From positions 3,000 through 66,999 of the forward strand of contig CAZGQD010000001.1 in NCBI GenBank assembly GCA_964527395.1: a stretch of 64,000 bases of DNA. The letters are read 5' to 3'. Of the stretch, positions 1 to 64,000 are shown one piece after another. The first letter of the stretch is position 1, and each line of letters starts with the position of its first letter. The stretch is from an uncultured Methanosarcinales archaeon (GTDB lineage: Archaea; Nanobdellota; Nanobdellia; Woesearchaeales; GW2011-AR9). A program made the translations under genes and the position numbers. The notes beneath the pieces are model-generated. The model was given only the letters and a program-made list of their open reading frames with translations. It did no database searches and was not told the DNA's origin.

Positions 1-1
1 T

Positions 2-733
2 AGACATTTGGAAACTTATGATGTGACAACTATTCGTAGCGCAACACCAATGTTTTTGATGGCAAGATACATTAAATCACTTGGAATAAAAGTAGTATTT
101 AGTGGAGAAGGGGCTGATGAAGTGTTTGGTGGTTATTTATACTTTCACATGGCACCTAGTGCTAAAGAACTTCATGAGGAAACTGTTAGAAAACTGAGCA
201 AATTAAGTAGATATGATTGTTTGCGTGCGAACAAGACTATGGCAGCTTGGGGGATTGAAGCTAGAGTTCCATTTTTAGGAAAGGATTTTTTGGACTATGC
301 AATGGGTTTTGATCCAAAAGCAAAAATGTGTAGTGATGGAAAAATGGAAAAAGATGTACTTAGGTCAGCTTTTAAAGGGTATCTTCCAGAATCTGTGCTT
401 TGGAGACAAAAGGAACAGTTTTCAGATGGAGTTGGCTATTCATGGATAGATTCGCTTAAGGCTTATGCTGAAATTTATGTAACAGATAAGATGATGCTTG
501 AAGCTGAGGATCGTTTTTTGATACAGCCACCAGAAACAAAAGAGGCGTATATGTTTAGGGAAATATTTGATGAATTGTTTCCTAGCGAAAGTGCAGCTTT
601 AACAGTAGAAGTTGGACCATCTATTGCTTGTAGTACACCAACAGCATATAGATGGAGTAAGCAGTTTGAAGGGATGTCAGATCCGTCAGGAAGAGCAGTA
701 TTTGTGCATAGCAAAGCTGTTAAGACTGTTTAG
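2..733 (+). CDS. asnB: Asparagine synthetase (glutamine-hydrolysing), C-terminal part; 5' end outside window
   Basis: Frame is open to the window edge. LETYDVTTIRSATPMFLMARYIKSLGIKVVFSGEGADEVFGGYLYFH matches the AsnB synthetase-domain signature. Confidence 0.85.
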   Translation, partial: RHLETYDVTTIRSATPMFLMARYIKSLGIKVVFSGEGADEVFGGYLYFHMAPSAKELHEETVRKLSKLSRYDCLRANKTMAAWGIEARVPFLGKDFLDYAMGFDPKAKMCSDGKMEKDVLRSAFKGYLPESVLWRQKEQFSDGVGYSWIDSLKAYAEIYVTDKMMLEAEDRFLIQPPETKEAYMFREIFDELFPSESAALTVEVGPSIACSTPTAYRWSKQFEGMSDPSGRAVFVHSKAVKTV

Positions 734-765
734 GGTTGATTTTTTTGTTTTTTTATTCAAAACCC

Positions 766-775
766 TTTTATAATA
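766..775 (+). promoter_or_regulatory. TATA box for asnS
   Basis: ttttataata about 25 nt upstream of ATG 796 (leaderless-type spacing). Confidence 0.5.
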
Positions 776-795
776 TTGAGTAGGAGAGATTAGTT

Positions 796-2103
796 ATGGT
801 AAGTGGAAAATATATTACAATCAAAGAAGCAATGGACAAAGGTTCAGGAGATGTAGCTGTTAGAGGATGGGTACATAGAGAACGTGGATCTTCCAAAATG
901 AAGTTCGTAGTACTTAGAGATACATCAGAAATAATTCAATGTATCTTTAAGAGAGACAGTTTTGATGATAGGTGGGATGCTATAGATAAACTTCAAGTAG
1001 AAGCAAGTATGACAATTGTGGGAGTGATCAAAAAGGATGAAAGAGCACCTAGTGGGTATGAAATTGAAGTAGTTGATTTTGAACTTGTGGGAGAGAGTAA
1101 TGAATTTCCAATCAATAAGGATGCAAGTAAAGAACATTTGGCAAACTTTCGTCATTTGCATTTACGTTCAAGAAAGATGGTTGCAATGCTGAAAATTCGT
1201 TCAACTGTATTTGGAGCTATTGATTCGTATTTCAAAGGTGCTGGGTTTTATGAATATCATTCACCAATATTTCAAGCAGTACAATGTGAAGGTGGATCTG
1301 ATTTATTTCATGTAGATTATTTTGGGAAGAAGGATGAAGTGTTTTTAGGACAGACATGGCAATTATATGCAGAACCAGCAATCTTTGCACTAGAAAAATT
1401 GTATACCATATCTCCTTCATTTAGAGCTGAGAAAAGTAAGACTAGTAGACATCTAACAGAATATTGGCATGCTGAAATGGAAATGGCATGGGCAGATTTT
1501 GATGATATTATTAGTCATGGAGAAGCTTTATTGAAATTTATTTTTAAGACTGTGCTTGAGAAACATGAAGAGGATCTTAAGATCTTGGGTCGTGACATTA
1601 GTAAGTTGAAGCCTATTGTAGAAAAGCCGTTTATTCGAATGACTTATACTGAGGCACTTAAGATTTTGAAAGAGAAGTGTGGAATGGATATTGAATGGGG
1701 TAAAGATTTACGAACAATTGAAGAAGAGAAATTGTCTGAACTTTATGATGTTCCAATTATTTGTACACATTATCCTAAAGCTGTTAAGGCTTTTTATATG
1801 ACTGTTGATAAGGAAGATCCTAGAACTGTACTTGGCTGTGACTTTTTAGCACCAGAAGGGTATGGAGAAATCATTGGAGGGTCACAGCGTGAAGCAGATA
1901 TTGAATCTGTGAAGCAGCGACTTGTTGAGGATGGAGAAGATCCTAGCGAATATGAGTTTTATTTAGATACCCGTAGATATGGTTCAGTTCCACATGGTGG
2001 ATTTGGACTAGGAGTTGAGCGAGTGATTCGATGGGTATGTGGACTTGAGACTATCAAAGATGCAATTCCATTTCCACGAACAATGGAGAGGTATAAGCCT
2101 TAA
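796..2103 (+). CDS. asnS: Asparaginyl-tRNA synthetase (archaeal type)
   Basis: Class IIb motifs PSFRAEKSKTSRHLTEYWH, KAFYM, LAPEGYGEIIGGSQRE and YLDTRRYGSVPHGGFGLGVERV. TATA-like ttttataata lies about 25 nt upstream. Confidence 0.93.
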   Translation: MVSGKYITIKEAMDKGSGDVAVRGWVHRERGSSKMKFVVLRDTSEIIQCIFKRDSFDDRWDAIDKLQVEASMTIVGVIKKDERAPSGYEIEVVDFELVGESNEFPINKDASKEHLANFRHLHLRSRKMVAMLKIRSTVFGAIDSYFKGAGFYEYHSPIFQAVQCEGGSDLFHVDYFGKKDEVFLGQTWQLYAEPAIFALEKLYTISPSFRAEKSKTSRHLTEYWHAEMEMAWADFDDIISHGEALLKFIFKTVLEKHEEDLKILGRDISKLKPIVEKPFIRMTYTEALKILKEKCGMDIEWGKDLRTIEEEKLSELYDVPIICTHYPKAVKAFYMTVDKEDPRTVLGCDFLAPEGYGEIIGGSQREADIESVKQRLVEDGEDPSEYEFYLDTRRYGSVPHGGFGLGVERVIRWVCGLETIKDAIPFPRTMERYKP

Positions 2104-2185
2104 GTGAGGGTTTTAGAATCTTTTTTTCTTCGTTTTTTGGCTTTGTTTTTTAGGTATTTTGGTTTCTAGAAGCGTGGTTTTTATG

Positions 2186-3025
2186 TTACTTAGCTGCTTG
2201 TGCTTCTTGTTGTATTTTTTCAATTGCTTCTTTGAGTGGTGTTATTGGAACACCTTGCCAGTTGTCTGGTCCGTTGTATCTAGCATGTTCTTCTGCTTCA
2301 GGACTGTAGAAAATTAAATCTTCTAGAAGAGTAATATCTCTTGTGTGTAAGTCTAGTTCAGAAACAGTTTGGTATAGACACTTATTAATGAATCCTCCTC
2401 CAATTAGTAGCTGTCTATTGGCAAAGGCAAAAGCTTCATTAGGAAATTGAAGATCTCCTTTATCTGCTTTAGTAACTATAACTCTATCAACTAAACCTTG
2501 TTCGACTAAGTGTGCTGTCCCAAAAGGATAATGATCTGCTGTTTCAAATACTACTCTTGATAATCCTAAGGTTTTTGCTTGTTTTAGAGTTTCAATACTT
2601 TTTTTGCCAATATCTCTAACTTCTTCCCTATATCTTCCTGAACCAGTTCTGTAGTGACATATTTGTGCATAAAATGGATGAACAAAAGCTAAAACTTGAT
2701 TTTTGAGAGGAGTTTGGATACAGTTATTGTTGTATGCGTGAGCAAGAGTTAGGTTTAAAGTACTTGTTCCAGATTCGCTATTATAGTTTGATCTACTTGT
2801 TTTTCTGTTTTTTGCTCTAGCTTCAAGCAAATCTCTGAATGGTTTGAAAAAAGGTGGAATTGATAATCTTGGTGAAAGTGGGAGACCTAAAGTTTCGTGG
2901 AGTTCAGGATCATAAGTAGTTATCCGCGAGCAAGCTCTTGGAAATCCTTGATTTCCAGATGCATAATGCTGAGCATTCTGCACTCTTGGGACTTGCTTTG
3001 TATACTCATCAAGTATTTGAGACAT
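2186..3025 (-). CDS. Hypothetical protein (start moved to internal ATG; carries a hairpin repeat element in frame)
   Basis: Long ORF. ATG at 3025 sits about 28 nt downstream of a minus-strand TATA (cttttataaaaaaa, 3047-3059). No family recognised. Confidence 0.5.
   Translation of the reverse strand: MSQILDEYTKQVPRVQNAQHYASGNQGFPRACSRITTYDPELHETLGLPLSPRLSIPPFFKPFRDLLEARAKNRKTSRSNYNSESGTSTLNLTLAHAYNNNCIQTPLKNQVLAFVHPFYAQICHYRTGSGRYREEVRDIGKKSIETLKQAKTLGLSRVVFETADHYPFGTAHLVEQGLVDRVIVTKADKGDLQFPNEAFAFANRQLLIGGGFINKCLYQTVSELDLHTRDITLLEDLIFYSPEAEEHARYNGPDNWQGVPITPLKEAIEKIQQEAQAAK
2923..2996 (+). repeat. Family B hairpin element, triple-hairpin variant, inside the minus-strand ORF 2186..3025
   Basis: tccgcgagcaagctcttggaaatccttgatttccagatgcataatgctgagcattctgcactcttgggacttgc aligns with 8606-8682. 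Read through as ..HYASGNQGFPRACSRI... Confidence 0.7.
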
Positions 3026-3046
3026 AATTTTTGTTTTATTTTGAAG

Positions 3047-3059
3047 TTTTTTTATAAAA
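3047..3059 (-). promoter_or_regulatory. TATA box for 2186..3025
   Basis: Minus strand reads cttttataaaaaaa, about 28 nt upstream of ATG 3025. Confidence 0.5.
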
Positions 3060-3132
3060 GTGAGTAGGATTTTGTGGATTTTGCTAATTTGTTTGAGAAA
3101 TATTAAAAAATAAGATTTCTTGTAGAACTGCA

Positions 3133-3654
3133 ATGGTACTTGATTTTGAATGTTTGTTGTCAGATTCACTAGATTCTATTGGGTTCTCTGGTGAGAAACA
3201 TGAGTTTTTGGTACATGATGGGTCTGTTCATGAAATAAATCCGCAGTGTTCTATGATGCTTGATAGATATTCTACTGCCCTTCATGGAGTTGTAGATCAT
3301 GTGAATGGTCGTTATTCTGCTGTTTTTGGTGAAGGGAAGGGTTTTGATCTCTTGAATTGGGTTAGGCACAATAATTATGACGAATTGGCCTATTTTTTGT
3401 CAGAAACAGGTAATAATTGTCTTAATCATAGTCAGAATCTGGCTCCACATAAGATTTTTTTGTATCTGGGATCTAAGGGGTTTGTAGTGGCGGTGGAGCA
3501 TGAAGGGGAGGGTTTTGATGCAAAAAAAGTGGATTTTAAGGGAATTTATCAGAATGAAGGGGCGGCTTTTGACTTTTATAGAGGTTGTGGGTCAAAAGTG
3601 TTTTTTGATGATAAAAATGAAGCTAAAGTGGTATTTATGGAGTTTTTGCTTTAA
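3133..3654 (+). CDS. Hypothetical protein (weak GHKL/HATPase-like HEGEGFD motif)
   Basis: ORF with a TATA-like aaatattaaaaaataa about 25 nt upstream. The motif resemblance alone is weak. Confidence 0.4.
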   Translation: MVLDFECLLSDSLDSIGFSGEKHEFLVHDGSVHEINPQCSMMLDRYSTALHGVVDHVNGRYSAVFGEGKGFDLLNWVRHNNYDELAYFLSETGNNCLNHSQNLAPHKIFLYLGSKGFVVAVEHEGEGFDAKKVDFKGIYQNEGAAFDFYRGCGSKVFFDDKNEAKVVFMEFLL

Positions 3655-3843
3655 AAAGGGAAAAAAAAGGGAAAATAGAGAAAATAAGCGATAGATTTAA
3701 ATAGCGCTGCTAATAAAATGGGGTTTAGAACACTATAATTCTGATCATGACTTATATTGGTTGTATTATAGAGTTTGAAAAATTATGGAAATCTTCAAAT
3801 TGGGTTTTCAAGTAAGAAAAAAGCATAAAAGAGTGAATAAAAC

Positions 3844-4116
3844 ATGAAAGGAACAGTAAAATTTTTTAACAGTGGCAAAGGATACGGCTTTGTTAGTGCA
3901 GAAGACGGAAAAGACTATTTTGTACATTTGTCTGGTATTTTAAACAATGCTAGATTAAGAGATGGTGACGCAGTTAACTTCGAAATCGAAGACGGAGACC
4001 GTGGACCAAAAGCAGTTAACGTTACACTTGCAGAAGGTGGAGATTCAGATTCAAACGATGAAGAAGCTCCAGCTCAAGAAGAATCAGCTGAAGAAGCAGA
4101 TTCAGATGAAGAATAA
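3844..4116 (+). CDS. Cold-shock domain protein with acidic Ser/Asp/Glu C-terminal tail
   Basis: MKGTVKFFNSGKGYGFVSAEDGKDYFVH is the canonical CSD RNP1/RNP2 region. The last ~30 aa are D/E/S-rich. Confidence 0.9.
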   Translation: MKGTVKFFNSGKGYGFVSAEDGKDYFVHLSGILNNARLRDGDAVNFEIEDGDRGPKAVNVTLAEGGDSDSNDEEAPAQEESAEEADSDEE

Positions 4117-4184
4117 ATATTAATATATTCTTTTGATTCTTTTTAATTTTTTATTTTAATATTATCTTTTGAATTGTGTGGAAA

Positions 4185-5240
4185 ATGTATATTCTAAAAC
4201 AAATATGTTCTGATTTTGTTGTTGAAGAAATTGCTGATTTTGATATAGATTTATTATCATTGGATCGGAAAAAATATAGTTATTATAGCTTAGAAAAAAG
4301 AGATATTTCGCACTTTTTAGCTTTAAAAATAGTTTCTAAAAAGTTAGCTGTTAGTGTTAAAGATATTAATTATAGCGGAACTAAAGATAAGAAAGCTAGA
4401 ACTATGCAATATATTAGTGTGAGAGCTGGGAAGAAATATTCAGTGCCTCAGGAAATTGGTAATAATATTAAGTTGGAGTTTTTAGGATATTTTGGTAATC
4501 CACTTAGTTTAGGTTCACATCAAGGAAACAAATTTACAATTGTAGTTCGTGGATTGGAAAAAGGAAAATATGTTGTTGATCGTGAGAAGAAATATTTTTT
4601 GAATTATTTTGATTCGCAACGATTTTCTAAGAATAACATTTCCATTGGAAAAAGTTTATTGCTTAAAGATTTTTCATCTGCTGCAAAATTAATAGATGAT
4701 GTTCGTGTTCAAGAATGTCTTTTGGACTATCCAAGTCAGCCAGTTAAAGCGATTAGTTTACTTAGTAGAAAAGAGATTTCATTGTATTTGCATGCATACC
4801 AAAGTTATTTGTTTAATGAAACTTTAAGGAAATTTGTAGAGGAGAAATGTGATGAGGGATCTGTTTTGTCTTTGGATTTTTCATTTGGGAAATTGGCTTT
4901 TGTGAGTGATGAAAGTGTTTTTAAGGATTATTTAGATTTAGAAGTCTCTTTGCCTGGGTTTTTAGAACTTAGGAGTTCAGATTCTTTGATTAATTCGATT
5001 CAAAAAGAGCTTTTGGTAGCTGAGGCTGTTTGTTCTAGGGATTTTATTATTAAGCAGTTTTCTAACTTAAGTGTAGAAGGGACTTTGAGGCCAATGCTTG
5101 CTGAAGTTAAGAATTTTGAAGTAGTGGAAGTTAGTGAGGATGAGTTGAACCCTGGCAAAGAAAAAGTTTGTGTTTCTTTTGAATTGGGCAAAGGGTCTTA
5201 TGCTACAATGCTAATTAAGCAGATAGTTAGGAAGAAGTGA
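4185..5240 (+). CDS. truD: tRNA pseudouridine synthase TruD/Pus7 family
   Basis: SGTKDKKARTMQYISV matches the TruD catalytic GxKD motif, and the size is typical. The start could instead be GTG at 4176. Confidence 0.8.
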   Translation: MYILKQICSDFVVEEIADFDIDLLSLDRKKYSYYSLEKRDISHFLALKIVSKKLAVSVKDINYSGTKDKKARTMQYISVRAGKKYSVPQEIGNNIKLEFLGYFGNPLSLGSHQGNKFTIVVRGLEKGKYVVDREKKYFLNYFDSQRFSKNNISIGKSLLLKDFSSAAKLIDDVRVQECLLDYPSQPVKAISLLSRKEISLYLHAYQSYLFNETLRKFVEEKCDEGSVLSLDFSFGKLAFVSDESVFKDYLDLEVSLPGFLELRSSDSLINSIQKELLVAEAVCSRDFIIKQFSNLSVEGTLRPMLAEVKNFEVVEVSEDELNPGKEKVCVSFELGKGSYATMLIKQIVRKK

Positions 5241-5291
5241 AGATTTTTTAGATTAAGATTATTGAAAATTTAGAAAATAAAAAAAATTAGT

Positions 5292-5759
5292 TTAATAAAT
5301 TGAAAATGCTGGATACCTTTTACCTAGGTGGCCAACTGTTGCTAAGTCAACACCAATTTCTTGTTTTAAAGCAGCTTTGAGACCGTTTGCTTCTAATGAT
5401 ACTTTGAATTCATCTTGTTGTAAAATGTATTTTTGATTTGCGCTTAGTTCTATCTCTTTACCAATTTTATCATAAAAAGTAAGTTCGTAAGTGTTTACTT
5501 TTAGATTGTAGATAGTGAATTCTTGCTTTAGGGTTGCTAAGGTATCTACTAATTCACAACTATTATTACAGTCAGTCATTAAATCAACATTGGTGTTAAT
5601 TTGTTGTTCAACTGCCCACTCCATTTGGATTGCTTGACCTTGAGCTGGGAAATCTTGAGAAAACCATACCAAAGTTACTAAAACTAAAACTCCAATAATA
5701 CCAACAAGAACAGTTTTTTCTTTTTCTGGTGTTAAAATGTGTGTTACTTTTGCCATCAT
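5292..5759 (-). CDS. Hypothetical membrane-anchored protein
   Basis: N-terminal hydrophobic helix (VLVGIIGVLVLVTLVWF). No family recognised. Confidence 0.5.
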   Translation of the reverse strand: MMAKVTHILTPEKEKTVLVGIIGVLVLVTLVWFSQDFPAQGQAIQMEWAVEQQINTNVDLMTDCNNSCELVDTLATLKQEFTIYNLKVNTYELTFYDKIGKEIELSANQKYILQQDEFKVSLEANGLKAALKQEIGVDLATVGHLGKRYPAFSIY

Positions 5760-5872
5760 ATAAACCTCATGGTTTTAGAAAGAAGTTAGGGTTTTTATTT
5801 GTTACTACTTTATCGTTCATTACTGAATAGTGGTTATTTGCAGTAAAGTTTATAAATGAGGGTGTTTTTTAG

Positions 5873-6448
5873 GTGTTTATGGCTATAGATATTAGTTCAA
5901 GCTTGGAAAAAGTAGTAAGATATATGGATTTAGCAGTTAGTAATCCAGGTGATTTTTTCAATAGTGGAAGGTTTGATTTTGTTTCTAGAGTGCTTGAATC
6001 TTGTGCTGGTAATGAAGATTTGACTGAAAATGATTATAGGACTATTACAGATGTTTATAGGGTTGCAGTTATGAATAGAGATCGTGTTCCTGAAGGATTT
6101 GTTGGGAAAGTGATGAATTATGTTCAAAATGCAGGATGGGGAAGAGTACATCTAGGAGCAGGTTCAGAAAGAGAAGATGAAGAAAAAACAGTGACTCAAA
6201 GAAGGGCATTAGTTGAAGTTGAATGGGATATTATGGATGAAGTTTTGCCTGGACCAGAAGTGATTTACAAAAGAAGTCCAGAATTTCCAGAGGGTCATGT
6301 ATTGGAAGGATATATTATCCCTAGGCAAGTAGAAGAATCTGTGACTATTAGAAATAGGTATGGAATGCTTGTTGTTGTAGATGGAGTTTCACCAGATGTA
6401 ACTAGTTTGAATACAACTGTTGATGAGGATTTACCTTCTTATATCTAA
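5873..6448 (+). CDS. Hypothetical protein
   Basis: ORF preceded by tttataaa at 5849-5856. No family recognised. Confidence 0.5.
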   Translation: MFMAIDISSSLEKVVRYMDLAVSNPGDFFNSGRFDFVSRVLESCAGNEDLTENDYRTITDVYRVAVMNRDRVPEGFVGKVMNYVQNAGWGRVHLGAGSEREDEEKTVTQRRALVEVEWDIMDEVLPGPEVIYKRSPEFPEGHVLEGYIIPRQVEESVTIRNRYGMLVVVDGVSPDVTSLNTTVDEDLPSYI

Positions 6449-6452
6449 TAAT

Positions 6453-7022
6453 CTAGAAACCTTTATTTTTTAGAGCGTTGCTTACTTGATCTAGAACTTC
6501 TCTTTTGGTTAAGCTTGCATCAATTGTGATTAAGATGTTTTCTTTTTTGTAGAATTCTTTTAGAGGTTCAGTTTTTTCTTGGTACTCAATGAACCTTTTT
6601 TTCATGGTTTCTTTGTTATCGTCAGATCTTAGTTTTTGTCCAGCTTCTTTAGTTTCGTTCACTCTATTGTTGAGTCTGTCAAAAGCAGTTTCAAAGTCAA
6701 TATCAAACATGAAAACAATGTCTAAATTTTCTCCACTTGCTTGGAAGGCTTGTGCTTGAGCTATAGTTCTTGGAAAACCGTCAAGAATATAGTTCTCTTT
6801 TTCGCCAAGTTGTGCGCCAACAATACCTAAAACAATATCGTCTGGAACTAATTTACCATCGTCCATGAATTTTTTGGCCATTATTCCAATTTCGCTTTCT
6901 TTTTTGATCTCTGCTCTGAATGCGTCACCAGTGGATAAATGAAATAGTTCGTATTTTTCAACAATTTTGTCTCTAACAGTACTTTTTCCAGCTCCAGGAG
7001 GGCCTAATAATGTGATTTTCAT
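6453..7022 (-). CDS. adk: Adenylate kinase (bacterial/eukaryal short type)
   Basis: MKITLLGPPGAGKSTV P-loop, GFPRTIAQA and LSTGDAFR motifs. Confidence 0.9.
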   Translation of the reverse strand: MKITLLGPPGAGKSTVRDKIVEKYELFHLSTGDAFRAEIKKESEIGIMAKKFMDDGKLVPDDIVLGIVGAQLGEKENYILDGFPRTIAQAQAFQASGENLDIVFMFDIDFETAFDRLNNRVNETKEAGQKLRSDDNKETMKKRFIEYQEKTEPLKEFYKKENILITIDASLTKREVLDQVSNALKNKGF

Positions 7023-7150
7023 AGGTTTTATGAGGTTTTGTATGCTTTATAAGGGTTTTGGCAATAGAATAGAAATTTTTATTGCCAACCTTTGTTCATT
7101 ACATTCACAAGGTTTTGCTCTGATTTGTTTTTATAAGGCAATAGGTTTTG

Positions 7151-7414
7151 TAGAAATCCTCAAACGGGGCGAGGCCAATGTCGAGCAAAGCTCTCCTAGC
7201 TTATTTATCCTCAAAGATTTTTCGGGACTTGACTATTCGCCAAGTTTCCAAGGAAAAATAAATGAAGAGGCTCTTCTCCGCGTTCATGGAAACCAAGGCT
7301 TTCCAGACGCATAATCAAAGATTTTGCATTCGTTCGTACCTCACTCAGGTCGAATGATCAAGCTCTATTGAAGAAGGTCTCTTTTTTGCGTAGGCGCCCC
7401 CGAGAGGATTTCTA
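7151..7414 (+). repeat. Long composite hairpin element (family L, full-length copy), closed by an 11-bp outer helix and a GGGGCG/CGCCCC inner helix
   Basis: tagaaatcctc (7151-7161) pairs perfectly with gaggatttcta (7404-7414), and ggggcg (7165-7170) pairs with cgcccc. The interior holds module 7171-7216 (also in the radB 5' region) and a family B double hairpin at 7283-7332. Confidence 0.7.
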
Positions 7415-7460
7415 TAGAGTCAGGCAACAGGAAGTTTTATAAGAAGGACTTTGCGTTTTT

Positions 7461-8018
7461 GTGCTTATGAATAGATTTTCACGTGATCGGAAGCCACTTA
7501 GTTTGTCTCAAATGAAAGTACAAATTGGGAAATTAGAGACTCGTCTTGAAACTGAGGCGCTTAAGTTTTCTGAGGAAAAAAAGCTTCGTGGTCAAGTTAG
7601 AGATATGAAGAAAAAGGCTGAGAAGATGGCTAAATCTTATGTAGCTCGTAAAAGGGTTTCTAATCAGCAGAATAAGGGAAGTTTTGATAAGCCTGAATTT
7701 GATTTGAAATCTGGGATTGGAATTTTAATTAAGAATGATAGAATGAAGCGTGGAATGAATCAAGAAGATTTTGCTTCATTTATTTCTGAGAGGCTTAGTA
7801 TTTTACAAAAGTGGGAAGTTGGGTCAATGAGACCTAGTATAGATGTTGCTAAAAGGCTTCAAAAGAAATTAGGGGTTACTTTGTTAGAAAAACAAGGTAG
7901 CAATGAAGAAGCTGAAACTGAAGCAGATAAGTTCTTAGAATCATTAGGGTCTAAAGCTGGCAAAAAGAAAGAAGCTACTTTAGGGGATATGATCAAAATC
8001 AAAATTAGAAAGAAATAG
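7461..8018 (+). CDS. MBF1-like HTH (XRE-type) protein with coiled-coil N-terminus
   Basis: C-terminal LIKNDRMKRGMNQEDFASFISERLSILQKWEVGSMRPSIDVAKRLQKKLGVTL resembles the aMBF1 HTH. TATA at 7435-7444. Confidence 0.65.
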   Translation: MLMNRFSRDRKPLSLSQMKVQIGKLETRLETEALKFSEEKKLRGQVRDMKKKAEKMAKSYVARKRVSNQQNKGSFDKPEFDLKSGIGILIKNDRMKRGMNQEDFASFISERLSILQKWEVGSMRPSIDVAKRLQKKLGVTLLEKQGSNEEAETEADKFLESLGSKAGKKKEATLGDMIKIKIRKK

Positions 8019-8085
8019 TTGTTTTGTGGAGTTTTCTTTTATGATGTTTAGTGTTTTAATTAGTTTTATTATTGTGATGTTTAGA

Positions 8086-8562
8086 TTATAAGAGATAAAT
8101 AAGTAGTGTTGCTATGATTAATCCTAATATTGTTCCTGCATTGACGTCTGCTAAATCGTGTTTTTTAAGTTTGATTCTGCTCCATGCTATGAAACTGGCT
8201 GCTGTGATTAAAAGGATCCATGTGCCTATGGTGTTGAAAAAGTTTGCAAAAGTTACTGCTAAAAAAAAAGCTTTAGTTGTGTGGACGGAAGGAAAACTGC
8301 TGGCGTGCATTTTGCCAACAAAACTAGTGAAAGGAACTTTTTTTGGTCTGTTTTTGAAATGAATCATTCTAGCTAAGATACTAATTAACATAATTAGAAA
8401 GAAACCTATTGTTAAGTTGATTGTTAGTTGGTATTCTTTGATCAATAATGTGAATAAGGTTAGAGCTGCGTAAAATGTGGTTCCACCAAATGTAGTTACG
8501 TCTCTTACAAAACTTTGAAAGAAATCATTATAAACAGGATCTTGTTTGTTTTTGTTTGTCAT
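8086..8562 (-). CDS. PAP2-family phosphatase (membrane)
   Basis: All three PAP2 motifs are present: KNRPKK, SFPSVHT and SRIKLKKHDLADV. Multiple TM helices. Confidence 0.75.
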   Translation of the reverse strand: MTNKNKQDPVYNDFFQSFVRDVTTFGGTTFYAALTLFTLLIKEYQLTINLTIGFFLIMLISILARMIHFKNRPKKVPFTSFVGKMHASSFPSVHTTKAFFLAVTFANFFNTIGTWILLITAASFIAWSRIKLKKHDLADVNAGTILGLIIATLLIYLL

Positions 8563-8605
8563 CTTGATAAAGTTAAATAAATTTTTTGAGTTTATAATAG
8601 TTGTG

Positions 8606-8682
8606 TCCGCGAGCTTTGCTTATGGAAATCAAGGATTTCTAGATGTAGAATAAAGAATTTTGCACTTCTAGGACTTGGTTGC
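8606..8682 (+). repeat. Family B hairpin element, triple-hairpin variant (intergenic copy)
   Basis: tccgcgagctttgcttatggaaatcaaggatttctagatgtagaataaagaattttgcacttctaggacttgg aligns along its length with 2923-2996. Confidence 0.7.
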
Positions 8683-8744
8683 ACTAAGCTTTGTTTAGGT
8701 TCTGGGTTTAATAGTTTCTTTGGTCCAGGCGAAATAGGCAAAAT

Positions 8745-9022
8745 GAGGGTTTAAATTGGTCAAAACTGTAAAAACGAGCTTTAAATTGGCTAAATCAGTA
8801 AAAATGGCTTCCTTTTGCTCTAAAACGGTCAAAATGATCTTTAAATTGAAAAAAGAGGCTAAAATTGGCTGTTTTTGCTCTAAAACGGTCAAAATGATCT
8901 TTAAATTGAAAAAAGAGGCTAAAATTGGCTGTTTTTGTCCTAAAACGGTCAAAATGATCTTTAAATTGAAAAAGGAGGCAAAAATGACCTCTAAAGTGAA
9001 AAAGAAGGGAAGTGGTTTTGTG
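8745..9022. repeat. Tandem repeat array, 60-bp period (two near-identical units plus degenerate flanking units)
   Basis: Units 8821-8880 and 8881-8940 differ at about one position, and 8941-8985 is a third partial unit. Each contains GGTCAAAAT sub-motifs. The array ends with gaaaaagaagggaagtg followed by a TATA box. Confidence 0.85.
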
Positions 9023-9040
9023 TCAAATAGACAAATTTTG

Positions 9041-9048
9041 TTTATAAA
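9041..9048 (+). promoter_or_regulatory. TATA box following the 60-bp tandem array
   Basis: tttataaa lies just after gaaaaagaagggaagtg, the same layout as at 23.8 kb. Confidence 0.45.
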
Positions 9049-9107
9049 GGGTTAAATTGGGACTTTTTTGTCAAGGGATTCTTATAGTTGATATTTGTTT
9101 AGGTTTT

Positions 9108-9434
9108 ATGGAATTAGGAATAGACTATGTGGTTGGTGCAATTGGTGGTTCTTCTGTAGAAGGATCTGGACTTGATGGCGGACTCTTGCTGAATGAAAAA
9201 GGCGGAGATCGTCCCATGGGGTGGCAAATCACAGGCATCTCAAGAGGTTCGCAAAGGCCTCAAAGACAAAGGCCACGTCTTCGAATTCCTATGCCAAGGC
9301 CTCAAGCAGGTAACAGTGGTCCTGTTCAAAGACCTGCTTATGACTCAAATGGGGGGACCCAGCGAGGTATCGCTGATATCACTGATTATGGGAATGTTGG
9401 TTTTGTTGCTGATCAAGGGTATTTTTCATTTTGA
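9108..9434 (+). CDS. Possible G/R/P/Q-rich hypothetical protein (coding frame uncertain)
   Basis: Two overlapping + frames are open (9057/9108..9434 and 9193..9516). The region is locally GC-richer than its surroundings. No family recognised. Confidence 0.25.
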   Translation: MELGIDYVVGAIGGSSVEGSGLDGGLLLNEKGGDRPMGWQITGISRGSQRPQRQRPRLRIPMPRPQAGNSGPVQRPAYDSNGGTQRGIADITDYGNVGFVADQGYFSF

Positions 9435-9501
9435 AATGAATGAGAAAATAGATGTGGGAGGAATAGAAAATACAATTGAAGAAGAAAAGATAATGGAAGG
9501 A

Positions 9502-10140
9502 TTATTCGGAGACTAGGCTGATTAAGACATCGTGGGCAGTGGAGAGATTTTTGGTTTTTACATAAATCAAGATCTCTGGCATTGCTTCAATAAAACCGTA
9601 GATGCAGATGTTGTTTAGAGCCATTTCTAGGCCAATTCTAGAGAGGATGCCTACAGCTTCATGAGAGTCTTTTGGAAATTCAATTCGGATCTCTGCCAAA
9701 TCGAAGTCGATGTATCTTAAATCTTTGTTTTGGAAGAGTTTTTTCTTTTTTTCAAAGTCTTTTTTGTTTAAGAAAATTCTAATGTTTTCTTTGCTTTTGA
9801 GCAGTCTGAAGTTCTCTTTGAGTTGTTTTTCTTCGAGGAAGTCTTTTGCGATGATTTTGAATTGTCTATCACTCATAGTCATTGAAGCAATATTGCTTTT
9901 TGTAGTGATAATAGCGTCTTCGAAGACTTTTTCAATACCTTTAATTTGCTGATTTAGTTCACTTTCTTCTTCAAAACGTCTGATTGCAGAAATGACAGCA
10001 TCAATACTGCCTTGGATATGTTTTTCTTGGATAAGGTATCTAGCTAGAGCTCTAGTGTTGATAAGACCACGCTTCATGTCTTTTTGAACGCTTAAATCTT
10101 CAGCAAGTAGTTTCCAAACTTCTGTATTTATTGAAGGCAT
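9502..10140 (-). CDS. Hypothetical regulatory protein (N-terminus resembles archaeal ACT-domain/wHTH regulators)
   Basis: RGLINTRALARYL...AVISAIRRFEE recalls archaeal ACT-domain proteins. The resemblance is recalled from memory only. Confidence 0.4.
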   Translation of the reverse strand: MPSINTEVWKLLAEDLSVQKDMKRGLINTRALARYLIQEKHIQGSIDAVISAIRRFEEESELNQQIKGIEKVFEDAIITTKSNIASMTMSDRQFKIIAKDFLEEKQLKENFRLLKSKENIRIFLNKKDFEKKKKLFQNKDLRYIDFDLAEIRIEFPKDSHEAVGILSRIGLEMALNNICIYGFIEAMPEILIYVKTKNLSTAHDVLISLVSE

Positions 10141-10251
10141 GTATATGTATAATGTGTCAAGTATATATAATTTATGTCCATAAATAGTAGGAAAGGAATA
10201 TTATTTAAGAAATTTAGCTTGTTTTGTTGCTTTGGAAGGGGTTTGGTAGTT

Positions 10252-10836
10252 TTAGCTTAGGTTTAAGTTATTTTCAATGAATTGATCTATTTTTTGGTGA
10301 AATTCTTCTAAGTTTGTGTTGTTTTTTATGGTGTAGTCTGCCTTTTGTATCAGTTCTGGGATCTCTTTTTCAGCTGGGTGTGAATCTCTTAATTTGAATT
10401 CTTCTATGGTTTTAGCTCTGTCTTGTTTTTGTCTTCTTAAGAATCTGGTTTTTTGGTCTGCTGTTAGTGCTACTAGAATGACTTTTGTGTTTTTTGGATC
10501 ATTAGGTTCGTTAGATTCTAGATTGCTTTTAAAGTATTTTAATTCGCTTATTGCTCTAATTCCATTGATTATGTAAGATTTTTCTTCTTTGATGATTTCT
10601 GTGACTTTTTTTGAGAAGCAATTTGGCCCTTCTTCTGATCTGAATTTTGTTCCAAGTATTTGCTGGGTTTCTTTTTTACCTATTTGTTCTTTGGTGATGA
10701 GGCCGCGTTCTATTCCTAGAAGATCTATTGCGTGACTCATATTTATTGATTTGATGTTTTGTTTTCGTTTTAGATGATTTGCAAATTCATCTTTGCCAGA
10801 AGCACTGTGGCCAGTTAAGAGAATGTATGTTTTCAT
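10252..10836 (-). CDS. P-loop nucleotide kinase, UPF0200/dephospho-CoA-kinase-like
   Basis: ILLTGHSASGKDEF P-loop. The layout (INGIRAISELKYF, RFLRRQKQDR, ADYTIKNNTNLEEF) matches archaeal UPF0200 kinases. Confidence 0.6.
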   Translation of the reverse strand: MKTYILLTGHSASGKDEFANHLKRKQNIKSINMSHAIDLLGIERGLITKEQIGKKETQQILGTKFRSEEGPNCFSKKVTEIIKEEKSYIINGIRAISELKYFKSNLESNEPNDPKNTKVILVALTADQKTRFLRRQKQDRAKTIEEFKLRDSHPAEKEIPELIQKADYTIKNNTNLEEFHQKIDQFIENNLNLS

Positions 10837-10920
10837 TGAAGGTGGTTTAAATTAGTTTTTTATATAAAGATTAGCACTGTCAAACTTTTCGAAATTGTAA
10901 GACAATTTCCAAACCCTCAA

Positions 10921-11026
10921 CGCTTTGCTTATGAGGTTATCGCAGGCGTGACCACTCGCTTTGGATTTTGCTCTTGTTGGTCGCAAAATGCTCGTTAATA
11001 TGGTCTTGTTTTGGATGGGATTGCCA
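10921..11026 (+). repeat. Family A structured repeat, copy A1
   Basis: Core atcgcaggcgtgaccactcgctttggattttgc...gcaaaatgctcgtt...ttgccagtagggga is shared with the copies at 20.3, 21.4 and 25.8 kb. Confidence 0.75.
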
Positions 11027-11098
11027 GTAGGGGACTGTGTTAATCTTTTATTTGTAATTTCTTTTTGTATGTGTTGAGTTTGTCTAGAATTTGGTGGT

Positions 11099-12670
11099 TT
11101 AATTTGTGTTGGTTTTGAATATCTTAAGAGTGCATAGTTTGCCTTCGTACTTTTCTTCATGGATTAAGGTTGCAATTGTTGTAACTTGTGCTTCGAATTC
11201 ATCTAAGGCGTTGCTACATTCTAAATCTTCAAATTTACATAGGAAATCACAGGTTCGGTAGACAATGAAGTCTGCTTCAGGGAGTCTTAGATCTATGACG
11301 GCTTGAGCGAATTTAGGGTTTGCTGTTGTTGGTTTTATGTAAACAGGGAACTCTGAAACGAAAGGGTGGCTAGAGACTATTGTGTCTTGGTATTTAGCTT
11401 CTTGGTTTAGGATATTTTTGGCGTTTTTGATGACTTGGTCCTCTTGGTATAAGTCTTCTTTTAGTTTGTTATCAAAATGGTTGATTGAAGCAGCTATCCA
11501 TAGTGTTAGAAGAAGTGTAACTAAAACAGCTGCTGCTTTTTTGTATTTGATGATCTTTGGAGTGAGTTTGTTATGGTTATTTTTTAGATCTTTGAATCTT
11601 TTAGGGATGTTCCATATCTTGAAGAACATTACTGCTGTTCCTATGCTAAGCCAAGGTAGGAGTAATGTCATGTATCTGATTTCTTTTCTGGCTACGAAAA
11701 ATATGAAGTAAAAGAGAAGTAAGAGTGGGATGATTGTGACTAGAATTTTTTCTGCTAGTTTGTCGTTTTGGTTGAAAATATTTTTTATTGGGTTGTTTTT
11801 TGATGATTTTATTAGTTTGTGTGTGATGTAGACTGTCCAGATTAGGAAAAGGATGTATATTGAGGCTTTATAAAGAAAGGCTTGTAAATAAAATGAAAAG
11901 GCAGTGTCGTAAAGCCAAGTTGAAGTGTTGATAATCCAAGAACCTGATGTGAATGGGAGTAATGGGTTTTGGTATAGTTTTTGGTTGATAGTTAGGAATG
12001 TGATTAGAGGGATTGAGAACCCTGCTCCTAAGGATACTAGATTCTTTAGAAAGGTTTTGATGTCATTTAGGTTGCTTTGGATTAGGTATAGACTAGTTGG
12101 GAGGATTAGTAGGCCTAAGGGGAATTTAGTCATTGCAGCTAAACTTAAGATGAAGCCTGAAAGGAAGAGAGTTGATCTTTTGAATTGGCTGTTATTGTCT
12201 TTTTTAATAAGGAGATGGATTCCAAGTAAGCTTAAGAAAATTGCAAGTGGTTCTGTTAGGAGAAGGCCAGTGTGGATTACAAAAAGAGGGTCTAATGCGA
12301 AGATGAAGCTAGCTAAGAAAGCTGTTTTCTGATCGAAAATCTTGTTTGTTATTTTGTAAACTAGGTAAACTGAAGCTAAGGAAAATATTAGGTTGATGGT
12401 TGTGCCTACAATTATTTGGTTTAGGTTTAAATGAAAAGGGATGGATAAGATTGCTGGAAACAAAAGAGGTCTGAATGATTCCCAAATGCCTAAACCAAAT
12501 GGACCTCCAGTGAAAATAGCTTTACTCATTGCAAGGTAAATGTATGAATCCCACCAAAAGTCGTAATTGTTCGATAAATGAATTAGTCTGGTGATTAAAG
12601 CTATTATTAGGATTAGAATTATGGTTATTTTTGTATACTTGTTGTTTGCTTTTTTTTGATAGTCTTTCAT
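11099..12670 (-). CDS. GT-C fold membrane glycosyltransferase (ArnT/PMT-like, family 39-like)
   Basis: About 12 predicted TM helices, an early WWDSYIY acidic-loop motif, and a soluble C-terminal domain. Confidence 0.6.
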   Translation of the reverse strand: MKDYQKKANNKYTKITIILILIIALITRLIHLSNNYDFWWDSYIYLAMSKAIFTGGPFGLGIWESFRPLLFPAILSIPFHLNLNQIIVGTTINLIFSLASVYLVYKITNKIFDQKTAFLASFIFALDPLFVIHTGLLLTEPLAIFLSLLGIHLLIKKDNNSQFKRSTLFLSGFILSLAAMTKFPLGLLILPTSLYLIQSNLNDIKTFLKNLVSLGAGFSIPLITFLTINQKLYQNPLLPFTSGSWIINTSTWLYDTAFSFYLQAFLYKASIYILFLIWTVYITHKLIKSSKNNPIKNIFNQNDKLAEKILVTIIPLLLLFYFIFFVARKEIRYMTLLLPWLSIGTAVMFFKIWNIPKRFKDLKNNHNKLTPKIIKYKKAAAVLVTLLLTLWIAASINHFDNKLKEDLYQEDQVIKNAKNILNQEAKYQDTIVSSHPFVSEFPVYIKPTTANPKFAQAVIDLRLPEADFIVYRTCDFLCKFEDLECSNALDEFEAQVTTIATLIHEEKYEGKLCTLKIFKTNTN

Positions 12671-12687
12671 TTTTTTTTTGGGTAAGT

Positions 12688-13407
12688 TTAAGTTGTGCAG
12701 AGTTGATCAAAATGTTGAACTTCGCAGATTAGTTCTCCAAGTTTGTCTTTATCAGTGAAACCTTCGTGAGTTTGACCGTTAATTACTAAACTAGGGTATT
12801 CTTGGATATTATATAATGAGATGAAAGTTTGAATCATTGGTTCTTCAGATTCTAGTTCAGTGTTGATTGGGAAGACTAGTAATTGATCACCTAAGAGTTT
12901 TTTGTAATATGTTAAAAGAGTTCCTTGATCTGCACAAGTTTCACACTTTTCTTGGTGAAAGTATAAAATTGGTACAACTTCTAATGAACAGCTTTCACTG
13001 GCTTTTTCAGACAAAAGATAGTATCTAATGTTGTCAAGAGCGTATCTTCTTTGAATGAGAAGTAGTTCTTCTTTTGGAAAGGCTTGGTTTCTTTCTTCAT
13101 AATCTATTATTTCTGCTAAAGATTCACTTAAATCTGAGACTGAATTTTGTAAGGTTGAGGAGAGAACAGTACAACTTTCTTTGTTTTGAGTTGTTGTTAA
13201 TAAGAGATATTGTAATTGAAGACTTAAGTATTCTACATCTTGAGCATCGTTTACTTCTTGAGCCCAATCATATCTTTGCTCTTCTAGGATGCTGCCTAAT
13301 GCAAGACCTAATAGGAAAATTAATAGGGTTATGATTCCAGCAACAATGTAACGTTTGGAGCTTATTTCTCTGAAATTTGCCCTTTTGTTTGTATCTTCTT
13401 CTTGCAT
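12688..13407 (-). CDS. Membrane-anchored thioredoxin-fold protein (CxxC)
   Basis: One N-terminal TM helix. The C-terminal domain has CETC and a cis-Pro-like YPSLVING motif. Confidence 0.5.
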   Translation of the reverse strand: MQEEDTNKRANFREISSKRYIVAGIITLLIFLLGLALGSILEEQRYDWAQEVNDAQDVEYLSLQLQYLLLTTTQNKESCTVLSSTLQNSVSDLSESLAEIIDYEERNQAFPKEELLLIQRRYALDNIRYYLLSEKASESCSLEVVPILYFHQEKCETCADQGTLLTYYKKLLGDQLLVFPINTELESEEPMIQTFISLYNIQEYPSLVINGQTHEGFTDKDKLGELICEVQHFDQLCTT

Positions 13408-13532
13408 ATCTTTTGTTTTTTGAAATTTAAGTAATTTAAAGCTTCTGTATGAAAAATCATTAGGAGACTAAATGTATATTGTAGAACATAGGTTGTATTA
13501 GTTAGATTATATTGGACTAAAAAAGGAGAATT

Positions 13533-14834
13533 TCACCATTTGTGTTTTTTGGCGAAAGTGAATTCGAACAAAGAGATTAGTAGGATTCCACCAACCAAAA
13601 GGAAGTAGAAAAAGAAATAAGGGATTAATTCAATGAAGCCAAATTTGAAAAGTTTTTCTTTTGCGTTGTAATGTGATTGAATGAAAAAGAAGGAGGATAA
13701 GAGTAGTAGAAATATGAATGGAACCATAATTGAAACATTTACGAAAAGATGTTTAAATGTTAATTTCCATGTTTTTATGAATGGCATGAAGTCAAAACCA
13801 ACTATGAATGCGTTTGAAATTGATTTAAATAGTGGGAAAATTAGGAATTTGAATCCAAGGAGTATTGCTGTGATTCCGAAAATGAATCCAAAGATGTTTA
13901 AAGTCATTTGTAAGAGACCAAAATCACCGTATTTTAAGTTACCAATGATACTTTTGTACTTGTAGGCGCATTGCATACTGCCAATGTACCAACGTCTTCT
14001 TTGTTTATAGAATGGATAAACTTTTTCTGGAGCAGTTGTATGAACGTAACCAATATGGCAATGTTTGATTTTATAATGATGTTTTTGAGCACGATAAGCA
14101 ATTTCTTGGTCTTCTGCAACAGTATTAATGTCAAATTTACCCATTTTTTTGATAATGTCTGTTTTGTATATTGAGAATGGCCCAGGAGCTACATAAATAC
14201 AATTAATTGAAGAAATTATTTTGCTTAAAAACATCATAATTAGGTATTCTAACCATTGGATTCTTTGTAAGAATGTTTTTGGTTTGTGAACTTTCATTGC
14301 TGGAGTAATTATTGCAATGTTTTTGTCATTCTCTTTGTTGTATAAATCAAGCATTTTGTTGAGAGTTTCTTCGTCGACAAAAGAATCTGCGTCAAGGCAA
14401 GCAAAAAAGTCACTTATTACATATTCTAATGCTTTATTTAGTGAAGCAGCTTTACCTTGATTGAGGTGTGTTAAGATTCTAAAAAAGTTGTATGCATTAT
14501 GTTTTTTAATGAAATCTATAGCTATTTGTTTGGTGTTGTCTGTTGAACCATCATCTATTATAATTACATCTAGTTTGTTTTTAGGATAATTTAAATTGTA
14601 AATTGATTCTAATGTTTTTTCAATAGTTTTTTCTTCATTAAAGGCTGGAACTAAGATAGATACTGTAGGATGGAAATCTTCTTTTGTTTTTTTGTAGTTT
14701 TGATTTTTGAGATTAGTTATGTTTGATTTATTATTTAGAAATATATTGTCTACAAAAGTTAGGAACAAAAATATATTAAAATAAAGTGATATTAGATAGA
14801 TGCTTAATAAGATAATTGTTTGTGTAGCTACCAT
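13533..14834 (-). CDS. Processive family 2 glycosyltransferase (cellulose/chitin/hyaluronan-synthase-like) with TM domains
   Basis: VSILVPAFNEE, IIIDDGSTDNT, LDADS and QRRRW (QxxRW) motifs, with flanking TM helices. Confidence 0.85.
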   Translation of the reverse strand: MVATQTIILLSIYLISLYFNIFLFLTFVDNIFLNNKSNITNLKNQNYKKTKEDFHPTVSILVPAFNEEKTIEKTLESIYNLNYPKNKLDVIIIDDGSTDNTKQIAIDFIKKHNAYNFFRILTHLNQGKAASLNKALEYVISDFFACLDADSFVDEETLNKMLDLYNKENDKNIAIITPAMKVHKPKTFLQRIQWLEYLIMMFLSKIISSINCIYVAPGPFSIYKTDIIKKMGKFDINTVAEDQEIAYRAQKHHYKIKHCHIGYVHTTAPEKVYPFYKQRRRWYIGSMQCAYKYKSIIGNLKYGDFGLLQMTLNIFGFIFGITAILLGFKFLIFPLFKSISNAFIVGFDFMPFIKTWKLTFKHLFVNVSIMVPFIFLLLLSSFFFIQSHYNAKEKLFKFGFIELIPYFFFYFLLVGGILLISLFEFTFAKKHKW

Positions 14835-14897
14835 TTTTGTTAAGTATATTCTGTAAAGTACAAAGTTTTTTAGTAGGAGGCTTATAAAAATCTAACT

Positions 14898-15797
14898 ATG
14901 GAATATGAGCTTGAAAATGAGGATGGCGATCAGAATGATGATTTTATGACTGGTAATTCTGAAGAAGTTAGGGAAGCTAATGTCGAGCAGAACTCTCCTG
15001 ACGTTGTTTGTTCCTCACAAAGTAAAGAAGTTGATGATGAAGTTGAAGATAAAGTTTCTAGTGTTTCAAATGATTTAGGGACTAAGGTGTCTTTAGGGTC
15101 TGATTTTTTAGATGAGTTTTTAGAAGGTGGACTTGAAAGAGGGATTTTGACTACAGTGTATGGACCATCAGGGTCTGGGAAAACTAATTTATGTTTGATG
15201 GCAGCAGTTGCAGTTGCTCTTAGTGGGAAAAAAGTGTTGATTATAGATACAGAAGGAGGAATTGCAGTTGAGAGAATTAAACAACTTAGTGGAGAAGAAA
15301 AGTATAAAAAAGTTTTAGAGAATATATTGTTTTTTCAACCATTTACGTTTGCTGATCAGGTGATGGCTTTTGATAAATTAAGGTTGATGGATTTTTCTGG
15401 TAAAGAAGATTTAGGACTGATTATTGTTGATTCTATTGCAATGTTGTATAGGTTGGAGCTTGGGAAAGCAGAAGCTATATTTGAAACAAACTCAGCTCTT
15501 GCACGGCAGATTGCTATAGTTATAGAAATTGCAAGAAAGGAGAAGATTCCAGCAATAATAACTAATCAAGTTTATTCGGATTTTAAAAATAAGGATGAAG
15601 TGAAAATGGTTGGTGGTGATTTGTTAAAATATGGAAGCAAATGTTTACTTGAGTTGAAGAAAAATGATGGAAAGCATATCTTGAAATTACATAAACATCG
15701 TTATGTTAGTCCAAAGAAATCTGATGAATTTGTTGTGGTTAAGAGTGGTTTTGAGAAATCAAGTGGAATGTTAGAAAATGATGAATTATTGGAGTAA
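14898..15797 (+). CDS. radB: RadB/RecA-family recombinase paralog with acidic N-terminal extension (start uncertain; GTG 15087 would give a canonical-length RadB)
   Basis: LGSDFLDEFLEGGLERGILTTVYGPSGSGKTNLCL Walker A, then IIVDS Walker B. The first ~63 codons are acidic and contain a repeat-element module. Confidence 0.8.
   Translation: MEYELENEDGDQNDDFMTGNSEEVREANVEQNSPDVVCSSQSKEVDDEVEDKVSSVSNDLGTKVSLGSDFLDEFLEGGLERGILTTVYGPSGSGKTNLCLMAAVAVALSGKKVLIIDTEGGIAVERIKQLSGEEKYKKVLENILFFQPFTFADQVMAFDKLRLMDFSGKEDLGLIIVDSIAMLYRLELGKAEAIFETNSALARQIAIVIEIARKEKIPAIITNQVYSDFKNKDEVKMVGGDLLKYGSKCLLELKKNDGKHILKLHKHRYVSPKKSDEFVVVKSGFEKSSGMLENDELLE
14974..15022 (+). repeat. Copy of family L module 1 inside the radB 5' region
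   Basis: aagctaatgtcgagcagaactctcctgacgttgtttgttcctcacaaag aligns with 7171-7216 (ggccaatgtcgagcaaagctctcctagcttatttatcctcaaag) at roughly 80% by eye. Confidence 0.65.
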
Positions 15798-15896
15798 ATT
15801 TTGTTTTGTTTATAAATGGTAGGGAAAGATATATAAATGGAAAAATGATTATTTTTGTTACTTTATACTAAAAGTAGTTAGTAGTAGTAAAAAGAG

Positions 15897-16166
15897 GTGG
15901 ATGGAAAAGTGAAAGCTAAAAATGAGGTTTCTAATAAAACGCTGTTTGGTCTTATCGTAGCGGTTACAGTAATTTCTATAGTAAGTACTTATTTTATTGT
16001 GGATTCTGTGATGAATGCAGAACCAGTAGTAGAAAGTATAGCAGAAGGAAGTGGAGTAGCAACTCTTGAAATAATAGAAGAGCCAGAGTCTGGAGGAGGT
16101 TCAGGAGAGGCGACTTTAAATATTCTTGAGAGTGAAGAGTCAGTTGAAGAGACTGATAGTGAATAA
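15897..16166 (+). CDS. Small membrane-anchored acidic protein
   Basis: GTG start, one TM helix (LFGLIVAVTVISIVSTYFIV), acidic tail. First gene of a tightly spaced operon. Confidence 0.4.
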   Translation: MDGKVKAKNEVSNKTLFGLIVAVTVISIVSTYFIVDSVMNAEPVVESIAEGSGVATLEIIEEPESGGGSGEATLNILESEESVEETDSE

Positions 16167-16181
16167 AAGAGGTGAATATAT

Positions 16182-16985
16182 ATGGAAGAACATAAATTAT
16201 TAACAGGGATGCTTTTAGCAGCACTCGTGGTTTCAGTAGCAGGTGCTTTTATGACTTTAGATCAACTAGGGTCAAGTGGTTTTACAGGAGCGGCAACAGG
16301 TACAGGTACAAGTACAGCAACTATAACTGCAGATTTGTCAATCTCGGTTTCAAATGCAGATAATACAATAGTTGCTTTTGGAAGTGGAGTTGTTGATTCA
16401 ACAGATGCTTATGCAGTTCTTTATTCAGAACCAACTGAAGGTCTTACAAATACAGACAATTCTTCAGGATGGGCAGCAGTGAATGATAATCTCTCAGTTC
16501 AGAATAATGGGAACACAGATTTGAATATAACAGTTAAGTCAAGTAATAAGTCAGGAATAGGTGATGGGTCTTTTGTTTGTCAAGGATCAGGGCTTTGTAC
16601 AATAGGCGGAGGATCTCAAACATATAAAGACAATGGGACTGATTTTGCGTTTAAAGTAGCTTCAGCAGAAGTAGATGCTACAAATGGACAAGCTTGTAAG
16701 AGTTTCGGGTATGCAATTTCTCAGATTACTGGAGGAGGAGATGTGACAGGAGCACTTCAAAATAATACAGCAGCTGTAGGTAACTTAACAAATCAAAGTT
16801 GGAATTCGTTTGTTGGAACAAATGTAGAGTATGATGCGTGTAAATGTTTGCAGCATGAGATTAATAATGATGAGATAGCTGTCTTTTTCAAGGCATCAGT
16901 CCCTCAAGATGCAGGTGTTGTGAGTGGAGGTTCTTCAGCGACGTTAACTTTCACATCTTCAGCAGCAGATTCAGGGGATTGTTAG
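16182..16985 (+). CDS. Secreted Thr/Gly/Ser-rich beta-rich protein (possible pilin/TasA-like surface subunit)
   Basis: N-terminal hydrophobic signal (LLTGMLLAALVVSVAGAF), Cys pairs, no cytoplasmic-type motifs. The TasA-like idea is speculative. Confidence 0.5.
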   Translation: MEEHKLLTGMLLAALVVSVAGAFMTLDQLGSSGFTGAATGTGTSTATITADLSISVSNADNTIVAFGSGVVDSTDAYAVLYSEPTEGLTNTDNSSGWAAVNDNLSVQNNGNTDLNITVKSSNKSGIGDGSFVCQGSGLCTIGGGSQTYKDNGTDFAFKVASAEVDATNGQACKSFGYAISQITGGGDVTGALQNNTAAVGNLTNQSWNSFVGTNVEYDACKCLQHEINNDEIAVFFKASVPQDAGVVSGGSSATLTFTSSAADSGDC

Positions 16986-17041
16986 TTGTTTAAGTGATTT
17001 TTTATTTTTTATTTTTTATTAATTTTTATTGGAGGGATAGA

Positions 17042-18238
17042 ATGATGAGTTTTAGAAGATTCTTTTTGGTTTTTTTTGTAGTAAGTATTATTTTTTCAAG
17101 TTCTTGTTTTGCAATTGGGATAATTACTCAACATCCAAGTTATGAGGGAGTTTATGATGATGAGCCAATAGTGATAGAATATTATTATAAAGGGTCAATA
17201 ACAAAGAAAACCGAAGCTACTGTAGAAGGAAATATAGCGCCTTATGTGACTTTGTCTCAAGAAGAGTTTAGTAGTAGTGAAGGAGATTTCACGGGAACAA
17301 TAGAGTTTGATGATGAAGCAGAATCAACGAAATATTCAGGTTCAGTTTGTATTGGGGAAGTGTCTGATGAGAAGGTAGGTGGTATTTCCTCTTTGACAAG
17401 GTCTTGTGGAAGGTTGTCCGTTCTTTTAATGACTGATGAAGCAGACCTATATGGGATATTGCAGACTCAAAGAACTGATGATAGGGAAATAATAACGTAT
17501 ACAGTGATTAATTATGGAAGAGAAAGTGTAAATTATGTTGATGCAAATATTGTTGTTAGAAATGCAGAGGGAGAAGAAGTTTTTTCTTTGAGTGATAGGA
17601 GTAGTGAAGTTCTTGCTTCTCAAGAACAAGTAATTTTTTATTTTGTAATGGAAGAGGTCGGAGATTATAAACCAGGGTATTATTATATGACTGCTGAAGC
17701 TTCATCTAGTGGAATTGAAACTGAAGTTACTGAAGGAGAGTTTAGATTGGGGGAAGAGTTTGTGGGGATATCAGATTATCAAAAAGAATTATTTATAAAT
17801 AGTGGAATTCAGGCTTATAATATAAATTTAGAAAATTTTTGGTCAGAAGAATTGAATGCTTATGCAGAGATTAATATTGGTGGACAGATAATTAAATCAG
17901 CAACAAGTGATTTTGACGCTTGGGAACAAAAAGGAGTTACACTTTATGTAAATACAGATACATTAGAACTGAAAACTTATGATGTTGAAGCGACAATTTA
18001 TTTTGGTGAAGAACAATCAACTAGTCAGATACTTTCAATTGGCGTGGTTGAAAAAGAAGTTGAGGAAGTAAGTGAGAGGGCAGATTTGAGTGAAAATAAT
18101 GATAGTAATGTAATGTTGTTTGTTGTAGGTTCAGCTTTAGTGTTTATTTTGGTGATAGTAAGTATATTTGTTTTTAGAAAATGGGATCAGGATAAGGGTT
18201 CTAAAAAAGAAGAATATATTGAGGGAGAGGAATTTTAA
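17042..18238 (+). CDS. Type I membrane surface protein (signal peptide plus C-terminal TM anchor)
   Basis: MMSFRRFFLVFFVVSIIFSSSCFA signal and a C-terminal VMLFVVGSALVFILVIVSIFVF anchor followed by RKW. Confidence 0.55.
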   Translation: MMSFRRFFLVFFVVSIIFSSSCFAIGIITQHPSYEGVYDDEPIVIEYYYKGSITKKTEATVEGNIAPYVTLSQEEFSSSEGDFTGTIEFDDEAESTKYSGSVCIGEVSDEKVGGISSLTRSCGRLSVLLMTDEADLYGILQTQRTDDREIITYTVINYGRESVNYVDANIVVRNAEGEEVFSLSDRSSEVLASQEQVIFYFVMEEVGDYKPGYYYMTAEASSSGIETEVTEGEFRLGEEFVGISDYQKELFINSGIQAYNINLENFWSEELNAYAEINIGGQIIKSATSDFDAWEQKGVTLYVNTDTLELKTYDVEATIYFGEEQSTSQILSIGVVEKEVEEVSERADLSENNDSNVMLFVVGSALVFILVIVSIFVFRKWDQDKGSKKEEYIEGEEF

Positions 18239-18240
18239 AA

Positions 18241-18672
18241 ATGAAGTTAAGTAAAGTACAAGTTTTATTAGTGTTATGTATTGTGGCAGTTTTTTCTGTT
18301 TTTTTGACAAATTTAGTTTATAATAATTATAATGTTCTTTATGTTGAGAGTTTTGAGATGCATATTGAAGTTGGAGACGGGGTAGGTATGAATGCTGATA
18401 CAGATAAATTGTGGTTTGGTGAGATTCCAGCTAGAAGTGATTCTTTAGCACGAAAAAATATTGTTCTTGAAAATACTTTTGATGTTCCAGTTAAAGTTGT
18501 TGGGAAAGTACAAGGAGATATGGCAAAATGGGTTACTCTTGTTGATCAAGGGATAGAAATTCAACCAGGAGAAGGTGCAAGTTTTACTGTTGTAGTGTCT
18601 CCTACAAAAGAAGAGACATTTTTTGAGGCAAATTATACTGGAGAACTAATAATTTATATGAAAAGGGTTTGA
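18241..18672 (+). CDS. N-terminally anchored small beta-sandwich-like protein
   Basis: Starts 2 nt after the preceding stop. Has an N-terminal TM helix. No family recognised. Confidence 0.5.
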   Translation: MKLSKVQVLLVLCIVAVFSVFLTNLVYNNYNVLYVESFEMHIEVGDGVGMNADTDKLWFGEIPARSDSLARKNIVLENTFDVPVKVVGKVQGDMAKWVTLVDQGIEIQPGEGASFTVVVSPTKEETFFEANYTGELIIYMKRV

Positions 18673-18713
18673 TGATAGTTAGTTATTTATAGGGATAAGT
18701 TATTTTATTTGGT

Positions 18714-20237
18714 GTGATGGGAGGAAAAAGAAAGAATTTTGGTTTTTTAGGTTCTTTAAATAAAGATACCGTTCTTTTTTCTTTAGTTGTATTTCTTTTG
18801 CTTTGGAATTTTGCTATAGTGGGAATAAATTTAGGTTTGACTGGTGCAGCTTCAGGAGGAGGTACTGCAAGTCTTTGTGCACAAGTTTTTGTGAATTTAG
18901 AAGCTATTTCTGATCAAGAGATAGTTCATACGTCTGGGTATATCTATAGAGTAAATGCATCTCAACGATTGAGTGATTATAATTATAGTTTTGAGACAAA
19001 TATTAGTTTTATTGATGTAGTTAATATAACATCGAATAGTTCTTTGATTTATTTTACTCCGAATATTTCTATAGTAGGAGAATATCATGTAAATGTTTCT
19101 GCTTTTGATAAAGCAAGTGCATGTCCTTATTATGATGAAGAAACCTTTACTTTGATAATTAATAACTCTGTTCCAGTTTTTAGTGGTACTATTGGTACTG
19201 AAATATGGAATGAAGATACAAGTAATACAGATATTGATTTATCTGATTATTTTAGTGATGATGATGGAGATACAATTACTTATGGTATAGAAGGAGCTGT
19301 AAACATTAGTGCTAGTTTTGTTTCTGGAGCTATGACACTAACGCCTGATACAAATTGGTATGGTAGTGAGACAGTGAATTTTACTGCTAATGATACTATT
19401 AATTTGACTCGTTCTAATGAGGTTTTGCTTGTTGTTGTTGAAACTGCTGCTTTTTGTGGTGATTTAGTTTGTGATTCAGGTGAGACTTGTAGTAGCTGTT
19501 CAGGAGATTGTGGAGCTTGCGCAGCTTCAGGAGGATCTTCTGGTGGTGGAGGAGGAGGAGGATCTTCTTCAAGTGGATCTACTAGTAGTAGTGAAACTTC
19601 AGACTCTGAAAGTGAATCTAGTGAGAGCGAATCTGATTCAAGTACTGAAGAAACTGGAGAAGAAGAATCTACAGAAGAAGCAAGTGATGAAGCTTCTGAT
19701 GAATGTGAATCATCATGGGAATGTACAAATTGGGAACCAACTGATTGTGATGAATCAGGAGTTCAAACACGTTATTGTGTTGATTTGAATAATTGTGGTG
19801 AAGAAAATTTACAAACAGAAGAAAGAGAGTGTGAGACGGGTGAAGAGTCTTTTTATTCAAACGTAGGGGATTGGTTAGATGAACTTTTTGGAGAAAGTGG
19901 TGCTACTGGACTTGCATTGTCTTTTGGAGGAGAAGAAATTAAGGCTGGACCTTTGATTTTAATGATTTTATTTGTGATCGGTCTTTTGGGCTCTTTAGCT
20001 GTTCTTAAGTTTAGAGGTGGAAGGAGAAAAAAGAGGAGTTTTGTTCTATCTCGTGAAAAATTACTTTTTATTCCAGTTGAAGGGAAGGATTATAGTATTG
20101 TGAATGTGATGACTGTAAGTTTAGGTTCTAAAGGGGAGCTAGCTATGAAGTCTGATTTTGTTAGGCATGAGGAGAATGAGGGTCATCCGCCTTGTTTAGA
20201 GCATGAACATGAGAATTCTGAAAAGATTAAGGGATGA
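18714..20237 (+). CDS. Large surface protein: Ig/cadherin-like repeat, Cys-rich modules, Ser/Glu-rich linker, C-terminal TM anchor
   Basis: Contains DIDLSDYFSDDDGDTITY...LTPDTNWYGSETVNFTANDT (adhesin-type domain), CGDLVCDSGETCSSCSGDCGAC, and CESSWECTNWEPTDCDESGVQTRYCVDLNNCG. TM helix LILMILFVIGLLGSLAVL is followed by RGGRRKKR. Confidence 0.6.
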   Translation: MMGGKRKNFGFLGSLNKDTVLFSLVVFLLLWNFAIVGINLGLTGAASGGGTASLCAQVFVNLEAISDQEIVHTSGYIYRVNASQRLSDYNYSFETNISFIDVVNITSNSSLIYFTPNISIVGEYHVNVSAFDKASACPYYDEETFTLIINNSVPVFSGTIGTEIWNEDTSNTDIDLSDYFSDDDGDTITYGIEGAVNISASFVSGAMTLTPDTNWYGSETVNFTANDTINLTRSNEVLLVVVETAAFCGDLVCDSGETCSSCSGDCGACAASGGSSGGGGGGGSSSSGSTSSSETSDSESESSESESDSSTEETGEEESTEEASDEASDECESSWECTNWEPTDCDESGVQTRYCVDLNNCGEENLQTEERECETGEESFYSNVGDWLDELFGESGATGLALSFGGEEIKAGPLILMILFVIGLLGSLAVLKFRGGRRKKRSFVLSREKLLFIPVEGKDYSIVNVMTVSLGSKGELAMKSDFVRHEENEGHPPCLEHEHENSEKIKG

Positions 20238-20269
20238 ATACTTTTTTCTTGATTTTTCTTTGTATTTGA

Positions 20270-20458
20270 GTACGTATTAAGTTACATTTTATATCTGAAG
20301 ACAGTACCGTCAGGCTTACTGCAGGCGTGACTACTTCGCTTTGAATTTTCCAAATCGCTACTTGGAAAAATGCTCGTTGTTTAGGTCTTGTGTTGAATGA
20401 GAGTGCCAGCAAGAGGACGGTGCTGTCTTCATAATAATTAACGTAACTTAATACGTAC
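20270..20458 (+). mobile_element. Family A repeat copy A2 carried on long hairpin arms: perfect 16-bp terminal inverted repeats flanked by an 8-bp direct repeat (MITE-like)
   Basis: gtacgtattaagttac (20270-20285) is the reverse complement of gtaacttaatacgtac (20443-20458). gtatttga occurs immediately outside both ends (20262-20269 and 20459-20466). The core gcaggcgtgactacttcgct...tgccagcaagagg lies between ~41-nt imperfect arms. Confidence 0.7.
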
Positions 20459-20643
20459 GTATTTGAGTTAGTTTTATAAATAAACAGTGTTATGGATAGT
20501 TTTATAGCCGAACTGAACATAAATTGTTTGTTCAGATTGCTGCATGAGGCCAAAAATATTGCAGAAGAGTTTAGATTCGTATTTGTTTCTTGATTCTTTT
20601 GTTTTTTGTGTTTGTAATGTAGCTTTTAGGTTGAATGGAGTGA

Positions 20644-21258
20644 ATGAATATGACAGAAGAAAATGCTGAGAATTTGTTAATTGATTCCAATGAATACTTG
20701 AAAACAGGAGTACATATTGGAACTAAATTTAAAACAAAATATATGAAGAACTTTATCTATAAGACAAGACCTGATGGACTTAGTGTTCTTAATTTGCAGA
20801 AAATTGATGAAAGATTGCGTATTGCAATTAACTTTTTATCACAGTATGATGCAAAAGATATTTTGTTTGTTTGTAGACGAGAAAATGGGTGGAGAGCTCT
20901 TCGTAAATTAAAGAAATTCACAGGTATTAATGTGATTAATGGACGTTATCCACCAGGAATACTTACAAATACAAATTTAGAGACTTTTATTGAACCAAAA
21001 GTAATGTTTGTATGTGACCCTTGGCCAGACAAAAACGCTGTTGTAGATGCAGGAAAAGCAGGAATTCCAGTTGTGGCACTTTGTGATACTAACAATGAGT
21101 CAAACAATGTAGATTTAGTTATTCCAGCTAACAACAAAGGTAAAAAATCAGTTGGATTATTGCTATATTTGATTGCACGTGAATATTTACGAGCAAAAGG
21201 AGTTTTGAAGGCAGAAGATGAGCCTGAATTTAAACCTGAAGACTTTATGGAAGAGTAG
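20644..21258 (+). CDS. rps2: 30S ribosomal protein uS2
   Basis: YLKTGVHIGTKFKTKYMKNFIYKTRPDGLSVLNLQKIDERLR and VCDPWPDKNAVVDAGKAGIPVVALCDTN are typical of archaeal S2. Confidence 0.9.
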   Translation: MNMTEENAENLLIDSNEYLKTGVHIGTKFKTKYMKNFIYKTRPDGLSVLNLQKIDERLRIAINFLSQYDAKDILFVCRRENGWRALRKLKKFTGINVINGRYPPGILTNTNLETFIEPKVMFVCDPWPDKNAVVDAGKAGIPVVALCDTNNESNNVDLVIPANNKGKKSVGLLLYLIAREYLRAKGVLKAEDEPEFKPEDFMEE

Positions 21259-21348
21259 ATTTGCTTGAAATATAGTGATTTATTGATTATTTTTTCTTGT
21301 TTTTTTGATATTCTTAATGACTTTTAGATGATTTTTCATTCTGTTGTA

Positions 21349-21524
21349 GAGAATTGTGGGTATCAGACTTAACTTCAAGCAAGCTTTCGGAACTTAGTTC
21401 ACATGTTCACTAAGTATCGCAGGCGTGACCACTTCGCTGTGATTTTTCCACTTTGTGAAAAAATGCTCGTTGTTTAGGTCTTTTGTTGGAGGGGAGTGCC
21501 AGTGAGGAGATACCCACAATTCTC
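21349..21524 (+). repeat. Family A structured repeat, copy A3, closed by a perfect 16-bp copy-specific helix
   Basis: gagaattgtgggtatc (21349-21364) pairs with gatacccacaattctc (21509-21524). Core atcgcaggcgtgaccacttcgctgtgatttttcc...gaaaaaatgctcgtt...gtgccagtgagga. Confidence 0.8.
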
Positions 21525-21740
21525 TTGGTGGATGAGGTTTTTTAAAGGTATTTTGAGGCTTTTGATCTTTTTTGGTTTAATTTGGGCTTTTGTTGCTTTT
21601 GGGTTAGGGTCTTTGTCCTTTGTGAGGGCTAGTGTGGGTTTTTAGCTTAAATCAGGCGAAATCTTTATAAAGCAAGTGGGCTCGAATGGCCTATACAGCA
21701 AATTCGCTCTAAATGTGGGTTTTGGCTGGAAAATTAGAAA

Positions 21741-21750
21741 CTTTATACTA
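21741..21750 (+). promoter_or_regulatory. TATA box for tuf
   Basis: ctttatacta about 30 nt upstream of ATG 21779. Confidence 0.5.
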
Positions 21751-21778
21751 TAGAGGTATACGGAGAATAAGTAAGAAA

Positions 21779-23071
21779 ATGGCAAAAGAAAAAGAACATA
21801 TTAACTTAGTTTTCATTGGTCACGTAGACCATGGAAAGTCCACATCAGTTGGAAGATTACTGTTTGATACAGGAAATGTAGATGAACAAGCTATGCGTAA
21901 ATTAAAAGAAAAGGCACAAATGCTTGGAAAAAGCGGATTCGAATTTGCTTTTGTAATGGATAACTTAAAGGAAGAACAAGAAAGAGGAGTTACAATTGAT
22001 TTGGCTCACAAGAAGTTCTTTACAGATAAGTACTACTTTACCATCATTGACGCACCTGGTCACAAGGATTTCATTAAGAACATGATTACAGGAGCTTCAC
22101 AGGCAGATTGCGCAGTTTTAGTTGTAGCAGCTAACGATGGAGTTAACTCACAAACAAAAGAACATTTGAAATTATCAAGAATTTTTGGAGTAGGACAATT
22201 AATTGTTGCTGTTAACAAAATGGATATTTCAGGAGTTAGTTGGAGTGAAGATAGATACAACAAAGTTGTTGAAGAAGTTAAGGCAGAAGCTAAAGTTGCA
22301 GGATGGCCTGTTGATAAAATTAGATTCGTTCCTATTGCATCACTTCCAGGAGCTAACATTACTAAGCCAGCAGAAGAAATGGCATGGTGGAAAGGAGATA
22401 CATTACTTGCAGCTATTGACAAGTTTGAATTACCTCAAAAACCAACATCATTACCACTAAGGTTACCTATTCAGGATGTGTATAACATTACAGGTATTGG
22501 AGTAGTTCCAGTTGGACGTATTGAAACTGGAGTTATGAAAGTAGGTGACAAAGTTATTGTTGTACCTGGACGTGAAGGTAAAGGAGTTCCTGCTGAAGTT
22601 AAAACAATTGAAATGCATCACGAAATGGTTCAAATGGCTGAACCTGGAGATAATGTAGGTTTTAACGCACGTGGTATTGGTAAAAAAGATATTGCTCGAG
22701 GAGATGTACTAGGTCACGCAGATAATGTGCCTTCAATTGCTAACGAATTTACAGCACAAATTGTAATTATGAACCACCCTACTGTTGTAACTGTAGGATA
22801 TACACCGGTTTTTCACATCCACACTGCACAAGTTGCTTGTCAGTTTATTGAGATTGTGAAAAAGCTAAACCCTGCTACAGGTCAAGAAGTTACAGAAAAC
22901 AAAGACATCTTAAGAAATGGAGATGCAGCTATTGTTAAACTAAGACCATTGCAGCCACTTGTGATTGAAAAGCAATCAGAGATCCCACAGATGTCAAGAT
23001 TCGCTATTCGTGATTCAGGTGTAACTGTTGCAGCTGGTATGTGTATTGAAATGACTAAAAAGGAATTATAA
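21779..23071 (+). CDS. tuf: Translation elongation factor EF-1alpha
   Basis: [38 protein letters not shown] ctttatacta at 21741-21750. The track ORF is extended upstream spuriously. Confidence 0.95.
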
Positions 23072-23201
23072 TTGAGTAATCAATTGTAATATTTTTTATT
23101 TTTTATTTTTTAACAAATCAAATGCTTGAAGCTCACGTATCTAAAACAAAAAGATTTATATACGGACTGGTTTGCAAGCGATCATAGGGAATTTATATAA
23201 A

Positions 23202-23516
23202 ATGGTACAGAGAGCAAGAATCAAATTAGCATCAACAGAAATTAGCAAAATTAATCAAGTTTCTACTAGTATTACTGAGATTGTGGATAAGACAGGCGTA
23301 GATATGAGAGGTCCAATTCCACTTCCTACAAAAAAATTGAAAGTTACAACTCGTAAGTCTCCTGATGGAGAAGGTAAAGCTTCTTGGGAGAGATATCAGA
23401 TGAATATCCATAAGAGATTGATCGATGTCCAAGCTGATGAGAGAACGCTTCGTCTTATTATGAGAATTTTGATTCCAGAAGGTCTTAATATTGAGATCGA
23501 AATGGTTAATAATTAA
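23202..23516 (+). CDS. rps10: 30S ribosomal protein uS10
   Basis: ARIKLASTE...GPIPLPTKKLKVTTRKSPDGEG...WERYQMNIHKRLIDV. Lies downstream of tuf as in the conserved archaeal arrangement. Confidence 0.9.
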   Translation: MVQRARIKLASTEISKINQVSTSITEIVDKTGVDMRGPIPLPTKKLKVTTRKSPDGEGKASWERYQMNIHKRLIDVQADERTLRLIMRILIPEGLNIEIEMVNN

Positions 23517-23589
23517 TTGTTTATTATTATTTTAGTTTATTTTCTTTAGTTTTGTTTATTGTGTCAGTTTTAGGTTCTTAGTTTCTTTT

Positions 23590-23790
23590 GAATCGGGAGA
23601 AATGAAGGTGCTTTTTGGCTAAATCGATAATATTTGCTTTCTTTTGGTCTAAAACGGTAATTTTGAGCTTCTTTTTGGTTTTAATGGTAAAAATGAGCTC
23701 TATTTGGCAAAAGGAGGTCAAAATTGTCTGCTTTTGGTGTTTAGCGGTCAAAATTGCCTGCAAATTGAAAAAGAAGGGAAGTGTTTTAGA
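23590..23790. repeat. Degenerate repeat array related to 8745-9022 (GGTCAAAAT-type units), ending with the same gaaaaagaagggaagtg motif before a TATA box
   Basis: ggtctaaaacggtaattttgagc, ggtcaaaattgtctgc and ggtcaaaattgcctgcaaattgaaaaagaagggaagtg resemble units of the 8.8-kb array. Confidence 0.65.
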
Positions 23791-23797
23791 ACAATAA

Positions 23798-23809
23798 TCT
23801 TTATAATAA
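23798..23809 (+). promoter_or_regulatory. TATA box following the repeat array, for 23831..24172
   Basis: tctttataataa about 25 nt upstream of ATG 23831. Confidence 0.5.
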
Positions 23810-23830
23810 GAAATTGGGTGAGGTAGTTTA

Positions 23831-24172
23831 ATGGGACTTATTCAACATTTAAGAGATGCTGTTAAGGCTAAAAGACAAGGAAAGCCAGTGATTCGAGATC
23901 CTTTATTGACTCTTGATTTAGGTCAAGTTTCGCTTTCTGCGGCAGCAAGGCAGATTTCAAGTCAAATTGGTGGAGCAGAAAGAGTCTTTTTTCAGGGTAC
24001 AAAAAATCATGGATATTTTCCGTGGGACCCAGATCTTAGAGGAGAAGCTTTAGGTGTAGATGAAGTAATAAGCTATGCGGTGAGAGCAGCAGAAGATTTA
24101 GCTGTACCTCTTGTAAGTGCACGTTTTTCTGAGGTTGTACATCCAGGTGGAAGGAGAGGTTATGTTTTATAA
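23831..24172 (+). CDS. Hypothetical protein, paralog of the next gene
   Basis: KPVIRDPLLTLDLGQVSLSAAARQISSQIGGAERV aligns with QPIIHKPDLSFDLSEVYIDDAAAQIADYLGADQVRV in 24218..24640. TATA at 23798-23809. Confidence 0.5.
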   Translation: MGLIQHLRDAVKAKRQGKPVIRDPLLTLDLGQVSLSAAARQISSQIGGAERVFFQGTKNHGYFPWDPDLRGEALGVDEVISYAVRAAEDLAVPLVSARFSEVVHPGGRRGYVL

Positions 24173-24217
24173 GGAGATAGTTATATTGAAGGAGATGAAG
24201 GTCTTTGGCCAAATGTA

Positions 24218-24640
24218 GTGCAAGTGTTTTTTGGTCATTCTAAAAGAATATTGGGCCCTTCTATACCTAAAAGTCAGCCAATTATTCATAAACCAGATTT
24301 GAGTTTTGATTTAAGTGAAGTTTATATTGATGATGCAGCAGCTCAAATAGCAGATTATTTAGGGGCTGATCAAGTTCGTGTATTGAGAAGTAATTCAGCA
24401 TCTGCTCCTTGGGACTTAGAAAGACCTGAAGGAAATGTATATACTGTAAGGGAGTCTTTAGATAGATTAACAGATGGTGCTTTTAATGAAGATGCACCGC
24501 TCAGAAGGGTTCATGTAGGTAATGTTACTTATACAAATGAAAAAGAAGGGAAAGTAATAGTTGGGGATTCTAGATATGTTTGGGGTCAAGTGATGCCAGA
24601 TAGATTTCGTTTGTATGTAGAACCAGTTCTTGATAATTGA
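24218..24640 (+). CDS. Hypothetical protein, paralog of 23831..24172
   Basis: Shares an N-terminal domain with the preceding gene. GTG start is assumed. Confidence 0.45.
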   Translation: MQVFFGHSKRILGPSIPKSQPIIHKPDLSFDLSEVYIDDAAAQIADYLGADQVRVLRSNSASAPWDLERPEGNVYTVRESLDRLTDGAFNEDAPLRRVHVGNVTYTNEKEGKVIVGDSRYVWGQVMPDRFRLYVEPVLDN

Positions 24641-24645
24641 TTTTC

Positions 24646-25290
24646 TTAACTAGCATCTACTATTGAATCTATCGTTGCATATGTAGTTGAGTAAGTAGGT
24701 TGAGGTATTGGCTGAGGAGCTAAGGAATCAACTTTTTCTTTGACCCGATTGTATGCTGTTTTCCAAGCAGAATCTTTTTGAAGGAGTTTTGGATCAGTTT
24801 CTTTGATATACATGGAAGAAGCTAATGCAATTAGGCCAAGACCATATTGAAGCTGATCATAGCTTTTTGGATCTATTGGTTCTCCATGTTTTAGTTTTTG
24901 GTATAAATCTACTAAGAATGTTCCTGTAAAACCTAAACCTGCTGTGAAAACTGGAAGCCTTGTAGAAGAATTGAGTTTTTTATAAATGAAAGTTTTAGGA
25001 TCAATTGAAAGTTGTGGATTTTGTGTTTCATTATCGATTTGATCAGTGGCTCCTTCAAAGTTATGACCAAAATCGAATATATTTATTCCAAGTCTTAAAG
25101 GGATTGTGGTCCCAAATAATTTATCTTCAGCTAAAGCGCATAATAAAAGTCCAGATAACCATACAGGACATGCAGCTAAATATCTTCTATTTCCTTTATC
25201 TAGTTTTAGTTTTTTAGCTACTTTAGTATATTGTCTAAGAACTTGTTCGTCTAACCATTTTGCTGGTTTTAGTAGTTTTTCTAAGGACAT
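24646..25290 (-). CDS. Hypothetical membrane protein
   Basis: Several hydrophobic segments. No family recognised. Confidence 0.5.
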   Translation of the reverse strand: MSLEKLLKPAKWLDEQVLRQYTKVAKKLKLDKGNRRYLAACPVWLSGLLLCALAEDKLFGTTIPLRLGINIFDFGHNFEGATDQIDNETQNPQLSIDPKTFIYKKLNSSTRLPVFTAGLGFTGTFLVDLYQKLKHGEPIDPKSYDQLQYGLGLIALASSMYIKETDPKLLQKDSAWKTAYNRVKEKVDSLAPQPIPQPTYSTTYATIDSIVDAS

Positions 25291-25317
25291 TTTGTTTATT
25301 TTTGTTTGATGGTTAGT

Positions 25318-25635
25318 TTAATATTTCCATTTACTGTGGCCGAAGGCTATGAATAAATCGAAACCTTTGACGTTTGGAGTGTCACAAGCACCATAACAGT
25401 CTCCTGCCCAGAATGTGATGTTTAAAGTAGGGATTGCTTTTAGAAGTTCTTCTTGGATTTTGTTTGCTTTTGGTTTTAAGCCGTCTGGAAGTTGAATTAG
25501 AACTGTTTTAGGATTCTTGGAAACAGAGTTTCCAGACGCAAAATTAGAAGATTTTGCATTTTCTTCTTTGATTTTTTCTATAGCTTTGTCTAGCTCTAGG
25601 TTCAATTCTAAGTGAGTTTTGATTGCTTCTGACAT
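25318..25635 (-). pseudogene. dph2: Diphthamide synthase Dph2, N-terminal ~100 aa only (truncated or split), with a 14-aa repeat-element insertion
   Basis: AK..KTVLIQLPDGLKPKANKIQEELL...GDCYGACDTP...FDLFIAFGHS matches domain 1 of archaeal Dph2 (AKRVLIQSPEGL...YGACD...LIHLGHS). The ORF stops right after GHS, whereas Dph2 is normally ~330 aa. Confidence 0.6.
25514..25560 (+). repeat. Family B double-hairpin element inside the Dph2 fragment (in frame)
   Basis: ttcttggaaacagagtttccagacgcaaaattagaagattttgca has hairpin 1 ggaaac/gtttcc and hairpin 2 gcaaaat/attttgc. It corresponds to the extra SSNFASGNSVSKNP. Confidence 0.75.
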
Positions 25636-25752
25636 TATGTGCTTAAAATTGGGCTTGTTTTTAAAGCTTTGTTGAGTTGCAGAGTGTTTTTTGAGGGATT
25701 TGGTTTTGTGATTCTTTTGGTTCTATTGAATCTTGGTTGTTTGATGTTATGT

Positions 25753-25879
25753 CTTTACGCTCATCAGACTTAGTGCAGGCGTGACCACTGCGCTGTGATT
25801 TTGCTTCCGTTGGTCACAAAATGCTTGTTGTTAGTTAGATGTGTTGAGTGGGATTGCCAGTAAGGAGATGAGCGTGCAG
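25753..25879 (+). repeat. Family A structured repeat, copy A4
   Basis: Outer helix ctttacgctcatc / gatgagcgtgcag. Core agacttagtgcaggcgtgaccactgcgctgtgattttg...caaaatgcttgtt...ttgccagtaagga. Confidence 0.8.
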
Positions 25880-26020
25880 TTGGTGAAGATGGGCTTTGAT
25901 TTGGAGATTCTTTTGGATATGAGGAGGTATTTGTAGTTGAATTAGGATTTTGAGCTTTTTTAGTAGTGGTAGGAGTTGTTTATGGAAGTTTGTGGGGAAA
26001 ATAGGGATTTGAATACAAAA

Positions 26021-26031
26021 CCTTAAAAAGC
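26021..26031 (+). promoter_or_regulatory. TATA box for the retropepsin-rimK operon
   Basis: ccttaaaaagc about 28 nt upstream of ATG 26054. Confidence 0.45.
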
Positions 26032-26053
26032 TTTAAGGGAAATTGATCGGTAG

Positions 26054-26407
26054 ATGGCAAAAAGAGTAGTTTTAGGGTTAACAGAAGAGTTGACTGTGAT
26101 TAGTCAAGCTGATGGAGTGGAAAATGTGTCGCTACGAGGTCGAATAGATACAGGAGCTACATTGTCTTCAATTGATATAGAATTAGCTCATGAATTAGGG
26201 CTAGGGCCTGTAGTGCGTGACAAAATTGTGAAACAAGCAGCAGGTAAGTCAAGAAGGCATGTGGTGATGGTGACTTTAATTATTAAAGGTAAGAAGATTA
26301 CTGAAGAAGTTTCAATAGCTGATCGTAAAAGGATGAAATATCCGCTCCTTGTTGGGCAAAATATGCTTAAAAAAGGGAATTTTATGGTTGATCCATTGAT
26401 TGATTAG
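26054..26407 (+). CDS. Retropepsin-like aspartic protease (RimK-associated, DUF785/RimB-like)
   Basis: GRIDTGATLSSID carries the D-T-G motif. Small size, and sits immediately upstream of rimK. Confidence 0.75.
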   Translation: MAKRVVLGLTEELTVISQADGVENVSLRGRIDTGATLSSIDIELAHELGLGPVVRDKIVKQAAGKSRRHVVMVTLIIKGKKITEEVSIADRKRMKYPLLVGQNMLKKGNFMVDPLID

Positions 26408-26468
26408 TTTTGGGTTGTTTGTGTTTTAGGTTATAGTTTATGAAAAAAGAAAGGAAAATGTGTTTAAA

Positions 26469-27551
26469 ATGAGAGCGGCAATAATTTCACTCGGATCAAA
26501 ATCATCAGTTATGACAGCGGAAGCTATGAAAGAGTTTTTTGATCATGTAGATATGATTCAGCTTAAGAAAATTGAGATTTTGCTTGGTCGAGATGCAGGG
26601 ATTTACTATAATGGTAAACCAATGGAAGAGTATGATTGTGTTTATGTAAAGGGATCTTTTCGTTATGCAAATTTACTTCGATCAATTACAAGTATGCTTG
26701 AAGGAAAAGTAGCATATTTACCAATACCATCACATTGTTTTACAACAGTTCACAATAAATTGTTGACTCACTTGGCTTTACAACAGCATAATATTCCAAT
26801 GCCAAAAACGTATTTATCTTCTACTGTAGATGAAGCTAAGGAACTACTTAAGCGTGTTAATTATCCGATTGTGATGAAGTTTCCAGAAGGAACACAAGGA
26901 AAAGGAGTAGTTTTTGCTGATTCTAAGGCTTCTGCATCTTCACTACTTGATGCTTTTAGTGCTTTAAATCAACCTTTTATTATTCAAGAATATCTTGAGA
27001 CAGGTGGGACTGACTTACGTGTTATTGTGATTGGTGACAAAGCTGTAGCAGCTATGAAAAGAGTGGCTAAAACAGATGAGAAACGTGCTAACATTCATGC
27101 AGGTGGATCTGGAGAAGCTGCGCATATCACACGTGAGGTGGCTGCTCTTGCTATCAAGACTGCTCGGGCACTTGGAGCTGAAGTTGCTGGTGTTGATATC
27201 TTAGAAGGACCTCATGGACCTATGGTGATTGAGGCTAATATTTCTCCAGGACTTCAAGGAGTTAGTGCAGCGCATCCCAACAAAAACATTGCTCGAGAGA
27301 TTGCAGCGTTCTTTTCTAATCAAACTAAAATGGTTCTTAGTAGTAAAGGTAAAGTTGAAACTGCTAAAGTTCTTAAGAAAATGGATGATGAAGAGAAAGG
27401 CATTAATGAAATTATTACTAATTTGCAGTTTAAAGGTGAAAGGATAGTTCTGCCACTTGTTGTAACAAAGTTAACTCAGTTCAATGAACTTGAAAATTAT
27501 GTGATTCGTTCTAAGAAAGGTAAGCTTGAGATTAGTGAGTTTAATTTGTAG
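26469..27551 (+). CDS. rimK: ATP-grasp alpha-L-glutamate ligase, RimK family, with C-terminal extension
   Basis: YPIVMKFPEGTQGKGVVFADS, FIIQEYLETGGTDLRVIVIGDK, ANIHAGGSGE and GVDILEG...VIEANISPGLQG are typical ATP-grasp motifs. Confidence 0.85.
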   Translation: MRAAIISLGSKSSVMTAEAMKEFFDHVDMIQLKKIEILLGRDAGIYYNGKPMEEYDCVYVKGSFRYANLLRSITSMLEGKVAYLPIPSHCFTTVHNKLLTHLALQQHNIPMPKTYLSSTVDEAKELLKRVNYPIVMKFPEGTQGKGVVFADSKASASSLLDAFSALNQPFIIQEYLETGGTDLRVIVIGDKAVAAMKRVAKTDEKRANIHAGGSGEAAHITREVAALAIKTARALGAEVAGVDILEGPHGPMVIEANISPGLQGVSAAHPNKNIAREIAAFFSNQTKMVLSSKGKVETAKVLKKMDDEEKGINEIITNLQFKGERIVLPLVVTKLTQFNELENYVIRSKKGKLEISEFNL

Positions 27552-27605
27552 GTTTTTGGTTGATTTTTAGATAATTTTATGTATTTGTTTATTTTGTTAA
27601 TTTTT

Positions 27606-27986
27606 ATGGAAGATTTAGATAGATTAGTAGGTGCTGTTTATTGTGGGAAAATTGATGATGAAAATAAAAGAACTTTTGTTTTTTCAGATGGTTTTCATGT
27701 TAAAGTAGATTATAATGGAGAAACTCTTTTAGAAGATGCTTATTCTGTTGGAAGAAGAGAAGAAGTTTTAGGAATTGATGAATTAGATGATTTAAAGAGA
27801 GTGAAAGTAGGAAGTAGTTCAGTTCGTGAAGGAGGAGTAGGGAGGTTAGATTTTGAGAATGGGATGTATCTTGAACTTGGTTTGAATGGATCTAGTTACT
27901 CTGTTGGAAATGATCGAGAGGCTTTAAGAGATTTCTTTGCACCAGTTTTTTCTGCTTTAGGAGAAGAGAATTATCAAAATAGTTGA
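27606..27986 (+). CDS. Hypothetical small acidic protein
   Basis: ORF starting at an internal ATG with a TATA-like element ~30 nt upstream. No family recognised. Confidence 0.45.
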   Translation: MEDLDRLVGAVYCGKIDDENKRTFVFSDGFHVKVDYNGETLLEDAYSVGRREEVLGIDELDDLKRVKVGSSSVREGGVGRLDFENGMYLELGLNGSSYSVGNDREALRDFFAPVFSALGEENYQNS

Positions 27987-28081
27987 TTTTTAATAAACCG
28001 TTATGTTTTTAAAGGATAATTGTTTCTTTTAATATGTTATTTTTGTTTTATTAGATAGAAAAATAGTATGGAGGTGAAAAA

Positions 28082-28792
28082 ATGTTAGATGGAAAGAGTT
28101 TTATGGGTCTAGTTTTAGTTTTCGGAGGTATTTTGATTGCTAGTTCTTTACTTTTTGGCGGTGCTTCATTAGAGGTAGCTACAACAGGTCAAGCTTATCA
28201 AGATGGAATTGGCTATAATGAAGAGGAATTAGATGATGCTTGGGAAAAATCTGATGGAGATGGAGTTAGTGCACCAACTGTTCAAGAAAATAATGAAGGA
28301 GATTTAGTTGATGGTGATACAGATGATACAGATGACCCAAGTGAAAGTGATGAAAGATATGGGAGAATGCCAGTGGTTGAAGCAAAATTACAGTTAACTC
28401 CCCAGACGTCTTTTCCAGGGCTAGAAGGTGATAGTAACCCAGATAATGATATGCAACATCCGACAGTAGAAGGACAGACAATTGATTATTATTGTGCAGA
28501 GGGAGATGATGTAATTGATTATTATCAAGGTGCTGAGACATTCAATTATTACTATGGTGAAGATGGGAATGTAGTACAAGTTGAAACTGAGTCAGAAAGA
28601 ACATGGGATCATTGTTTAGAAGATAATGAAGTAAGCCCTTTTATTGAAGCAGGTGTACTTGATAATGATTTTGAAAATGTACAAGCACAGTACCTTGTAG
28701 AATATTATTGTTCAGGAAGCACTAAAGTTGTTACTGTAACATCATGTAAAGAAGGTTGTTATAATGACGGGTTTTCTCAGTGTTGGAGTTAG
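28082..28792 (+). CDS. Secreted acidic Cys-containing protein
   Basis: N-terminal signal/TM (FMGLVLVFGGILIASSLLF), D/E-rich, six or more Cys in the C-terminal half. Confidence 0.5.
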   Translation: MLDGKSFMGLVLVFGGILIASSLLFGGASLEVATTGQAYQDGIGYNEEELDDAWEKSDGDGVSAPTVQENNEGDLVDGDTDDTDDPSESDERYGRMPVVEAKLQLTPQTSFPGLEGDSNPDNDMQHPTVEGQTIDYYCAEGDDVIDYYQGAETFNYYYGEDGNVVQVETESERTWDHCLEDNEVSPFIEAGVLDNDFENVQAQYLVEYYCSGSTKVVTVTSCKEGCYNDGFSQCWS

Positions 28793-28806
28793 TTTTAATT
28801 TTTTTT

Positions 28807-29268
28807 TTATTTTTCTAATATTATTTTAAATTCAAATGGAAATGTTGCTTTTTTTCTTAATCTAATCCAATATGGAGTTGCTTGGAAGAATTCTATGTCT
28901 TTGTGATTTAGATAGTCTAAGTTGATGTTGGGAAATTTTTCTTTGAAAAATGATTTGATTTTTGTGATTTGTTTTTGGTTATTGATTAGAATTGTGTTTG
29001 CTTGGATTTGGGCGTATTCGTTTGTAGTTTGGTTATGAATATCAATGCCAATTTTTTTGTTTTGCTTTAAATTGTGTTTTTTTCTACTAGAATTGAAGCT
29101 TTTGAAGTAAATATTGTTATCTTTGTCTACTACGAATTGCATGGTTGCTACTTGAGGTTCGATTTGATCTTTTGATTTTAGGTTAACTGTAGCTAGATTA
29201 AGATATTTAGTTGTTTTTAGAAGTTTTTGATATGTTTTTAAGTGAGAATTGGTTTGGTTTGATTTCAT
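28807..29268 (-). CDS. Pyridoxamine 5'-phosphate oxidase-like FMN-binding split-barrel protein (tentative)
   Basis: YLNLATVN...VATMQFVVDKDNNIYFKSFNSSRKKHNLKQNKKIGIDIH resembles the PNPOx-like/general stress protein 26 pattern. Confidence 0.4.
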   Translation of the reverse strand: MKSNQTNSHLKTYQKLLKTTKYLNLATVNLKSKDQIEPQVATMQFVVDKDNNIYFKSFNSSRKKHNLKQNKKIGIDIHNQTTNEYAQIQANTILINNQKQITKIKSFFKEKFPNINLDYLNHKDIEFFQATPYWIRLRKKATFPFEFKIILEK

Positions 29269-29280
29269 TTTCTTTTTTTT

Positions 29281-29916
29281 TTAATATTCAATACCACGTC
29301 TGGCGTTTTGACCTTCGTCAAAATAGTGTTTTTTTAAGGTCATTTCTGTGACTAGGTTAGCTGCGTTTTTGATAGCTTTAGTTGCTCCTCTGCCAGTTAA
29401 GATCAATTCTACATGTTCTGGTTTGTTTTTGATTAGATTAATTACTTTGTTTTCATCTAACATGCCTAATTGGACTGCAACGTTGATTTCATCTAGAATT
29501 ATTAAGTTGTGTTCGCCTTGGTGGACTAATTCATGGCTTCGTTTGAAAGCTTCTTCGATATAGTCTTTTTGGATATCATCGTTTAAAAAGCAGAATCTGC
29601 AGGTTCCACACTCAATATCTTCTCTGATGTAGTCAAACAATTTTGATTTTTGTTCTATTTTTGTTAGGTCAAAATAACCTTTCATTTTCATTTGCTTTTT
29701 TTGTTTGATGCAATGACGGCCGTATTGTTCGATATTGAAATTTGGTAAGTAGTTTTTGGCTGCAAGATACTCGCCTGTGTAAGCACCACCTTTCATATAT
29801 TGGATCATAAAAACTTTGAAACCTTGGCCTACTGCTCTTAAAGCTAAACCTAAAGAAGCAGTGGTTTTTCCTTTTCCATCCCCAGTGTAAACTTGGACTT
29901 TACCTGTTCTTGTCAT
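29281..29916 (-). CDS. cobA: Cob(I)alamin adenosyltransferase, CobA/CobO/BtuR type, with a Cys-containing insertion
   Basis: GKVQVYTGDGKGKTTASLGLALRAVGQGFKVFMIQYMKG, LIILDEINVAV, VELILTGRGA and LVTEM..KH. Confidence 0.85.
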   Translation of the reverse strand: MTRTGKVQVYTGDGKGKTTASLGLALRAVGQGFKVFMIQYMKGGAYTGEYLAAKNYLPNFNIEQYGRHCIKQKKQMKMKGYFDLTKIEQKSKLFDYIREDIECGTCRFCFLNDDIQKDYIEEAFKRSHELVHQGEHNLIILDEINVAVQLGMLDENKVINLIKNKPEHVELILTGRGATKAIKNAANLVTEMTLKKHYFDEGQNARRGIEY

Positions 29917-29999
29917 TTTGATGTTTATTATTTTAATTGATAACTTGTGAAAGTAGTTTTTATAGATTTAGATTTTCTAGTGTTATATTTTGTTAATTC

Positions 30000-32036
30000 T
30001 TAGTAGGAGTTGAGTACTTGAGTGTCTAAACTGCCGTCACGGTAAACAGTGATACCTTTACAACCTAAATCGTAAGCTAGCATAAATACTCTTTGGATAT
30101 CGTCAACAGTAGCATTATGAGGGAAATTTACTGTTTTTGAGATTGAATTGTCTAAGTGTTTTTGAAAAGCAGCTTGCATTTTCACATGTTCATCAGGAGT
30201 TAAATCCATAGCAGTTACAAAGAGTTTTCTGACATCTTTAGGAATTTCTTTAACATCTTGAATAGATACTTTCCCTGCTATTGTTCTGAAGATTTCCTCT
30301 GAATAGAAACCTTTTCTTTTAGCTATTTTTTCGAACATTGGATTTACTTCTAGGAATTCGAATTGGGCGGTACGTCTAAGGAATGAGATGCCGTATAATG
30401 GTTCTATACTTGGTGAACAACCAGCTATGTGAGAGATGGTTCCTGTTGGGGAAATTGAAGTGATGCAAGCATTTCTTCTTTTTGGTTTGTCTTTGTAGAT
30501 GCTGATGTTTTGGTTAGGGAATTCGCCCCTTTCTTCTGCTAGATTTTGTGTTGCAATTTTGGCTGTTTGATCTATGAATTTCATTAGTTTTGAAGCTAAG
30601 TCTCTTGCTTCGCTGGAGTTGTATGGTAGTTCTAGTTTGATTAGAAGGTCAGCAAAACCCATGAGTCCTAAGCCAATTTTACGGTTGTTGTTTACTATTT
30701 CTTTGGTTTTTCTAAGAGGAAATGAGTTGATTTCTGTGGCGTTGTCTAAGAATCTTATAGCTAGGTTGATTGTGTTTTCTAGTTTTTCGTAATTTATCTC
30801 TTCTGTTTTGGTTTCTTGCTTGGTGATGGTATGGTTTTTTAGGTTAATTGAACCAAGAATGACAGATTCGTAAGGAAGCATTGGATACTCGCCGCAAGGG
30901 CTAGTGGTTTCGTGTTTTCCTAGAGCTGGAGTAGGGTTGTTCTTTTGGATGTTGATTCTGTCTACGAAAATTATTCCAGGGTCACCGTTTTTCCATGCCA
31001 TAAGTGAGAGAAGGTCCATGATTCTTTTGGCATTTAGTTTTCCTGCTGGTTCTTTGTTTCTTGGATTATAAAGAGTGTACTCTGTACCTTTTTTAAGGGC
31101 CCTCATAAAGGCGTCTGTGATTCCAACAGATAGGTTGTAGTTGTTTACAGTTTCTCTGTCGTCTTTAATTGTGATAAAATCAATAATGTCAGGGTGGTCT
31201 ATTCTTAAGACAGCCATGTTTCCACCAGGTCTGATTTGACCTTGCTTGATGATACTAGTTGCTTTATCAAAGAGTTTTAGAAAAGCTAGTGGACCGCAAG
31301 CTGTACCAGGTTTACCTCTGATACTGTCACGTCTAGGTCTGATTCTTGAGAATGAAAAGCCTGTTCCACCACCTTTTTTGTGAATAATAGCAGCTGCCTT
31401 TAAGGTTGTGAATACTCCTTCTGTTGAGTCTTCTATAGGGAGTGCTGTAACACTGGATAGGAGGCCGTTTTGTTTGCCAGCGTTAAGAAACATAGGTGAA
31501 TTTGGAAGGAAATCTTTGTTTGTAAGAAGGTCCAAGAAGAGTTTTTGATATCTTTCTTGGTTTTGTTGTCCTTGATTATTTGGTTTGAAGATTTTTTCTG
31601 CTTTGATTATGTGTTTTACAACTCTTTCAAACATTTGTCTTGGAGTTTCTATGACTTTTCCAGATTCGTCCTTTAAAAGGTATCTTGATTCTAAGATTCT
31701 TAGGGCGTTCATTCCTAGTTTTAAGTCATCTGTTACTCCTGTTTGTTCTTTTCTTTCTCTTAGTTGTGAACGTTTATATCTGTAGAGGATGAAAGCTTTA
31801 GCAACTTTAGGGTAACCTTCTTCCATTAGTACCTTTTCTATGAAGTCTGAGATGCTTTCTACGTGGACTGGGTTAGTTTCTAAGAGTCTTAAATAGTCGC
31901 AGACAAGAGAACTTAGAGCTTCTGCAGGAGTAATTTGGTCTTGATTTACTGATTCAGCTGCTCTTTTGATAACTTTGATGATGTTATTCTGATCGAATTT
32001 TACAATGTTTTCATCACGTTTTTGTACGAATTCCAT
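30000..32036 (-). CDS. nrdJ: Class II (adenosylcobalamin-dependent) ribonucleotide reductase with N-terminal ATP-cone
   Basis: VQKRDENIVKFDQNNI (ATP-cone), TSPCGEYPMLPYESVILGSINL, ISPTGTISHIAGCSPSIEPLY. TATA on the minus strand at 32058-32068. Confidence 0.9.
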   Translation of the reverse strand: MEFVQKRDENIVKFDQNNIIKVIKRAAESVNQDQITPAEALSSLVCDYLRLLETNPVHVESISDFIEKVLMEEGYPKVAKAFILYRYKRSQLRERKEQTGVTDDLKLGMNALRILESRYLLKDESGKVIETPRQMFERVVKHIIKAEKIFKPNNQGQQNQERYQKLFLDLLTNKDFLPNSPMFLNAGKQNGLLSSVTALPIEDSTEGVFTTLKAAAIIHKKGGGTGFSFSRIRPRRDSIRGKPGTACGPLAFLKLFDKATSIIKQGQIRPGGNMAVLRIDHPDIIDFITIKDDRETVNNYNLSVGITDAFMRALKKGTEYTLYNPRNKEPAGKLNAKRIMDLLSLMAWKNGDPGIIFVDRINIQKNNPTPALGKHETTSPCGEYPMLPYESVILGSINLKNHTITKQETKTEEINYEKLENTINLAIRFLDNATEINSFPLRKTKEIVNNNRKIGLGLMGFADLLIKLELPYNSSEARDLASKLMKFIDQTAKIATQNLAEERGEFPNQNISIYKDKPKRRNACITSISPTGTISHIAGCSPSIEPLYGISFLRRTAQFEFLEVNPMFEKIAKRKGFYSEEIFRTIAGKVSIQDVKEIPKDVRKLFVTAMDLTPDEHVKMQAAFQKHLDNSISKTVNFPHNATVDDIQRVFMLAYDLGCKGITVYRDGSLDTQVLNSY

Positions 32037-32041
32037 GTAGG

Positions 32042-32098
32042 GTGTATGTGTGAGGGTTGTTTATAAAGGTGATTGTGTGTTGGAGGTGGTTTTTTGGT
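32042..32098. repeat. Direct repeat DR1a (nrdJ promoter region), duplicated at 33621-33675
   Basis: gtgtatgtgtgagggttgtttataaaggtgattgtgtgttggaggtggttttt versus gtgtatgtgtgagggttgtttataagatgattgtgggttgtgagtggttttt. Confidence 0.8.
32058..32068 (-). promoter_or_regulatory. TATA box for nrdJ
   Basis: Minus strand reads cctttataaac, about 27 nt upstream of ATG 32036. Confidence 0.5.
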
Positions 32099-32145
32099 AC
32101 TTAGTTAGCATAATCTTTATAAGGATTTGATTTTGAGGAGTATTT

Positions 32146-32493
32146 ATGTTACGAGGACATTTGAGAGTAAGGACTTTTAATTTTGATCTTGCTGACTGTG
32201 TAGATGAGGCTTTTGCTTTGTTGAGAAGAAGTTATGTTGGGCCAGGAGTTGGAGAAGAAGTCTCATCTGATGATGGCTGTCTTGAATTAAAGGATGCTGT
32301 TTCAGGTTCAACTAGGTTTTTAGTGAATGGAGAAAATATTAGTGTTATGGTTTCTTATGATGCTGGGTTTGGTGGAACTGAATATGCAAAAGGTGTAGAA
32401 ATGGTTTGTGGAGATAATTTAGCAGTAAATGGTCAGATTAGAGATTTTGTTGATTATTTAGATACTCATGCGAATAGGGAGAAGTATTCTTGA
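32146..32493 (+). CDS. Hypothetical small protein (its 3' end is duplicated at 36411-36452)
   Basis: ORF with TATA ctttataagg at 32115-32124. No family recognised. Confidence 0.45.
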   Translation: MLRGHLRVRTFNFDLADCVDEAFALLRRSYVGPGVGEEVSSDDGCLELKDAVSGSTRFLVNGENISVMVSYDAGFGGTEYAKGVEMVCGDNLAVNGQIRDFVDYLDTHANREKYS

Positions 32494-32612
32494 GAAGTTT
32501 GTTGAAATAATTTTGGAAAGATGATTTTTTCAAGTTGAATAAAAAAATTGCTCAAATAGTGAACTTTGAGAAGCAATAGATAAGATTATTGGTGACATTG
32601 AGGGTGATAGAA

Positions 32613-33608
32613 ATGAATAAATCCAAAAATAACATAATAATATATCAAAATATTGATGGAAAATCAGATATTTTTGTGAAAATTAAAAATGAAACAGTTT
32701 GGTTAACTCAGGCTCAAATGGTTGATTTATTTAATTCAAGCAAATCAAATGTTAGTGAGCATATTAAACATATTTTTGAAGAAGGAGAATTGAAAAAAGA
32801 ATCAGTTGTTCGGAAATTCCGAACAACTGCCTCAGATGGTAAAAATTACAATATTGAACATTATAACTTAGACATGATTATTTCATTAGGATATCGTATT
32901 AAATCATCAATTGCCACCAAATTTAGACAATGGGCTACTAAAAGGTTAAGAGAATACATTGTTAAAGGCTTTGCGATGGATGATGAACGGCTTAAAGATC
33001 TTGGTGGTGGTAATTATTGGAAAGAATTACTTGATCGGATTCGAGATATTCGTTCAAGTGAGAAAGTTTTGTATCGTCAGGTTCTTGATTTGTACGCAAC
33101 AAGCACAGATTATGACCCAAAATCTTTGCAATCAATAGAGTTTTTCAAAATTGTTCAAAATAAGCTTCATTTTGCAGCCCATAGCAATACTGCCGCTGAA
33201 ATGATTTTTAACCGTGCTGATGCAAAAAAAGAATTTATGGGCTTAACTACATTTAAAAGGAATATTCCTGTTAAGTCTGATATTGTAGTGGCAAAAAATT
33301 ATCTTTCTAAAAATGAATTGAAGATACTCAATAATATCGTTTCTGCATTCTTTGATCTGGCAGAAGTTAAAGCGATGAATCAACAAGCAATGGGAATGAA
33401 AGATTGGATTACTCAACTGGATCGATTAATTAAGACATTTGATAAAGATATTCTAGCTGATGCTGGCAAAGTAAGCCATAAAAAAGCTATTGCAAAAGCA
33501 GAAAAAGAGTACAGAAAATATCAAGTGAGAACATTATCTCTTGTTGAAAAAGCATATTTAGATAATATAGTGGACATTCAAAAGAAAGTGAAAAATAAAG
33601 CAAAATAG
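32613..33608 (+). CDS. rhuM: RhuM-family virulence-associated protein
   Basis: IIIYQNIDGKSDIFVKIKNETVWLTQAQMVDLFNSSKSNVSEHIKHIFEEGEL and ISLGYRIKSSIATKFRQWATKRLREYIVKGFAMDDERLK are characteristic of RhuM. Confidence 0.85.
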   Translation: MNKSKNNIIIYQNIDGKSDIFVKIKNETVWLTQAQMVDLFNSSKSNVSEHIKHIFEEGELKKESVVRKFRTTASDGKNYNIEHYNLDMIISLGYRIKSSIATKFRQWATKRLREYIVKGFAMDDERLKDLGGGNYWKELLDRIRDIRSSEKVLYRQVLDLYATSTDYDPKSLQSIEFFKIVQNKLHFAAHSNTAAEMIFNRADAKKEFMGLTTFKRNIPVKSDIVVAKNYLSKNELKILNNIVSAFFDLAEVKAMNQQAMGMKDWITQLDRLIKTFDKDILADAGKVSHKKAIAKAEKEYRKYQVRTLSLVEKAYLDNIVDIQKKVKNKAK

Positions 33609-33620
33609 GAGATGATTTTA

Positions 33621-33675
33621 GTGTATGTGTGAGGGTTGTTTATAAGATGATTGTGGGTTGTGAGTGGTTTTTGTA
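33621..33675. repeat. Direct repeat DR1b (copy of the nrdJ promoter segment)
   Basis: See DR1a. 25 consecutive identical bases including the TATA box, then about 80% identity. Confidence 0.8.
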
Positions 33676-33723
33676 TGGAGAATTAAGGACAACTACCCAA
33701 ATTAATTACTTTTAGGTGATAAT

Positions 33724-33733
33724 ATTTATAAAT
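33724..33733 (+). promoter_or_regulatory. TATA box for the TrpF-like gene
   Basis: atttataaat about 25 nt upstream of GTG 33755. Confidence 0.5.
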
Positions 33734-33754
33734 CAGGCTTATTTTTGGAAATTT

Positions 33755-33844
33755 GTGGTAAGTTACGTTAAAATTTGTGGTATTGATCATTTAGAAGATG
33801 CTCTTACTGCAATTCATTATGGAGCAGATGCATTAGGTTCATGA
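33755..33844 (+). pseudogene. 5' fragment (29 codons) of the TrpF-like gene, cut off by stop codons supplied by a hairpin element
   Basis: GTG about 25 nt downstream of tttataaa (33724-33733). (M)VSYVKICGIDHLEDALTAIHYGADALGS* is the canonical PRAI N-terminus (VKICGI..ED...A...GADA.G). Confidence 0.7.
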
Positions 33845-33889
33845 AAATTATAAATTTTCAGACGCAGAATTAAAAAAATTCTGCATTTT
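33839..33889 (+). repeat. Family B double-hairpin element interrupting the TrpF-like gene
   Basis: Hairpin 1 is gaaaat-tataa-attttc (33843-33859) and hairpin 2 is gcagaat-taaaaaa-attctgc (33864-33884). In-frame TGA at 33842 and TAA at 33851. The downstream ORF resumes in the same frame at GTG 33890. Confidence 0.8.
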
Positions 33890-35833
33890 GTGATAACAGA
33901 ATCTAGAGATAATCCAATTAGAAGGGAAAAATATCAAAAAATAGTAACACAAACTCCTTCTCATATAGATACTTATTTGGTTACTACATTTACTGATTAT
34001 GGTACATTGTCTAGTTTGATTAGTGAAATTGGTTTTAGTGCAGTTCAATTGAATGTTGATGCTAGAAAAGGTTCTGGACAAATAGAAGATATTTCAATTG
34101 AAGATATTCAAAAATTGAGAGAAAATTTTCCTGATTTGAAAATAGTTAAGGGAATTGTAATAAATTATGAGGTTGAAAAAGGAGTTAGTCCAATTGAGTA
34201 TGGCGAGAGATTTCTACCTTATGTGGATAATGTTCTTTTAGATGCAGTATCTGTTGATGATAGTGGAAGATTACTTTTCATGGAAACTGAGGGTTTCCAG
34301 ACGCTGCTCTCAGCAGCACATGGAGGAACAGGGATTACATTAGATTGGGATGATTGTAGAAGATTTGTTGATCAATATGGTTTTGATGCTAATAATTCCA
34401 GACAAGTAATCTTAGCAGGGGGTCTAAATAGGCATAATGTTCAAGAAGCAGCAGCAAAAACAGGAGTTATGGGAGTTGATGTACAATCAGGAGTTGGAAA
34501 GTGGAGAAAGGATTATTTGTTACTTGAAGATTTTCTAAAAAATGCTAAGAGTAGGGAAGCTCAGAGAAGAGTAACAACTGGAATGACATTTAAGGATTTA
34601 GCTGAAAATTTGCCGGTTTTACCTAGACAACACCTATTTAGAGAAAGAGAAGAGTACTTAAGTTCAATTTCTGATTTAGAAACATTCAGAAGAGCTCTTT
34701 ATTTTTCACAAAGAACTGATGCTGTTGGAAGACCAAGAATTAATGAGGAAGAATGGGGAAGAGTAGCTTCTAAGTTAGGAGATTTGGCTGATATTGTTGA
34801 AAGAAATACAGCAAGACATGCAGGAGATGTAGTATTCAGGTCGAATAATTATTTCTTAGGACATACACTATTTGGAATATTTGGAGAAGAAGCAAAAAAA
34901 GAAGGAGAAAAAGTTGCAAGCGAAATTGATTTAAGATTTAAAGAAAATGAGGGTTTGATAGCTAAATTAGCTTCAAAAGGAGAAATTTCTAGGGATATTA
35001 ACTTACAAATACCTATATTTAGTGTTTTAGATCATCAAAAGCAGTACGCATTACTTTTAATGAAGAATGTATATACTGCAATGAGAAAGGCTGATAAAGC
35101 TGGAAAAAGACCTGATGAGGTAATAAGTAGAGAAGATTTTGATACTTTATTTCAATTATGTCAAGATACAGTTTCAGTTGCATATAGGTTTATTCTTACT
35201 GGAGAGGTTATTCCAATTGATTATAAAAGTGATTTTGTTGAAAAACTCACAAACAAGTTAGAATTTAGTGATTGGAAAGATTCTTGGAGAGAAATGGATG
35301 ACCCTGCTAAAATTCTTTTATATACTATAAATGCTATGCAAAATCTTGAAAGAGAAGTAGATTTGATAGTAAATCCTTTCTCAGGAGGGATGGAGTTAGG
35401 GTATGCTTTTAGAGGAATTACTGCAGCTTTAGGAAAGGATGTTGTTAGAGATGTTTTGCTGCTGAAGTTTTCAATGCATGGTGATGGAGATGACTTAGTT
35501 GATTATCCAAAAGAGCAATGGTTTGAAAAACTTGTAAGTGGAGGGATTCCAAGATTAATAAGAGATGAGGCAAGAGGAAAATTATTGGTTAATCATGGAT
35601 TAATAATTGATGATAATACTACTTCTAAAAGTACACTAGCACAAATTAGAGAAGCTGTTACTAGTAAGGGAATTAATCAAGGAAGATATGGGATATGTGC
35701 TATTGAAATAGGAAGGTTAGATAAAGTGAATTTTGATGAAACAATTCTTACTGATTTAGAATTTGAAGCGATAGGTGATAGGATGAGTGAAAAGCATAAA
35801 ACTGGATTAGTAGCAGAATCTCTTAAAATATGA
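33890..35833 (+). CDS. Fusion protein: PRAI (TrpF)-like TIM barrel, central helical region, C-terminal type I phosphoribosyltransferase domain
   Basis: GGTGITLDWDD...VILAGGLNRHNVQEAA...GVDVQSGVG are TrpF C-terminal motifs, and GLIIDDNTTSKSTLAQI is the type I PRT PRPP-binding loop. Same frame as the 33755 fragment. Confidence 0.7.
   Translation: MITESRDNPIRREKYQKIVTQTPSHIDTYLVTTFTDYGTLSSLISEIGFSAVQLNVDARKGSGQIEDISIEDIQKLRENFPDLKIVKGIVINYEVEKGVSPIEYGERFLPYVDNVLLDAVSVDDSGRLLFMETEGFQTLLSAAHGGTGITLDWDDCRRFVDQYGFDANNSRQVILAGGLNRHNVQEAAAKTGVMGVDVQSGVGKWRKDYLLLEDFLKNAKSREAQRRVTTGMTFKDLAENLPVLPRQHLFREREEYLSSISDLETFRRALYFSQRTDAVGRPRINEEEWGRVASKLGDLADIVERNTARHAGDVVFRSNNYFLGHTLFGIFGEEAKKEGEKVASEIDLRFKENEGLIAKLASKGEISRDINLQIPIFSVLDHQKQYALLLMKNVYTAMRKADKAGKRPDEVISREDFDTLFQLCQDTVSVAYRFILTGEVIPIDYKSDFVEKLTNKLEFSDWKDSWREMDDPAKILLYTINAMQNLEREVDLIVNPFSGGMELGYAFRGITAALGKDVVRDVLLLKFSMHGDGDDLVDYPKEQWFEKLVSGGIPRLIRDEARGKLLVNHGLIIDDNTTSKSTLAQIREAVTSKGINQGRYGICAIEIGRLDKVNFDETILTDLEFEAIGDRMSEKHKTGLVAESLKI
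34277..34323 (+). repeat. Family B double-hairpin element, second copy inside the TrpF-like gene (open, in frame)
   Basis: ttcatggaaactgagggtttccagacgctgctctcagcagcacatgg has hairpins ggaaac/gtttcc and gctgc/gcagc. It lengthens the segment between LLD and GGTG relative to typical TrpF. Confidence 0.7.
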
Positions 35834-35878
35834 CGAAAGTTTAAAATATCTGAGGCTCTTTTAAGAATTAGATTAAAA

Positions 35879-36271
35879 ATGGAATTAGCAATAGATCAAC
35901 AAAAAAAAGTTCAAACACTACTGGTTGAGTTAGTTGGTGGAACAGATGTTGATTGGCCAAAAGACGATTATCGTGCAGCTAGAAGAGTTGTTAATCAAAG
36001 AATAAATGATTATATTGTTGATTTTTATGAAAAAACTAAAGATTTGCCTTTTCAGGATTTCCATGAATTTGCAGAAAGAGCTGGATTTGTCTGGGAGAAA
36101 TTAAGATTAGGGTTAAGAGAAGAAGTTTCAAGAGTTTATGCAGATCAAGAACAAATCAAGAATAGATTGCTTAGTTATATCGGTTCTGAAGAACATGGAA
36201 GGATTGCACATCTAGAAGTAGATTATATGATGACTCGAAGACCTTCTTGGATTGATGAGTATAGAACTTAG
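35879..36271 (+). CDS. Hypothetical protein (130 aa)
   Basis: ORF 45 nt after the fusion gene. Its 5' region is partly duplicated at 36306-36370. Confidence 0.5.
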   Translation: MELAIDQQKKVQTLLVELVGGTDVDWPKDDYRAARRVVNQRINDYIVDFYEKTKDLPFQDFHEFAERAGFVWEKLRLGLREEVSRVYADQEQIKNRLLSYIGSEEHGRIAHLEVDYMMTRRPSWIDEYRT

Positions 36272-36287
36272 AGGTTTTCTTATTTAA

Positions 36288-36452
36288 TATGGAAAAAAGG
36301 AATTAATTGAGCTAGTTGGTGGAACAGATACAGTTTGGCAAAGAAATGATTATTTTTCAGCAGAAGATTTGATTGAAGGGATTTAGCATTAAGTGAACAA
36401 ATAAGAAATTCTGTTGATTAATTGTATACTCATGCGAATAGTATTCTTGATG
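36288..36452 (+). pseudogene. Gene remnants: frameshifted copy of the 5' part of 35879..36271 followed by a copy of the 3' end of 32146..32493 (DR2b)
   Basis: ttgagctagttggtggaacagat... matches 35925-35990, reads ELIELVGGTDTVWQRNDY and has no start codon. ctgttgattaattgtatactcatgcgaatagtattcttga matches 32447-32493 with a 7-nt gap. Confidence 0.65.
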
Positions 36453-36469
36453 GAGAGTATTTGGATAGG

Positions 36470-37246
36470 TTATATCTCTATAACAAAATCTCTCTTAAAG
36501 TCCAACTGTTGTCCATCATCAACATAACCTAAAGTATTTTTAACAATTCTTGTTTGTCCAATTTTTATATCACAAAAACCATGAGAATGTCCACAGACCC
36601 ATAGATTTATTTGAGGATGAGATTTAATGAATTGATCTAAGTTTGTTGCATATGCTGAATTTATATTACTATTAGCGTAAATTTTAGGGATACAAGAAAA
36701 ACTAGGTAAATGATGAGTCATAACAACAATTTTTCCATCAAATGGTTTCTCAATCTCTTGTTTTAAGAAATAAAAACTGATTTTGTGGAGCTTTTTGACC
36801 TTTTCAACAGAGATGGGTGATTTTTCATTGTAAATGTCTTTTTCAAAGATTATTCTAAAATCATTCATCCCATTTTCTATTGCTAATTGCTCGGCTTTTG
36901 ATATGTCAGACCATAAAGTACTTACTATAAACTTAACACCGTTTATTACTAAACTCTTGTTATTCAATTTTATGTGATTTTCACTCAAATTACTTGAATA
37001 ATCAGGATAAGCATAAGACAAAATGCCGTGATAAAATTCATGATTTCCCATTACTGAGATAATATTTTTGAAGTCTTTTGAAATTTTATCATAGAATTTT
37101 CTTGCTTTTTTCTTATATTTGTCAGGAACAATATCTCCTGCTAATAGTAGAATGTCTCCTTTAGGTATTATAGGATTATTTTCTAACCATTCTCTATTTT
37201 CTTTAAATTCTAAGTGTAAATCAGATGCTATTTGAATCTTAACCAT
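36470..37246 (-). CDS. Calcineurin-like metallophosphoesterase
   Basis: IASDLHLEF, LLAGDI, GNHEFY, VMTHHLP and CGHSHG are the metallophosphoesterase motifs. Confidence 0.8.
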   Translation of the reverse strand: MVKIQIASDLHLEFKENREWLENNPIIPKGDILLLAGDIVPDKYKKKARKFYDKISKDFKNIISVMGNHEFYHGILSYAYPDYSSNLSENHIKLNNKSLVINGVKFIVSTLWSDISKAEQLAIENGMNDFRIIFEKDIYNEKSPISVEKVKKLHKISFYFLKQEIEKPFDGKIVVMTHHLPSFSCIPKIYANSNINSAYATNLDQFIKSHPQINLWVCGHSHGFCDIKIGQTRIVKNTLGYVDDGQQLDFKRDFVIEI

Positions 37247-37400
37247 GTTAATGTCAGAGGGAGGAGTTTATTTAAATTTGTTTGATGAATTTGGAGCTGT
37301 TTTGGTTTTGAGATGTTATATTTACTCAAGTTTTATCTGCAGTGGGCCATATCTCTCAAGTAGCCAAAAGATTTTTAATTAAAACAATTTTTGAGTTAAG

Positions 37401-38549
37401 ATGACAGCATATTCACATTCAAGATTAGGTACTTACATACAATGTAAGTATAAATATAAGTTACAATATATTGATAAGGTCAAAGTTGATATTCCAGATA
37501 CTGTTGAAACTTTCATGGGAAAGTTGGTGCATGAGGCTCTTGAGAAGCTTTACAAAGATCTTCAGTTTCAAAAACGTAATTCTAAGCAAAATTTGATTGA
37601 TTTCTATCTAATGCGTTGGGAACAAGAGTGGACAGATAAGGTTTTGATAGCTAAAAAAGAGTATTCTGAAGATAATTACAAAGATATGGGAATTAAGTTT
37701 GTTTCTGATTACTATGATCATTATAAACCATTTAATCATTTGCGAACTGTTGGACTTGAAACAGAAGATAGAATGCAACTTGAAGATGGGAATCAATATC
37801 ATGTAAGAATAGATAGGTTAGCATGTGACAAAGAAGGAAATTATTATGTTTGTGATTACAAAACCAATAATCGTTTAAAAGCACAAGGAGAATTAGATGA
37901 AGATAGACAGCTTGCAATGTATTCCTTATGGGTAAAAAATCAGTTCCCAGATTGTAAATCAGTAAAATTAGTTTGGTATTTCTTAGCATTTGATAAAGAG
38001 ATGGTCTCTGAGCGTTCTGAGGAGCAGTTACTTCAATTGAAGAAAAGTACTGAAGATTTGATAGCTGAAATAGAATCTAATACAGAATGGCCAACTACTG
38101 TGACTGCACTTTGTGGTTGGTGCAAATTTAAACCAATTTGTCCAACTTGGAAGCATGAAGCTGAGCTTGAGGAAAAGACTCCAGAAGAGTTTGCTGAGGA
38201 TGATGGGGTCAAATTAGTTGATGAGTTAGCTGTTTTAGAAGGTCAAAAGAAGCAAGTTAGTGATAGAATTAGTGAAATTAAGAGTCAATTGGTAGAATTT
38301 GCCAAACAAAAGGAAGTTCAAGCAGTGTTTGGATCAGAAAAAAGGGTGTCTGTGAAAGGTTATGAATGGTTGGAATACCCTAAATCTGAAGAATTTTATT
38401 CAATTTTGAAGGAAAAAGGTCTTTGGGATGATGTTTTAGGAGTAAATGGTTCTAAAATGCAAAAAGTCTTAAAGAAAAGCTATGATGAACTGAAAGATTA
38501 TGTTAATAAGGAATTGAAGTATAGGTTGAGTTTGGGTAAGAGGAAGTGA
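37401..38549 (+). CDS. PD-(D/E)XK nuclease, Cas4/RecB-like with Cys cluster, plus coiled-coil C-terminal extension
   Basis: N-terminal Cys (YIQCKYKY), core IDRLACD...VCDYKT, QLAMY, and C-terminal CGWCKFKPICPTW. This matches the Cas4/AddB 4-Cys nuclease layout. Confidence 0.8.
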   Translation: MTAYSHSRLGTYIQCKYKYKLQYIDKVKVDIPDTVETFMGKLVHEALEKLYKDLQFQKRNSKQNLIDFYLMRWEQEWTDKVLIAKKEYSEDNYKDMGIKFVSDYYDHYKPFNHLRTVGLETEDRMQLEDGNQYHVRIDRLACDKEGNYYVCDYKTNNRLKAQGELDEDRQLAMYSLWVKNQFPDCKSVKLVWYFLAFDKEMVSERSEEQLLQLKKSTEDLIAEIESNTEWPTTVTALCGWCKFKPICPTWKHEAELEEKTPEEFAEDDGVKLVDELAVLEGQKKQVSDRISEIKSQLVEFAKQKEVQAVFGSEKRVSVKGYEWLEYPKSEEFYSILKEKGLWDDVLGVNGSKMQKVLKKSYDELKDYVNKELKYRLSLGKRK

Positions 38550-38550
38550 G

Positions 38551-38964
38551 ATGGTGAAAATAGATAGGATTTATGTTGATACTAATGTTTATGTCAGTTT
38601 AGTTCAACCAGAAGAAGGAAAATGGCAAAGTTTTACTGATTTAGCGGCATTTTTGTTTCATAGAATCCGTCAAGGAGAATTCACATTAGTTATTTCTGAC
38701 CATGTTATTGAAGAATTTAGTAAATATAGAGATATAAAAGAGATTCAAGAGATATTAGATGGTATAGAGAGTGATAATTTAATTGAAGTAAAAACTACTT
38801 ATAAAGATAAACAAAAAGCTCGTGAATTTTCTTCAACAAATTATCCTGATGCTTTGCATGTTGCGTTAGCTTTAAAGGCAAATGCAGTAGTTTTAGTTAC
38901 AAGAGATTCAGATTTTGCTGAATTTGAGGATTTTATTGAGATCTGTTTTCCTGACGAGCTTTAG
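38551..38964 (+). CDS. PIN-domain protein
   Basis: IYVDTNVY (N-terminal Asp), internal acidic residues, and LVTRDSDF near the C-terminus. Starts 1 nt after the nuclease stop. Confidence 0.65.
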   Translation: MVKIDRIYVDTNVYVSLVQPEEGKWQSFTDLAAFLFHRIRQGEFTLVISDHVIEEFSKYRDIKEIQEILDGIESDNLIEVKTTYKDKQKAREFSSTNYPDALHVALALKANAVVLVTRDSDFAEFEDFIEICFPDEL

Positions 38965-39970
38965 AGGTGTATTTATAATATGGACTATCTTTTGGAATTA
39001 TAATTGGAGGACAGTTATCTCCAAGCGTAGTGATGTGTTCGTCTATGCTTGCTAAAAGAACTTCTAATTTCATGTAATAATGTTCTTTTAATATGTTAAT
39101 CTCATACCAGTTCTTTTTTTGCAAAGATTTGTAAAGATTGTATGTTGCCATTATTTCCCACACTTTCAAAAACGTTTCATTCATTTGAGATCTGATGTCT
39201 TCTAGCTCTCTAATTGGCAGTTTACTTAATAATCTTAAGCTAAATGAAAGAAAAGATTCGAGAACTTCTATTATTTTGTTATTTTCTTCTGTCTTTTTAA
39301 AGTTAAAAATAAAATGTTTAATATTTTTTTTCAATAAGTAAATAGAGTCTTCAGTGAATTTATCAAGTAAATTTTGACTAATTAGTAATCGAAGTTTGTA
39401 TGACTCATTTCCAGTTTCAGTATAATGTCTTTCTAATAGTTCTGTAGTTGTAGGAATGTCTTTGAATTCTTCGATAATGTCTGTAATTTTAGTATCATAT
39501 TGTTTTGAAGAAGTAATTCCTGTTAAATCAGGATTATATAACACGGCACATTGACCATACAAGAACCATCCATATGGAACATTGTTCTCTTCAGTTGATT
39601 TAATTAACTTAACAAGAATTTTCTGCCTGAAAGTTTTTCCGAGTTTTCTATGTGGCACAATTTTTGACCAAATTTCTTCAATTCGTTTTAAAAGTTGCTT
39701 TGTTCTATGTTCTTGCTCTTGAGTAATTGGAAGTCCCATCAAAGTATCTTTTCGTGGTTTGATAAACCCTGTGGTACCAATGCTAAAATATTCTTTTCCA
39801 TTTTTGATAGATGATTTAACTAGGTTGATTTTAGAAAGTACTGAAATTGTTTTTTTGACTGTTTCCCAATTAATATCTGTTGCTTTCGCTACTTGGTGAA
39901 TAGTTTTTGGATTTTTTTTGAGTGTTTCTACTACTTTTTCGAATAATTTTTCTCTAGTTTGTCGTGCCAT
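38933..39970 (-). CDS. Winged-helix DNA-binding protein with large uncharacterised C-terminal domain
   Basis: N-terminal TIHQVAKATDINWETVKKTISVLSKINLV is wHTH-like. The rest is unrecognised. Confidence 0.5.
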   Translation of the reverse strand: MARQTREKLFEKVVETLKKNPKTIHQVAKATDINWETVKKTISVLSKINLVKSSIKNGKEYFSIGTTGFIKPRKDTLMGLPITQEQEHRTKQLLKRIEEIWSKIVPHRKLGKTFRQKILVKLIKSTEENNVPYGWFLYGQCAVLYNPDLTGITSSKQYDTKITDIIEEFKDIPTTTELLERHYTETGNESYKLRLLISQNLLDKFTEDSIYLLKKNIKHFIFNFKKTEENNKIIEVLESFLSFSLRLLSKLPIRELEDIRSQMNETFLKVWEIMATYNLYKSLQKKNWYEINILKEHYYMKLEVLLASIDEHITTLGDNCPPIIIPKDSPYYKYTSKARQENRSQ

Positions 39971-40266
39971 CTTAGAACCATCTCTCCTTTTTTTGTGTTA
40001 TTAAACACAAAAAATGAAGTTATAGATATAAATGTTTGTATTTTTTTACTTAATTCATTATTTTTTAATAATTTTGAATGATGATTAATCTAGAATTAAT
40101 TTAAAAATGGAATAATTTTCACAAAAAGAACATAAATTTTACTAAAATATTAAATTATTTCTTTTAAATTTATGCAAAAGTGTAAACTGTTCTGTTTTTA
40201 TGAATAAAGCTTATAAAGAGAAAAGACCCTGGTGGGACTTAAGCAAAGAAATAAGTTGCAACTGTC

Positions 40267-42456
40267 CTACTCCAGCGGTACGCCAGTCCAAAGTGTCCAA
40301 TCTTCTGAAGGAGAGTAAGAACCGAAGACGAAGTAAGGAGGATGACCTTGACCCATATGGTTGTAATGAATAGCGCTCCATTTCTTGCCGCCGTAACCTG
40401 TGAAACCTTTGCCAGTACCAGTTACGTGAGCTCCGAAAAGATCCCAGGTTTTTTGGACACTACGCCAACCACCTTGATCAAGAGTGAAGTCTGCACCAGG
40501 TTCTACGATTAATTCGCCATCGTAGCCGTTTTCTTTAAGAATTTCAACCATTCTCTTGATTGGAGCAATACCTTCGCCTGGAGCTAAATGTTCGTCTTGG
40601 TAGCCGTAATTATCATCTAAGTGAACGTGACCTACAACATCTGCTTTAGCTAGCTTTTCTGTCATATCTAGCATCCAACCTTGAAATATTTTATTGTTTT
40701 CGTCTGGAGATTTTGAGGTGTCGTCTTTGAAGTATTTACGCCACATGTTCATATGACCAACATCGAATGTCATGGAAATGGTTTTTCTAGCAGCTTGTTT
40801 AGCTTTTTCATCGTTATAACCAAAAGCAGCTTGGAGTTGTTTTGCCATGGATTTTCTAGAATTTGTAACTAGTTCAATAATTTCGTCAGGGTGAGCACCG
40901 TGAGCTTCTGGAAAGAGGTTTTCCATTGCAACCATAAGGTTCTTTTTTAGTTTTCCTTTGCTTTTTAGTTGTTCACTTTGACGCCAAGCAAATACGCCTG
41001 CTTGACCATAAGCATCGTATGCTTCTTGAAGAGCGTAAGTTCTACCACTTTGAATGTTTCTTGCAGTTTCCATTTGTTCTTCTGATTGTGACCATTGTCC
41101 AGCAGCTGCATCTTGAGCTTGGTTTATGGCAGATTTGATGTTTTGCATCTCTTTTTCAATAATTGCAGTAGGCATTTTTTTGTCAGGAGTTACTAAGCCT
41201 AATTGTTCAGATTGGAGTGCAGTTACTTGTTTTTCGTATCTCCATTTTTCTTCTGGACTTGTTGCTTCTTCTATTTTTTTGTAGAGTTCTTTTGCTTCTT
41301 TTAGTTTTTTGAGTCTTTGAATATTCTCTTCATAATCTCTAGAATATTGGAAAGCGAAAGCTCTGGAGTTAGCTGCGTTTGTTTCTAAGGAAGATATGAT
41401 ATAAGCTTCTTCAGGCATAACTTTGACATCTTCTACTGATTCTGCGTCTTTGAATCTATACCAAAGGTCAGATTTCCATTTAGGGTTATTTTTGTCTTTT
41501 TGGTATTCTTTCCAGAAATGTTTTGCATCTTTAGTCATTTCTTTTGCTTCTATTTCAAGGTCAGGCCAGCCTAATTGTTCAATTTTAAAGATGTTGTTTT
41601 TCTTGTCCCAAACAGGGATTCTGTTAGCTCTTTCTAATTTATTTCCCCAATAATCAATATAGTCTCCTCTTCTCACTGTGTTACCATGTTCGTCAGTGTA
41701 GGAGTCTTTTTTACCTTGCTTATCCCATTGATCATCAGTTTCACTATACCTTTTCCAAACAGGACGACTAATTGTTTTTCCTTTCCTTGCTTGTTGTACG
41801 ATTGAGCCTGTTCTAGTGTCAATTATATCGTAAGTTCCACGTTTTTCTTCTTCATCGTACATCTCGAATCTACCTTTCCATTTACCTTTAGTGTTCCAAT
41901 CTGCGTCACTTACTGGACGGTTAAATTCTCCAGTATGTACTACAACTGGACCACCTTCAGCAACATCTGCTGCGAACTCAATTGCACGTTTGATCTCTTG
42001 AATTGACATAACTTTTTGTTCTTTTGAGAAGTTACCTTGACGATCTTTACCAGCAAGTCCAGCTACACCTACACTAGTGTGTAAGGTCCAATCTACTCTG
42101 TTTGCTCGAGCTTTTTCTCTTAATGCTTGACGTTGTTTTTTACCGTACATACCAGCAGTATGGCCTTGACCGGAACCTTTACCCATACCAAAAAAACCTA
42201 ATTCTAATACTTTTTGTCCAGAATGAATTTTACTCATAGTTGCTGGTAAATTTGGTACTGGACCTAAACCAAAACTCATACCAAAATCACCTGCGGAAAC
42301 TCCTACATCACCTGTAGCTTTTGGGCTTCCATGATCATGTCCGCAATCGTGACCACCACCACCTGAGCTATGTCCATGACCATGATCGCCTTCTCTGTCC
42401 ATAGAACTAGCGTAACCTGTTTCGAATTCAAAATTATTATTACCAAATACAACCAT
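40267..42456 (-). CDS. Xylose-isomerase-like (AP endonuclease 2 family) TIM-barrel protein split by a ~370-aa insertion, with a His/Gly-rich N-terminus
   Basis: N-half has WTLHTSVG and GGPVVVHTGEF. C-half has MTFDVGHMNMW, VGHVHLDDNYGYQDEHLAPGEGIAPIKRMVEILKENGYDGELIVEPG. N-terminal GDHGHGHSSGGGGHDCGHDHG. Confidence 0.6.
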   Translation of the reverse strand: MVVFGNNNFEFETGYASSMDREGDHGHGHSSGGGGHDCGHDHGSPKATGDVGVSAGDFGMSFGLGPVPNLPATMSKIHSGQKVLELGFFGMGKGSGQGHTAGMYGKKQRQALREKARANRVDWTLHTSVGVAGLAGKDRQGNFSKEQKVMSIQEIKRAIEFAADVAEGGPVVVHTGEFNRPVSDADWNTKGKWKGRFEMYDEEEKRGTYDIIDTRTGSIVQQARKGKTISRPVWKRYSETDDQWDKQGKKDSYTDEHGNTVRRGDYIDYWGNKLERANRIPVWDKKNNIFKIEQLGWPDLEIEAKEMTKDAKHFWKEYQKDKNNPKWKSDLWYRFKDAESVEDVKVMPEEAYIISSLETNAANSRAFAFQYSRDYEENIQRLKKLKEAKELYKKIEEATSPEEKWRYEKQVTALQSEQLGLVTPDKKMPTAIIEKEMQNIKSAINQAQDAAAGQWSQSEEQMETARNIQSGRTYALQEAYDAYGQAGVFAWRQSEQLKSKGKLKKNLMVAMENLFPEAHGAHPDEIIELVTNSRKSMAKQLQAAFGYNDEKAKQAARKTISMTFDVGHMNMWRKYFKDDTSKSPDENNKIFQGWMLDMTEKLAKADVVGHVHLDDNYGYQDEHLAPGEGIAPIKRMVEILKENGYDGELIVEPGADFTLDQGGWRSVQKTWDLFGAHVTGTGKGFTGYGGKKWSAIHYNHMGQGHPPYFVFGSYSPSEDWTLWTGVPLE

Positions 42457-42654
42457 CCTAAAGTTTGATTATGAGAAGATGTATATTAATGTATCTTTGA
42501 ATGAAGTTAATGGTGCAAAGAATCAAGTTCCAAAAAATTATGCATCAAAGACCCTAAATACAAAGAATCATGACTCAAGGCCTATAGAAACAAAAAAACC
42601 AATAAAAAAGATTTAACTTTTAGATAATACAACTACAAATACTTCAGTTACAAA

Positions 42655-42806
42655 GACTCCAAAGAAAATGTGTGGGGGGCGTAAAGTGCAGAACAAGAAC
42701 ATATTAGTAAGATCAAACGACCCGAAGTGACCAAATGGAGCGAGCGTGGAGAAGAGCCTTTTCGCTAATCGCCCCCATCGAGCAACGTGAGATTTTCTTT
42801 GGAGTC
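42655..42806 (-). repeat. Family L element, short copy in inverted orientation, closed by a perfect 15-bp helix
   Basis: gactccaaagaaaat (42655-42669) pairs with attttctttggagtc (42792-42806). Inner ggggggcg/cgccccc helix. The reverse complement shares ggggcga, aggctcttctccacg and gatc.. segments with 7151-7414. Confidence 0.65.
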
Positions 42807-42865
42807 TAAAAGAAGGTTATTTTGTACTTAAATTTTTTATAAAAAGCTATTTTTGAAGGAAAAAT

Positions 42866-43276
42866 ATGGATTTTATACAAATTAGAGATATATTTTATTC
42901 AATTGATGATGTAAATCATCAAATTATTGTTAAAGGAAGGGCAGAAGGATTAGTTAAGTGTATTGAAGTAATTCAAAGGGAATGTCAAAGTGGACAAGTA
43001 ACAGTTAGAGATGACTTAGCTGAAGAAATAGAACAAATGAGGAGATATGAAATGGGTGAATTGATAGGATACGATTTGTATGGGGAATTAAGTGCTTCTC
43101 AATTAACTTTTGGGCAATTACATAGGGTTAAATTAGGAGTAGATGTTTTTAGAGATTATGGAGATGAGGCATTGTTTTTCTTATATTTTGCTAACGATTT
43201 GCCAAATGATGATCATGCTTTGAGTTTTTTAAGAGTGAAATCTGTATTTGAAGCAGTTTTGGAGAATAATTATTGA
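42866..43276 (+). CDS. Hypothetical protein
   Basis: ORF with TATA ttttttataaaaag at 42834-42847. No family recognised. Confidence 0.45.
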   Translation: MDFIQIRDIFYSIDDVNHQIIVKGRAEGLVKCIEVIQRECQSGQVTVRDDLAEEIEQMRRYEMGELIGYDLYGELSASQLTFGQLHRVKLGVDVFRDYGDEALFFLYFANDLPNDDHALSFLRVKSVFEAVLENNY

Positions 43277-43287
43277 TAAATTATAGT

Positions 43288-43974
43288 TTATACTTTGTAA
43301 TGTTCTTGCATTGATTTTTCTTCTTTGGCTTGGATATACATAGAACTAGTTTTTTCTTTAAGGCTTAAAGATACACTCGCCATGATTTCTGCAGTTTTGT
43401 TGAATGAATAGTTACCAGCTTCAACATCTTGGACTTTTTGTTCTATAGCTGAACCTAAATTGTACATTTGAGTTTGTTCTTCTGGACTGACATAACCTTT
43501 TTGAGTTGCTGCAGCGTAAATTCCTTGCATTTCTGTGTAAAGAGTTTGAATTGGGATTAGAGATAGTTGGCCAATTTGGTCTGCTCTGTAAGCTGCTGGA
43601 AGTGCTCCAATCTGTCCTGGATGAATTGGGATTGATTCGTTTGCTAATTGTTCATCTAAGGATTCAGCTTGTTTCTTTTTTACTTTTGATTCTATAGATT
43701 CTTCAGTGTAATTTTCAGTAGTGTCCGATGTACTTGTTTTGATACCACGTTGGGTTTCTATGATCAATTTTGCTTCAGCTGAAACATTAGTGGTATCTCT
43801 AGTTGCAACCTGAGGGATAGGAACTTTTTCTTCTTCTTCCTCAACTTTTCTGACTTCTTGTTCAGCTTCTTTGATCTCTTCTTTTAGTTTTTTGATCTCA
43901 GCTTCTTTTTGTTTTTCGAGCTTTTCTAGATCTTCTTTACGTTTAAGAGCATCAATTTGTTTGCCTTCTGACAT
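43288..43974 (-). CDS. Coiled-coil protein with conserved-looking C-terminal domain
   Basis: N-terminal K/E heptad-rich segment, then a Q/S-rich globular part. No family recognised. Confidence 0.5.
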   Translation of the reverse strand: MSEGKQIDALKRKEDLEKLEKQKEAEIKKLKEEIKEAEQEVRKVEEEEEKVPIPQVATRDTTNVSAEAKLIIETQRGIKTSTSDTTENYTEESIESKVKKKQAESLDEQLANESIPIHPGQIGALPAAYRADQIGQLSLIPIQTLYTEMQGIYAAATQKGYVSPEEQTQMYNLGSAIEQKVQDVEAGNYSFNKTAEIMASVSLSLKEKTSSMYIQAKEEKSMQEHYKV

Positions 43975-44106
43975 AGTAAGGTCTAGAAATGCTAATACTA
44001 TAAAAAGTTATTATCTCTAAATGACAATAATTTAGAAAAATGTATATGTTGTATTTGTTTTTGAGAAAGATTGAATGAAAAATTGTCCAGAGATTTCGAG
44101 CAAAGC

Positions 44107-45501
44107 TTACCAAGTTATCATCCTATGGGACTTCTTAAAGTAACGATAGGTTCCCCAAGCAACTCTTTTTGCATAGGCTCCATCTTTGTCATTTTCGTCT
44201 TTTTTTTCATTTGATTTATTGGTTTTTTGTTTAGGTGGAGGGAGAAAATCACCGAAAAGTTTGTGAATAAAAGGTCTATTATCTTTCCATTTTTCTTTTT
44301 TTGATTCTAGATTCTCTTTTGGTTCTTTTCCTTCAATTTTACCTTTTGATTCTAAATAATATCTCTCTAATTCATCACCTAAGCCTTTCATAGCTTGGAT
44401 AACAGATTGAGATACATCTCCTAGAAGGTATAAGTTCTCTTTTTCTTTCATTTTTTTGTATTTTTTGATTTCTTCTTTAGTCCAATTGTAGGCTCTAAAA
44501 GTTAAATCTACTCTTCCAACGTGAACTGGACCTCTTTGGTATCCTTCTTGAACGAATTTCATGTGAGGAGTTGTTCTATAATTCCATGAAACTAAAACAC
44601 AGCCTTGTTCTTCATCATGGTGGCCAATTACTTCAATGTCTGTTCTACTACTTTCAAAAGCAGAAACAAGGTCTACAGAATCTTGATGTTCAGCTTTTAA
44701 ATGGAGTCTTTGCACGTTTTTTAGATAAGGTTTGATCCAAGTCATATACATCTGAATTATATCATAGTGTTGTCCTAAATATTTTAGTTGGAATTCACGT
44801 CTGTTTTTGTGCTCTTTGTATGTTCTTTTTTTCCATTCCATGAAGTGTCTTAAATGTCTTTTTAAAACCCTTAGAACAGCTTGGTTAAAATCAGTTAAAC
44901 CATCAACAAAATCTTCCATTTCGTCTTTGTTATTAAATGGAGGAGCATCGAAGAAAAGGTCAGGTAATGCTACGAATTCTAATTGGGAAGCCATACCAAA
45001 TACAGAACTTGGACTTTTACCACCACCTTGAACTAGATCTACAAAAATACCTTTCAAAGTAATTTCGTCAGCGTTCTTCCTATCTTTTAGAGGTTTGTCT
45101 ATTTGTTTAAATGAACCCTTGTAGTAAGCTACTCTTTCATCAATGATTCTTAGTTCTCTAACCATCTGAAAGAGTTCTTTTACCATTTTTCCAACTGTAG
45201 CTAAGAATTGTGAAATTTTGTCTTGTTGTACACCTAATCTTTGTTGTGTCATACCAAAAAAGGCTGAATTTTCTGAAGCTGAGAAACTGTCTTCAACTTT
45301 GATTACTTTAGAATAGAACTTTTTTCTGAATTCGTTAACTACCCAATAATATGGTTCTTCAATAGAAAGGTCTGGCATTTCGTAGACTAATTTATATCTT
45401 TTAAGGCATTTAGGGTATCCTGTTTTTTCGAATCTAGCGTCTACTGTTTCAGCGTACTCTTCCTCGAAACCGAATTCTTTTAGAAGTTCTGAACGTACCA
45501 T
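44107..45501 (-). CDS. Hypothetical protein (464 aa), basic C-terminal tail
   Basis: Long ORF with non-repetitive composition. GGGKS is not a proper Walker A. No family recognised. Confidence 0.55.
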   Translation of the reverse strand: MVRSELLKEFGFEEEYAETVDARFEKTGYPKCLKRYKLVYEMPDLSIEEPYYWVVNEFRKKFYSKVIKVEDSFSASENSAFFGMTQQRLGVQQDKISQFLATVGKMVKELFQMVRELRIIDERVAYYKGSFKQIDKPLKDRKNADEITLKGIFVDLVQGGGKSPSSVFGMASQLEFVALPDLFFDAPPFNNKDEMEDFVDGLTDFNQAVLRVLKRHLRHFMEWKKRTYKEHKNRREFQLKYLGQHYDIIQMYMTWIKPYLKNVQRLHLKAEHQDSVDLVSAFESSRTDIEVIGHHDEEQGCVLVSWNYRTTPHMKFVQEGYQRGPVHVGRVDLTFRAYNWTKEEIKKYKKMKEKENLYLLGDVSQSVIQAMKGLGDELERYYLESKGKIEGKEPKENLESKKEKWKDNRPFIHKLFGDFLPPPKQKTNKSNEKKDENDKDGAYAKRVAWGTYRYFKKSHRMITW

Positions 45502-45597
45502 CCTTTATTTTGGAAGAATGTTTTAGTATATATTGTTTACGGGTGTTTGGCGTTTTTTTCGAAAAAGTTATTACTCTTGATATGCTTTTGGTTTGTC

Positions 45598-45759
45598 ATG
45601 GAAGAAATATTTGAAGAAAAAGAGAGAAAATTGAAAAACAAGGGAATAATGAGTGCTTTTGGTCTTCTGAAGGATAAGAATATTGATGCGCAGAAAATTA
45701 AGGATGAAATTCGGGAAGAAGAGATTATTTCTGAGAGACGAAAATATAAAGATTGCTGA
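45598..45759 (+). CDS. Possible small charged protein (antitoxin-like composition)
   Basis: Short ORF MEEIFEEKERKLKNKGIMSAFGLLKD.... Overlaps the 3' end of the convergent methyltransferase gene. Weak support. Confidence 0.25.
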   Translation: MEEIFEEKERKLKNKGIMSAFGLLKDKNIDAQKIKDEIREEEIISERRKYKDC

Positions 45760-46402
45760 TAATTTTAATAGTTGTGTTTGGAAAAAGGTTTTTTATAGTG
45801 TTTAGCCATTGTTCTTTCGTATATTTTTGTATCTCTTGAGTTTGATGTAATGGAGATACGCCTGTTTTTGATAGAACTGTAACTAAAGTTCCGTTTGCTT
45901 TGAGGATTCTTTTTGCTTCTTGGAGAAGATTGTTTGGATTATTTAAATAGTTTAAAAGGAAAATTGCTGTAATAATGTTGAATTCATTGTCTTTTATTGG
46001 TATTTTGTTGTTGCTGTTGTTTGTTTTGTTTAAATCAAATTTGATCTTGTTTTCTATATTGTCGTTGAACTTGAGCATTCTTGGGCTAAAATCAATACCT
46101 GTGTGTGAATCTATGTAACTGTAGGCACCGCAACCTAAATCTAGAATTTTTGGAGTTGTATTTGTTTTTGAGTGAATGTTTTTGATGTTGTTTAATTCGT
46201 TTTTGATTTGTTCTTTTACTTTTTTAGGGATTTTTCTTTGCCAAAGATAGGTTTCTACATTCCAAAATGCTTGTTTGTTATCTGGCCAACCTTTTGCCCA
46301 TGGTATTATTTGTGCTAGAGCTTTGATTTCTTCATTCTTTGTTTGGTTGTATTGGAAATCAATGAGCTTTAGAATGAATTCATCCTCTAGTTTGTTAATC
46401 AT
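45725..46402 (-). CDS. Class I SAM-dependent methyltransferase
   Basis: ILDLGCGAYSY (motif I), GIDFSPRML, FNIITAIFLLNYL, AKRILKANGTLV. Confidence 0.75.
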   Translation of the reverse strand: MINKLEDEFILKLIDFQYNQTKNEEIKALAQIIPWAKGWPDNKQAFWNVETYLWQRKIPKKVKEQIKNELNNIKNIHSKTNTTPKILDLGCGAYSYIDSHTGIDFSPRMLKFNDNIENKIKFDLNKTNNSNNKIPIKDNEFNIITAIFLLNYLNNPNNLLQEAKRILKANGTLVTVLSKTGVSPLHQTQEIQKYTKEQWLNTIKNLFPNTTIKIISNLYIFVSQK

Positions 46403-46452
46403 TATGATTTGTTTGTTGAGGGAGAAGTTTTTAAAGCTTTATTAACTTCTTT

Positions 46453-47112
46453 TTGATTATGGTTGATTCGTATGGTTCTGGTTCTGGTGGTTCAGGAGTA
46501 TCTGGAGGAGTGGGTGCTTCTGCTGGAGCTAGGGTTTCTGGAACTGAAGCTGTGCTTTATTCTGTGCCTAAGAAAATGTCAACTGTGTTCTTGTCTAAGT
46601 TTTTGGTACTTGTTTTGCTTTCTGGCTTATTTTATGCTGGAATTTTGTTGAATATCTCATTGTTATCGCTTCGTAGGGCTACTGAGAGTAATGCCAAAAT
46701 TGGAGCTTTAATGATAGTGGTGTTCTTGCTATTTTTTGGACTTATTAGTAATTTTGTTAAGGCTAAACATCCAATTGTGTTTTTGCAGACAGGTGTGAAA
46801 CTGTCTAAGCATAAAACTTTGTTGTTTTCAGAGATTAGTAGTGTTGAACGTAAAAGAGGGATTTTTGATAGAATTTTTTCTAGTTATCATTTACGATTGA
46901 ATAAAAAATATGTGCTTGAAGGGATAGATAATTCTGTTGATTTAGAGACTTATTTGAATCAGTTAGTAGCTTATGCACATCAGCAGTCTGCTCAAAGTGG
47001 TTATGGATATTCAAGTCAAATGGGTCAGATGGGTCAGGGTGGATATGGTTCTAGTGGGTCTTATGGTGGTTATGGATCTAATGCTGGTTATGATGGGCAG
47101 AGAAGGTATTGA
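46453..47112 (+). CDS. Membrane protein with bacterial-PH (YdbS/YdbT-like) domain and Gly/Ser/Tyr-rich termini
   Basis: Two TM helices followed by LFSEISSVERKRGIFDRIFSSYHLRL (bPH_2-like). Low-complexity G/S/Y ends. Confidence 0.45.
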   Translation: MIMVDSYGSGSGGSGVSGGVGASAGARVSGTEAVLYSVPKKMSTVFLSKFLVLVLLSGLFYAGILLNISLLSLRRATESNAKIGALMIVVFLLFFGLISNFVKAKHPIVFLQTGVKLSKHKTLLFSEISSVERKRGIFDRIFSSYHLRLNKKYVLEGIDNSVDLETYLNQLVAYAHQQSAQSGYGYSSQMGQMGQGGYGSSGSYGGYGSNAGYDGQRRY

Positions 47113-47121
47113 GTGAGTTTA

Positions 47122-48792
47122 TCAAAAACCAACGTAGCCTTGCTGAGTTTCTTGGCTGTTTTCTCCCAATTCTTTGATTTGTTCTGCTTTTAGTTTTTCT
47201 TTGTATTCTTTTACGTAATTTGGGTAGAAGGGAATACTTATTGGGATTGCGAATCTGGTGAAAGTGGAAGTTACTATTGCTTCACCTTTGTCTAGAGAGG
47301 CTATGGATTTAGATTGGTCCTTTAAATCTTGAGCAGCACTTTCTATGATAGCTTGACGTTCAGGTTGCATTTCTATTCCTAAGATGATTTTGGTGTTCAT
47401 GTTAGCTAGAATGGTTTTTGGAATTTCTGAAGGTAATTGGGTAATTGCTGTTAGACCGATTTTGAATTTACGTCCTTCTCTTGCTAAAGTGTCGAAAACA
47501 TTTGAGCCTTGCTCTAGGACTTTTTTACCTAAGACTCTTGGAGCTTCTTCTAGAACAATACTGATAACTGGTTTTGTTTCTAGGGTGCCTTCACGTTTGT
47601 ATTTTTTGTAGAGACTTAGCATTTCTGTAGCTATCATAGCACCAACCATGATTTCTACTGCGCCTGAAAAAAATGAAGTGTCGATAATCACTTTTTTACC
47701 TTGTTCTAATTCTTTGGTGATCTCTGAGATTGTGTTTTCTCCAGCAGTTGTTGAGAATATTCCGTCGGCTGTGATTTGGTTGTTGTCTAGGATGTCTAGG
47801 TTTAAAAGGGACATGAGTTTTCTTTTTACTACTGCAACAGTGTCAGGGTGGAAACTAGCACCTTGGATTCTTTCTTCTTTCATGATGGCAGGAATCCATT
47901 CTTGTTTGAACTTTTTGTTGTATAGGAGCATTAATTGTCTTTGTGGAGAACTTAGTTGTAAGGCACCGTGAAAATGGTTTGGTTTTAGAATGCAAAGGTT
48001 GAAGATAAGGGTTTTAGCACCAGGAGGAGGTTGTGTAGGGGTATAGTAGCTGACATTTTGCCTGGTTTTAGGGTGGTTTTTAAGTCCAAGTTCTGTTCTG
48101 CCGTAGTATTCATCATGAGGATCTAAGATAAGCATGCCTAAGTAGTCTTTGTTCGTACTGTCCCAGACTAGACATTTAAGAAAATTAGATTTTCCCTTAC
48201 CAGTACTTGCAGCTACTAATAAGTGGTGACTGAATACTTCCTTACCTGGTAGGAAAATGTCTTTGTTGATTTTTTTGGATCCGCTCCTTAAGTTTCCTAG
48301 AAATAATGCATCTTTTGGAGTTTGCATGAAGCTAATGTCATCTGCTTGTATCTGTTTTACTTTAGCAAATATTTCTGGGAGTTTTTTACAAGGAATTGCT
48401 TTGTGATTGTTGTTTTGGTCTTTTTTTATTATTAGAAGGGGTTTGAGAATGGCTATTTGATAGATTCTTTGAGATGTGTTGAAGAGGTTGGTGTCTAAGT
48501 TGTCTTCTAATCTTAATCCGGAGACCATTTCTAGGTTTTGTTGGCTCATTTGGTAAGAATATGATAAATCGTATACTTGAGCTAGGATGATGGTGTTTTG
48601 GTCTTTGCTGTTTGTATCTTTTGTCTCAATTGTAACTATTTCACCAATTTCAATCTCTTGGTTAGATTTGACTCGCATGAGAATTTTATCAAAATCACCA
48701 CCTAAGACTTCACCTTTGATTTGGTTTATGTTTTGCTCTTTTTTTGTATTTTCATCCATTGGTAATTTTTGGTTTTGGGTGTTTTTAAGCAT
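47122..48792 (-). CDS. HerA/FtsK-like ATPase (DUF87 family)
   Basis: N-terminal barrel-like region ([15 protein letters not shown]...IGEIVTIE), Walker [12 protein letters not shown], Walker [13 protein letters not shown], and [20 protein letters not shown]. Confidence 0.8.
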
Positions 48793-48865
48793 TTCTGAGC
48801 ATTAGATGTAGTTTGGCGAAAGATTAATATATAATTGACTATATGTTAACTATAGGTGACATATA

Positions 48866-49090
48866 GTGGAAATAACTACAATTCAAATAGATAAAGCACT
48901 TGCACAGAAATTAAAGGAACTTCGAGAGTATCCAAGACAAACTTATAATGAGCTTATAGAAAAAATGATTAGTGTTTTTAAAGATGTAAAAAGACAAAAT
49001 CAGTATGACGAATTTCTTCATAAGGTGCAACAGCAAAAAATGAAAGAGTTTTGGGATAATGAAGAAGATGAAGCATGGGAAAATGCTTAG
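48866..49090 (+). CDS. Small RHH/antitoxin-like protein
   Basis: GTG start. N-terminal beta-strand-like ITTIQIDKALAQKLKEL. Overlaps and precedes a PemK-like gene. Confidence 0.5.
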   Translation: MEITTIQIDKALAQKLKELREYPRQTYNELIEKMISVFKDVKRQNQYDEFLHKVQQQKMKEFWDNEEDEAWENA

Positions 49091-49101
49091 AGGAAGTTGT
49101 G

Positions 49102-49413
49102 ATGGTAGAAAGTGGAGATGTTGTTCTAACTCAAATTCAGTATACAGATACTTTTGAGGTTAAAAAAAGGCCAGGAGTGGTTTTATTTGAAGAGTTTGGA
49201 AATGTAGTTGTTGCAGGAATTACAAGTAATTTGGAGATGATAGGAGTTCCATTGACTAAAAAAGAAGGAGCAATTAAGGAAAGTGTGATTAAGTTAAATT
49301 ATTTGTTCACAGTTTCTAAGTCTCTGATTCAGAAAAAGCTTTTTTCTTTGACAGAGGAGAAAAAAGAGATAGTTTTTGATCAGTTAGTTGAGAGGTTAAA
49401 AGATTTGAAGTGA
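49102..49413 (+). CDS. PemK/MazF-like toxin
   Basis: GDVVLTQIQYTDTFEVKKRPGVVLFEEFGNVVVAGITSN follows the MazF/PemK pattern (GD.v...fp.td....KkRPalVl......vi.a.ITSn). Confidence 0.65.
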   Translation: MVESGDVVLTQIQYTDTFEVKKRPGVVLFEEFGNVVVAGITSNLEMIGVPLTKKEGAIKESVIKLNYLFTVSKSLIQKKLFSLTEEKKEIVFDQLVERLKDLK

Positions 49414-49451
49414 AATTCTCAGTTAACTTATGATAATCAGAGATTCTCAAC

Positions 49452-49500
49452 ATTATGAAAACTTTTAGTTTTCAAACCTTGCTTCGTTCCTTGCAAGATT
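49452..49500 (+). repeat. Family B-like double hairpin (divergent copy)
   Basis: attatgaaaacttttagttttcaaaccttgcttcgttccttgcaag has hairpins gaaaac/gttttc and ccttgc/gcaagg, the same layout as the other B copies. Confidence 0.5.
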
Positions 49501-49545
49501 TGTCATTTTCAAGGCCAAACTTTATAAAGAGAAGCTTAATTTTTA

Positions 49546-49806
49546 TTGATTATGGAAGCAACAGTAATGCATTTTAGGCAAGGAAGACACCACCAGAACA
49601 CTGGGCAAGTGATTTTGAAGGCTAGTGAGTCAGCAGAGGAGTCTGAGAAGCTAATTGGAAAGAAAGTTACTTGGAAAAGTCCAGCTGGAAAAGAGATTTC
49701 TGGTAAAGTATCAGCTTTACACGGTAGAAAAGGGAATGTAAGAGCTATTTTTGCTGAGAAGGGGTTACCTGGACAGGCTCTTGGAACAAAAGTAGTTATT
49801 GCTTAG
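49546..49806 (+). CDS. rpl35ae: 50S ribosomal protein eL33 (L35Ae)
   Basis: GKKVTWKSPAGKEISGKVSALHGRKGNVRAIFAEKGLPGQALGTKV is the L35Ae signature. TATA at 49521-49530. Confidence 0.8.
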   Translation: MIMEATVMHFRQGRHHQNTGQVILKASESAEESEKLIGKKVTWKSPAGKEISGKVSALHGRKGNVRAIFAEKGLPGQALGTKVVIA

Positions 49807-49933
49807 GTTTTTTGATTTTATTCTTGGTTTTTTAGGTTATTTGGGTTGTTTTTCTTGATTTGGGTGTGGTTTATAGTCTTTTTTAAAAGATTATTTAGGC
49901 CCAGTTTATCTTTTGTCACTTTCTAGTACTGAA

Positions 49934-49943
49934 CATTTATAAC
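49934..49943 (+). promoter_or_regulatory. TATA box for 49966..51231
   Basis: catttataac about 27 nt upstream of ATG 49966. Confidence 0.5.
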
Positions 49944-49965
49944 TGAGTGCTGTTTTTGGGTAATT

Positions 49966-51231
49966 ATGGCAGATTATACAGTTGGTGGACGATTTATTTT
50001 ACTTCCTGATGTTCGTAGTAGGAAATCAGTTTTAGAAGCAGCAGGAGAAGTAATTGATACTAGAGAAGCTGCTAACAATTCTATTAATTATGATGCTGTA
50101 ATTGCTCCAGGGAATTTGATTAATGCAACTGAAGGTTTTTCTACAGAAAATTATGGTGGAGCTTTTTCTTTGGTTCTTGATGCTCAAAATGAAGTTCTTC
50201 AGGCTAGGAGGTCTGACCTTGAAGCTGCAAGCTCTTCTTTACAAGTAAAGATGCAAGAAAAAGGAGTTAATGGAGAAGAAGAACTTATGCAAAAGTTGCA
50301 GGAAGGAGATGAGGATTTAAGGCCTTTATTTGAAGCAGTAATGACTATTCAAAAAGAAATTGGAGAAGAATCTTTAGAAAAGGCATATAGTAATGGATTT
50401 ACTTTAGATCATTTGCTAGGTGGAGTTAGAAGTGAATATGAAGGTTTGAAACCATCTTTTGAAAATCTTGCTTCTAAAGTACCTATATTTTCTATTTGTG
50501 GTGGACAAGATACTTTGCTTGCTTATGAGGTATTAGATCAAAGTAATGGAGGGCCTTTACAGTTTGTTGAGTATAAGAAAGCTGGAGTAACTTTATCTGG
50601 AATTAATGGATTAGATTGGTTTGTTCAAGGTGATACAAATACAGCTCAAAGATCAAATATAGCAGGTATGTTAAATACTCTTTGTGGGTGGGAAGGTAAA
50701 GAAGATAGTTTAGTTGATATTTTGATTAATTATAATTCTGGATTAACTGTTAATGAAGAGAATAAAGGATTAATGAATGATGCAAATTATAGACTTGGAA
50801 TGGCCAGTGGTAGAATACTTACATTTTCACAAAGTGTTCAAAAAAATAGATTAGATGATACTGTTTTAGATGCTGATGGAAACCCAAAGAAAGCTGATTT
50901 ATTTATATCTAGTAATCCAATTTATAATGCTTTATTTGGAACAGGAGATGTGGCACTAGAGTATGGAGTTAAATCAAATACTGTATTTTCTGGTAATGAA
51001 CCAGTTGCTAGAATTGGTAATTTGATTGGTCCAGCTATAGATCAAGCAATTCAGGCTTCTACAGAAACTTGCACTGTTGAAGGGTATGATGGAGAAGTTC
51101 CAGTATTTTATTTTGATGTAGATGAAAGTGGAGTTCCACAACTAAATTGTGGTCCAGAATACATGTTTGAAGTAATTTATGATGATCAAAAACAGGTACA
51201 AGAAGTAATAATTTATGATATTGCTGCTTAA
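49966..51231 (+). CDS. Hypothetical protein (421 aa)
   Basis: Long ORF with a TATA at 49934-49943. No signal peptide or recognised family. Confidence 0.55.
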   Translation: MADYTVGGRFILLPDVRSRKSVLEAAGEVIDTREAANNSINYDAVIAPGNLINATEGFSTENYGGAFSLVLDAQNEVLQARRSDLEAASSSLQVKMQEKGVNGEEELMQKLQEGDEDLRPLFEAVMTIQKEIGEESLEKAYSNGFTLDHLLGGVRSEYEGLKPSFENLASKVPIFSICGGQDTLLAYEVLDQSNGGPLQFVEYKKAGVTLSGINGLDWFVQGDTNTAQRSNIAGMLNTLCGWEGKEDSLVDILINYNSGLTVNEENKGLMNDANYRLGMASGRILTFSQSVQKNRLDDTVLDADGNPKKADLFISSNPIYNALFGTGDVALEYGVKSNTVFSGNEPVARIGNLIGPAIDQAIQASTETCTVEGYDGEVPVFYFDVDESGVPQLNCGPEYMFEVIYDDQKQVQEVIIYDIAA

Positions 51232-51271
51232 AGGTTTTATTAGAGTTACTTAGATTGCTAGTATTTTTGTT

Positions 51272-53260
51272 TTATCTTCTTCTTCTACCGTTTGGAGATG
51301 ATCTTTTTCTTTTTGTTGAAGTCCATTCTGATGCTCCACTTGGCGATCTTGGATTTTGACTAGTTCCACCTCTGGTTTTTGTGGTAACTCTTCTATGTGA
51401 GTCTGATTTGCCATTTGGTGTTAACCATGTTTCTTTTTGCCTTTTTCTTCTTTCTTTTTCATGATTTGGAATAGCATAGTCAGGGGCTAAGACTTTAGAA
51501 CCGTCTGAGATGTGTTCTGTCGTGAATCTTTTGTATCTTGAAGAATGTTTTTCTTTAGCAGATAATTCTTTACTTAGTTGTCTAGCTATTTTTGCTTTTA
51601 TAATGGAATCTGCTGAGAGGTCAGTTATTTCTTTAGTTATTTTTTCAGTTAACCTTAATAGGTTTTCAGCGCTTCTTTTGATGTTTTTTGCTTCTTGAAG
51701 ATTTTTATTGATGCTTCTTTTGATGTGTGGAGGATAATCTTTAGAGAGTTTATCTTTTTTCTCAGCAAGTTTTATAGCTTTATCAGCGTCTTTGATGCAT
51801 TGATTTATTGCTTTTTTAGTGTCATCTCTAGATTTTCTTGCAGCTTTTAAAGTAGCTCTGGTAGCAAGTGCATATCTTTTTGCGTTTTCAGCATTTGTTG
51901 TATGGTTTGGTTCTTTATTTTGGATGCTTCTTAAGAATAGTAAGATCCCATTATGGAAAAGTTTTGTTTTTTCTTTTTCGAAAGAAACTTTTTTTGAATG
52001 TATAATTGCTTTTGTTTTACTTTGTTTTGCTAAGTTAACAAATTTTTCTACTCTATTAGCTCTACCTTTTGCAAATCTTTCTTTGTAAGTTAACCTTTTG
52101 GCAGCTTTAGCTTCTGCTTGCGCTGCTAGTTTTCTGATTGTAGCCAAATCAGCTATTCTTTCTGCAGCAATTCCTCTTTCTCTTGCTGCGTTTGCTTTTA
52201 GAGTGTCTAAAACTTTTCTCATCTCTGCAGCTTTAGCAGCTGCTTTGTGACTATCTTTGTTTCTTTTAGATTCTGCTTGCGCTTCTTTAGCTAATCTTTC
52301 TTGTTCTTTTGCTAATCTTGTAGCTTCCTCTGCCGCTATTTTTGCAGCTTCTGCTGCTGCTTGTGCTTTTTCTGCTGCTTCTTTTGCTGCTATAGCTGAG
52401 TCTCTTTCTGCCTGTGCTGCTGCTTGTTCTTTTCTTGCAAATTCTGTTTCTGCTCTTGTTGCATCTCTTTGTGCATTTTGATTATCAGTTTCTTCTTTAG
52501 CTAATCTTGCAGCTTGCTCTGCTGCTGTTCTAGCTTCTTCTGCATCTCTTTGAGCTTGCTGCGCAGCTTGTCTTCTCAAATCTGCTTCTGTTGCAGCAGC
52601 TTGTGCATCTTCTAAAATTTTGTGTGCTTTAGAGATTGCATCTTCGAGAAAAGAATCTTCAATTTCTTTTTTTAATTCAAGAATTTGATCTGTTTTTTCT
52701 TTAGCTAAGGATTTTTGTTCAATTGCATTGTTAACATATCCTTGTAATGTGTCTATGACTGTAAGAAAATCAGGCTTGTCAATATCAAAATTAGTGCTTG
52801 TTCCAATAGCATCTACAATAGCTTTTGATTGAGTAGTTTGATTCGATGTTTCTACTTCATGTTGTTTTACTAAGAGGTTAAGTTGATTTATTCTTTCTAA
52901 TTTTTGTCTGATTGCAGTATTAACATCATTTTTATTTATAGAATAAGTAGAAGTTGTTGCATCATTTGCAATTTTTGATAGAATAATTACTGTTTTTTGG
53001 GCAGCTCCAGCAGCAATGATCAAATTTTTAACTTTGATTAGGACAATTTCTTCTGCTTCTTTTTTTGTAGCTTTTGATGCTTTGATGATGTTAACGATAT
53101 CTTCTTTAGTTTTGTCTGCTTTATTTGATAAAAGTTCTGAAATTTCTGCGTGGGATTTTGTTTCTTCAAGTTTTTGCATAGCTAAAGTAGCGTTGATTCT
53201 AGCTTCAGTGGCCAATTTCACAATAGGTTTTCTAGTTGCCATTTTATTTGAAATATTCAT
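51272..53260 (-). CDS. Long Ala/Glu/Lys-rich coiled-coil protein with Arg/Lys/Ser-rich C-terminal tail
   Basis: AAQQAQRDAEEARTAAEQAARLAKEE...AAKEAAEKAQAAAEAAKIAAEEATRLAKEQ. Its start overlaps the upstream stop (ATGA). Confidence 0.55.
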   Translation of the reverse strand: MNISNKMATRKPIVKLATEARINATLAMQKLEETKSHAEISELLSNKADKTKEDIVNIIKASKATKKEAEEIVLIKVKNLIIAAGAAQKTVIILSKIANDATTSTYSINKNDVNTAIRQKLERINQLNLLVKQHEVETSNQTTQSKAIVDAIGTSTNFDIDKPDFLTVIDTLQGYVNNAIEQKSLAKEKTDQILELKKEIEDSFLEDAISKAHKILEDAQAAATEADLRRQAAQQAQRDAEEARTAAEQAARLAKEETDNQNAQRDATRAETEFARKEQAAAQAERDSAIAAKEAAEKAQAAAEAAKIAAEEATRLAKEQERLAKEAQAESKRNKDSHKAAAKAAEMRKVLDTLKANAARERGIAAERIADLATIRKLAAQAEAKAAKRLTYKERFAKGRANRVEKFVNLAKQSKTKAIIHSKKVSFEKEKTKLFHNGILLFLRSIQNKEPNHTTNAENAKRYALATRATLKAARKSRDDTKKAINQCIKDADKAIKLAEKKDKLSKDYPPHIKRSINKNLQEAKNIKRSAENLLRLTEKITKEITDLSADSIIKAKIARQLSKELSAKEKHSSRYKRFTTEHISDGSKVLAPDYAIPNHEKERRKRQKETWLTPNGKSDSHRRVTTKTRGGTSQNPRSPSGASEWTSTKRKRSSPNGRRRR

Positions 53261-54597
53261 GTAATGTCATTTACACATTCTTCTGTTTCTTGAGCGTAAT
53301 GTTCAGCAGCACCTGCAGCAGCTTCAGCAATTTGAACATATCTTTCAACTCTGGAGTTTGCTTCTTGTGCTTCATTTAATTCTTCATCTGTTGGACCATC
53401 TGAAGGGTCAGGTTCAGGTTCTTCTGGATTTCTTGTATCATTATCATCAGGGTCACTTGGGAAACCAGGTTGTCTTATTCCTCTACCAATTGGTCTTTTA
53501 GCTCTTGGAGGAGTTCTTGATCTGTCTGGGTCATCATCATTTCCTGGTGGAGTCCTTCTACGTCTTCCTCTAGGCGGGTTAGGTCCTCTTGTACCGTCTT
53601 CATTGTCATCATCCTCACCAGGGTTGCTTTGATCTCCAGGTTGTCTTATGTTCCTATTATCGCCTCTTCTTCTGCCCCTTCTAGGGTTTGGGTTTCTTGA
53701 ACCGTCTGGGTCATCATCTTCATGATCGTCATTTGGTGGAGTTCTTCTTCTTCTTTCTCGACCAGCATCTGAACTGTTGTCTCTTGGATCGCTACCTCTT
53801 CTACCAGATCTTCCATCTCTGGAACCATTAGATGCATCTGAACCGTCTGCTCCATCTCTACCATCAGCGCCATCCCTACCGTCAGCTCCATCTCTTGCAT
53901 TATTGTTTGGAGGTAATTGTTCTTCATCTCCCATGTCTCTGACAATGATTTCGTTAGCTTTTTTGATGAAGTCGTCAATTTGGTCTATAATATAAGCACA
54001 AAAGTCTTCAACTTTTTTGATATTTGCTTGTAATGTAGTTACTTTTCTTCTGTAACTGTTAGCAGTAGCTTTTGGAATCTTTTTATGGCAATGTTTTACG
54101 TAGAATTCTAAGGCATGGTCACAAAGAGTGTGAACAGCTGAAAGGGCTTTATTAATTGGATCTCTAGTTAGTCTATGTGAAACTCTTACATTCCTTCTAG
54201 CTTCTTGTAATTTGTTTCTAATCCTGCTGGAAAGAGATTTTGCTTCATTCGTAGTTGAATCATCTTTCTTTTTAGATAGAACTTCAGTTCTTAATTCACG
54301 ACAAAGAGCGATAACTTCTAAAAGTTTTCTTTTTGCAATCATAAGATATTTCTTACGCATTTCTAATTTGTCTTTTTTTTTTTTTGTCTTTTTTCTTTTT
54401 TTGTTCCACTTTTTGAAGTCTTTTTCAGCTTGTTTTGCTTTTTCTTCTTTTTCATTTTTTTCTGCTTGAGTTTCGAATGATAAGAATTGGAAGAAATACC
54501 AAGCTGTGGCTAAAAAAGCAAAACCAATAGCTACATGTAAGAACTCAACTACTGTACCCCCCACTACCAGAAAGCCTATTAATTCCTCTGCTGTCAT
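53257..54597 (-). CDS. Membrane-hairpin protein, paralog A: TM hairpin, Lys-rich segment, helical domain, long R/D/G/N/P low-complexity tail, short helical C-terminus
   Basis: Start placed at MTAEELIGF by homology with 55425..56342. The first ~222 aa are nearly identical to the paralog. The tail has RDGADG x3 and two ~50-aa RRRRTPP...IRQPG modules. Confidence 0.55.
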   Translation of the reverse strand: MTAEELIGFLVVGGTVVEFLHVAIGFAFLATAWYFFQFLSFETQAEKNEKEEKAKQAEKDFKKWNKKRKKTKKKKDKLEMRKKYLMIAKRKLLEVIALCRELRTEVLSKKKDDSTTNEAKSLSSRIRNKLQEARRNVRVSHRLTRDPINKALSAVHTLCDHALEFYVKHCHKKIPKATANSYRRKVTTLQANIKKVEDFCAYIIDQIDDFIKKANEIIVRDMGDEEQLPPNNNARDGADGRDGADGRDGADGSDASNGSRDGRSGRRGSDPRDNSSDAGRERRRRTPPNDDHEDDDPDGSRNPNPRRGRRRGDNRNIRQPGDQSNPGEDDDNEDGTRGPNPPRGRRRRTPPGNDDDPDRSRTPPRAKRPIGRGIRQPGFPSDPDDNDTRNPEEPEPDPSDGPTDEELNEAQEANSRVERYVQIAEAAAGAAEHYAQETEECVNDIT

Positions 54598-54805
54598 ACT
54601 TGAAAATCGCCTCTTTTGAAATTTTGATAAGTGATGTTGAGCTATACTCAACGCAGTTAATTTCCGTACATTTTCATATACTAATATTAACTGCGTTTCG
54701 AGATACTGAACGAGTGCAAATGATTGCATGAAATGTTCGATTATTTTGTTCGTTCAGTATATTCGTTTTGATCAAAATAGTTTAGTGAATAATTGTGATC
54801 TGTTT

Positions 54806-55372
54806 TTAAGTTGCTGTTGCACTTTTTAAGTGGTTGATGTAGTGTAACATTGAGGATAGGATCCAAAACAAGAGTAGGCAAAGTGCAAATTGAACAAATC
54901 TAGCTGCTCTTTTGTTACTTTCATCATTCATCTTTAACCATTCTGGTATCTTGTAGACCATATACATAATTCCAATTGTAGGGCCACCTATAAGGATTAA
55001 TGAAATTGCAGTTGCCCAGCCTGCTCCAACAGCGCCAAGAGCTTCTAAAGGTATGAAAATCCCTGAAATGATTGCTAAAATACCTGCTACAATTGCTCCA
55101 ATAGCAGGATTTGGCTCTTTTAATGGTTTTAGAACTTTTACATGTTGAATTACTGCATAGAAAATAGCAAAAATTAGGATTGTGATTAAGAATCTCATAA
55201 ACATTAGTAACATGACGCTTGATTCCATTCCTGGGATCCATGAAAAACTACCAATTGCGATGACTTTATTGAAAACATTAGTTAATGATTCTACAACATC
55301 TGCGTGTGCAATAGGAATAGCAAGACTTGTTGCTAGAATAGTAGCTATTTTTTGTTTGTTCATCCATCTCAT
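54806..55372 (-). CDS. Polytopic membrane protein with signal-like N-terminus
   Basis: MRWMNKQKIATILATSLAIPIAHA followed by four or more hydrophobic helices. Confidence 0.55.
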   Translation of the reverse strand: MRWMNKQKIATILATSLAIPIAHADVVESLTNVFNKVIAIGSFSWIPGMESSVMLLMFMRFLITILIFAIFYAVIQHVKVLKPLKEPNPAIGAIVAGILAIISGIFIPLEALGAVGAGWATAISLILIGGPTIGIMYMVYKIPEWLKMNDESNKRAARFVQFALCLLLFWILSSMLHYINHLKSATAT

Positions 55373-55424
55373 GGACGAAAAGAAGTAATTTGGGTTTATA
55401 AGGCTTACGTTATGGCGGAGATGA

Positions 55425-56342
55425 TTAGTCTTCTCCTCTTCTATTATTAGCAGGTCTTCGTCTTACAATTGCTGCTGGTCTTCCAGGTCTATTTGTATTT
55501 CTTGCTCTTGAATCGTTTGTGCCATTTGTTTCGTCGTTTCCATTTCTGCCATTTCTACTGTTAGTTCCGTTCCTATCATCAGCTCCATCAGTACCATCTC
55601 TTCCGTTGTTCCCATCATCTGTGTCGTTATCAGATCCACTTCTATTGTTGCCTGGAGGAACTGTTTCTTCACCATCCATATCTCTTACAGTGATTTCGTT
55701 AGATTTTTTGATGAAATTGTCAATTTCTCTTACAATATAAGCACAATAATCTTCAACTTTTTTGATATTTGCTTGTAGTGTAGTTACTTTTCTTCTGTAA
55801 CGGTTAGCAGTGGCTTTTGGAATCTTTTTATGGCAATGTTTTACGTAGAATTCTAAAGCATGGTCACAAAGAGTGTGAACAGCTGAAAGGGCTTTATTAA
55901 TTGGATCTCTAGTTAGTCTATGTGAAACTCTTACATTCCTTCTAGCTTCTTGTAATTTGTTTCTAATCCTGCTGGAAAGAGATTTTGCTTCATTTGTAGT
56001 TGAATCATCTTTCTTTTTAGATAGAACTTCAGTTCTTAATTCACGGCAAAGAGCGATTACTTCCAAAAGTTTTCTTTTTGCAATCATAAGATACTTTTTA
56101 CGCATTTCAAGTTCGTCTTTTTTCTTTTTTGTCTTTTTTCTTTTTTTGTTCCACTTTTTGAAGTCTTTTTCAGATTTTTTGGCATTTTCTTCTTTTTCAT
56201 TCTTTTCTTCTTGAGTTTCGAATGATAAAAACTGAAAGAAATACCAGGCTGTGGCTAAAAAAGCAAAACCGATAGCTACATGTAAGAACTCAACTACTGT
56301 GCCTCCTACTACTAGAAAGCCTATTAATTCCTCTGCTGTCAT
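55425..56342 (-). CDS. Membrane-hairpin protein, paralog B (shorter N/G/R/D-rich tail)
   Basis: About 0.67 kb (55675-56342) is near-identical to 53930-54597. Confidence 0.55.
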   Translation of the reverse strand: MTAEELIGFLVVGGTVVEFLHVAIGFAFLATAWYFFQFLSFETQEEKNEKEENAKKSEKDFKKWNKKRKKTKKKKDELEMRKKYLMIAKRKLLEVIALCRELRTEVLSKKKDDSTTNEAKSLSSRIRNKLQEARRNVRVSHRLTRDPINKALSAVHTLCDHALEFYVKHCHKKIPKATANRYRRKVTTLQANIKKVEDYCAYIVREIDNFIKKSNEITVRDMDGEETVPPGNNRSGSDNDTDDGNNGRDGTDGADDRNGTNSRNGRNGNDETNGTNDSRARNTNRPGRPAAIVRRRPANNRRGED

Positions 56343-56487
56343 CTTTTTCTTTTTTTTATTGGTTGATTTTAGTAAGTGGAGAATGTTTTTGGCTTTATTA
56401 ATGTTTTTGAATTTTGTTTTGAAGTTGAGTTGTTTAATTATATGAGTTTAGCTTTGTATTTTGAAGGAGATGATTTGCTATTGTTCA

Positions 56488-56502
56488 AAAAGCTTATTAA
56501 GG
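56488..56502 (+). promoter_or_regulatory. TATA-like box for 56525..59911
   Basis: aaagcttattaagg about 27 nt upstream of ATG 56525. Confidence 0.45.
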
Positions 56503-56524
56503 TCTATTTGTTTTGTTAGATAGT

Positions 56525-59500
56525 ATGGTTGTTAAAAAGATGCAGATAAAGATAGGTTCAAAGTATTTTAGAGGTTTATTGAATGATGGTTCTGATCAGA
56601 TGAAATTGAGTTTTTTTGAGGTTTCTGTAATAAAGGGTTTTTTCAAGAAGGTTAGAATTGCATTAATTTTAGATTTAGATAAACCTGGTTCCCGTAGGTC
56701 ATTATGGAATTTCACTATAGCTAAACAAGAACTTTTTATGAAGGATTTATTGTCATTTTTGTCTTTAGATGATAGGGTGGAGCTAGCAGATTATAAGGAT
56801 TTCTTTGATTCTTCTAAAAAATGTCGTGAAATTCTTCCTTTTATAAAGATGATCTTAGAGAATTTTTCTAAGTATGAAAAAATTTTTAGTTCACAAGATA
56901 AATCTGCTATTTTACTTAAATTTAGAAATTCTGTGATTCATTTTGAAGCTTATTTGTTGAATAAAGGAATTGTTAAGAAAAAAAGGACTGCATCTAAAGT
57001 AGGCAAGGCTAAAAAAGTTGAAGGAAAGAAAGCAAAGTCAGGTAAGGCTAAAGTTGAAAAATCTGCAAAGCTTAAGAAAAGTGTTACTAAAAGAGTTTTG
57101 AGTAGGTTTAGTGGTAAGAAGAAAGGATTTTTTAGTAAATTACTTGTTTCTGAAGATTTGGGTGCTTTTGTAGGAACTATTAATTCTGATGAGTTTTTGG
57201 TGGCTTTTGAAGGAGTTTCTAGGTTGAAAAGTGATGGTTTTTGGGATAAATATAGTGAGGAATATTTCAGTAATGCGTTGTCTATTTTTGAGCTTGATGG
57301 TCTTAAGTTGGTTGATGGAACTGATTATTCCAAATTAGGTAAGGGTGATGTTATTGCTTCAGCTTATTTTAGTGTTGCTTTTAGAGTGGATTTATTGTTT
57401 AAAAGATTATTGGCAATTAAAGGACATTTCGATAAAGGTTATTTCATTGATGGTGATTTAAAGGAAAGTATTGTGTCTTCTTTAGGGATTGTTAAGAAAG
57501 AGGTTATTAAATATAAGGGAAATCTACTGAAGTATAAAATTGCTGAATATAAAAAGCCTAAAATTGGCCTTATCAAAAAAGGGAAGATAAGGCTTGCTAA
57601 GGTAGGTTCTGCTAGGAAAAGATTGAGTTCTAGAGTAAAGAGAATAGGTTCTAAGAAAAGTGGTAAGCATTTTTTTGTAAGGTTGATTGAAAGTAAGGAT
57701 GTTTTCTTGAAGAAACCTAAAAATAAAGACTGGAATGAGCTCTTAAAGGTAAAGTTAAATCCAGAACTAGGGTTAGAGTCAGTTGGAGCAGAACTAGTAA
57801 GAGATCAAGTGAAAAGTTTATTTGATGCTGTAAGAGTTTTTGCTAAGAATGTTGCAGAAGTACAAGAGAAGTTAGAAAGAAAAGGGCCAATAGATCAAAA
57901 ATTGAAAGATTTGGACATTCTTTCAGATGAATATCGTGATTCTTTAAGGGCTTCAATGCTTTTAGATGATGAAATTGTTAAACAAAAAAAACAGATTTTG
58001 TATTTAATTAATGAAAAGATTAAACCAGCATTAGGTCCTTTGGGGTTTTTTGATTTGAAGAAAACTAGAAAACCTTTACCTACAAGGTATACTTTTGGAA
58101 TTTTGCTACAAATAGGTGGATTGAGTAATGAAGAGTATTTAAAGAATCATTTAGGGAAGAAATTAAGTGGAATTCTTTTAGGTCATGTTAATTCTTTGGA
58201 AAAGGGGATGGATTATGTTATTCAATTATTGCAATTATTTGAATTAACTGAATCTGAAAGAAGGTCAGATCATGGGGAAAGTATGACTGATGTAGAGTTG
58301 TTATATTCACTAGGAAATGAGTTTGAAAGAATTAAAGATTTATTAGTTATCCAGTTAGGATTTTTAGATAAAATAGGTTCTGCTAAGGAGAAGGTTCCTT
58401 TAGTTGAGGAAGAATGGGAAGCAGATGAACATTTTTTCCAACGATTGTTTAAAACTGACAAAATTAGTGAAGGAGAGTTTTTTTCATCGCGAGATTATGC
58501 TGTTCTTAGTGCTTCTTTGAAGAAAGTTAAACATGGGCTTTTAGAAATTAAGGGAAGTTATGCAACTGTTGAAGGTAATAAGTTGAATGCAAAACAAAGA
58601 GCAGATTTTTATACTCTTATTTTGCAGCAAGTTGCTTTTGTTGTTAAGGAATTAGAGCATGGTTTACATTTTACTCATTCAGAGGAGTCAGCTGCCGGTT
58701 TAGCTGCTGTAGATTCTTCTTTACACAATTTGATTGATTTAATGAAAGATCATCCTTCAGTTCAATATTTTGAAGCAAAGAATGTTGATCCAATAATTGA
58801 TGCTTTGACTACTTTAGAAGTTTATTTGAAAGATTTGAATACTCTTGTGACTACGCCTAAAGGTAAATGGAAGAGGATGACTAAAGGTAAACTTAAGAGT
58901 TTTAGGTATAGGTCAAAAGGAAAAAATATTGATGATCATATGGGGAAGATTAGGTTACTTTTGCTTGAGCAGTTAGGGTTTACTCATGAGGTTGTTGATT
59001 TTGAGAAAGGTTTTGTGACTAAAGCAAAAGTATGGCCAGAAGTACACCTTAAGGTTGAAGAAGTTAAAGTTGGTGGGCATAGGTCTTCTAGGGTGGCAGG
59101 TGATTTTCAGAGGGTATTAATTGATAGTTCTGGTAGTGGTTCTTCTTATCAAGTAAAAATTAGGCAAAATAGGAAAGTAAGACTTGGGAGAAATAAATAT
59201 GTCTTCAGAAAGGATCATGATCATTTTGTGGTGTGTAATTTGGAACGTAAAGAGAAGTTTCAGTTGATTGAGCACGGGATTGAGGGTGAAAAGCTAGTTT
59301 CTAGAAAAAAAGGTAGCCATCATGCAGTTTCAATGCTTTTGCCATTGCCTTCAAAAGGTCCGCTTGTTCTTGAAAAAAAATATGCTGTTTTTGATTTTGT
59401 ACCAAAAAAGTATGTGTTTATGTCTTTTGAAGGAAAAGCGTATCAAAAGAAGATAGGGATGAAAGATTTGAAGGGGACTTTTGGTAAGATGTCGGTTGGA

Positions 59501-59911
59501 ACAAGGTATTCACGTTATGTTGAAAGTGATTTGTTTGGAATGTTTAGAATGGTGGCTCAAGCAATTGGAGATAGAGAAGGAAGAATTAGATTATCTTTGA
59601 TTTCAGCTTCTAATAGTAAATTCGGAGTTGCTTTAAAGCAAGGTGGAAGATACGTTGAGAGAAGGGGATCTACAAAGGTTGTTTATGATGGTCAGAAGGT
59701 ACAAATGGTTGTTTTACGTGAGATTGATCCAAAAAAGAAGCTTGCAAAGTTAGTGGTTACAAGTGGAGACCGTAGAAAATTGCATTTTTTCAATATAGAT
59801 TTAGTTTCTGAAGAGAAAGAAGGAAAGGTTAGTTTTGATTTAAGAAAATTGTTTGATACAACAATAAATATTTGGTCAGATGCTGATGCAAGGTATTTTT
59901 TTGATGAATGA
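56525..59911 (+). CDS. Large Lys-rich hypothetical protein (about 1128 aa)
   Basis: ATG about 25-30 nt after aagcttattaagg. The C-terminal ~250 aa are homologous to the C-terminus of the next gene. Confidence 0.55.
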   Translation: MVVKKMQIKIGSKYFRGLLNDGSDQMKLSFFEVSVIKGFFKKVRIALILDLDKPGSRRSLWNFTIAKQELFMKDLLSFLSLDDRVELADYKDFFDSSKKCREILPFIKMILENFSKYEKIFSSQDKSAILLKFRNSVIHFEAYLLNKGIVKKKRTASKVGKAKKVEGKKAKSGKAKVEKSAKLKKSVTKRVLSRFSGKKKGFFSKLLVSEDLGAFVGTINSDEFLVAFEGVSRLKSDGFWDKYSEEYFSNALSIFELDGLKLVDGTDYSKLGKGDVIASAYFSVAFRVDLLFKRLLAIKGHFDKGYFIDGDLKESIVSSLGIVKKEVIKYKGNLLKYKIAEYKKPKIGLIKKGKIRLAKVGSARKRLSSRVKRIGSKKSGKHFFVRLIESKDVFLKKPKNKDWNELLKVKLNPELGLESVGAELVRDQVKSLFDAVRVFAKNVAEVQEKLERKGPIDQKLKDLDILSDEYRDSLRASMLLDDEIVKQKKQILYLINEKIKPALGPLGFFDLKKTRKPLPTRYTFGILLQIGGLSNEEYLKNHLGKKLSGILLGHVNSLEKGMDYVIQLLQLFELTESERRSDHGESMTDVELLYSLGNEFERIKDLLVIQLGFLDKIGSAKEKVPLVEEEWEADEHFFQRLFKTDKISEGEFFSSRDYAVLSASLKKVKHGLLEIKGSYATVEGNKLNAKQRADFYTLILQQVAFVVKELEHGLHFTHSEESAAGLAAVDSSLHNLIDLMKDHPSVQYFEAKNVDPIIDALTTLEVYLKDLNTLVTTPKGKWKRMTKGKLKSFRYRSKGKNIDDHMGKIRLLLLEQLGFTHEVVDFEKGFVTKAKVWPEVHLKVEEVKVGGHRSSRVAGDFQRVLIDSSGSGSSYQVKIRQNRKVRLGRNKYVFRKDHDHFVVCNLERKEKFQLIEHGIEGEKLVSRKKGSHHAVSMLLPLPSKGPLVLEKKYAVFDFVPKKYVFMSFEGKAYQKKIGMKDLKGTFGKMSVGTRYSRYVESDLFGMFRMVAQAIGDREGRIRLSLISASNSKFGVALKQGGRYVERRGSTKVVYDGQKVQMVVLREIDPKKKLAKLVVTSGDRRKLHFFNIDLVSEEKEGKVSFDLRKLFDTTINIWSDADARYFFDE

Positions 59912-59972
59912 CTTCAATGTATTTAAGGAGATTTTGCTTTATTTTTATTGGACTTTTTTAGAAAAAGAATAA

Positions 59973-59983
59973 CTTTTATTAAC
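59973..59983 (+). promoter_or_regulatory. TATA-like box for 60008..61567
   Basis: cttttattaac about 27 nt upstream of ATG 60008. Confidence 0.45.
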
Positions 59984-60007
59984 TACAATTCTATTTGTTT
60001 TATTTAG

Positions 60008-61567
60008 ATGTCAACAAGGGATGATGGAAGTGGTGCAAGTCCAGGGGATGAGGAGTATGATGGTATTCTTACAGGTGATATAAAAAAGATTAATTTTGGT
60101 AAAAGAAACCTTATTGAGAGGTTGTTTTTTTATGATGATATCAAAAATGTATATATGAGCAGTATTGAACTGAATAATTTTATTCTAACTCTTCAAAGAT
60201 TGCAAGATGTATTTAGAGAGATATTGAGGTTGTACCCTCTTTTTGAAGCTACAAAAGGTAAAACTTCAGCTAAAGGAATGAGTGAACGTTTTGGATATTT
60301 TAGTGCTTTAAAGAGTAATTTTGAGAAAGCTGAGTTTCTGATCAGGGAAGGAATGAGGTTTTTAAGTGTTAGGAAGACAAGTATAGGTACGATAAGGAGA
60401 GATAAGAAGGGTTTATCTGTTTCTTTTCATGATATTATGCGTTTTGCAGCAGATGAATATTCTGGTGCTTTTCCTGAGAAAAAAGTGATTAGTTATTTGT
60501 ATCATTCTGTTGCAAATATGAAAGAATTATTGGTGATCTTTAAAGCGAATGCAGGGAAAAAAGATCAAACACCGTTACTTTCGCATATTCGTGATCTGCT
60601 TATTCATGAAATGGGATATTTAGAGAAAATTGAAGATTATGTTACAAAGGCATCAGTTGAAGTTGCTGTAGTTCCAGGTTTACATCTTGAATTGGAAGAG
60701 ATAAGGGGTAAGAAGAAATTTGTTCAGGTGATAGAGCAATTTAGAGATATAGGGGTTGAGAGTGATGATTTTGAAGCAAAAAGACCTTTTATGAGTTTTA
60801 ATGTGCTTAGAAGTGGTAGAAGAGGTGTAATTTTCACTAAAGATATAAAATATCAGTTTATTGATCATGAAGAAGATGAAGAAATAGAGCTTAAAATCAG
60901 AAGAAAAGGGATTTTTGAATTGATTGGTCAAGGAGATCATGGAGAAAGAGAAGTTTCTGAGAGGAAGGGAAGATTAAATGAAGTGTCTGTTTTTATTGAT
61001 ATGCCAGAAGACATAGATAGAAGTGATATTTTAGTTAAGGCTTTTTCGTTGTATGATATTGATTATGAAGAGGATCATTTCTTTGATTATTCAGGCTATG
61101 TTTTTCATAAAGGAGGTAGAAGTTCTTTGCCAGTAACTGTATTAGGTAGGGTTGAGAAAGATAAGCATTTTATGATGAATTGGCGTAGTAATTTACTTAG
61201 TGATAGTTGGGACAATTTTCAAATAGTGGCTGTATGTGATTCAGATGATGAAAACAAAATTCATATGCATATGGTAGCCCACACGTCTGTAAATTTTAGA
61301 GCAGTTTTGACTCAAGGTGGGAAGTATAAAAACCAAATAAGTAATTCAACTCATACATATTTTCAAGGAAGAAGGGTGTCTTTAGCAGTTTTAGATAGGT
61401 TAGATGCTAGAAGCAAGAATCCGAGACTTGAAATACGTTCTAATGATGGCAGAAAAGTGAAGTATTTTGATATCAAATTTAAGTTTGGAGTTAGAAAAGA
61501 TAAACATAAAAAGAAGTTAGATAAGATAGCAGATGTGAAGTTAGTATTGTGGTGGGGAGTTAAGTAA
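60008..61567 (+). CDS. Hypothetical protein (519 aa), C-terminal domain paralogous to 56525..59911
   Basis: FRAVLTQGGKYKN...YFQGRRVSLAVLDRLD...DGRKVKYFDIKF aligns with FGVALKQGGRYVE...VYDGQKVQMVVLREID...DRRKLHFFNIDL. Confidence 0.55.
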   Translation: MSTRDDGSGASPGDEEYDGILTGDIKKINFGKRNLIERLFFYDDIKNVYMSSIELNNFILTLQRLQDVFREILRLYPLFEATKGKTSAKGMSERFGYFSALKSNFEKAEFLIREGMRFLSVRKTSIGTIRRDKKGLSVSFHDIMRFAADEYSGAFPEKKVISYLYHSVANMKELLVIFKANAGKKDQTPLLSHIRDLLIHEMGYLEKIEDYVTKASVEVAVVPGLHLELEEIRGKKKFVQVIEQFRDIGVESDDFEAKRPFMSFNVLRSGRRGVIFTKDIKYQFIDHEEDEEIELKIRRKGIFELIGQGDHGEREVSERKGRLNEVSVFIDMPEDIDRSDILVKAFSLYDIDYEEDHFFDYSGYVFHKGGRSSLPVTVLGRVEKDKHFMMNWRSNLLSDSWDNFQIVAVCDSDDENKIHMHMVAHTSVNFRAVLTQGGKYKNQISNSTHTYFQGRRVSLAVLDRLDARSKNPRLEIRSNDGRKVKYFDIKFKFGVRKDKHKKKLDKIADVKLVLWWGVK

Positions 61568-61713
61568 GGAGAGTTGTTGTTTGTTCTTAGTGTTGATAAT
61601 GTTATTTTTTTGTTATTTTCTATAAGTGTAATTAAATGTATAGTTTTCTTAGAAATAGTGTAGTTTTAAGGGATGGTTGTTATAAAATGAATAAAAGTTA
61701 AGAAAAAAAAGGA

Positions 61714-63243
61714 TTATTTGATGATCCAATGATCTTTTAGGAAGTTATGGATCCCTATTGTAGCGTGTAAAACTTCTTTTTCTTCAATTTCTATTGCTTT
61801 ATTTAGTCCTTTTGGTTCTGTTCCTTTGCCATTAAGGAATTCGTTTATTTCTGATAATATGTTTTCAAGTTGTGTTTTTGCATCACTTGCATCAAAAATT
61901 TGTTTATTTTTGCTATAGTAGTCTTGTATAAGGGAGATTTGTTTTAGGTCATTTTCATTAAATTTATTTTCTTCATTTTCTTTTCTATAGATTGGTTTAT
62001 TGTTTTTTATTCTATTGAAAATAGTTTCAATGGCTGTTTTGAATTTTCCATATTCTGCCATGAATTTTTTTTCATTTTTTCTTGCAGCTTCTATGTTTCT
62101 TTCTATTTTAATGAATCCATTAAGTAAATTATCCTCTAATGCTTGGAGATCTCTAATTTCTGATCCAGTTCTTTCTTGTTCGATGAATTCTTTTATAAGC
62201 TTTTTAACTTCTTTAGTTTGTCTTCTGTTGGTTTTTTTCCATCTGTTTTCTGCTCTAATTACGTCTTTTAGGTCTTTTTCTAGATCATTTGCTCGACTTT
62301 CTATGATTTTGAAATGTTCTTTTGTTATAATTTCTGAACTATCTCCTGTAATTAGAGTAGCTATTGAAGTTCTGAATTCTTCTGTAATGTCTTTTGTTGC
62401 TTGGAGTTCTTTTAAAACTGCTTTTTCATCATGAATTTCTTTTAATAGTAGGAACTTTTCACGTCTGGCATGTTGGAGTTTTCTTCCTTTTACAGTAAAT
62501 CCCCCTGTGTCAGAGTGTTGGATTCCTCTGTCTACAACTGTTGACAACCAACCTTTTCCTTGTTCAGATGGATCTACTCCAGTACTACTGAAGCCTTTGA
62601 ATAGTGCATGGATTAGTAAGAAGATGTTGATGATTAGGGCTGCACCTACTACAGTATTCACATTTTTAAATGCATCTTCTAAACCAGCAGGTCTAGGGGT
62701 GATATCTGCAATCATTCTAAGCATATCGTCTGATGCAGAGATCTCTCCATCACCTAGAGCTGCAGTCATAACACCAAGGACTATGATTACTAAGAATAAT
62801 ACAATTGCTCTTAAGAAATGTTGTTCTTTTAGAAAAACATATGCTGCTGCACCAGGTGCAACCAAAGCGACTAGAAGGATTAATGAGAAAGCTACTCCAA
62901 GGCCAACTGCCCAACCGAAAAGAATTTGAGTTGGAATAAAGAAAACTCCAATGATGGAAACTGTGGTAGCAATTACTATTGAAGAAGGACCTTTTAAGAA
63001 TGGGATTTTGCTAAGTAGTGCGTTAAAGACAAAAGCAAAGGTAAAGATTAGACAAAACCTAATTAATCCGTCTAAAGGAGATAGGTTTAGTTTTATACCA
63101 ACAGTTTCTAAGAATTTTAGGGTGATTAGACTTGTTGCCATTTCGCTTAAGGTAGCTGCAAAAGCTGTTGTTGATAACAGAGTTACAAAAGCTGCGATAA
63201 TAATTGAGTAAATTGTGATTTTTTTATAGTTCATTCCATCCAC
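61714..63243 (-). CDS. Polytopic membrane protein with long cytoplasmic coiled-coil C-terminal half
   Basis: Signal-like N-terminus plus about six hydrophobic helices, then K/E-rich helical sequence. Confidence 0.55.
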   Translation of the reverse strand: MDGMNYKKITIYSIIIAAFVTLLSTTAFAATLSEMATSLITLKFLETVGIKLNLSPLDGLIRFCLIFTFAFVFNALLSKIPFLKGPSSIVIATTVSIIGVFFIPTQILFGWAVGLGVAFSLILLVALVAPGAAAYVFLKEQHFLRAIVLFLVIIVLGVMTAALGDGEISASDDMLRMIADITPRPAGLEDAFKNVNTVVGAALIINIFLLIHALFKGFSSTGVDPSEQGKGWLSTVVDRGIQHSDTGGFTVKGRKLQHARREKFLLLKEIHDEKAVLKELQATKDITEEFRTSIATLITGDSSEIITKEHFKIIESRANDLEKDLKDVIRAENRWKKTNRRQTKEVKKLIKEFIEQERTGSEIRDLQALEDNLLNGFIKIERNIEAARKNEKKFMAEYGKFKTAIETIFNRIKNNKPIYRKENEENKFNENDLKQISLIQDYYSKNKQIFDASDAKTQLENILSEINEFLNGKGTEPKGLNKAIEIEEKEVLHATIGIHNFLKDHWIIK

Positions 63244-63391
63244 CTCTAAAAACCCTTAGGTTAAAGTATAATAGTTATACTTTAGGGATAGAATTTTTGC
63301 TTTTAAATGTTTCGAAGTTTGAATGTGTTTTTTCGAGTATTTATTGTATAAATTTAATAGAAAGAAAAAGGGATTAAAAAAGAAAAAATGT

Positions 63392-64000
63392 TTATTGTTC
63401 CAATAGTGCTTGTGTAGCAGCTTCAGCTTGAGTTGGTTGCGCCATTGTAGGTGCTTGGAAATTAGCTGCAGGAGATGCTGTTGAAGCAGGTTCAGATACA
63501 TAAGTACCGCCAGCGTTACCAACTTGAGTTCTTAGTGGTTGCTGTACTGCTTGCGCTTCTTGTCTTTCTCTAGCTGCATGATCTAATCCACTGAAAAAAT
63601 TGTGGTCAACATGTCCTACTGATCTACCTAATTCTGTTTCGTGTTTCTTATTAATAAGGTCTTTATGATGTTTAGTGTTGTGGTTGTTGTCAAAACTATA
63701 TGTTTCGTTAATATCACCACAGCTTTTTGCTAAGTCATAAGTGGTATTTTCTAAATAATCAGCACCATTTTTGTTTGCAAATTGGAGTTCTTGTGCGTTT
63801 GATCCAACTTGTCTACTAATAGTTCTTCTACGATCTCTTGCTCTATTATCAGCGATGTTTTCAACAAGGCCAGTAACTTCGATAGTTCCATTTGCCATTT
63901 CTTTTAAACCGTAGTTAAAATGGTTAGATTCTCTTGTTTCTCCTTCAATAGGATCTCCATTTGCGTTTTGGTAACCAAAATGTATAGATAATCTAAGTAA
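63392..64000 (-). CDS. Hypothetical protein, probably 5'-truncated by the window edge
   Basis: The frame stays open upstream of the ATG at 63898 to position 64000 (..IHFGYQNANGDPIEGETRESNHFNYGLKE-MANGT..). The C-terminus is Q/A/T-rich. Confidence 0.45.
   Translation of the reverse strand, partial: LLRLSIHFGYQNANGDPIEGETRESNHFNYGLKEMANGTIEVTGLVENIADNRARDRRRTISRQVGSNAQELQFANKNGADYLENTTYDLAKSCGDINETYSFDNNHNTKHHKDLINKKHETELGRSVGHVDHNFFSGLDHAARERQEAQAVQQPLRTQVGNAGGTYVSEPASTASPAANFQAPTMAQPTQAEAATQALLEQ

What the first reader, a model, noticed from the sequence alone, without database searches (positions are those of the whole stretch)
20262..20466. One family A copy has textbook MITE hallmarks: 16-bp perfect TIRs and an 8-bp target-site-like duplication
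gtacgtattaagttac (20270-20285) and its exact reverse complement (20443-20458) bound the element. The octamer gtatttga abuts both ends directly (20262-20269 and 20459-20466). Inside, ~41-nt imperfect arms (..gaagacagtaccgtc / gacggtgctgtcttc..) flank the conserved core. So at least this copy was mobilised by a cut-and-paste-type mechanism, or the core was captured inside another MITE. No transposase gene is present in the window, and the other copies lack obvious duplications.
Basis: seen in the sequence. Interest (0 to 1): 0.6.

Follow-up and report, generated by a model that had tools for sequence, protein, structure and literature searches.

The report
Real MITE carrying swapped repeat core
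The 189-bp element upstream of the ribosomal protein S2 gene of an uncultured marine DPANN archaeon is a genuine small non-coding transposon, and its inner part has been swapped for a copy of a separate, very abundant hairpin-enclosed repeat; this is an ordinary kind of element with an unusual, exchangeable cargo.

Summary
A 16-bp perfect TIR (20270-20285 / 20443-20458) is directly flanked by GTATTTGA on both sides. It is not chance. The same TIR (GTAsGTATTwAGTT) bounds 10 elements in this 1.585-Mb genome and one in a sister species. Ten of the eleven have a perfect 8-bp duplication (one is 7/8), and every duplication is different. All 10 in this genome are intergenic. A de novo scan for this architecture gave only 11 hits genome-wide, 7 from this family. 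The syntenic spacer of a congener lacks the element.

Every family member encloses a helix-closed unit, either family A (4 copies) or a second core, family B (7 copies). The window copy is a chimera. Its shell is 91-95% identical to three sister MITEs, but its core is only 57% identical to theirs and 90% identical to a TIR-less family A copy elsewhere.

Family A itself has 93 copies here, strong covariation, no Rfam match, and occurs only in this genus. Its TIR-less copies follow the sign of the GC skew (64/78).

No transposase with matching ends was found. The genome's active 8-bp-TSD IS has different ends. Transcript data could not be consulted.

Verdict: a real MITE and a new member of a known kind. 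Its cargo family remains unexplained.

The parts
20262..20269 (.). Left copy of the 8-bp target-site duplication, GTATTTGA
20270..20285 (+). Left terminal inverted repeat, GTACGTATTAAGTTAC (complementarity runs on to 20288)
   Evidence: The same TIR recurs at 10 elements in the genome and one in G004.
20286..20295 (+). AT-rich left linker of the MITE shell (ATTTTATATC)
   Evidence: Identical in the sister copies C5, C18 and C22.
20296..20311 (+). 5' arm of the outer helix P0 of the enclosed unit (TGAAGACAGTACCGTC)
   Evidence: repeat I2. P0 covaries across 45 copies.
20312..20415 (+). Family A core: junction CAGGCT|TACTGCAGG, helix P2, hairpin P3 (TTTTCCAA...TTGGAAAA), 3' domain ...GTGCCAGCAAGAG. 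The stretch at about 20325-20404 is the exchanged tract.
   Evidence: nhmmer found 93 copies. The mosaic is shown. There is no Rfam match.
20416..20431 (+). 3' arm of P0 (GACGGTGCTGTCTTCA)
20432..20442 (+). Right linker of the MITE shell (TAATAATTAAC)
   Evidence: Shared with the C5, C18 and C22 copies.
20443..20458 (-). Right terminal inverted repeat (GTAACTTAATACGTAC on the + strand)
20459..20466 (.). Right copy of the 8-bp target-site duplication, GTATTTGA
20538..20587 (+). Conserved block upstream of rps2 (contains CTGCATGAGGCCAAAAATATTGCAG). It is shared with relatives and lies between the MITE and rps2, so the insertion left it intact.
   Evidence: query 839-888 matches G001, G022, G013 and G025.
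10866..11049 (+). TIR-less family A unit with a ~50-nt optional module inserted between CAAACT and TATCGCAGG. P0 is AAAGATTAGCACTGTC / GACTGTGTTAATCTTTT.
21348..21525 (+). TIR-less family A unit with optional module 2. P0 is AGAGAATTGTGGGTATC / GATACCCACAATTCTCT.
25757..25875 (+). TIR-less family A unit. P0 is ACGCTCATC / GATGAGCGT.

Best explanation
Window 20270-20458 is one insertion of a non-autonomous DNA transposon. I call the family MITE1. It is built as TIR (16-19 bp, GTAsGTATTAAGTTrs), a ~10-nt AT-rich linker, a helix-enclosed unit, a linker, and the second TIR.

Mechanism. A transposase supplied in trans binds the two TIRs and joins the element to a target cut with an 8-bp stagger. 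Repair of the gaps produces the flanking GTATTTGA copies. The staggered cut follows directly from the TSDs. The DDE type of enzyme, and conservative versus replicative movement, are inferred.

Cargo. The family's ancestral cargo is the family B core, which is present in the sister species. In one G000 sub-lineage the cargo is a family A unit. In the window copy the central ~80 nt of that unit were replaced again, most likely by gene conversion or recombination with one of the ~78 TIR-less family A copies. The exchange would use the conserved junctions (GTCAGrC...TGCAGG and TGCCAG...GGAC) as homology. The mosaic is shown; the recombination mechanism is inferred.

Site. The insertion lies 24 nt (32 nt counting the left TSD copy) after the stop codon of an anchored surface-protein gene and 177 nt (185 nt from the element's end) before the rps2 start codon. 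It is upstream of the conserved rps2 leader block, so it is probably neutral.
For: The TIR and TSD are exact.

Eleven elements share the TIR, each with a different TSD:
- GTATTTGA
- GTTTTTTG
- GATTTAGT
- GAAAATTG
- GATAAGAA
- CTTCGCAA
- TTCCAAAT
- GAAAAAAA
- TTCCTTCC
- AAAAAAAC/AAAAAAAA (7/8)
- AAAAAACC (G004)

The de novo scan has a background of at most 2 hits. All 10 genomic copies are intergenic. C5, C18 and C22 are near-identical at different sites, which indicates recent movement.

G001 keeps the synteny surface-protein gene -> rps2 with a 152-bp spacer and no element, against 406 bp in the window. No relative matches the element by BLAST.

Mosaic: shell 41/45 and 42/44 identical to the C5 copy; core 46/81 identical to C5 but 72/80 identical to the TIR-less copy C2_50083.

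All 11 MITE1 copies enclose a P0 unit, A in 4 and B in 7.
Against: No autonomous element with these ends exists in G000 or its four congeners. Exact-word scans of the genome, metagenome and viral collections also found none. The genome-collection scan (18-mer GTACGTATTAAGTTGGCT) found nothing. The metagenome scan with the same 18-mer gave only unpaired chance hits. Two 16-mer scans of viral contigs also gave only unpaired chance hits.

Seven DDE Pfam families were searched. In G000 they gave only a weak rve hit, an IS481-like IS with different ends and a 15-bp direct repeat.

The one active 8-bp-TSD IS of this population has ends GGCACAAT..., which are conserved across its family and unlike MITE1.

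No exact empty site from a near-identical strain was found. The only other contig carrying the identical S2 protein also carries the element.

The TIRs also extend the hairpin of the enclosed unit and change in a compensatory way between sub-families (C4/A15 to G4/G15). A structural role for them therefore cannot be separated from transposase recognition.
Confidence: 0.8

Rival explanations
1. Nested insertion instead of recombination. Family A units are themselves mobile, by a TIR- and TSD-free route that involves single-stranded DNA. One of them jumped into the apex of a pre-existing palindromic MITE1 shell, which then carried it around.
For: The 78 TIR-less units have no TSD. They are co-oriented with the sign of the GC skew in 64/78 cases (p = 9e-9), independently of gene orientation. 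That pattern is expected for elements moving through single-stranded DNA at the fork.

Units sit at different sites upstream of rps2 in G000 and G002, and are absent there in G001 and G004.

G000 alone in its genus has a Y1/HUH TnpA gene.
Against: The similarity breakpoints of the window copy lie inside the unit (core only), not at the P0/shell border. That fits gene conversion better than insertion of a whole unit.

No empty MITE1 shell exists: all 11 copies hold a unit.

The Y1 gene is frameshifted in the assembly, and its IS ends share nothing with family A.
Confidence: 0.2
2. The whole 189 nt is a structured non-coding RNA gene. The 'TIR' is merely its long closing helix, and the flanking octamers are coincidental or part of promoter and terminator signals.
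For: The core shows strong covariation: 83.7% of cells are paired, against 70.7% in shuffles and 36-46% in slid controls, and 25/34 pairs have double changes. The whole element folds with z = -8. Sister-species copies keep the fold through compensatory changes.
Against: Eleven elements share the same helix tip, each with its own 8-bp duplication. An RNA helix does not explain duplicated flanks.

The same tip encloses two unrelated cores, A and B. Most family A copies lack it.

Both strands fold equally well. G.T versus A.C counts show no preferred strand (75 vs 59). There is no Rfam match. Orientation is unrelated to neighbouring genes.
Confidence: 0.05
3. MITE1 is mobilised by the population's active 1568-bp 'ISNCY'/IS66-like IS (contig C63), despite the different ends.
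For: That IS also makes 8-bp TSDs (CCTATTTT). It is polymorphic in this population: the empty site is at the start of C34 and an occupied junction is at the end of C52. It is the only DDE element with 8-bp TSDs found in the genome.
Against: Its TIR, GGCACAATT...GTGAGTGAT, is conserved in relatives down to 65% protein identity and has no similarity to GTAsGTATTAAGTT. No MITE with GGCACAAT ends exists in the genome.
Confidence: 0.1

Closest known systems
Prokaryotic MITEs (for example Sulfolobus SM1-4, Neisseria Correia/NEMIS, Coxiella QMITE2; review PMC10969869)
   Same: Small (187-360 bp), non-coding and AT-rich. It has TIRs and a fixed-length TSD, occurs in multiple copies, lies in intergenic sites, folds into a long hairpin, and depends on a transposase in trans.
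   Different: No parent IS is known. The internal part is not a deleted IS but an exchangeable helix-enclosed module, drawn from families that mostly exist without TIRs.
Modular or structured intergenic repeats: ERIC (enterobacteria), BOX and RUP (pneumococcus)
   Same: The cargo (family A) is a highly repeated, imperfectly palindromic intergenic element. It has optional modules and compensatory changes that keep the hairpins.
   Different: Family A is archaeal and restricted to one genus. It has a conserved ~95-nt multi-helix core, and its orientation follows GC skew and not transcription units.
IS200/IS605-derived PATEs and REP/RAYT systems (HUH Y1 transposases)
   Same: The TIR-less family A units have hairpin ends, no TSD, and an orientation bias relative to replication. 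A Y1 TnpA gene is present in this genome only.
   Different: The window copy has TIRs and an 8-bp TSD, which Y1 enzymes do not make. No sequence link exists between the Y1 element's ends and family A.
DPANN 'ISNCY'/IS66-like 1.57-kb IS (contig C63; 813+ homologues in metagenomes)
   Same: It has an 8-bp TSD, lives in the same host population, and has been recently active.
   Different: Its ends are GGCACAAT..., not GTAsGTATTAAG. It is therefore not the parent of MITE1.

Membership tests
MITE (non-autonomous TIR transposon) | Terminal inverted repeats | tested here: met
   16/16 perfect, and 19 nt at 95%.
MITE (non-autonomous TIR transposon) | Target-site duplication of fixed length, different at each copy | tested here: met
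   Of 11 copies, 10 have a perfect 8/8 TSD and one has 7/8. All are different.
MITE (non-autonomous TIR transposon) | Small size, no coding capacity, multiple copies | tested here: met
   187-360 bp; 10 copies in G000 plus 1 in G004. The only ORF across the window copy is a spurious antisense 108-aa frame.
MITE (non-autonomous TIR transposon) | Presence/absence polymorphism (empty site) | tested here: inconclusive
   The syntenic spacer of congener G001 lacks the element. However, at 77% identity no exact empty site can be aligned, and no near-identical strain without it was found.
MITE (non-autonomous TIR transposon) | Cognate autonomous IS with matching TIRs | tested here: not met
   None was found in G000, its genus or 40-60 relatives for seven DDE Pfam families, nor by exact TIR scans of public collections. 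This feature is commonly missing for MITEs and does not exclude membership.
IS66-family derivative | 8-bp TSD and TIR beginning GTAA | tested here: inconclusive
   The 8-bp TSD is met. The TIR begins GTAC/GTAG, not GTAA. An IS66 element of a relative has GTAAGCGTCAAATA. There is no IS66 transposase in G000 over the Pfam cut-off.
IS200/IS605 PATE | No TIR, no TSD, subterminal hairpins, insertion 3' of a fixed tetra- or pentanucleotide | tested here: not met
   The window copy has both a TIR and a TSD.
Any Rfam RNA family | Covariance-model match | tested here: not met
   There were 0 hits at gathering score in the window, and nothing meaningful at E <= 10 on the element or at E <= 1 on three other copies.

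The most novel reading that the evidence does not exclude
The helix-enclosed units (family A with 93 copies, family B with 8) are not decayed MITEs. They would be a distinct, undescribed class of archaeal element that acts as a folded single strand of DNA at the replication fork. That would explain the 82% co-orientation with GC skew, the absence of TSDs, the covarying multi-helix core, and the reshuffling of stems, cores and modules. On this reading the units are propagated by an HUH-type or replication-coupled copying mechanism. TIR transposons (MITE1, MITE2) would have repeatedly picked them up as cargo, giving them a second, orientation-free route of spread.
Probability: 0.2. Interest if true: 0.75.

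Novelty: new member of a known kind. Interest (0 to 1): 0.45.

Why it matters
The finding settles that at least part of the dense repeat load of this reduced DPANN genome moves by classical TIR/TSD transposition, although the genome encodes no matching transposase. That raises the question of where the enzyme comes from: an unassembled IS, the host archaeon, or a virus.

It also gives a clean example of one MITE shell carrying interchangeable structured cargo, which is a route for spreading a structured module through a genome.

The cargo family is the more interesting object. It is structurally conserved, restricted to one genus, has about one copy per 17 kb, and is oriented with replication.

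Tried and rejected
- **Rfam.** Searches at gathering and permissive thresholds found nothing. ARAGORN found no tRNA-like features.
- **Transposase hunt by Pfam.** Transposase_mut, ISL3, IS240/IS6, IS1595 and DDE_Tnp_1 are all absent from G000. IS66 occurs only in three distant relatives, with GTAAGCG ends.
- **Weak rve hit.** It proved to be an IS481-like IS on C47 with TGTAGTATCC ends and a 15-bp direct repeat, so it is not the partner.
- **Contig-end ORF survey.** This turned up the C63 IS, which makes an 8-bp TSD but has GGCACAAT ends. Three relatives of it were fetched to see whether the ends vary towards GTAC..., and they do not.
- **Exact TIR scans.** Genome contigs gave 0 hits. Metagenome contigs gave 7 unpaired hits. 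Viral contigs gave 1 and 6 unpaired hits. All are chance level.
- **Look-up of the identical S2 protein**, to find a strain with an empty site. It found only the source contig type, which carries the element.
- **Strand test by G.T versus A.C mismatches.** There is no overall preference, so it cannot say which strand folds.
- **Y1 TnpA as mobiliser of the TIR-less units.** The gene is present but frameshifted and shares no end sequences with family A, so this stays a lead only.

Full report
**1. The observation**

The sequence is as described:
- GTACGTATTAAGTTAC lies at 20270-20285, and its exact reverse complement at 20443-20458. Complementarity continues to 19 nt at 95%.
- The octamer GTATTTGA abuts both ends (20262-20269, 20459-20466).
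- Inside, a second 16-nt inverted repeat, TGAAGACAGTACCGTC / GACGGTGCTGTCTTCA (20296-20311 / 20416-20431), encloses the conserved 'family A' core.

The window is C1:3000-66999 of a 1.585-Mb, 63-contig, 34% GC assembly. Earlier notes of this scan call it an uncultured marine DPANN (Woesearchaeota-like) archaeon. The source contig is JGI 3300007512 Ga0105016_1000181.

The element lies between a membrane-anchored surface-protein gene (18714-20237) and rps2 (20644-21258).

**2. Is it a transposon insertion?**

I searched the whole genome for the TIR and the genus for a degenerate version. GTAsGTATTwAGTT bounds ten elements in G000 and one in sister species G004.

| Element | Length | TSD |
|---|---|---|
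| C1 23269-23457 (the finding) | 189 bp | GTATTTGA |
| C5 1797-1983 | 187 bp | GATTTAGT |
| C18 563-749 | 187 bp | GATAAGAA |
| C22 14860-15046 | 187 bp | CTTCGCAA |
| C3 30084-30312 | 229 bp | GTTTTTTG |
| C6 65101-65329 | 229 bp | GAAAATTG |
| C25 7414-7687 | 274 bp | TTCCAAAT |
| C17 8376-8650 | 275 bp | GAAAAAAA |
| C22 ~13126-13339 | ~210 bp | TTCCTTCC |
| C14 31946-32305 | 360 bp | 7/8 match |
| G004 C7:42648-42867 | 220 bp | AAAAAACC |

- A solo TIR sits at C16 13036.
- All ten G000 copies are intergenic, mostly 30-60 bp from an ORF end.
- A blind scan for any 14-nt TIR (at most 1 mismatch) abutted by an exact 8-bp repeat within 3 kb returned only 11 cases in the genome. Seven are this family and two are another MITE (GGCTCTGTAGAAAC, 143 bp). 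The architecture therefore has almost no chance background.
- Three copies (C5, C18, C22) are nearly identical at unrelated sites, which means recent movement.

**3. Related genomes**

- In 40 relatives, only the rps2 coding region and a short conserved leader block (window 20538-20587) match. None matches the element.
- The same-genus genome G001 keeps the gene order surface-protein gene -> rps2, with a 152-bp spacer that lacks the element and lacks any GTATTTGA repeat. The window spacer is 406 bp.
- G004 also has no element upstream of rps2.
- G002 has a diverged family-A-like unit at a different position, 28 nt before the rps2 start codon, in the opposite orientation. That is an independent insertion into the same spacer.
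- At 77% identity these are not base-exact empty sites, and I found no near-identical strain lacking the element. Absence in the syntenic spacer of a congener is established. An exact empty allele is not.

**4. What the element carries**

nhmmer finds 93 copies of the ~95-nt family A core in G000, nearly all full length and 70-90% identical.

The typical copy has no TIR and no TSD. It is enclosed by a 15-21-bp outer helix (P0), which has these properties:
- The 5' arm is purine-rich: AAGAnnnnnGCACTGTC ... GACrGyGCnnnnnTCTT.
- The middle of the helix differs from copy to copy by compensatory changes.

On a 45-copy alignment, a structure of P0, a short P1, P2 (nnCCAC(T)GAGC / GCTCGTGGnn) and hairpin P3 (AUUUUUnnnn / nnnnAAAAAU) gives:
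- 83.7% of cells paired, against 70.7% in column shuffles and 36-46% when partners are slid.
- Double-sided changes at 25 of 34 pairs.

A covariance model finds the family only in this genus: G000 at least 58 (scoring cap), G004 8, G002 4, G003 3, G001 0, and none in 56 other genera. The sister-species copies keep the fold through changes such as CCAC/GTGG to CCAG/CTGG. There is no Rfam match.

Optional ~45-nt modules are inserted at one fixed junction (CAGACT | TAnnGCAGG) in about a third of copies.

**5. Shell versus cargo**

All eleven MITE1 elements have the plan TIR - AT-rich linker - P0-enclosed unit - linker - TIR.
- Seven carry a different core, family B (GCGGCACGG...CTCGATGGGCGG). These include the G004 copy.
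- Four carry family A.
- Family B also has two TIR-less copies with AAGAAA...TTTCTT stems.
- B is therefore the older cargo and A a G000-specific replacement.

The window copy is a further mosaic:
- Against the C5-type MITEs, its shell is 41/45 and 42/44 identical, but its core is only 46/81 identical.
- Against the TIR-less copy C2_50083, the core is 72/80 identical and the flanks are unrelated.
- The breakpoints lie inside the unit, next to the conserved junction sequences. This fits gene conversion or recombination with one of the many TIR-less copies better than insertion of a whole unit.

A second shell, MITE2 (276 bp, ends GATGCTGGGTAC... / ...ACCCAGCATC, nine copies), carries yet another family A variant. 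Five of its copies have perfect 8-bp TSDs. Capture of these units by TIR transposons has therefore happened more than once.

**6. The transposase**

None with matching ends was found.
- Pfam models for IS256/Mutator, ISL3, IS6, IS1595 and IS4/5 give nothing in G000. IS66 hits occur only in three relatives, with GTAAGCG ends.
- A weak rve hit is an IS481-like IS (C47 5931-7007) with TGTAGTATCC ends and a 15-bp direct repeat.
- A survey of contig-end ORFs showed that contig C63 (1568 bp) is a complete IS with ends GGCACAATT...GTGAGTGAT and a 432-aa DDE transposase. Its best Pfam hit is a weak IS66 match (E = 0.004). A homologue is named 'ISNCY family transposase [Nanoarchaeota]' at NCBI.
- In other assemblies of the same samples, that IS is flanked by the 8-bp TSD CCTATTTT. 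In G000 the empty site opens contig C34 and an occupied junction ends contig C52, so the IS is polymorphic and active in this population.
- Its ends are conserved in relatives at 65-79% protein identity and bear no resemblance to MITE1.
- Exact-word scans for the MITE1 TIR in genome, metagenome and viral collections returned nothing or single unpaired chance hits.
- The mobilising enzyme therefore remains unknown. An unassembled IS, or an enzyme supplied from outside the cell, are both open.

**7. Mechanism and confidence**

- Shown: TIRs, 8-bp TSDs unique to each copy, multiple recent copies, absence from a syntenic congener spacer, and a chimeric interior.
- Inferred: a DDE-type transposase acting in trans with an 8-bp staggered target cut, and cargo replacement by homologous exchange.
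- Not decidable here: cut-and-paste versus replicative movement, and whether the hairpin matters for transposition. The TIR differences between sub-families are compensatory (positions 4 and 15), as expected either for co-evolving transposase sites or for a helix.
- My confidence is about 0.9 that this is a true MITE insertion and about 0.8 for the full statement including the swapped cargo.

**8. What stays unexplained**

The TIR-less family A units are co-oriented with the sign of local GC skew in 64 of 78 cases (p = 9e-9). MITE-borne copies are 10/15, and orientation shows no relation to neighbouring genes.

The genome's skew is extreme, with a mean |skew| of 0.218 per 10 kb. This points to a replication-linked step or to orientation-dependent loss.

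Counts of G.T versus A.C mismatches give no consistent folded strand (75 vs 59, with the helices disagreeing).

G000 is the only member of its genus with a Y1/HUH transposase gene (C2 ~54330-54760, frameshifted in an A6 run), and also the only one with the large expansion. However, the ends of that IS200-like element share nothing with family A.

**9. Comparison and novelty**

The element meets the structural definition of a prokaryotic MITE (review PMC10969869). A large survey has already noted that a Woesearchaeal genome has one of the highest MITE densities among archaea, at 105 per Mb (PMC11602168). The kind is therefore known, while this family is undescribed. What is unusual is the cargo: an exchangeable, covarying, helix-enclosed module from families that mostly live without TIRs.

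I rate the finding a new member of a known kind, of moderate interest. The cargo family is the lead worth following.

Noticed in passing
whole genome (for example C1 +0.228, C2 -0.309, C11 -0.43): GC skew is extremely strong: mean |skew| is 0.218 in 10-kb windows. It is not explained by gene orientation. TIR-less family A units follow its sign in 64/78 cases.
   Followed up: partly
G000 contig C63 (1-1568); empty site at the start of C34; occupied junction at the end of C52: A complete 1568-bp IS with ends GGCACAATT...GTGAGTGAT, a 432-aa divergent DDE transposase (weak IS66 hit) and the 8-bp TSD CCTATTTT. It is polymorphic in this population. It belongs to a very large family: 813+ homologues in metagenomes, mostly on ~1.6-kb contigs, labelled ISNCY in Nanoarchaeota at NCBI.
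   Followed up: yes
G000 C2:54330-54760 (minus strand): An IS200/IS605-type Y1 (HUH) transposase gene with the HVH motif and catalytic Tyr, interrupted by a frameshift in an A6 run, with a hairpin-rich upstream end. It is the only such gene in the genus and is single copy.
   Followed up: partly
G000 C47:5931-7007: An IS481-like IS (rve domain, 27-29 bits) with 23-nt TIR TGTAGTATCCsGAwATTATTGCA and a 15-bp direct repeat TTTGTTTTAAGAAGA.
   Followed up: yes
G000 C22:14852-15499; C2:9249-9675; C3:68487-69101; C44:5382-5842: MITE1, MITE2 (276 bp) and MITE3 (143 bp and longer, GGCTCTGTAGAAAC ends) sit 8-9 bp from each other's termini. One example is CTTCGCAA[MITE1]CTTCGCAA-C[MITE2]CCAAAGAA[MITE3]CTTCGCAAC. 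This suggests insertion next to resident ends, or composite transposition.
   Followed up: partly
window 10882-10931 and 21370-21417; about 14 and about 10 further copies in the genome: Two conserved ~45-50-nt optional modules are inserted at one fixed junction of family A units, between CAGACT and TAnnGCAGG. Module 1 is ...AATTGyAAGACAATTTCCAAACCCTCAACGCTTTGCTTATGAGGT. Module 2 is ...TTCGAGCAAAGCTCTC..ACTTrGTTCA...TCACyAAG. Module 2 also occurs inside the family B MITE1 copies.
   Followed up: partly
window 20538-20587 and the rps2 upstream regions of G001, G002 and G004: A conserved leader block with the hairpin CTGCATGAGGCnAAAAnnnnTGCAG, preceded by ATAGCC, is kept across the genus and beyond. 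It is a possible rps2 operon regulatory element or promoter-proximal structure.
   Followed up: no
G000 C43:6378-8186: Two family A units with the same 5' module lie in inverted orientation 1.8 kb apart. They mimic a TIR/TSD element in the de novo scan.
   Followed up: no

Follow-up and report, generated by a model that had tools for sequence, protein, structure and literature searches.

Family A, a lineage-restricted and helix-enclosed structured repeat with changing ends in woesearchaeal DNA

Introduction

DPANN archaea have tiny genomes, and reports of repeat families or non-coding RNAs from them are, to our knowledge, few so far. The DNA analysed here is a 64,000-nt stretch from an uncultured archaeon of this group (the window), in which one conserved core recurs between genes, each time inside a closing helix. 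The locus raises the question of what kind of element keeps its fold while the sequences at its ends change completely, and whether such an element would be a gene, a regulator, or a piece of mobile DNA. The repeats, called Family A, are real and beyond chance. The description that suits them best is that of a new structured repeat, restricted to one lineage and enclosed by a helix, the arms of which are co-evolving or have been exchanged.

Source DNA and genomic setting

The window has a GC content of 34% and encodes archaeal genes including aEF1A, a diphthamide synthase fragment, RadA, and ribosomal protein S2, as identified with Pfam. The S2 protein of the source organism is 71-76% identical to those of named Woesearchaeota and Nanoarchaeota relatives, and 86% identical to that of the best relative. 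The + strand is rich in G and T across more than 82 kb, with a GC skew of +0.24 to +0.34. This strand asymmetry covers positions 1-64000 of the window and 9 kb on either side, is accompanied by an AT skew of about -0.1, and also holds at 11-15 kb, where the genes are on the minus strand. Some spacers of the window are nearly without C on the + strand, and their skew reaches 0.8.

The window belongs to contigs of 112-146 kb that were recovered several times over from marine metagenomes (JGI 3300007754, JGI 3300008954, ENA SUTE22-1, and Logan SRR8062322). The strains of the source population are 99.8-100% identical, and all five Family A copies described below come from this one population. The strain comparison found zero variation inside the elements, and neither insertion polymorphism nor excision was seen in it.

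Copies of the repeat

The sequence GCAGGCGTGACYACT lies at 10942, 20321, 21419, and 25775 on the + strand (at least five matches occurred in 0 of 100 shuffles). The sequences AAAATGCTYGTT and GAKTGCCAGYRRG are found at the same four places, and the spacing between them is constant at 29 nt. The three conserved blocks co-occur exactly four times in the window, all on the + strand and far above shuffle expectation, and the corresponding copies, A1 to A4, align well and all lie between called genes. The first-pass annotation had proposed four intergenic copies on the + strand, and both the block matches and the called genes confirm it.

It had also suggested a covariance model (CM) scan. Two such models were built from the copies, and one was run with filters off. 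The scans detected five copies in ~83 kb of contiguous DNA and no further ones, the window itself holding only A1-A4. The additional copy, A5, is more divergent and lies ~9 kb beyond the end of the window. The features are as follows.

10866-11048, + strand: A1 complete; its arms close the MFE fold, and its CM score is 115 bits
10866-10881, 10887-10937, 10938-11032, and 11033-11048, + strand: left arm, extra segment, core, and right arm of A1, with the junction AAACT between the left arm and the extra segment
10887-10937, + strand: the A1 expansion segment (51 nt, two local hairpins), at the same internal site as the A3 expansion
20262-20269, + strand: left copy of the 8-bp direct repeat GTATTTGA, abutting the A2 outer inverted repeat
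20270-20458, + strand: A2 with its outer shell, which consists of an outer perfect 16-bp inverted repeat, 10- and 11-nt spacers, and the inner element
20270-20285 and 20443-20458, + strand: the A2 outer inverted repeat GTACGTATTAAGTTAC, perfect over 16 bp
20296-20431, + strand: the A2 inner element, with arms at 20296-20311 and 20416-20431 and the core at 20312-20415
20459-20466, + strand: right copy of the 8-bp direct repeat GTATTTGA
21348-21525, + strand: A3, with arms at 21348-21364 and 21509-21525, the junction AGACT, a 45-nt expansion at 21370-21414, and the core extending to 21508
25757-25875, + strand: A4, with arms at 25757-25765 and 25867-25875 and the core at 25766-25866
~72,969-73,107 in window numbering (L037:127-265(-)), + strand: A5, a CM match between AstE and HisRS

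The elements are 119-189 nt long. A1 had been recognised earlier as a copy, and correctly so; its true extent, with both arms, is 10866-11048, and the 51-nt extra segment lies between its left arm and its core.

The genes next to the copies encode S2, aEF1A, a glycosyltransferase, a kinase, the RimK operon, AstE, and HisRS. A2, A3, and A5 lie 30-90 nt past the stop codon of a gene on the same strand and upstream of S2, aEF1A, and HisRS, respectively. A1 is antisense, between two minus-strand genes, and runs of T follow A1 and A3. A protein-coding role was rejected, as the copies differ by 1-nt indels and by loop lengths that are not multiples of three. The minus-strand ORFs at 10852-11160 and 20227-20553 that overlap copies are not called genes.

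Closing helices

The closing helices were counted outward from the conserved junction. A3 has 17 of 17 Watson-Crick pairs (21348-21364 with 21509-21525), one more than the 16 bp reported earlier. A5 is closed by 17 Watson-Crick pairs and one G.U pair, and the inner element of A2 by 16 and one, besides its separate perfect 16-bp outer repeat. The nine pairs of A4 are all Watson-Crick, and its helix can be extended with wobbles and mismatches. A1 pairs over 16 positions (10866-10881 with 11033-11048), comprising 14 Watson-Crick pairs, one G.U pair, and one mismatch. A run of at least nine Watson-Crick pairs between random positions at the same spacing has P ~2e-5. Moreover, Family A arms make up three of the four inverted repeats in the window that are at least 16 nt long, lie within 400 nt, and are at least 94% complementary. 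The helices at A2, A3, and A4 had been noticed before; A1, taken then for the unclosed one of the four, is closed too. Owing to the 51-nt intervening segment, the left arm is found 56 nt upstream of the core, and it had been overlooked. A5, outside the window, is helix-closed as well.

The closing arms had been described as unrelated to each other. That holds for A3 and A4, the arms of which are unrelated to one another and to the rest. Homology does link the arms of A1, inner A2, and A5, which have nine inner positions in common (..AGYACYGTC / GACKGTGYT..), and the five copies thus fall into three unrelated arm sets. The loci of A1 and A5 are distinct, and the arms of these two copies are 88% identical over 16 nt. 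At position 13, an A-U pair in A5 is a G-C pair in A1, and at position 16 a G-C pair in A5 is an A-U pair in A1; both sides have changed and the pair is kept each time. Two further changes between these arms are one-sided and result in G.U or U.U. All five copies have a palindromic junction, either ATC|GAT or GTC|GAC.

The arms and the cores tell different histories. A1 and A5 have the arms that are most alike, at 88% identity, and the cores that are least alike, at 66-70%, whereas the 5' cores of A3 and A4 are 91% identical and their arms unrelated. As judged from these comparisons, arm and core histories are discordant, so that simple unit-wise copying would not be sufficient, and recombination, gene conversion, or arm exchange between copies would have to be invoked. 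Arm sequences without a core were not found in ~93 kb of the organism's own DNA.

Flanking duplications and partner genes

The GTATTTGA direct repeats exactly adjoin the outer repeat of A2 and measure 8 bp, or 10 bp if the first two bases of the outer repeat are counted. An exactly adjacent direct repeat of at least 8 nt has P ~2e-4 under the null. The arrangement looks like a target-site duplication, the classical signature of cut-and-paste insertion. A2 with its outer shell has an MFE of -73.8 kcal/mol (z = -8.5). The 16-bp outer repeat occurs nowhere else in the DNA examined, so that A2 may represent a Family A unit that lies within a different small element or was captured by one. At the other copies, the flanking duplications are TAT at A1, TAAT at A5, and none at A3 and A4, and none of them is significant. 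The left flanks of the copies have no common 5' target motif beyond a T.

The search for a partner gene comprised Pfam scans of ~30 larger ORFs of the window and the precomputed Pfam hits of the called genes in the examined loci. Transposases, RAYT/TnpA, TnpB, integrases or recombinases, and reverse transcriptases were absent from the ORFs and genes scanned. The Pfam scans of the ~30 larger window ORFs gave no nuclease candidate as a partner.

Core anatomy and fold

All copies share one layout. It begins with the left arm ending in RTC, followed by AGRCT, an optional expansion of 45-51 nt, TA-NN, and the 5' strand of helix P2 (GC-A-GGCG). The middle consists of ~17 nt including GACYACU, the hairpin P3, and GCUYGUU with a G/U-rich conserved stretch. 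The 3' part comprises the 3' strand of P2 (UGCC-A-GYR), AGRR, and the right arm beginning with GAY. The cores are 63-79% identical among the copies. The helices lie at the following positions.

21418-21425 with 21497-21504, + strand: helix P2 of A3 (YGC-A-GGCG with UGCC-A-GYR)
10941-10948 with 11022-11029, 20320-20327 with 20404-20411, and 25774-25781 with 25855-25862, + strand: the equivalents of P2 in A1, A2, and A4
21442-21464, 10965-10989, 20344-20371, and 25798-25822, + strand: inner hairpin P3 in A3, A1, A2, and A4

In P2, 97% of the cells over the five copies are paired. One of its pairs is swapped from U-A to C-G, and at three more a change on one side leaves the pair intact (G.U to G-C, C-G to U.G, and G.U to A-U). 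For the whole core structure, 92.6% of the cells are paired, versus 41-50% if the partners are slid by 1-3 columns. Covariation in the core is thin, with double changes at only two pairs, and the support for the core fold is accordingly modest; the strong structural evidence comes from the arms and the P3 tip. A further predicted core helix, P4 (CUCGUU/AAUGAG), was rejected, as just three of its six pairs are kept in A5. An alternative register at the base of the core, CUUASUG/CAGYAAG, is favoured in A5. The junction of arms and core is an asymmetric internal loop of ~8 x 4 nt.

The base of P3, AUUUU/AAAAU, is constant in all copies. Its tip is copy-specific and always pairs, as GC/GC, CCAA/UUGG, CAC/GUG, and G/C in the window and ACUG/CAGU in A5, and the covariation of the inner hairpin that had been claimed from four copies thus extends to all five. 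The expansions of A1 and A3 occupy the same internal site and are not homologous, as their local alignment is no better than that of shuffles; neither segment matches anything else in the DNA examined. The first-pass annotation had favoured a maintained fold over a decaying transposon. Cores of 63-79% identity with perfect or near-perfect arms, the compensated swaps, and the P3 tips agree with it, and from these alignments a maintained fold is the better explanation of the data.

Strand and base composition

All five copies are on the G/T-rich strand, which by analogy with bacteria is the strand exposed as the lagging-strand template. With five copies on one replichore (two-sided P ~0.06), their single orientation relative to the strand asymmetry is only suggestive. 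The arms contain three wobbles, each of which is G.U when read in the + sense and would be an A.C mismatch in the minus sense; the pattern is ambiguous, as the strong C-to-T bias of this genome on the + strand would produce it as well. Folding z-scores differ little between the strands, being dominated by the helices.

The elements have a GC content of 0.39-0.48 and a GC skew of 0.11-0.26, compared with 0.25-0.34 and 0.38-0.80 in the surrounding spacers. They are thus either young or shielded from the C-depleting bias by the need to pair, and their composition fits recent arrival or constraint.

These data bear on a reading of Family A as neutral debris left by an extinct inverted-repeat transposon, in which the perfect arms would have arisen by template-switch correction of quasi-palindromes and not by selection. 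Such correction can mimic compensatory change, and the small number of copies, their lack of polymorphism, and the failure to see a partner gene are what debris would leave. However, the arms are separated by 100-150 nt, a long distance for template switching, the P3 tips covary as well, the core is much better conserved than the ends, and the elements have resisted the bias that stripped C from neighbouring spacers. Neutral debris is therefore very unlikely.

Distribution and empty sites in relatives

The scans with both CMs of ~70 kb of DNA from relatives with 75-86% identical S2 gave no copy, loci of five further relatives included, even where the gene order is conserved. Two orthologous sites could be compared directly. 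At the A2 site of the relative with the 86% identical S2 (L031), the gene upstream of S2 is a homologue of the Big-domain protein of the window (E = 1e-9), and the spacer is 161 nt long versus 406 nt here. The S2-proximal block aligns, and the spacer contains neither A2 nor any palindrome. At the A5 site of a second relative (L050), AstE is 63% identical and the N-terminus of HisRS is identical at 27 of 31 positions. The AstE|HisRS spacer measures 33 nt versus 207 nt here; it can be aligned to the sequence that flanks A5 on the right, and contains neither A5 nor the A5 arms.

Rfam at gathering thresholds gave 0 matches over the whole window, within Family A or elsewhere, and in E-value mode the interval 20200-21700 matched only eukaryotic families, far below threshold. 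The earlier remark that the repeat resembles no known RNA family is upheld by both scans. The gapped pattern CAGGCGTGAC..AAATGCT..TGCCAG was scanned against GTDB genomes, JGI metagenomes, and IMG/VR, collections that do not contain the source contigs themselves, and yielded only chance hits in unrelated DNA, mostly bacterial and of higher GC. A looser version of the pattern gave only chance hits in IMG/VR. The IMG/VR loci were re-scored with model R2, which found nothing, and for the hits in genomes and metagenomes the assessment relied on visual inspection and GC content. A blastn search with A3 had no match among plasmids and phages.

Since the two orthologous sites are empty and without a hairpin, the arms and the core look like insertions, and the simplest reading of the alignments is that they would have been gained together in this lineage; loss in the relatives instead of gain here is the formal alternative. 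One option raised at the start was an element that inserts into pre-existing hairpins. In that plain form it is not supported, in view of the lack of a palindrome at both empty sites and of the absence of core-less arms from ~93 kb of the organism's own DNA. A weaker form, in which the core may have entered palindromic elements inserted earlier, is left by the discordant arm and core histories and by the nested shell of A2.

If the core alone were mobile, the segment AGRCTTA...AGRR would insert at the centre of RTC|GAY palindromes, possibly themselves earlier palindromic insertions. Insertion sequences that target hairpins exist, e.g., IS1397 and members of the IS110 family. The palindromic junction of all five copies and the discordant histories agree with such targeting, as does A2, which can be viewed as a palindromic element of 85 nt that is flanked by an 8-bp repeat of its own and interrupted precisely in the middle. 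In contrast, ~93 kb of the organism's own DNA contains no unoccupied palindrome that bears any of the arm sequences, and both empty sites in the relatives lack a hairpin. Moreover, the compensated A1/A5 swaps indicate that the arms evolve under pairing constraint and are not passive target halves. Mobility of the core alone is, on balance, quite unlikely.

The empty sites also affect the reading of Family A as a cis-regulatory leader, or as a 3'-UTR stabiliser or terminator, of translation-related genes (S2, aEF1A-S10, the RimK operon, and HisRS). The position of A2, A3, and A5 between a same-strand stop codon and such a gene is what this reading draws on, together with the T-runs after A1 and A3. 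However, the relatives compared have no element upstream of S2 and HisRS, the TATA box of aEF1A separates A3 from that gene, the neighbours of A1 are not on its strand, and a regulator would have no need of five diverged arm sets. A cis-regulatory role is highly improbable.

Transcription and RNA motifs

Direct reading of the sequence found no promoter-like motif at a fixed distance upstream of the copies. The TATA box beside A1 sits 27 nt upstream of a divergent kinase gene, and that of aEF1A stands between A3 and aEF1A. Read-through transcription of three copies is plausible because they lie 30-90 nt after a same-strand stop codon. Several known RNA motifs were considered and rejected. GA dinucleotides fit a K-turn in just three of the five copies. 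No box C/D or H/ACA pattern is conserved across the copies, and no ACA follows the stem. A bulge-helix-bulge (BHB) motif is absent from the closing helix and from its inner end, the helix of A3 consisting of 17 uninterrupted pairs; this absence bears on the other option raised at the start, an RNA that would be excised at a processing stem.

The main competitor of an insertion element is a family of host small-RNA genes, in which the copies would be transcribed, processing or stabilisation would depend on the stem formed by the closing helix, and the conserved single-stranded core would bind a protein or a target RNA. Variable stems set against conserved junctions and loops, and an expansion site tolerated in A1 and A3, agree with such genes. 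The copies are also GC-rich islands within AT-rich spacers, and four of the five are on the strand of the next downstream gene. Furthermore, a second and unrelated helix-enclosed element occurs at 42654-42807, so stems of this kind may be general among the RNAs of this genome. On the other hand, Family A is absent from both orthologous sites checked and from the ~70 kb of relatives' DNA scanned with the CMs, a pattern that a functional RNA in a reduced genome would not usually show. The other points against it are the antisense placement of A1 between two minus-strand genes, the lack of a fixed-distance promoter motif (the TATA box at A1 belonging to the divergent kinase gene), and the lack of a conserved box C/D, H/ACA, or K-turn pattern and of a BHB. 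Five paralogues that are 21-37% diverged would also be odd for a single function. A small-RNA gene family is, for these reasons, considered somewhat unlikely.

Comparison with known elements

MITEs: Like Family A, MITEs are small, non-coding, intergenic, and multi-copy, have terminal inverted repeats (present in all five copies here), and are absent from orthologous sites. The likeness is closest at A2, where the outer shell has a 16-bp inverted repeat and an 8-bp flanking duplication. However, the inverted repeats of MITEs are conserved and match a parent IS, whereas in Family A the ends vary and the core is conserved; no parent IS with Family A ends was found in ~93 kb. MITEs also have a flanking duplication of fixed length at every copy, and in Family A the only significant one is at A2, those at the other four copies being non-significant or absent.

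REPINs: These are non-autonomous hairpin elements in which compensatory changes that keep the hairpin-forming capacity are common, and they are proposed to move as single strands via RAYT transposases (PMC3116915). Family A likewise consists of non-autonomous extragenic hairpin units with pairing kept by compensatory change, as in the A1/A5 swaps and the P3 tips. In contrast, REPINs are bacterial, with conserved REP ends, a variable spacer, and a simple hairpin, and Family A has the opposite layout and a branched core. REPINs have a cognate RAYT, a Y1 HUH transposase, and none was seen among the window ORFs and the called genes of the examined loci that were scanned.

ERIC, Correia, and RPE-type repeats: These are imperfect palindromes that are co-transcribed with their neighbours and fold in RNA. 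Some ERIC variants have insertions at fixed internal sites, similar to the expansions of A1 and A3. Unlike Family A, these repeats are bacterial, palindromic throughout, and conserved in sequence from end to end.

IS200/IS605-derived elements and integron attC sites: Both are recognised as folded single strands, have a replication-linked orientation bias, and tolerate sequence change provided that the fold persists. Family A lacks the conserved 5' target tetranucleotide, the subterminal pair of LE and RE hairpins, and the R and L boxes. It has one closing helix and not two end hairpins as in IS200/IS605-derived elements, and no TnpA or IntI gene was seen near its copies.

Archaeal processing stems: Pre-rRNA and circular RNAs of archaea are processed at stems with bulge-helix-bulge motifs. 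In these, as in Family A, the flanks pair into a long helix around a structured RNA. The Family A arms do not have the motif of a 3-nt bulge, 4-bp helix, and 3-nt bulge.

Retrons: The msr-msd ncRNA of retrons is a structured RNA closed by flanking inverted repeats of variable sequence (a1/a2). Unlike retrons, no copy of Family A is adjoined by a reverse transcriptase, and the family consists of five dispersed archaeal copies.

By analogy, Family A would work most like the bacterial hairpin-forming non-autonomous repeats, and its logic seems closest to that of MITEs and REPINs. It fails to qualify as a MITE, a REPIN, or an IS200/IS605 derivative, given its variable ends and conserved core, its inconsistent flanking duplications, and the lack of a cognate enzyme in the DNA scanned.

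Other features of the window

Element at 42654-42807: The two ends of a single-copy intergenic element of 154 nt, AGACTCCAAAGAAAAT / ATTTTCTTTGGAGTCT, form a perfect inverted repeat of 16 bp that closes it, and a GGGGGCG...CGCCCCC stem lies inside. The element matches nothing in Rfam, lacks a second copy, and may be an unrecognised RNA gene with a processing stem. ARAGORN detected no tRNA gene in the 64-kb window.

Other repeats: A second repeat family consists of the hairpin motif TTCATGGAAACCAAGGCTTTCCAGACGC followed by ATAAT..TTTTGCA, at 2935, 7283, 8619, 33838, and 34277, all on the + strand, and some of its five copies are inside long ORFs. Tandem repeats of 60 nt occupy 8762-9018 and 23591-23787 in small + strand ORFs, with related units 14.8 kb apart. 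A 300-nt duplication (53894-54193 and 55639-55938) is 90% identical, extends to ~700 nt at 93% by blastn, and sits inside two neighbouring minus-strand genes without an assigned function.

Block upstream of S2: A conserved block at 20520-20600, also present at 550-620 of L031, carries a CTGCA...TGCAG hairpin in the arrangement GCTGCATGAGGC-AAAAA-CTGCAGA..ATTC-TATTTGTT. It lies ~60-120 nt upstream of the S2 start codon and is common to the relative with 86% identity; a role as S2 leader or promoter-proximal element is conceivable.

Unusual genes: The diphthamide synthase gene at 24646-25635 (-) looks split or truncated, as its 105-aa ORF matches profile positions 1-56 of 302 and the adjoining 214-aa ORF has no Pfam match. 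The genes at 33890-35833 (+) and 40267-42456 (-) encode proteins of 647 and 729 aa, each with a match to a Pfam enzyme domain (PRAI, AP_endonuc_2) over only ~80-100 residues, and may be fused, interrupted, or highly diverged.

Interpretation

The reading that we favour, at slightly less than an even chance, is that Family A is a lineage-restricted, non-autonomous, structure-constrained mobile or insertion element that acts as a folded single strand. It draws on the presence of five copies in one lineage, the empty orthologous sites, arms that do not occur without the core in ~93 kb of the organism's own DNA, and pairing that is kept despite divergence. The anatomy, the maintained pairing, the single orientation, and the absence from the two orthologous sites checked in relatives are read directly from the alignments; mobility as a unit and recognition as a single strand are what we infer.

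According to this insertion-element model, the whole unit would have entered intergenic DNA, that is, the terminal arms, the junctions (RTC|AGRCTTA ... GCCAGYRAGRR|GAY), and the ~100-nt core. Its active form would be either the + strand RNA or the + strand DNA exposed during replication. The shape that would be kept consists of a closing helix that is 9-18 bp long and unconstrained in sequence, a short conserved P2, a P3 with a free tip, and one tolerated expansion site, and the single-stranded junction and core sequences would be kept besides the shape. A trans-acting factor that copies or moves the unit would then read the stem and the conserved junction, and not the terminal sequence.

A broader claim is that Family A represents an undescribed archaeal mobile element, or mobile RNA gene, recognised by its shape, namely an arbitrary stem, a conserved junction, and a three-way core. 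We regard this claim as rather unlikely. If recognition by shape were true, the ends would be free to co-evolve or to be exchanged between copies, and the element would spread via a single-stranded intermediate on the strand that replication exposes, in a DPANN genome of extremely asymmetric strands.

Implications

The covariance model can be used to survey marine Woesearchaeota bins, and the two empty sites give exact insertion boundaries. Family A keeps its fold while its ends change completely, and the two orthologous sites compared in the nearest relatives sampled lack it; it would thus be either a shape-recognised mobile element or a young RNA gene family. Either way, it offers a route to study how such genomes gain DNA, and to the enzyme that would read a stem together with its junction.

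Follow-up and report, generated by a model that had tools for sequence, protein, structure and literature searches.

The analysed stretch of 64,000 nucleotides (the window) belongs to an archaeal host, as marked by aEF1A, RadA and a split Dph2. The gene of interest and the insert within it are as follows.

25318..25635, minus strand: N-terminal-domain half of a split Dph1/2 gene, 105 aa (family norm ~84 aa)
25514..25558, plus strand: element copy, a 45-nt insertion in this gene that corresponds to a gap in the related sequences L007 and L008

The ORF matches PF01866 over profile positions 1-56 of 302 (29.8 bits, under the gathering threshold of 33.2), and a profile of its family aligns with residues 7-84 of the Dph2 structures 6q2d, 6bxm and 3lzc. 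The protein therefore comprises domain 1 only of the three-domain, ~330-aa radical-SAM Dph2; the C-terminal half is absent from the 64-kb window. Homologues (n = 335; 79-115 aa) were found in Woesearchaeota and Nanoarchaeota MAGs, and a relative, P0021, shows 5 extra residues in the loop that holds the insert here. The possibility that the ORF is a truncated Dph2 pseudogene was rejected, since the 335 homologues of ~84 aa share the ending ..FGHSxW(K/R)Y and a split Dph1/2 gene has already been reported for DPANN archaea (Narrowe et al. 2018, PMC6143161).

A first-pass annotation of the sequence had proposed that a hairpin repeat of 14 codons was inserted in frame into a conserved block of Dph2. 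The in-frame insertion is borne out by DNA alignment, which displayed a clean 45-nt gap in the closest orthologue (L007, a TARA contig with ~88% nucleotide identity) and an identical gap in GCA_018658095.1 (L008); the insert was present in none of 23 aligned family members. Its ends lie at 25514-25558, with the placement ambiguous through a 3-nt ATT repeat, and its length is thus 15 codons instead of 14. Close relatives have no sequence at all at this position, and thus no unrelated loop of equal length. On the plus strand, the insert is composed of the tail TTCT, hairpin 1 (25518-25534, TGGAAAC-AGA-GTTTCCA), the spacer GAC, hairpin 2 (25538-25557, GCAAAATT-AGAA-GATTTTGC), and a final A. The sequence GGAAACAGAGTTTCCAGACGCAAAATTAGAAGATTTTGC spans 25519-25557, and the DNA fold has an energy of -10.3 kcal/mol (z = -5.0). 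The minus-strand gene reads the element in reverse complement as KSSNFASGNSVSKNP, within ..ENAKSSNFASGNSVSKNPKTVLIQLPDGL.., and stays open, as the annotation had stated.

In the AF2 model, a helix (residues 14-29) is followed by coil and a strand (43-47). The insert is predicted to form low-confidence coil (pLDDT ~51) between helix 1 and strand 1 of the N-terminal domain, which agrees with the proposed location, although the host is not a full Dph2. We infer that the insert is translated and that the protein tolerates it; the gene would then have gained 15 residues through insertion of the element. Ordinary variation in the length of this loop, with a likeness to the repeat arising by chance, has a negligible probability. 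The extension in P0021 would fit it, but the 45-nt gap is exact against an ~88% identical orthologue and the repeat family recurs nine times, with E-values down to 1e-13 and no pattern match in shuffled sequences; the exact gap and the nhmmer family together refute this explanation.

The element is a true repeat, and chance resemblance is excluded. A profile search of the window (nhmmer) detected six copies (E = 1e-13 to 6e-8), all on the plus strand. Below E = 0.01 there was no match beyond these six, and the next one was a reverse-strand palindromic echo of the copy at 2935..2982 (E = 0.016). The pattern GGAAAY-N3-6-RTTTCCAGAYGC occurred three times in the window and never in 100 shuffles. 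Apart from the copy in the Dph2 gene, the window contains the following features.

2935..2982, plus strand: element copy, 48-nt core within a longer shared unit (~2918-3010)
7283..7328, plus strand: element copy, intergenic unless a doubtful 90-aa ORF, whose 3' end it would form, is real
8619..8664, plus strand: element copy, intergenic and degenerate (fold z = -1.0)
33755..35833, plus strand: PRAI-fusion gene with two element copies inside
33838..33885, plus strand: element copy, 48-nt insertion at the GADALG/FVITE junction of the PRAI domain
34277..34318, plus strand: element copy, 42-nt in-frame, stop-free insertion (FMETEGFQTLLSAA) in the LLDA-GGTG interval of the PRAI domain

A seventh copy is located on the plus strand of the same contig, 9.4 kb upstream (L043:570-617). 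An extension of the contig by 10.7 kb to the right held no further copies. In total, seven copies were found per ~84 kb examined, all on the plus strand. Related lineages contributed two independent copies (L007:814-844 and L037:18358-18402), so that nine independent copies are available from a census covering ~84 kb of contig and fragments from relatives; the first-pass annotation would have been contradicted by a motif without further copies. Four of the seven contig copies lie inside ORFs and three are intergenic, as is the copy in L007.

The collections genome_contigs and metagenome_contigs returned 8 and 18 matches, respectively, all of them isolated and fortuitous, from unrelated bacteria and lacking hairpin 2; the lineage of the window is evidently outside these collections. 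The scan of viral_contigs gave no match to the element. Rfam gave nothing for the whole window at the gathering threshold, nor at E <= 1 near the Dph2 site, and the window contains no tRNAs. A loose structural scan (any hairpin, an AGACGC-like spacer, any hairpin) yielded 19 matches against 7-23 in shuffles; being no better than shuffles, it was dropped and the sequence profile was used.

The repeat unit measures 42-48 nt and consists of a TTCW tail, hairpin 1, a GAY spacer, a variable hairpin 2, and a final A. Hairpin 1 is conserved (7-9 bp, TGRAAAY/RTTTYCA). Hairpin 2 always has GC at both ends, but its remaining sequence differs from copy to copy, and the unit ends in GCA. A longer form of ~80-90 nt also exists. 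Folded as single-stranded DNA, the unit forms two hairpins, with z-scores of -4.8 to -6.0 in six of eight copies. Hairpin 1 spans 17-22 nt with loops of 3-6 nt and is 98.4% paired. Compensatory changes were found at two of its pairs (GC in five and AU in four copies at one; UA, AU or CG at the other), and its covariation score was reached by none of 500 shuffles. Peptides predicted by translation of element regions include SSNFASGNSVSK and LLFMETEGFQTLLSAAHGGTGITLDWDDCR.

The copy at 2935..2982 lies near the N-terminus of ORF 2186..3025, where its reverse complement reads ..QHYASGNQGFPRA.. and includes ASGNQGF, in the same element-relative frame as in the Dph2 gene, as noted at first pass. It is flanked by a 7-nt direct repeat (CTCTTGG). 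The sole homologue of this ORF (P0126/L039, 59% identity) starts with MPQNLTYDPE, as compared with MSQIL, 31 additional residues and TYDPE in ORF 2186..3025. This copy and the one at 8619..8664 have a common long form (TCCGCGAGC..core..GGACTTGGTT). The copy at 7283..7328 would give the doubtful 90-aa ORF its ending ..VHGNQGFPDA plus stop codon; its hairpin 2 is degenerate (fold z = -2.5). In the relatives, the L037 copy (45 nt) is read through in a 1107-aa ORF, and the L007 copy lies upstream of S10, with a hairpin 2 that combines the target in inverted and in direct orientation. Judged by their open frames, the copies in the PRAI-fusion gene (34277..34318), in ORF 2186..3025 and in the 1107-aa ORF of the relative would also be translated, and in-frame reading would not be peculiar to the Dph2 gene.

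The PRAI-fusion gene has been struck twice, with different outcomes for the frame. The insertion at 33838..33885 is in frame, yet it brings two stops (TGA and TAA), which sever the first 28 codons (33755-33844) and split the PRAI domain; gene callers report an ORF at 33890..35833 (647 aa) and an upstream ORF of 42 aa. This site is filled here only and empty in L036 (87% aa identity) and L037 (72%). The stop-free insertion at 34277..34318 is shared with L036 and missing in L037; it is identical to its counterpart in L036 at 42 of 42 positions, with flanks that are 86-89% identical.

Could the element be removed from the RNA as a mini-intron, or skipped during translation like a byp-type bypass segment, leaving the proteins unaltered and the stop-containing copy harmless? 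The insert at 33838-33885 is a multiple of three despite its two in-frame stops, and the 647-codon ORF downstream of it is intact; complete conservation of the mid-PRAI copy between lineages with less conserved flanks would fit as well. However, the copies occur in both orientations relative to host genes and in one relative to the chromosome, and several copies are intergenic (three of seven on the contig, plus that of L007). RNA folds consist of two adjacent hairpins, with no bulge-helix-bulge motif where the element meets the flanking sequence; there are no paired take-off and landing codons, and Rfam gives no match. The intron reading was rejected on the missing motif and the bypass reading on the unmatched codons, and we consider this type of explanation extremely unlikely.

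The lineages, at 72-91% identity, are distinguished by single copies that one has and another lacks, and their comparison points to a mobile element. Reciprocal empty sites were found at four places, namely (i) the Dph2 N-terminal domain, filled here and empty in L007 and L008; (ii, iii) the two sites in the PRAI-fusion gene; and (iv) the region upstream of S10, where L007 has a copy and both the present contig and L008 have none. From the sequences, these sites indicate recent movement of the element. The same DNA sequence is present in JGI, ENA, and Logan assemblies from different samples, so the inserts are unlikely to be assembly artefacts. Insert lengths vary across copies (42, 45, 46, 48, 61, and ~93 nt); the genic inserts measure 42, 45, 45, 48, and ~93 nt, and four of these five are open. 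New copies may land in genes and intergenic DNA alike, with genic copies persisting if they are divisible by three in length, read in a frame free of stops, and located in a surface loop. Tolerated genic copies would add 14-16 residues, the long form 31.

Alternatively, the element might serve the host as a cis-acting signal, for instance a terminator, protein-binding site or small RNA, and be retained for that use; it would then not be a selfish mobile element. A T-rich run often follows hairpin 2 on the plus strand (ATTTTCTTCTTT, ATTTTGTG), the orientation is uniform and the mid-PRAI copy is strongly conserved. Such a role is at odds with clean indels in coding regions, one of which truncates a gene, with a degenerate state in just the intergenic copies, and with inconsistent positions relative to gene ends. 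We regard it as very unlikely.

All nine independent copies lie in the same orientation, on the G-rich strand, although host genes run in both directions. The GC skew of the plus strand is +0.37 in plus-strand genes and +0.065 in minus-strand genes, and the orientation is thus uniform relative to replication (9/9), with the direction of replication taken from the skew. As the copies cluster in the first ~44 kb of the ~84-kb stretch, this bias reflects one replichore segment. A uniform strand irrespective of the direction of host genes suggests a replication-coupled single-strand route, in which the element would enter single-stranded DNA at the replication fork. A trans-acting HUH/Y1 transposase (IS200/IS605- or RAYT-type) encoded elsewhere may be responsible, or else microhomology-guided template switching.

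Canonical IS200/IS605 insertion needs a fixed tetranucleotide in the left flank. The best-resolved empty sites (GGA|TTTTC and AGG|TTTTG) have the left flanks TTAGGA| and TTAGG| with no fixed tetranucleotide in common, and left flanks across all copies are heterogeneous; a rule based on a fixed tetra- or pentanucleotide target is therefore unsupported. The 5' tail resembles the 7 nt following the element (30 of 56 positions match; expected 15.6 +/- 3.4, p ~5e-5), and the repeats on either side vary irregularly from 2 to 9 nt. A search of ~84 kb (Pfam for ~40 window ORFs, precomputed gene tables for the flanks) revealed no transposase. In the wider clade, an IS200-like gene (PF01797, 108 bits) in L039 interrupts the homologue of ORF 2186..3025. 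One end of this gene reads TGGCTAAAAGCCAGACAC, a hairpin followed by AGAC, which may be compared with TGGAAAC..GTTTCCAGACGC in the element.

Insertion might also proceed independently of a transposase. In this scenario, the nascent strand would switch by microhomology onto an existing copy and back at the replication fork, and later quasipalindrome correction would keep the hairpin arms complementary. The irregular direct repeats, the significant likeness between 5' tail and downstream flank, insert lengths from 42 to ~93 nt, and the hairpin 2 of L007 with its inverted and direct target copies would all be in line with template switching, as would the strict strand bias and the lack of transposases in the ~84 kb examined. 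On the other hand, most copies have well-defined ends (TTCW... ...GCA), more regular than the usual product of such events, and the case is drawn from only nine copies. Template switching is thus a possible but, in our view, unlikely explanation.

The hairpin 2 of L007, built from its target, is predicted by no standard transposase model. Conceivably, insertion follows an undescribed mechanism in which hairpin 1 and GAC alone are carried from copy to copy and hairpin 2 is built at each new site from one inverted and one direct target copy. This would account for a hairpin 2 that is always paired though its sequence changes between nearly all copies, for the irregularity of the flanking repeats and for the uniform orientation of the copies relative to replication. 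Taken together with the linked possibility that a process acting on RNA or during translation renders the PRAI copy with stops harmless, such a mechanism appears quite unlikely.

The incorporation of small palindromic repeats into proteins has long been known as a curiosity of Rickettsia and a handful of other bacteria. The Rickettsia palindromic elements (RPEs) were reportedly described by Ogata et al. in 2000. The likeness to RPEs drawn at first pass holds at the level of behaviour; sequence homology to RPEs is not expected. Like an RPE, the element is a dispersed palindromic repeat found in frame in unrelated conserved genes, judging from sequence and predicted structure, where it would add a short peptide at positions tolerated by the fold; some genes are struck twice, and the host is a host-dependent organism with a reduced genome. 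In contrast to RPEs, the host is an archaeon instead of an alpha-proteobacterium, the orientation is strictly single and hairpin 2 varies in sequence between copies; the unit of 42-48 nt with two unlike hairpins also differs from the classic RPE-1 of ~100-150 nt.

Closest among the RPEs are the short RPE-4 and RPE-6, which Di Nocera et al. (2013, PMC3733652) showed to belong to the CGTC-tagged REPs; the same study documented intragenic REPs from several phyla of bacteria. Here too, a CGTC adjoins the conserved hairpin on the C-rich strand (GCGTC-TGGAAAC...), with GCGTC abutting TGRAAAY in six of nine copies; the copies at 2935..2982, at 8619..8664, and upstream of the window have CATC or ACATC (from AGATGC or AGATGT). 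As far as the consensus is given in the paper's text, the stem of CGTC-REPs has 8-9 bp with A/T in the first two pairs, a 4-5-nt loop, and a CCA-like tail, whereas the present stem has 7-9 bp with T-A as the first and G-C (or A-T) as the second pair and the tail is WGAA, not CCA. Head-to-head dimers, typical of CGTC-REPs, were not seen, each copy having one hairpin 1 and then a hairpin 2 of unrelated sequence.

Further similarities connect the element with REP/BIME sequences and their RAYT transposases: it is a short palindromic stem-loop unit by fold z-score and pairing of hairpin 1 (REPs are generally defined as units of ~20-40 nt; PMC12306157, PMC3733652), occurs in seven copies in the ~84 kb examined, has an unpaired tag beside the stem, lacks MITE-type terminal inverted repeats, and shares with REPs the intragenic copies known from several bacterial phyla; the single-strand mechanism of RAYTs would account for the strand bias. 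It differs in that no RAYT/Y1 gene or REPtron arrangement lies in the ~84 kb, there is neither a fixed target tetranucleotide nor a head-to-head dimer, and placement is not predominantly extragenic (four of seven contig copies inside ORFs).

Small non-autonomous mobile elements are also known from archaea, i.e. MITEs (Sulfolobus SM) and the palindrome-associated elements (PATEs) of Haloquadratum and other haloarchaea, and PATEs come from IS200/IS605 ends bearing hairpins. These are typically 100-400 bp long, and MITEs bear terminal inverted repeats and duplicate their target site in a regular manner, whereas the ends of the present element (TTCWTGR and YTGCA) are not complementary and its flanking repeats of 2-9 nt are irregular. 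To our knowledge, no report has drawn attention to in-frame coding copies of archaeal MITEs or PATEs. The byp segments of Magnusiomyces mitochondria and that of T4 gene 60 are likewise short (27-55 nt), hairpin-forming mobile coding inserts, some with stops; here, in contrast, most copies are open, they lie in either orientation relative to the host gene, and take-off and landing codons do not match.

In summary, the best reading of these data, with a probability of roughly 70%, is a family of short palindromic mobile elements, non-autonomous and REP/RPE-like, in a marine DPANN archaeon of the Woesearchaeota/Nanoarchaeota type. By analogy, it would be the archaeal counterpart of the palindromic elements inside genes of Rickettsia and other bacteria. 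Archaeal REPs have so far been sought in intergenic space only (PMC12306157). Literature searches returned no archaeal precedent for in-frame palindromic copies, in agreement with the first-pass annotation, though such searches are weak evidence of absence.

In MAG annotation, genes with such inserts look truncated or are split into separate ORFs, the PRAI gene being an example; the inserts also lengthen dph2, a gene employed for judging genome completeness. Because the lineages differ copy by copy, metagenomes can directly reveal where copies insert, which targets they choose and what becomes of them. If true, in-frame palindromic inserts in a DPANN archaeon would extend this behaviour to a second domain of life, and would suggest a link between genome reduction and the tolerance of such inserts.

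The palindromic element at 25519-25557 (plus strand GGAAAC-AGA-GTTTCC-AGAC-GCAAAAT-TAGAAG-ATTTTGC) lies within the minus-strand ORF 25318..25635, whose translation runs MSEAIKTHLELNLELDKAIEKIKEENAKSSNFASGNSVSKNPKTVLIQLPDGLKPKANK...FGHSKWKY*. In a protein alignment with 23 relatives, the segment KSSNFASGNSVSKNP, which separates the ..IKEEN turn from KTVLIQLPDGL, was found in the window protein alone. All 23 relatives lack it and are gapless at this site, except for a 5-aa extension in the homologue P0021; the alignment to Dph2 orthologues proposed in the first-pass annotation revealed no unrelated sequence of the same length. At the DNA level, one clean 45-nt gap was present in both L007 (the closest orthologue, on a TARA contig, ~88% identical) and L008 (a relative, GCA_018658095.1). 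The window reads AAAGAAGAA[AATGCAAAATCTTCTAATTTTGCGTCTGGAAACTCTGTTTCCAAG]AATCC (inner brackets mark the insert) and L007 reads AAAGAAGAA-AATCC. A 3-nt repeat (AAT when read on the gene strand, ATT when read on the plus strand) makes the insert boundaries uncertain by its length; in the phase common to the other copies, the insert corresponds to 25514-25558 (TTCTTGGAAAC...GATTTTGCA). It thus measures 15 codons, not the 14 originally proposed.

The ORF comprises only 105 codons, and the next ORF downstream is unrelated to Dph2. Residues 49-102 match positions 1-56 of the 302-position Pfam family Diphthamide_syn (29.8 bits, slightly below the gathering score). Among 5.8 billion proteins searched, 335 homologues were detected, nearly all 79-96 aa long, from MAGs labeled 'Woesearchaeota', 'Nanoarchaeota' or 'archaeon', and nearly all sharing the C-terminal end ..FGHSxW(K/R)Y. 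In the solved archaeal structures of Dph2 (6q2d, 6bxm, and 3lzc), the family profile matched residues 7-84. Dph1/2 is encoded by two genes, for an N-terminal and a C-terminal domain, in several DPANN archaea (Narrowe et al. 2018, PMC6143161). Short homologues with a common end, the structure match, and this precedent together identify the ORF, at the level of sequence, as the N-terminal half of a known split gene. Of the in-frame insertion into a conserved block of Dph2 described earlier, the insertion therefore stands, whereas the host is not a full Dph2. A truncated pseudogene, our first suspicion, is ruled out by the short homologues with their shared end and by the published split gene. 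No C-terminal half was found within the window. The contig is archaeal (genes for aEF-1alpha, S10, S2, and RadA) and independent assemblies of it exist from several marine samples (JGI, ENA, and Logan).

An AlphaFold2 model derived from the family alignment, with a mean pLDDT of 68, comprised a helix (residues 14-29), a coil, and a strand (43-47). The insert occupies approximately residues 27-41 of the 104-residue model, covering the helix C-terminus and the coil, with parts at pLDDT <50. In solved Dph2, the site is the turn from the N-terminal helix to beta-1 (..INKKGA|RTVGLQFPEGL..). Modeling, as suggested at first pass, hence places the insert in a coil at the helix-strand turn; its exposure on a surface loop is plausible from the prediction.

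Further copies of the motif, as posited earlier, were recovered in the window, upstream of it, and in relatives. A profile built from the copies detected six in the window (starting at 2935, 7283, 8619, 25514, 33838, and 34277; E 2e-13 to 6e-8), all on the plus strand, and no weaker candidates there. The contig holds a seventh copy 9.4 kb upstream (L043:570-617, plus strand), and a 10.7-kb extension rightward of the window contained none; the census covers ~84 kb of this genome and, from relatives, fragments. The element is organized as follows:

Tail: 4 nt, TTCW or YTYW
Hairpin 1: TGRAAAY, a loop of 3-6 nt, RTTTYCA
Spacer: GAY
Hairpin 2: GC at both start and end, followed by a final A

In single-stranded DNA folding, exactly these two hairpins formed in six of the eight copies (z -4.8 to -6.0), the degenerate copies being the intergenic c7288 and c8624. 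Pairing in hairpin 1 reached 98.4% over nine copies, and two of its pairs vary in a compensatory way (G-C in five versus A-U in four copies; U-A, A-U, and C-G); its covariation score was equaled by none of 500 shuffles. Hairpin 2 arms vary by copy (GCAAAAT/ATTTTGC, GCAGAAT/ATTCTGC, GCTGCT/AGCAGC, GCTGC/GCAGC, and GCCATTTAAAATT/AATTTAAAATGGC). A long form, common to c2940 and c8624, carries ~20 nt on either side of the core (TCCGCGAGC...core...GGGACTTGCTT). Given a shuffled-sequence pattern test, the 45-nt gap relative to orthologues, and the copies from the profile search, chance resemblance and ordinary loop variation are excluded for the Dph2 insert.

The window also holds other repeats:

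10931-11032, 20310-20409, 21408-21502, and 25764-25865, plus strand: second repeat family, ~100 nt, all intergenic
8762-8985 and 23591-23784: tandem repeats of 60-nt period, 3-4 units, 80-84% identical
53894-54193 and 55639-55938: 300-nt duplication, 90% identity, inside the neighboring minus-strand ORFs 53257..54729 and 55425..56342

The second family has conserved blocks (GCAGGCGTGACCACT ... GATTTTGC-loop-GCAAAATGCTCGTT ... GGGATTGCCAGTAAGG) and is predicted to fold into a variable hairpin followed by an outer stem and an inner hairpin, which show compensatory pairs. The S2 and EF-1alpha genes have copies upstream of them, and the Dph2-NTD gene has one beside it. The family matched nothing in Rfam and might represent a small RNA or leader not yet described. 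The two tandem-repeat arrays have related units, 14.7 kb apart, and partially overlap short called ORFs. The ORFs with the duplication encode low-complexity Asp/Gly/Asn/Arg-rich proteins without Pfam match.

Four element sites have orthologous empty counterparts:

Dph2-NTD site: filled in the window; empty in L007 and L008
Directly upstream of the S10 start codon: filled in L007 (own copy); empty in the window and L008
33838-33885, plus strand: first PRAI site, 48 nt, filled in the window; translated as S*KL*IFRRRIKKILH, which contains two stops in frame
34277-34318, plus strand: second PRAI site, 42 nt, FMETEGFQTLLSAA, between the LLDA and GGTG motifs; filled in the window and in the relative L036; absent from P0124/L037 (72% identity)

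At the first PRAI site, P0122/L036 (87% aa identity) reads GADALG-FVITESRD unbroken. Over both PRAI sites, the PRAI-fusion gene (33755..35833 in the window) thus holds zero, one, or two copies in three lineages. A different copy, 45 nt long and open, lies within a 1107-aa ORF of L037. In ORF 2186..3025, the window has MSQIL, 31 residues, and TYDPE versus MPQNLTYDPE in the only homologue; the extra residues would fit a ~93-nt long-form insertion, this homologue being just 59% identical. All genic insert lengths (45, 48, 42, 45, and ~93 nt) are multiples of three, and four of the five inserts are open in the frame read. As noticed at first pass, the frame relative to the element is the same in the two minus-strand copies (ASGNSVS, ASGNQGF).

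An intact 647-codon ORF follows the stop-containing copy, and the mid-PRAI copy is identical at 42/42 positions to L036:914-955 within coding sequence of 86-89% identity. Both suggest a mini-intron or bypass segment acting at the RNA level; however, the element lies both with and against the direction of genes, several copies fall between genes, no bulge-helix-bulge motif appears in RNA folds, and no Rfam family matched. The identity could also stem from constraint on the element, or from gene conversion or recombination. For the stop-containing copy, the simplest reading is a recent disruption, with loss of the first 28 PRAI-domain codons including the KICG strand.

The PRAI-fusion protein combines a TrpF-like PRAI domain with ~430 residues ending in a phosphoribosyltransferase-like motif (GLIIDDNTTSKST), and its family comprises just four clusters among 5.8 billion proteins. 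In the homologue P0123, the C-terminal third matches the P0124 lineage and the N-terminal part the window, a mosaic that suggests recombination between lineages. Directly upstream lies a RhuM-family gene (32589-33608; PF13310, E = 1e-105). Neither gene occurs in the 20 kb of L008 examined, which carries other genes at the RNR-CobA end of the common syntenic block, where the flank compared may not be the corresponding position.

All seven contig copies are on the plus strand although host genes face both ways. Plus-strand GC skew was +0.24 for the whole window (1-64000), +0.37 in plus-strand genes, and +0.065 in minus-strand genes; as it stays positive even in the latter, one strand has a gene-independent G excess of ~0.2. 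The copies in L007 and L037 likewise have GGAAAC..AGACGC on the G-rich strand (nine of nine in total). This single orientation points to insertion tied to replication strand asymmetry, not transcription, and resembles IS200/IS605-type single-strand transposition, for which such asymmetry was reportedly described by Ton-Hoang et al. in 2010. In L039, a contig from the wider clade, the homologue of ORF 2186..3025 is broken into 82-aa and 216-aa pieces:

L039:225-870: IS200-like element with a Y1_Tnp gene (145 aa; PF01797, 108 bits)

Both its ends carry GGCTAAAGCC hairpins (CCCC(A/T)GGCTAAA(A)GCC), one followed by AGAC as in the window element. This gene and its hairpin-AGAC end support a Y1 enzyme as putative mobilizer. 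Two results count against it: no transposase gene was found in the 84 kb examined (Pfam on ORFs and gene tables), and the best-resolved pair of empty sites (TTAGGA|TTTTC and TTAGG|TTTTG) shows no fixed tetranucleotide ahead of the element. The 5′ tail matches the 7 nt after the element at 30 of 56 positions (15.6 +/- 3.4 expected, p ~5e-5), perfectly over 7-8 nt at c2940 and L037 but over only 2-3 nt at the two resolved empty sites. The L007 target, ~AAAATGGCA, occurs three times: directly as left flank, inverted as the hairpin 2 5′ arm, and directly as its 3′ arm. Such irregular repeats would be consistent with template switching guided by microhomology or with an unusual transposase, and the mechanism might be new.

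In its behavior, the element matches Rickettsia palindromic elements and intragenic REPs more widely. RPE-4 and RPE-6 are CGTC-tagged REPs; intragenic REPs occur in several bacterial phyla, at times two per gene, and a dedicated transposase is missing for CGTC REPs (Di Nocera et al. 2013, PMC3733652). In most copies, the C-rich strand has CGTC directly adjoining hairpin 1, but stem length, composition, tail, and dimer organization differ from the published text description (PMC3733652). We therefore treat the element as working like REPs and RPEs but do not place it in those families. Insertions relative to empty sites and open frames support the initial RPE-like interpretation of a palindromic repeat read in frame, its translation being predicted. 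For archaea, MITEs are known, and REP-like hairpins have been counted in intergenic regions (PMC10969869, PMC12306157). No account of in-frame palindromic repeats within archaeal genes emerged from a literature search; this agrees, weakly, with the first-pass statement that they had not been described there, and is weak evidence that the element is the first archaeal (DPANN) example. The DPANN case offers unusually clear presence/absence evidence.
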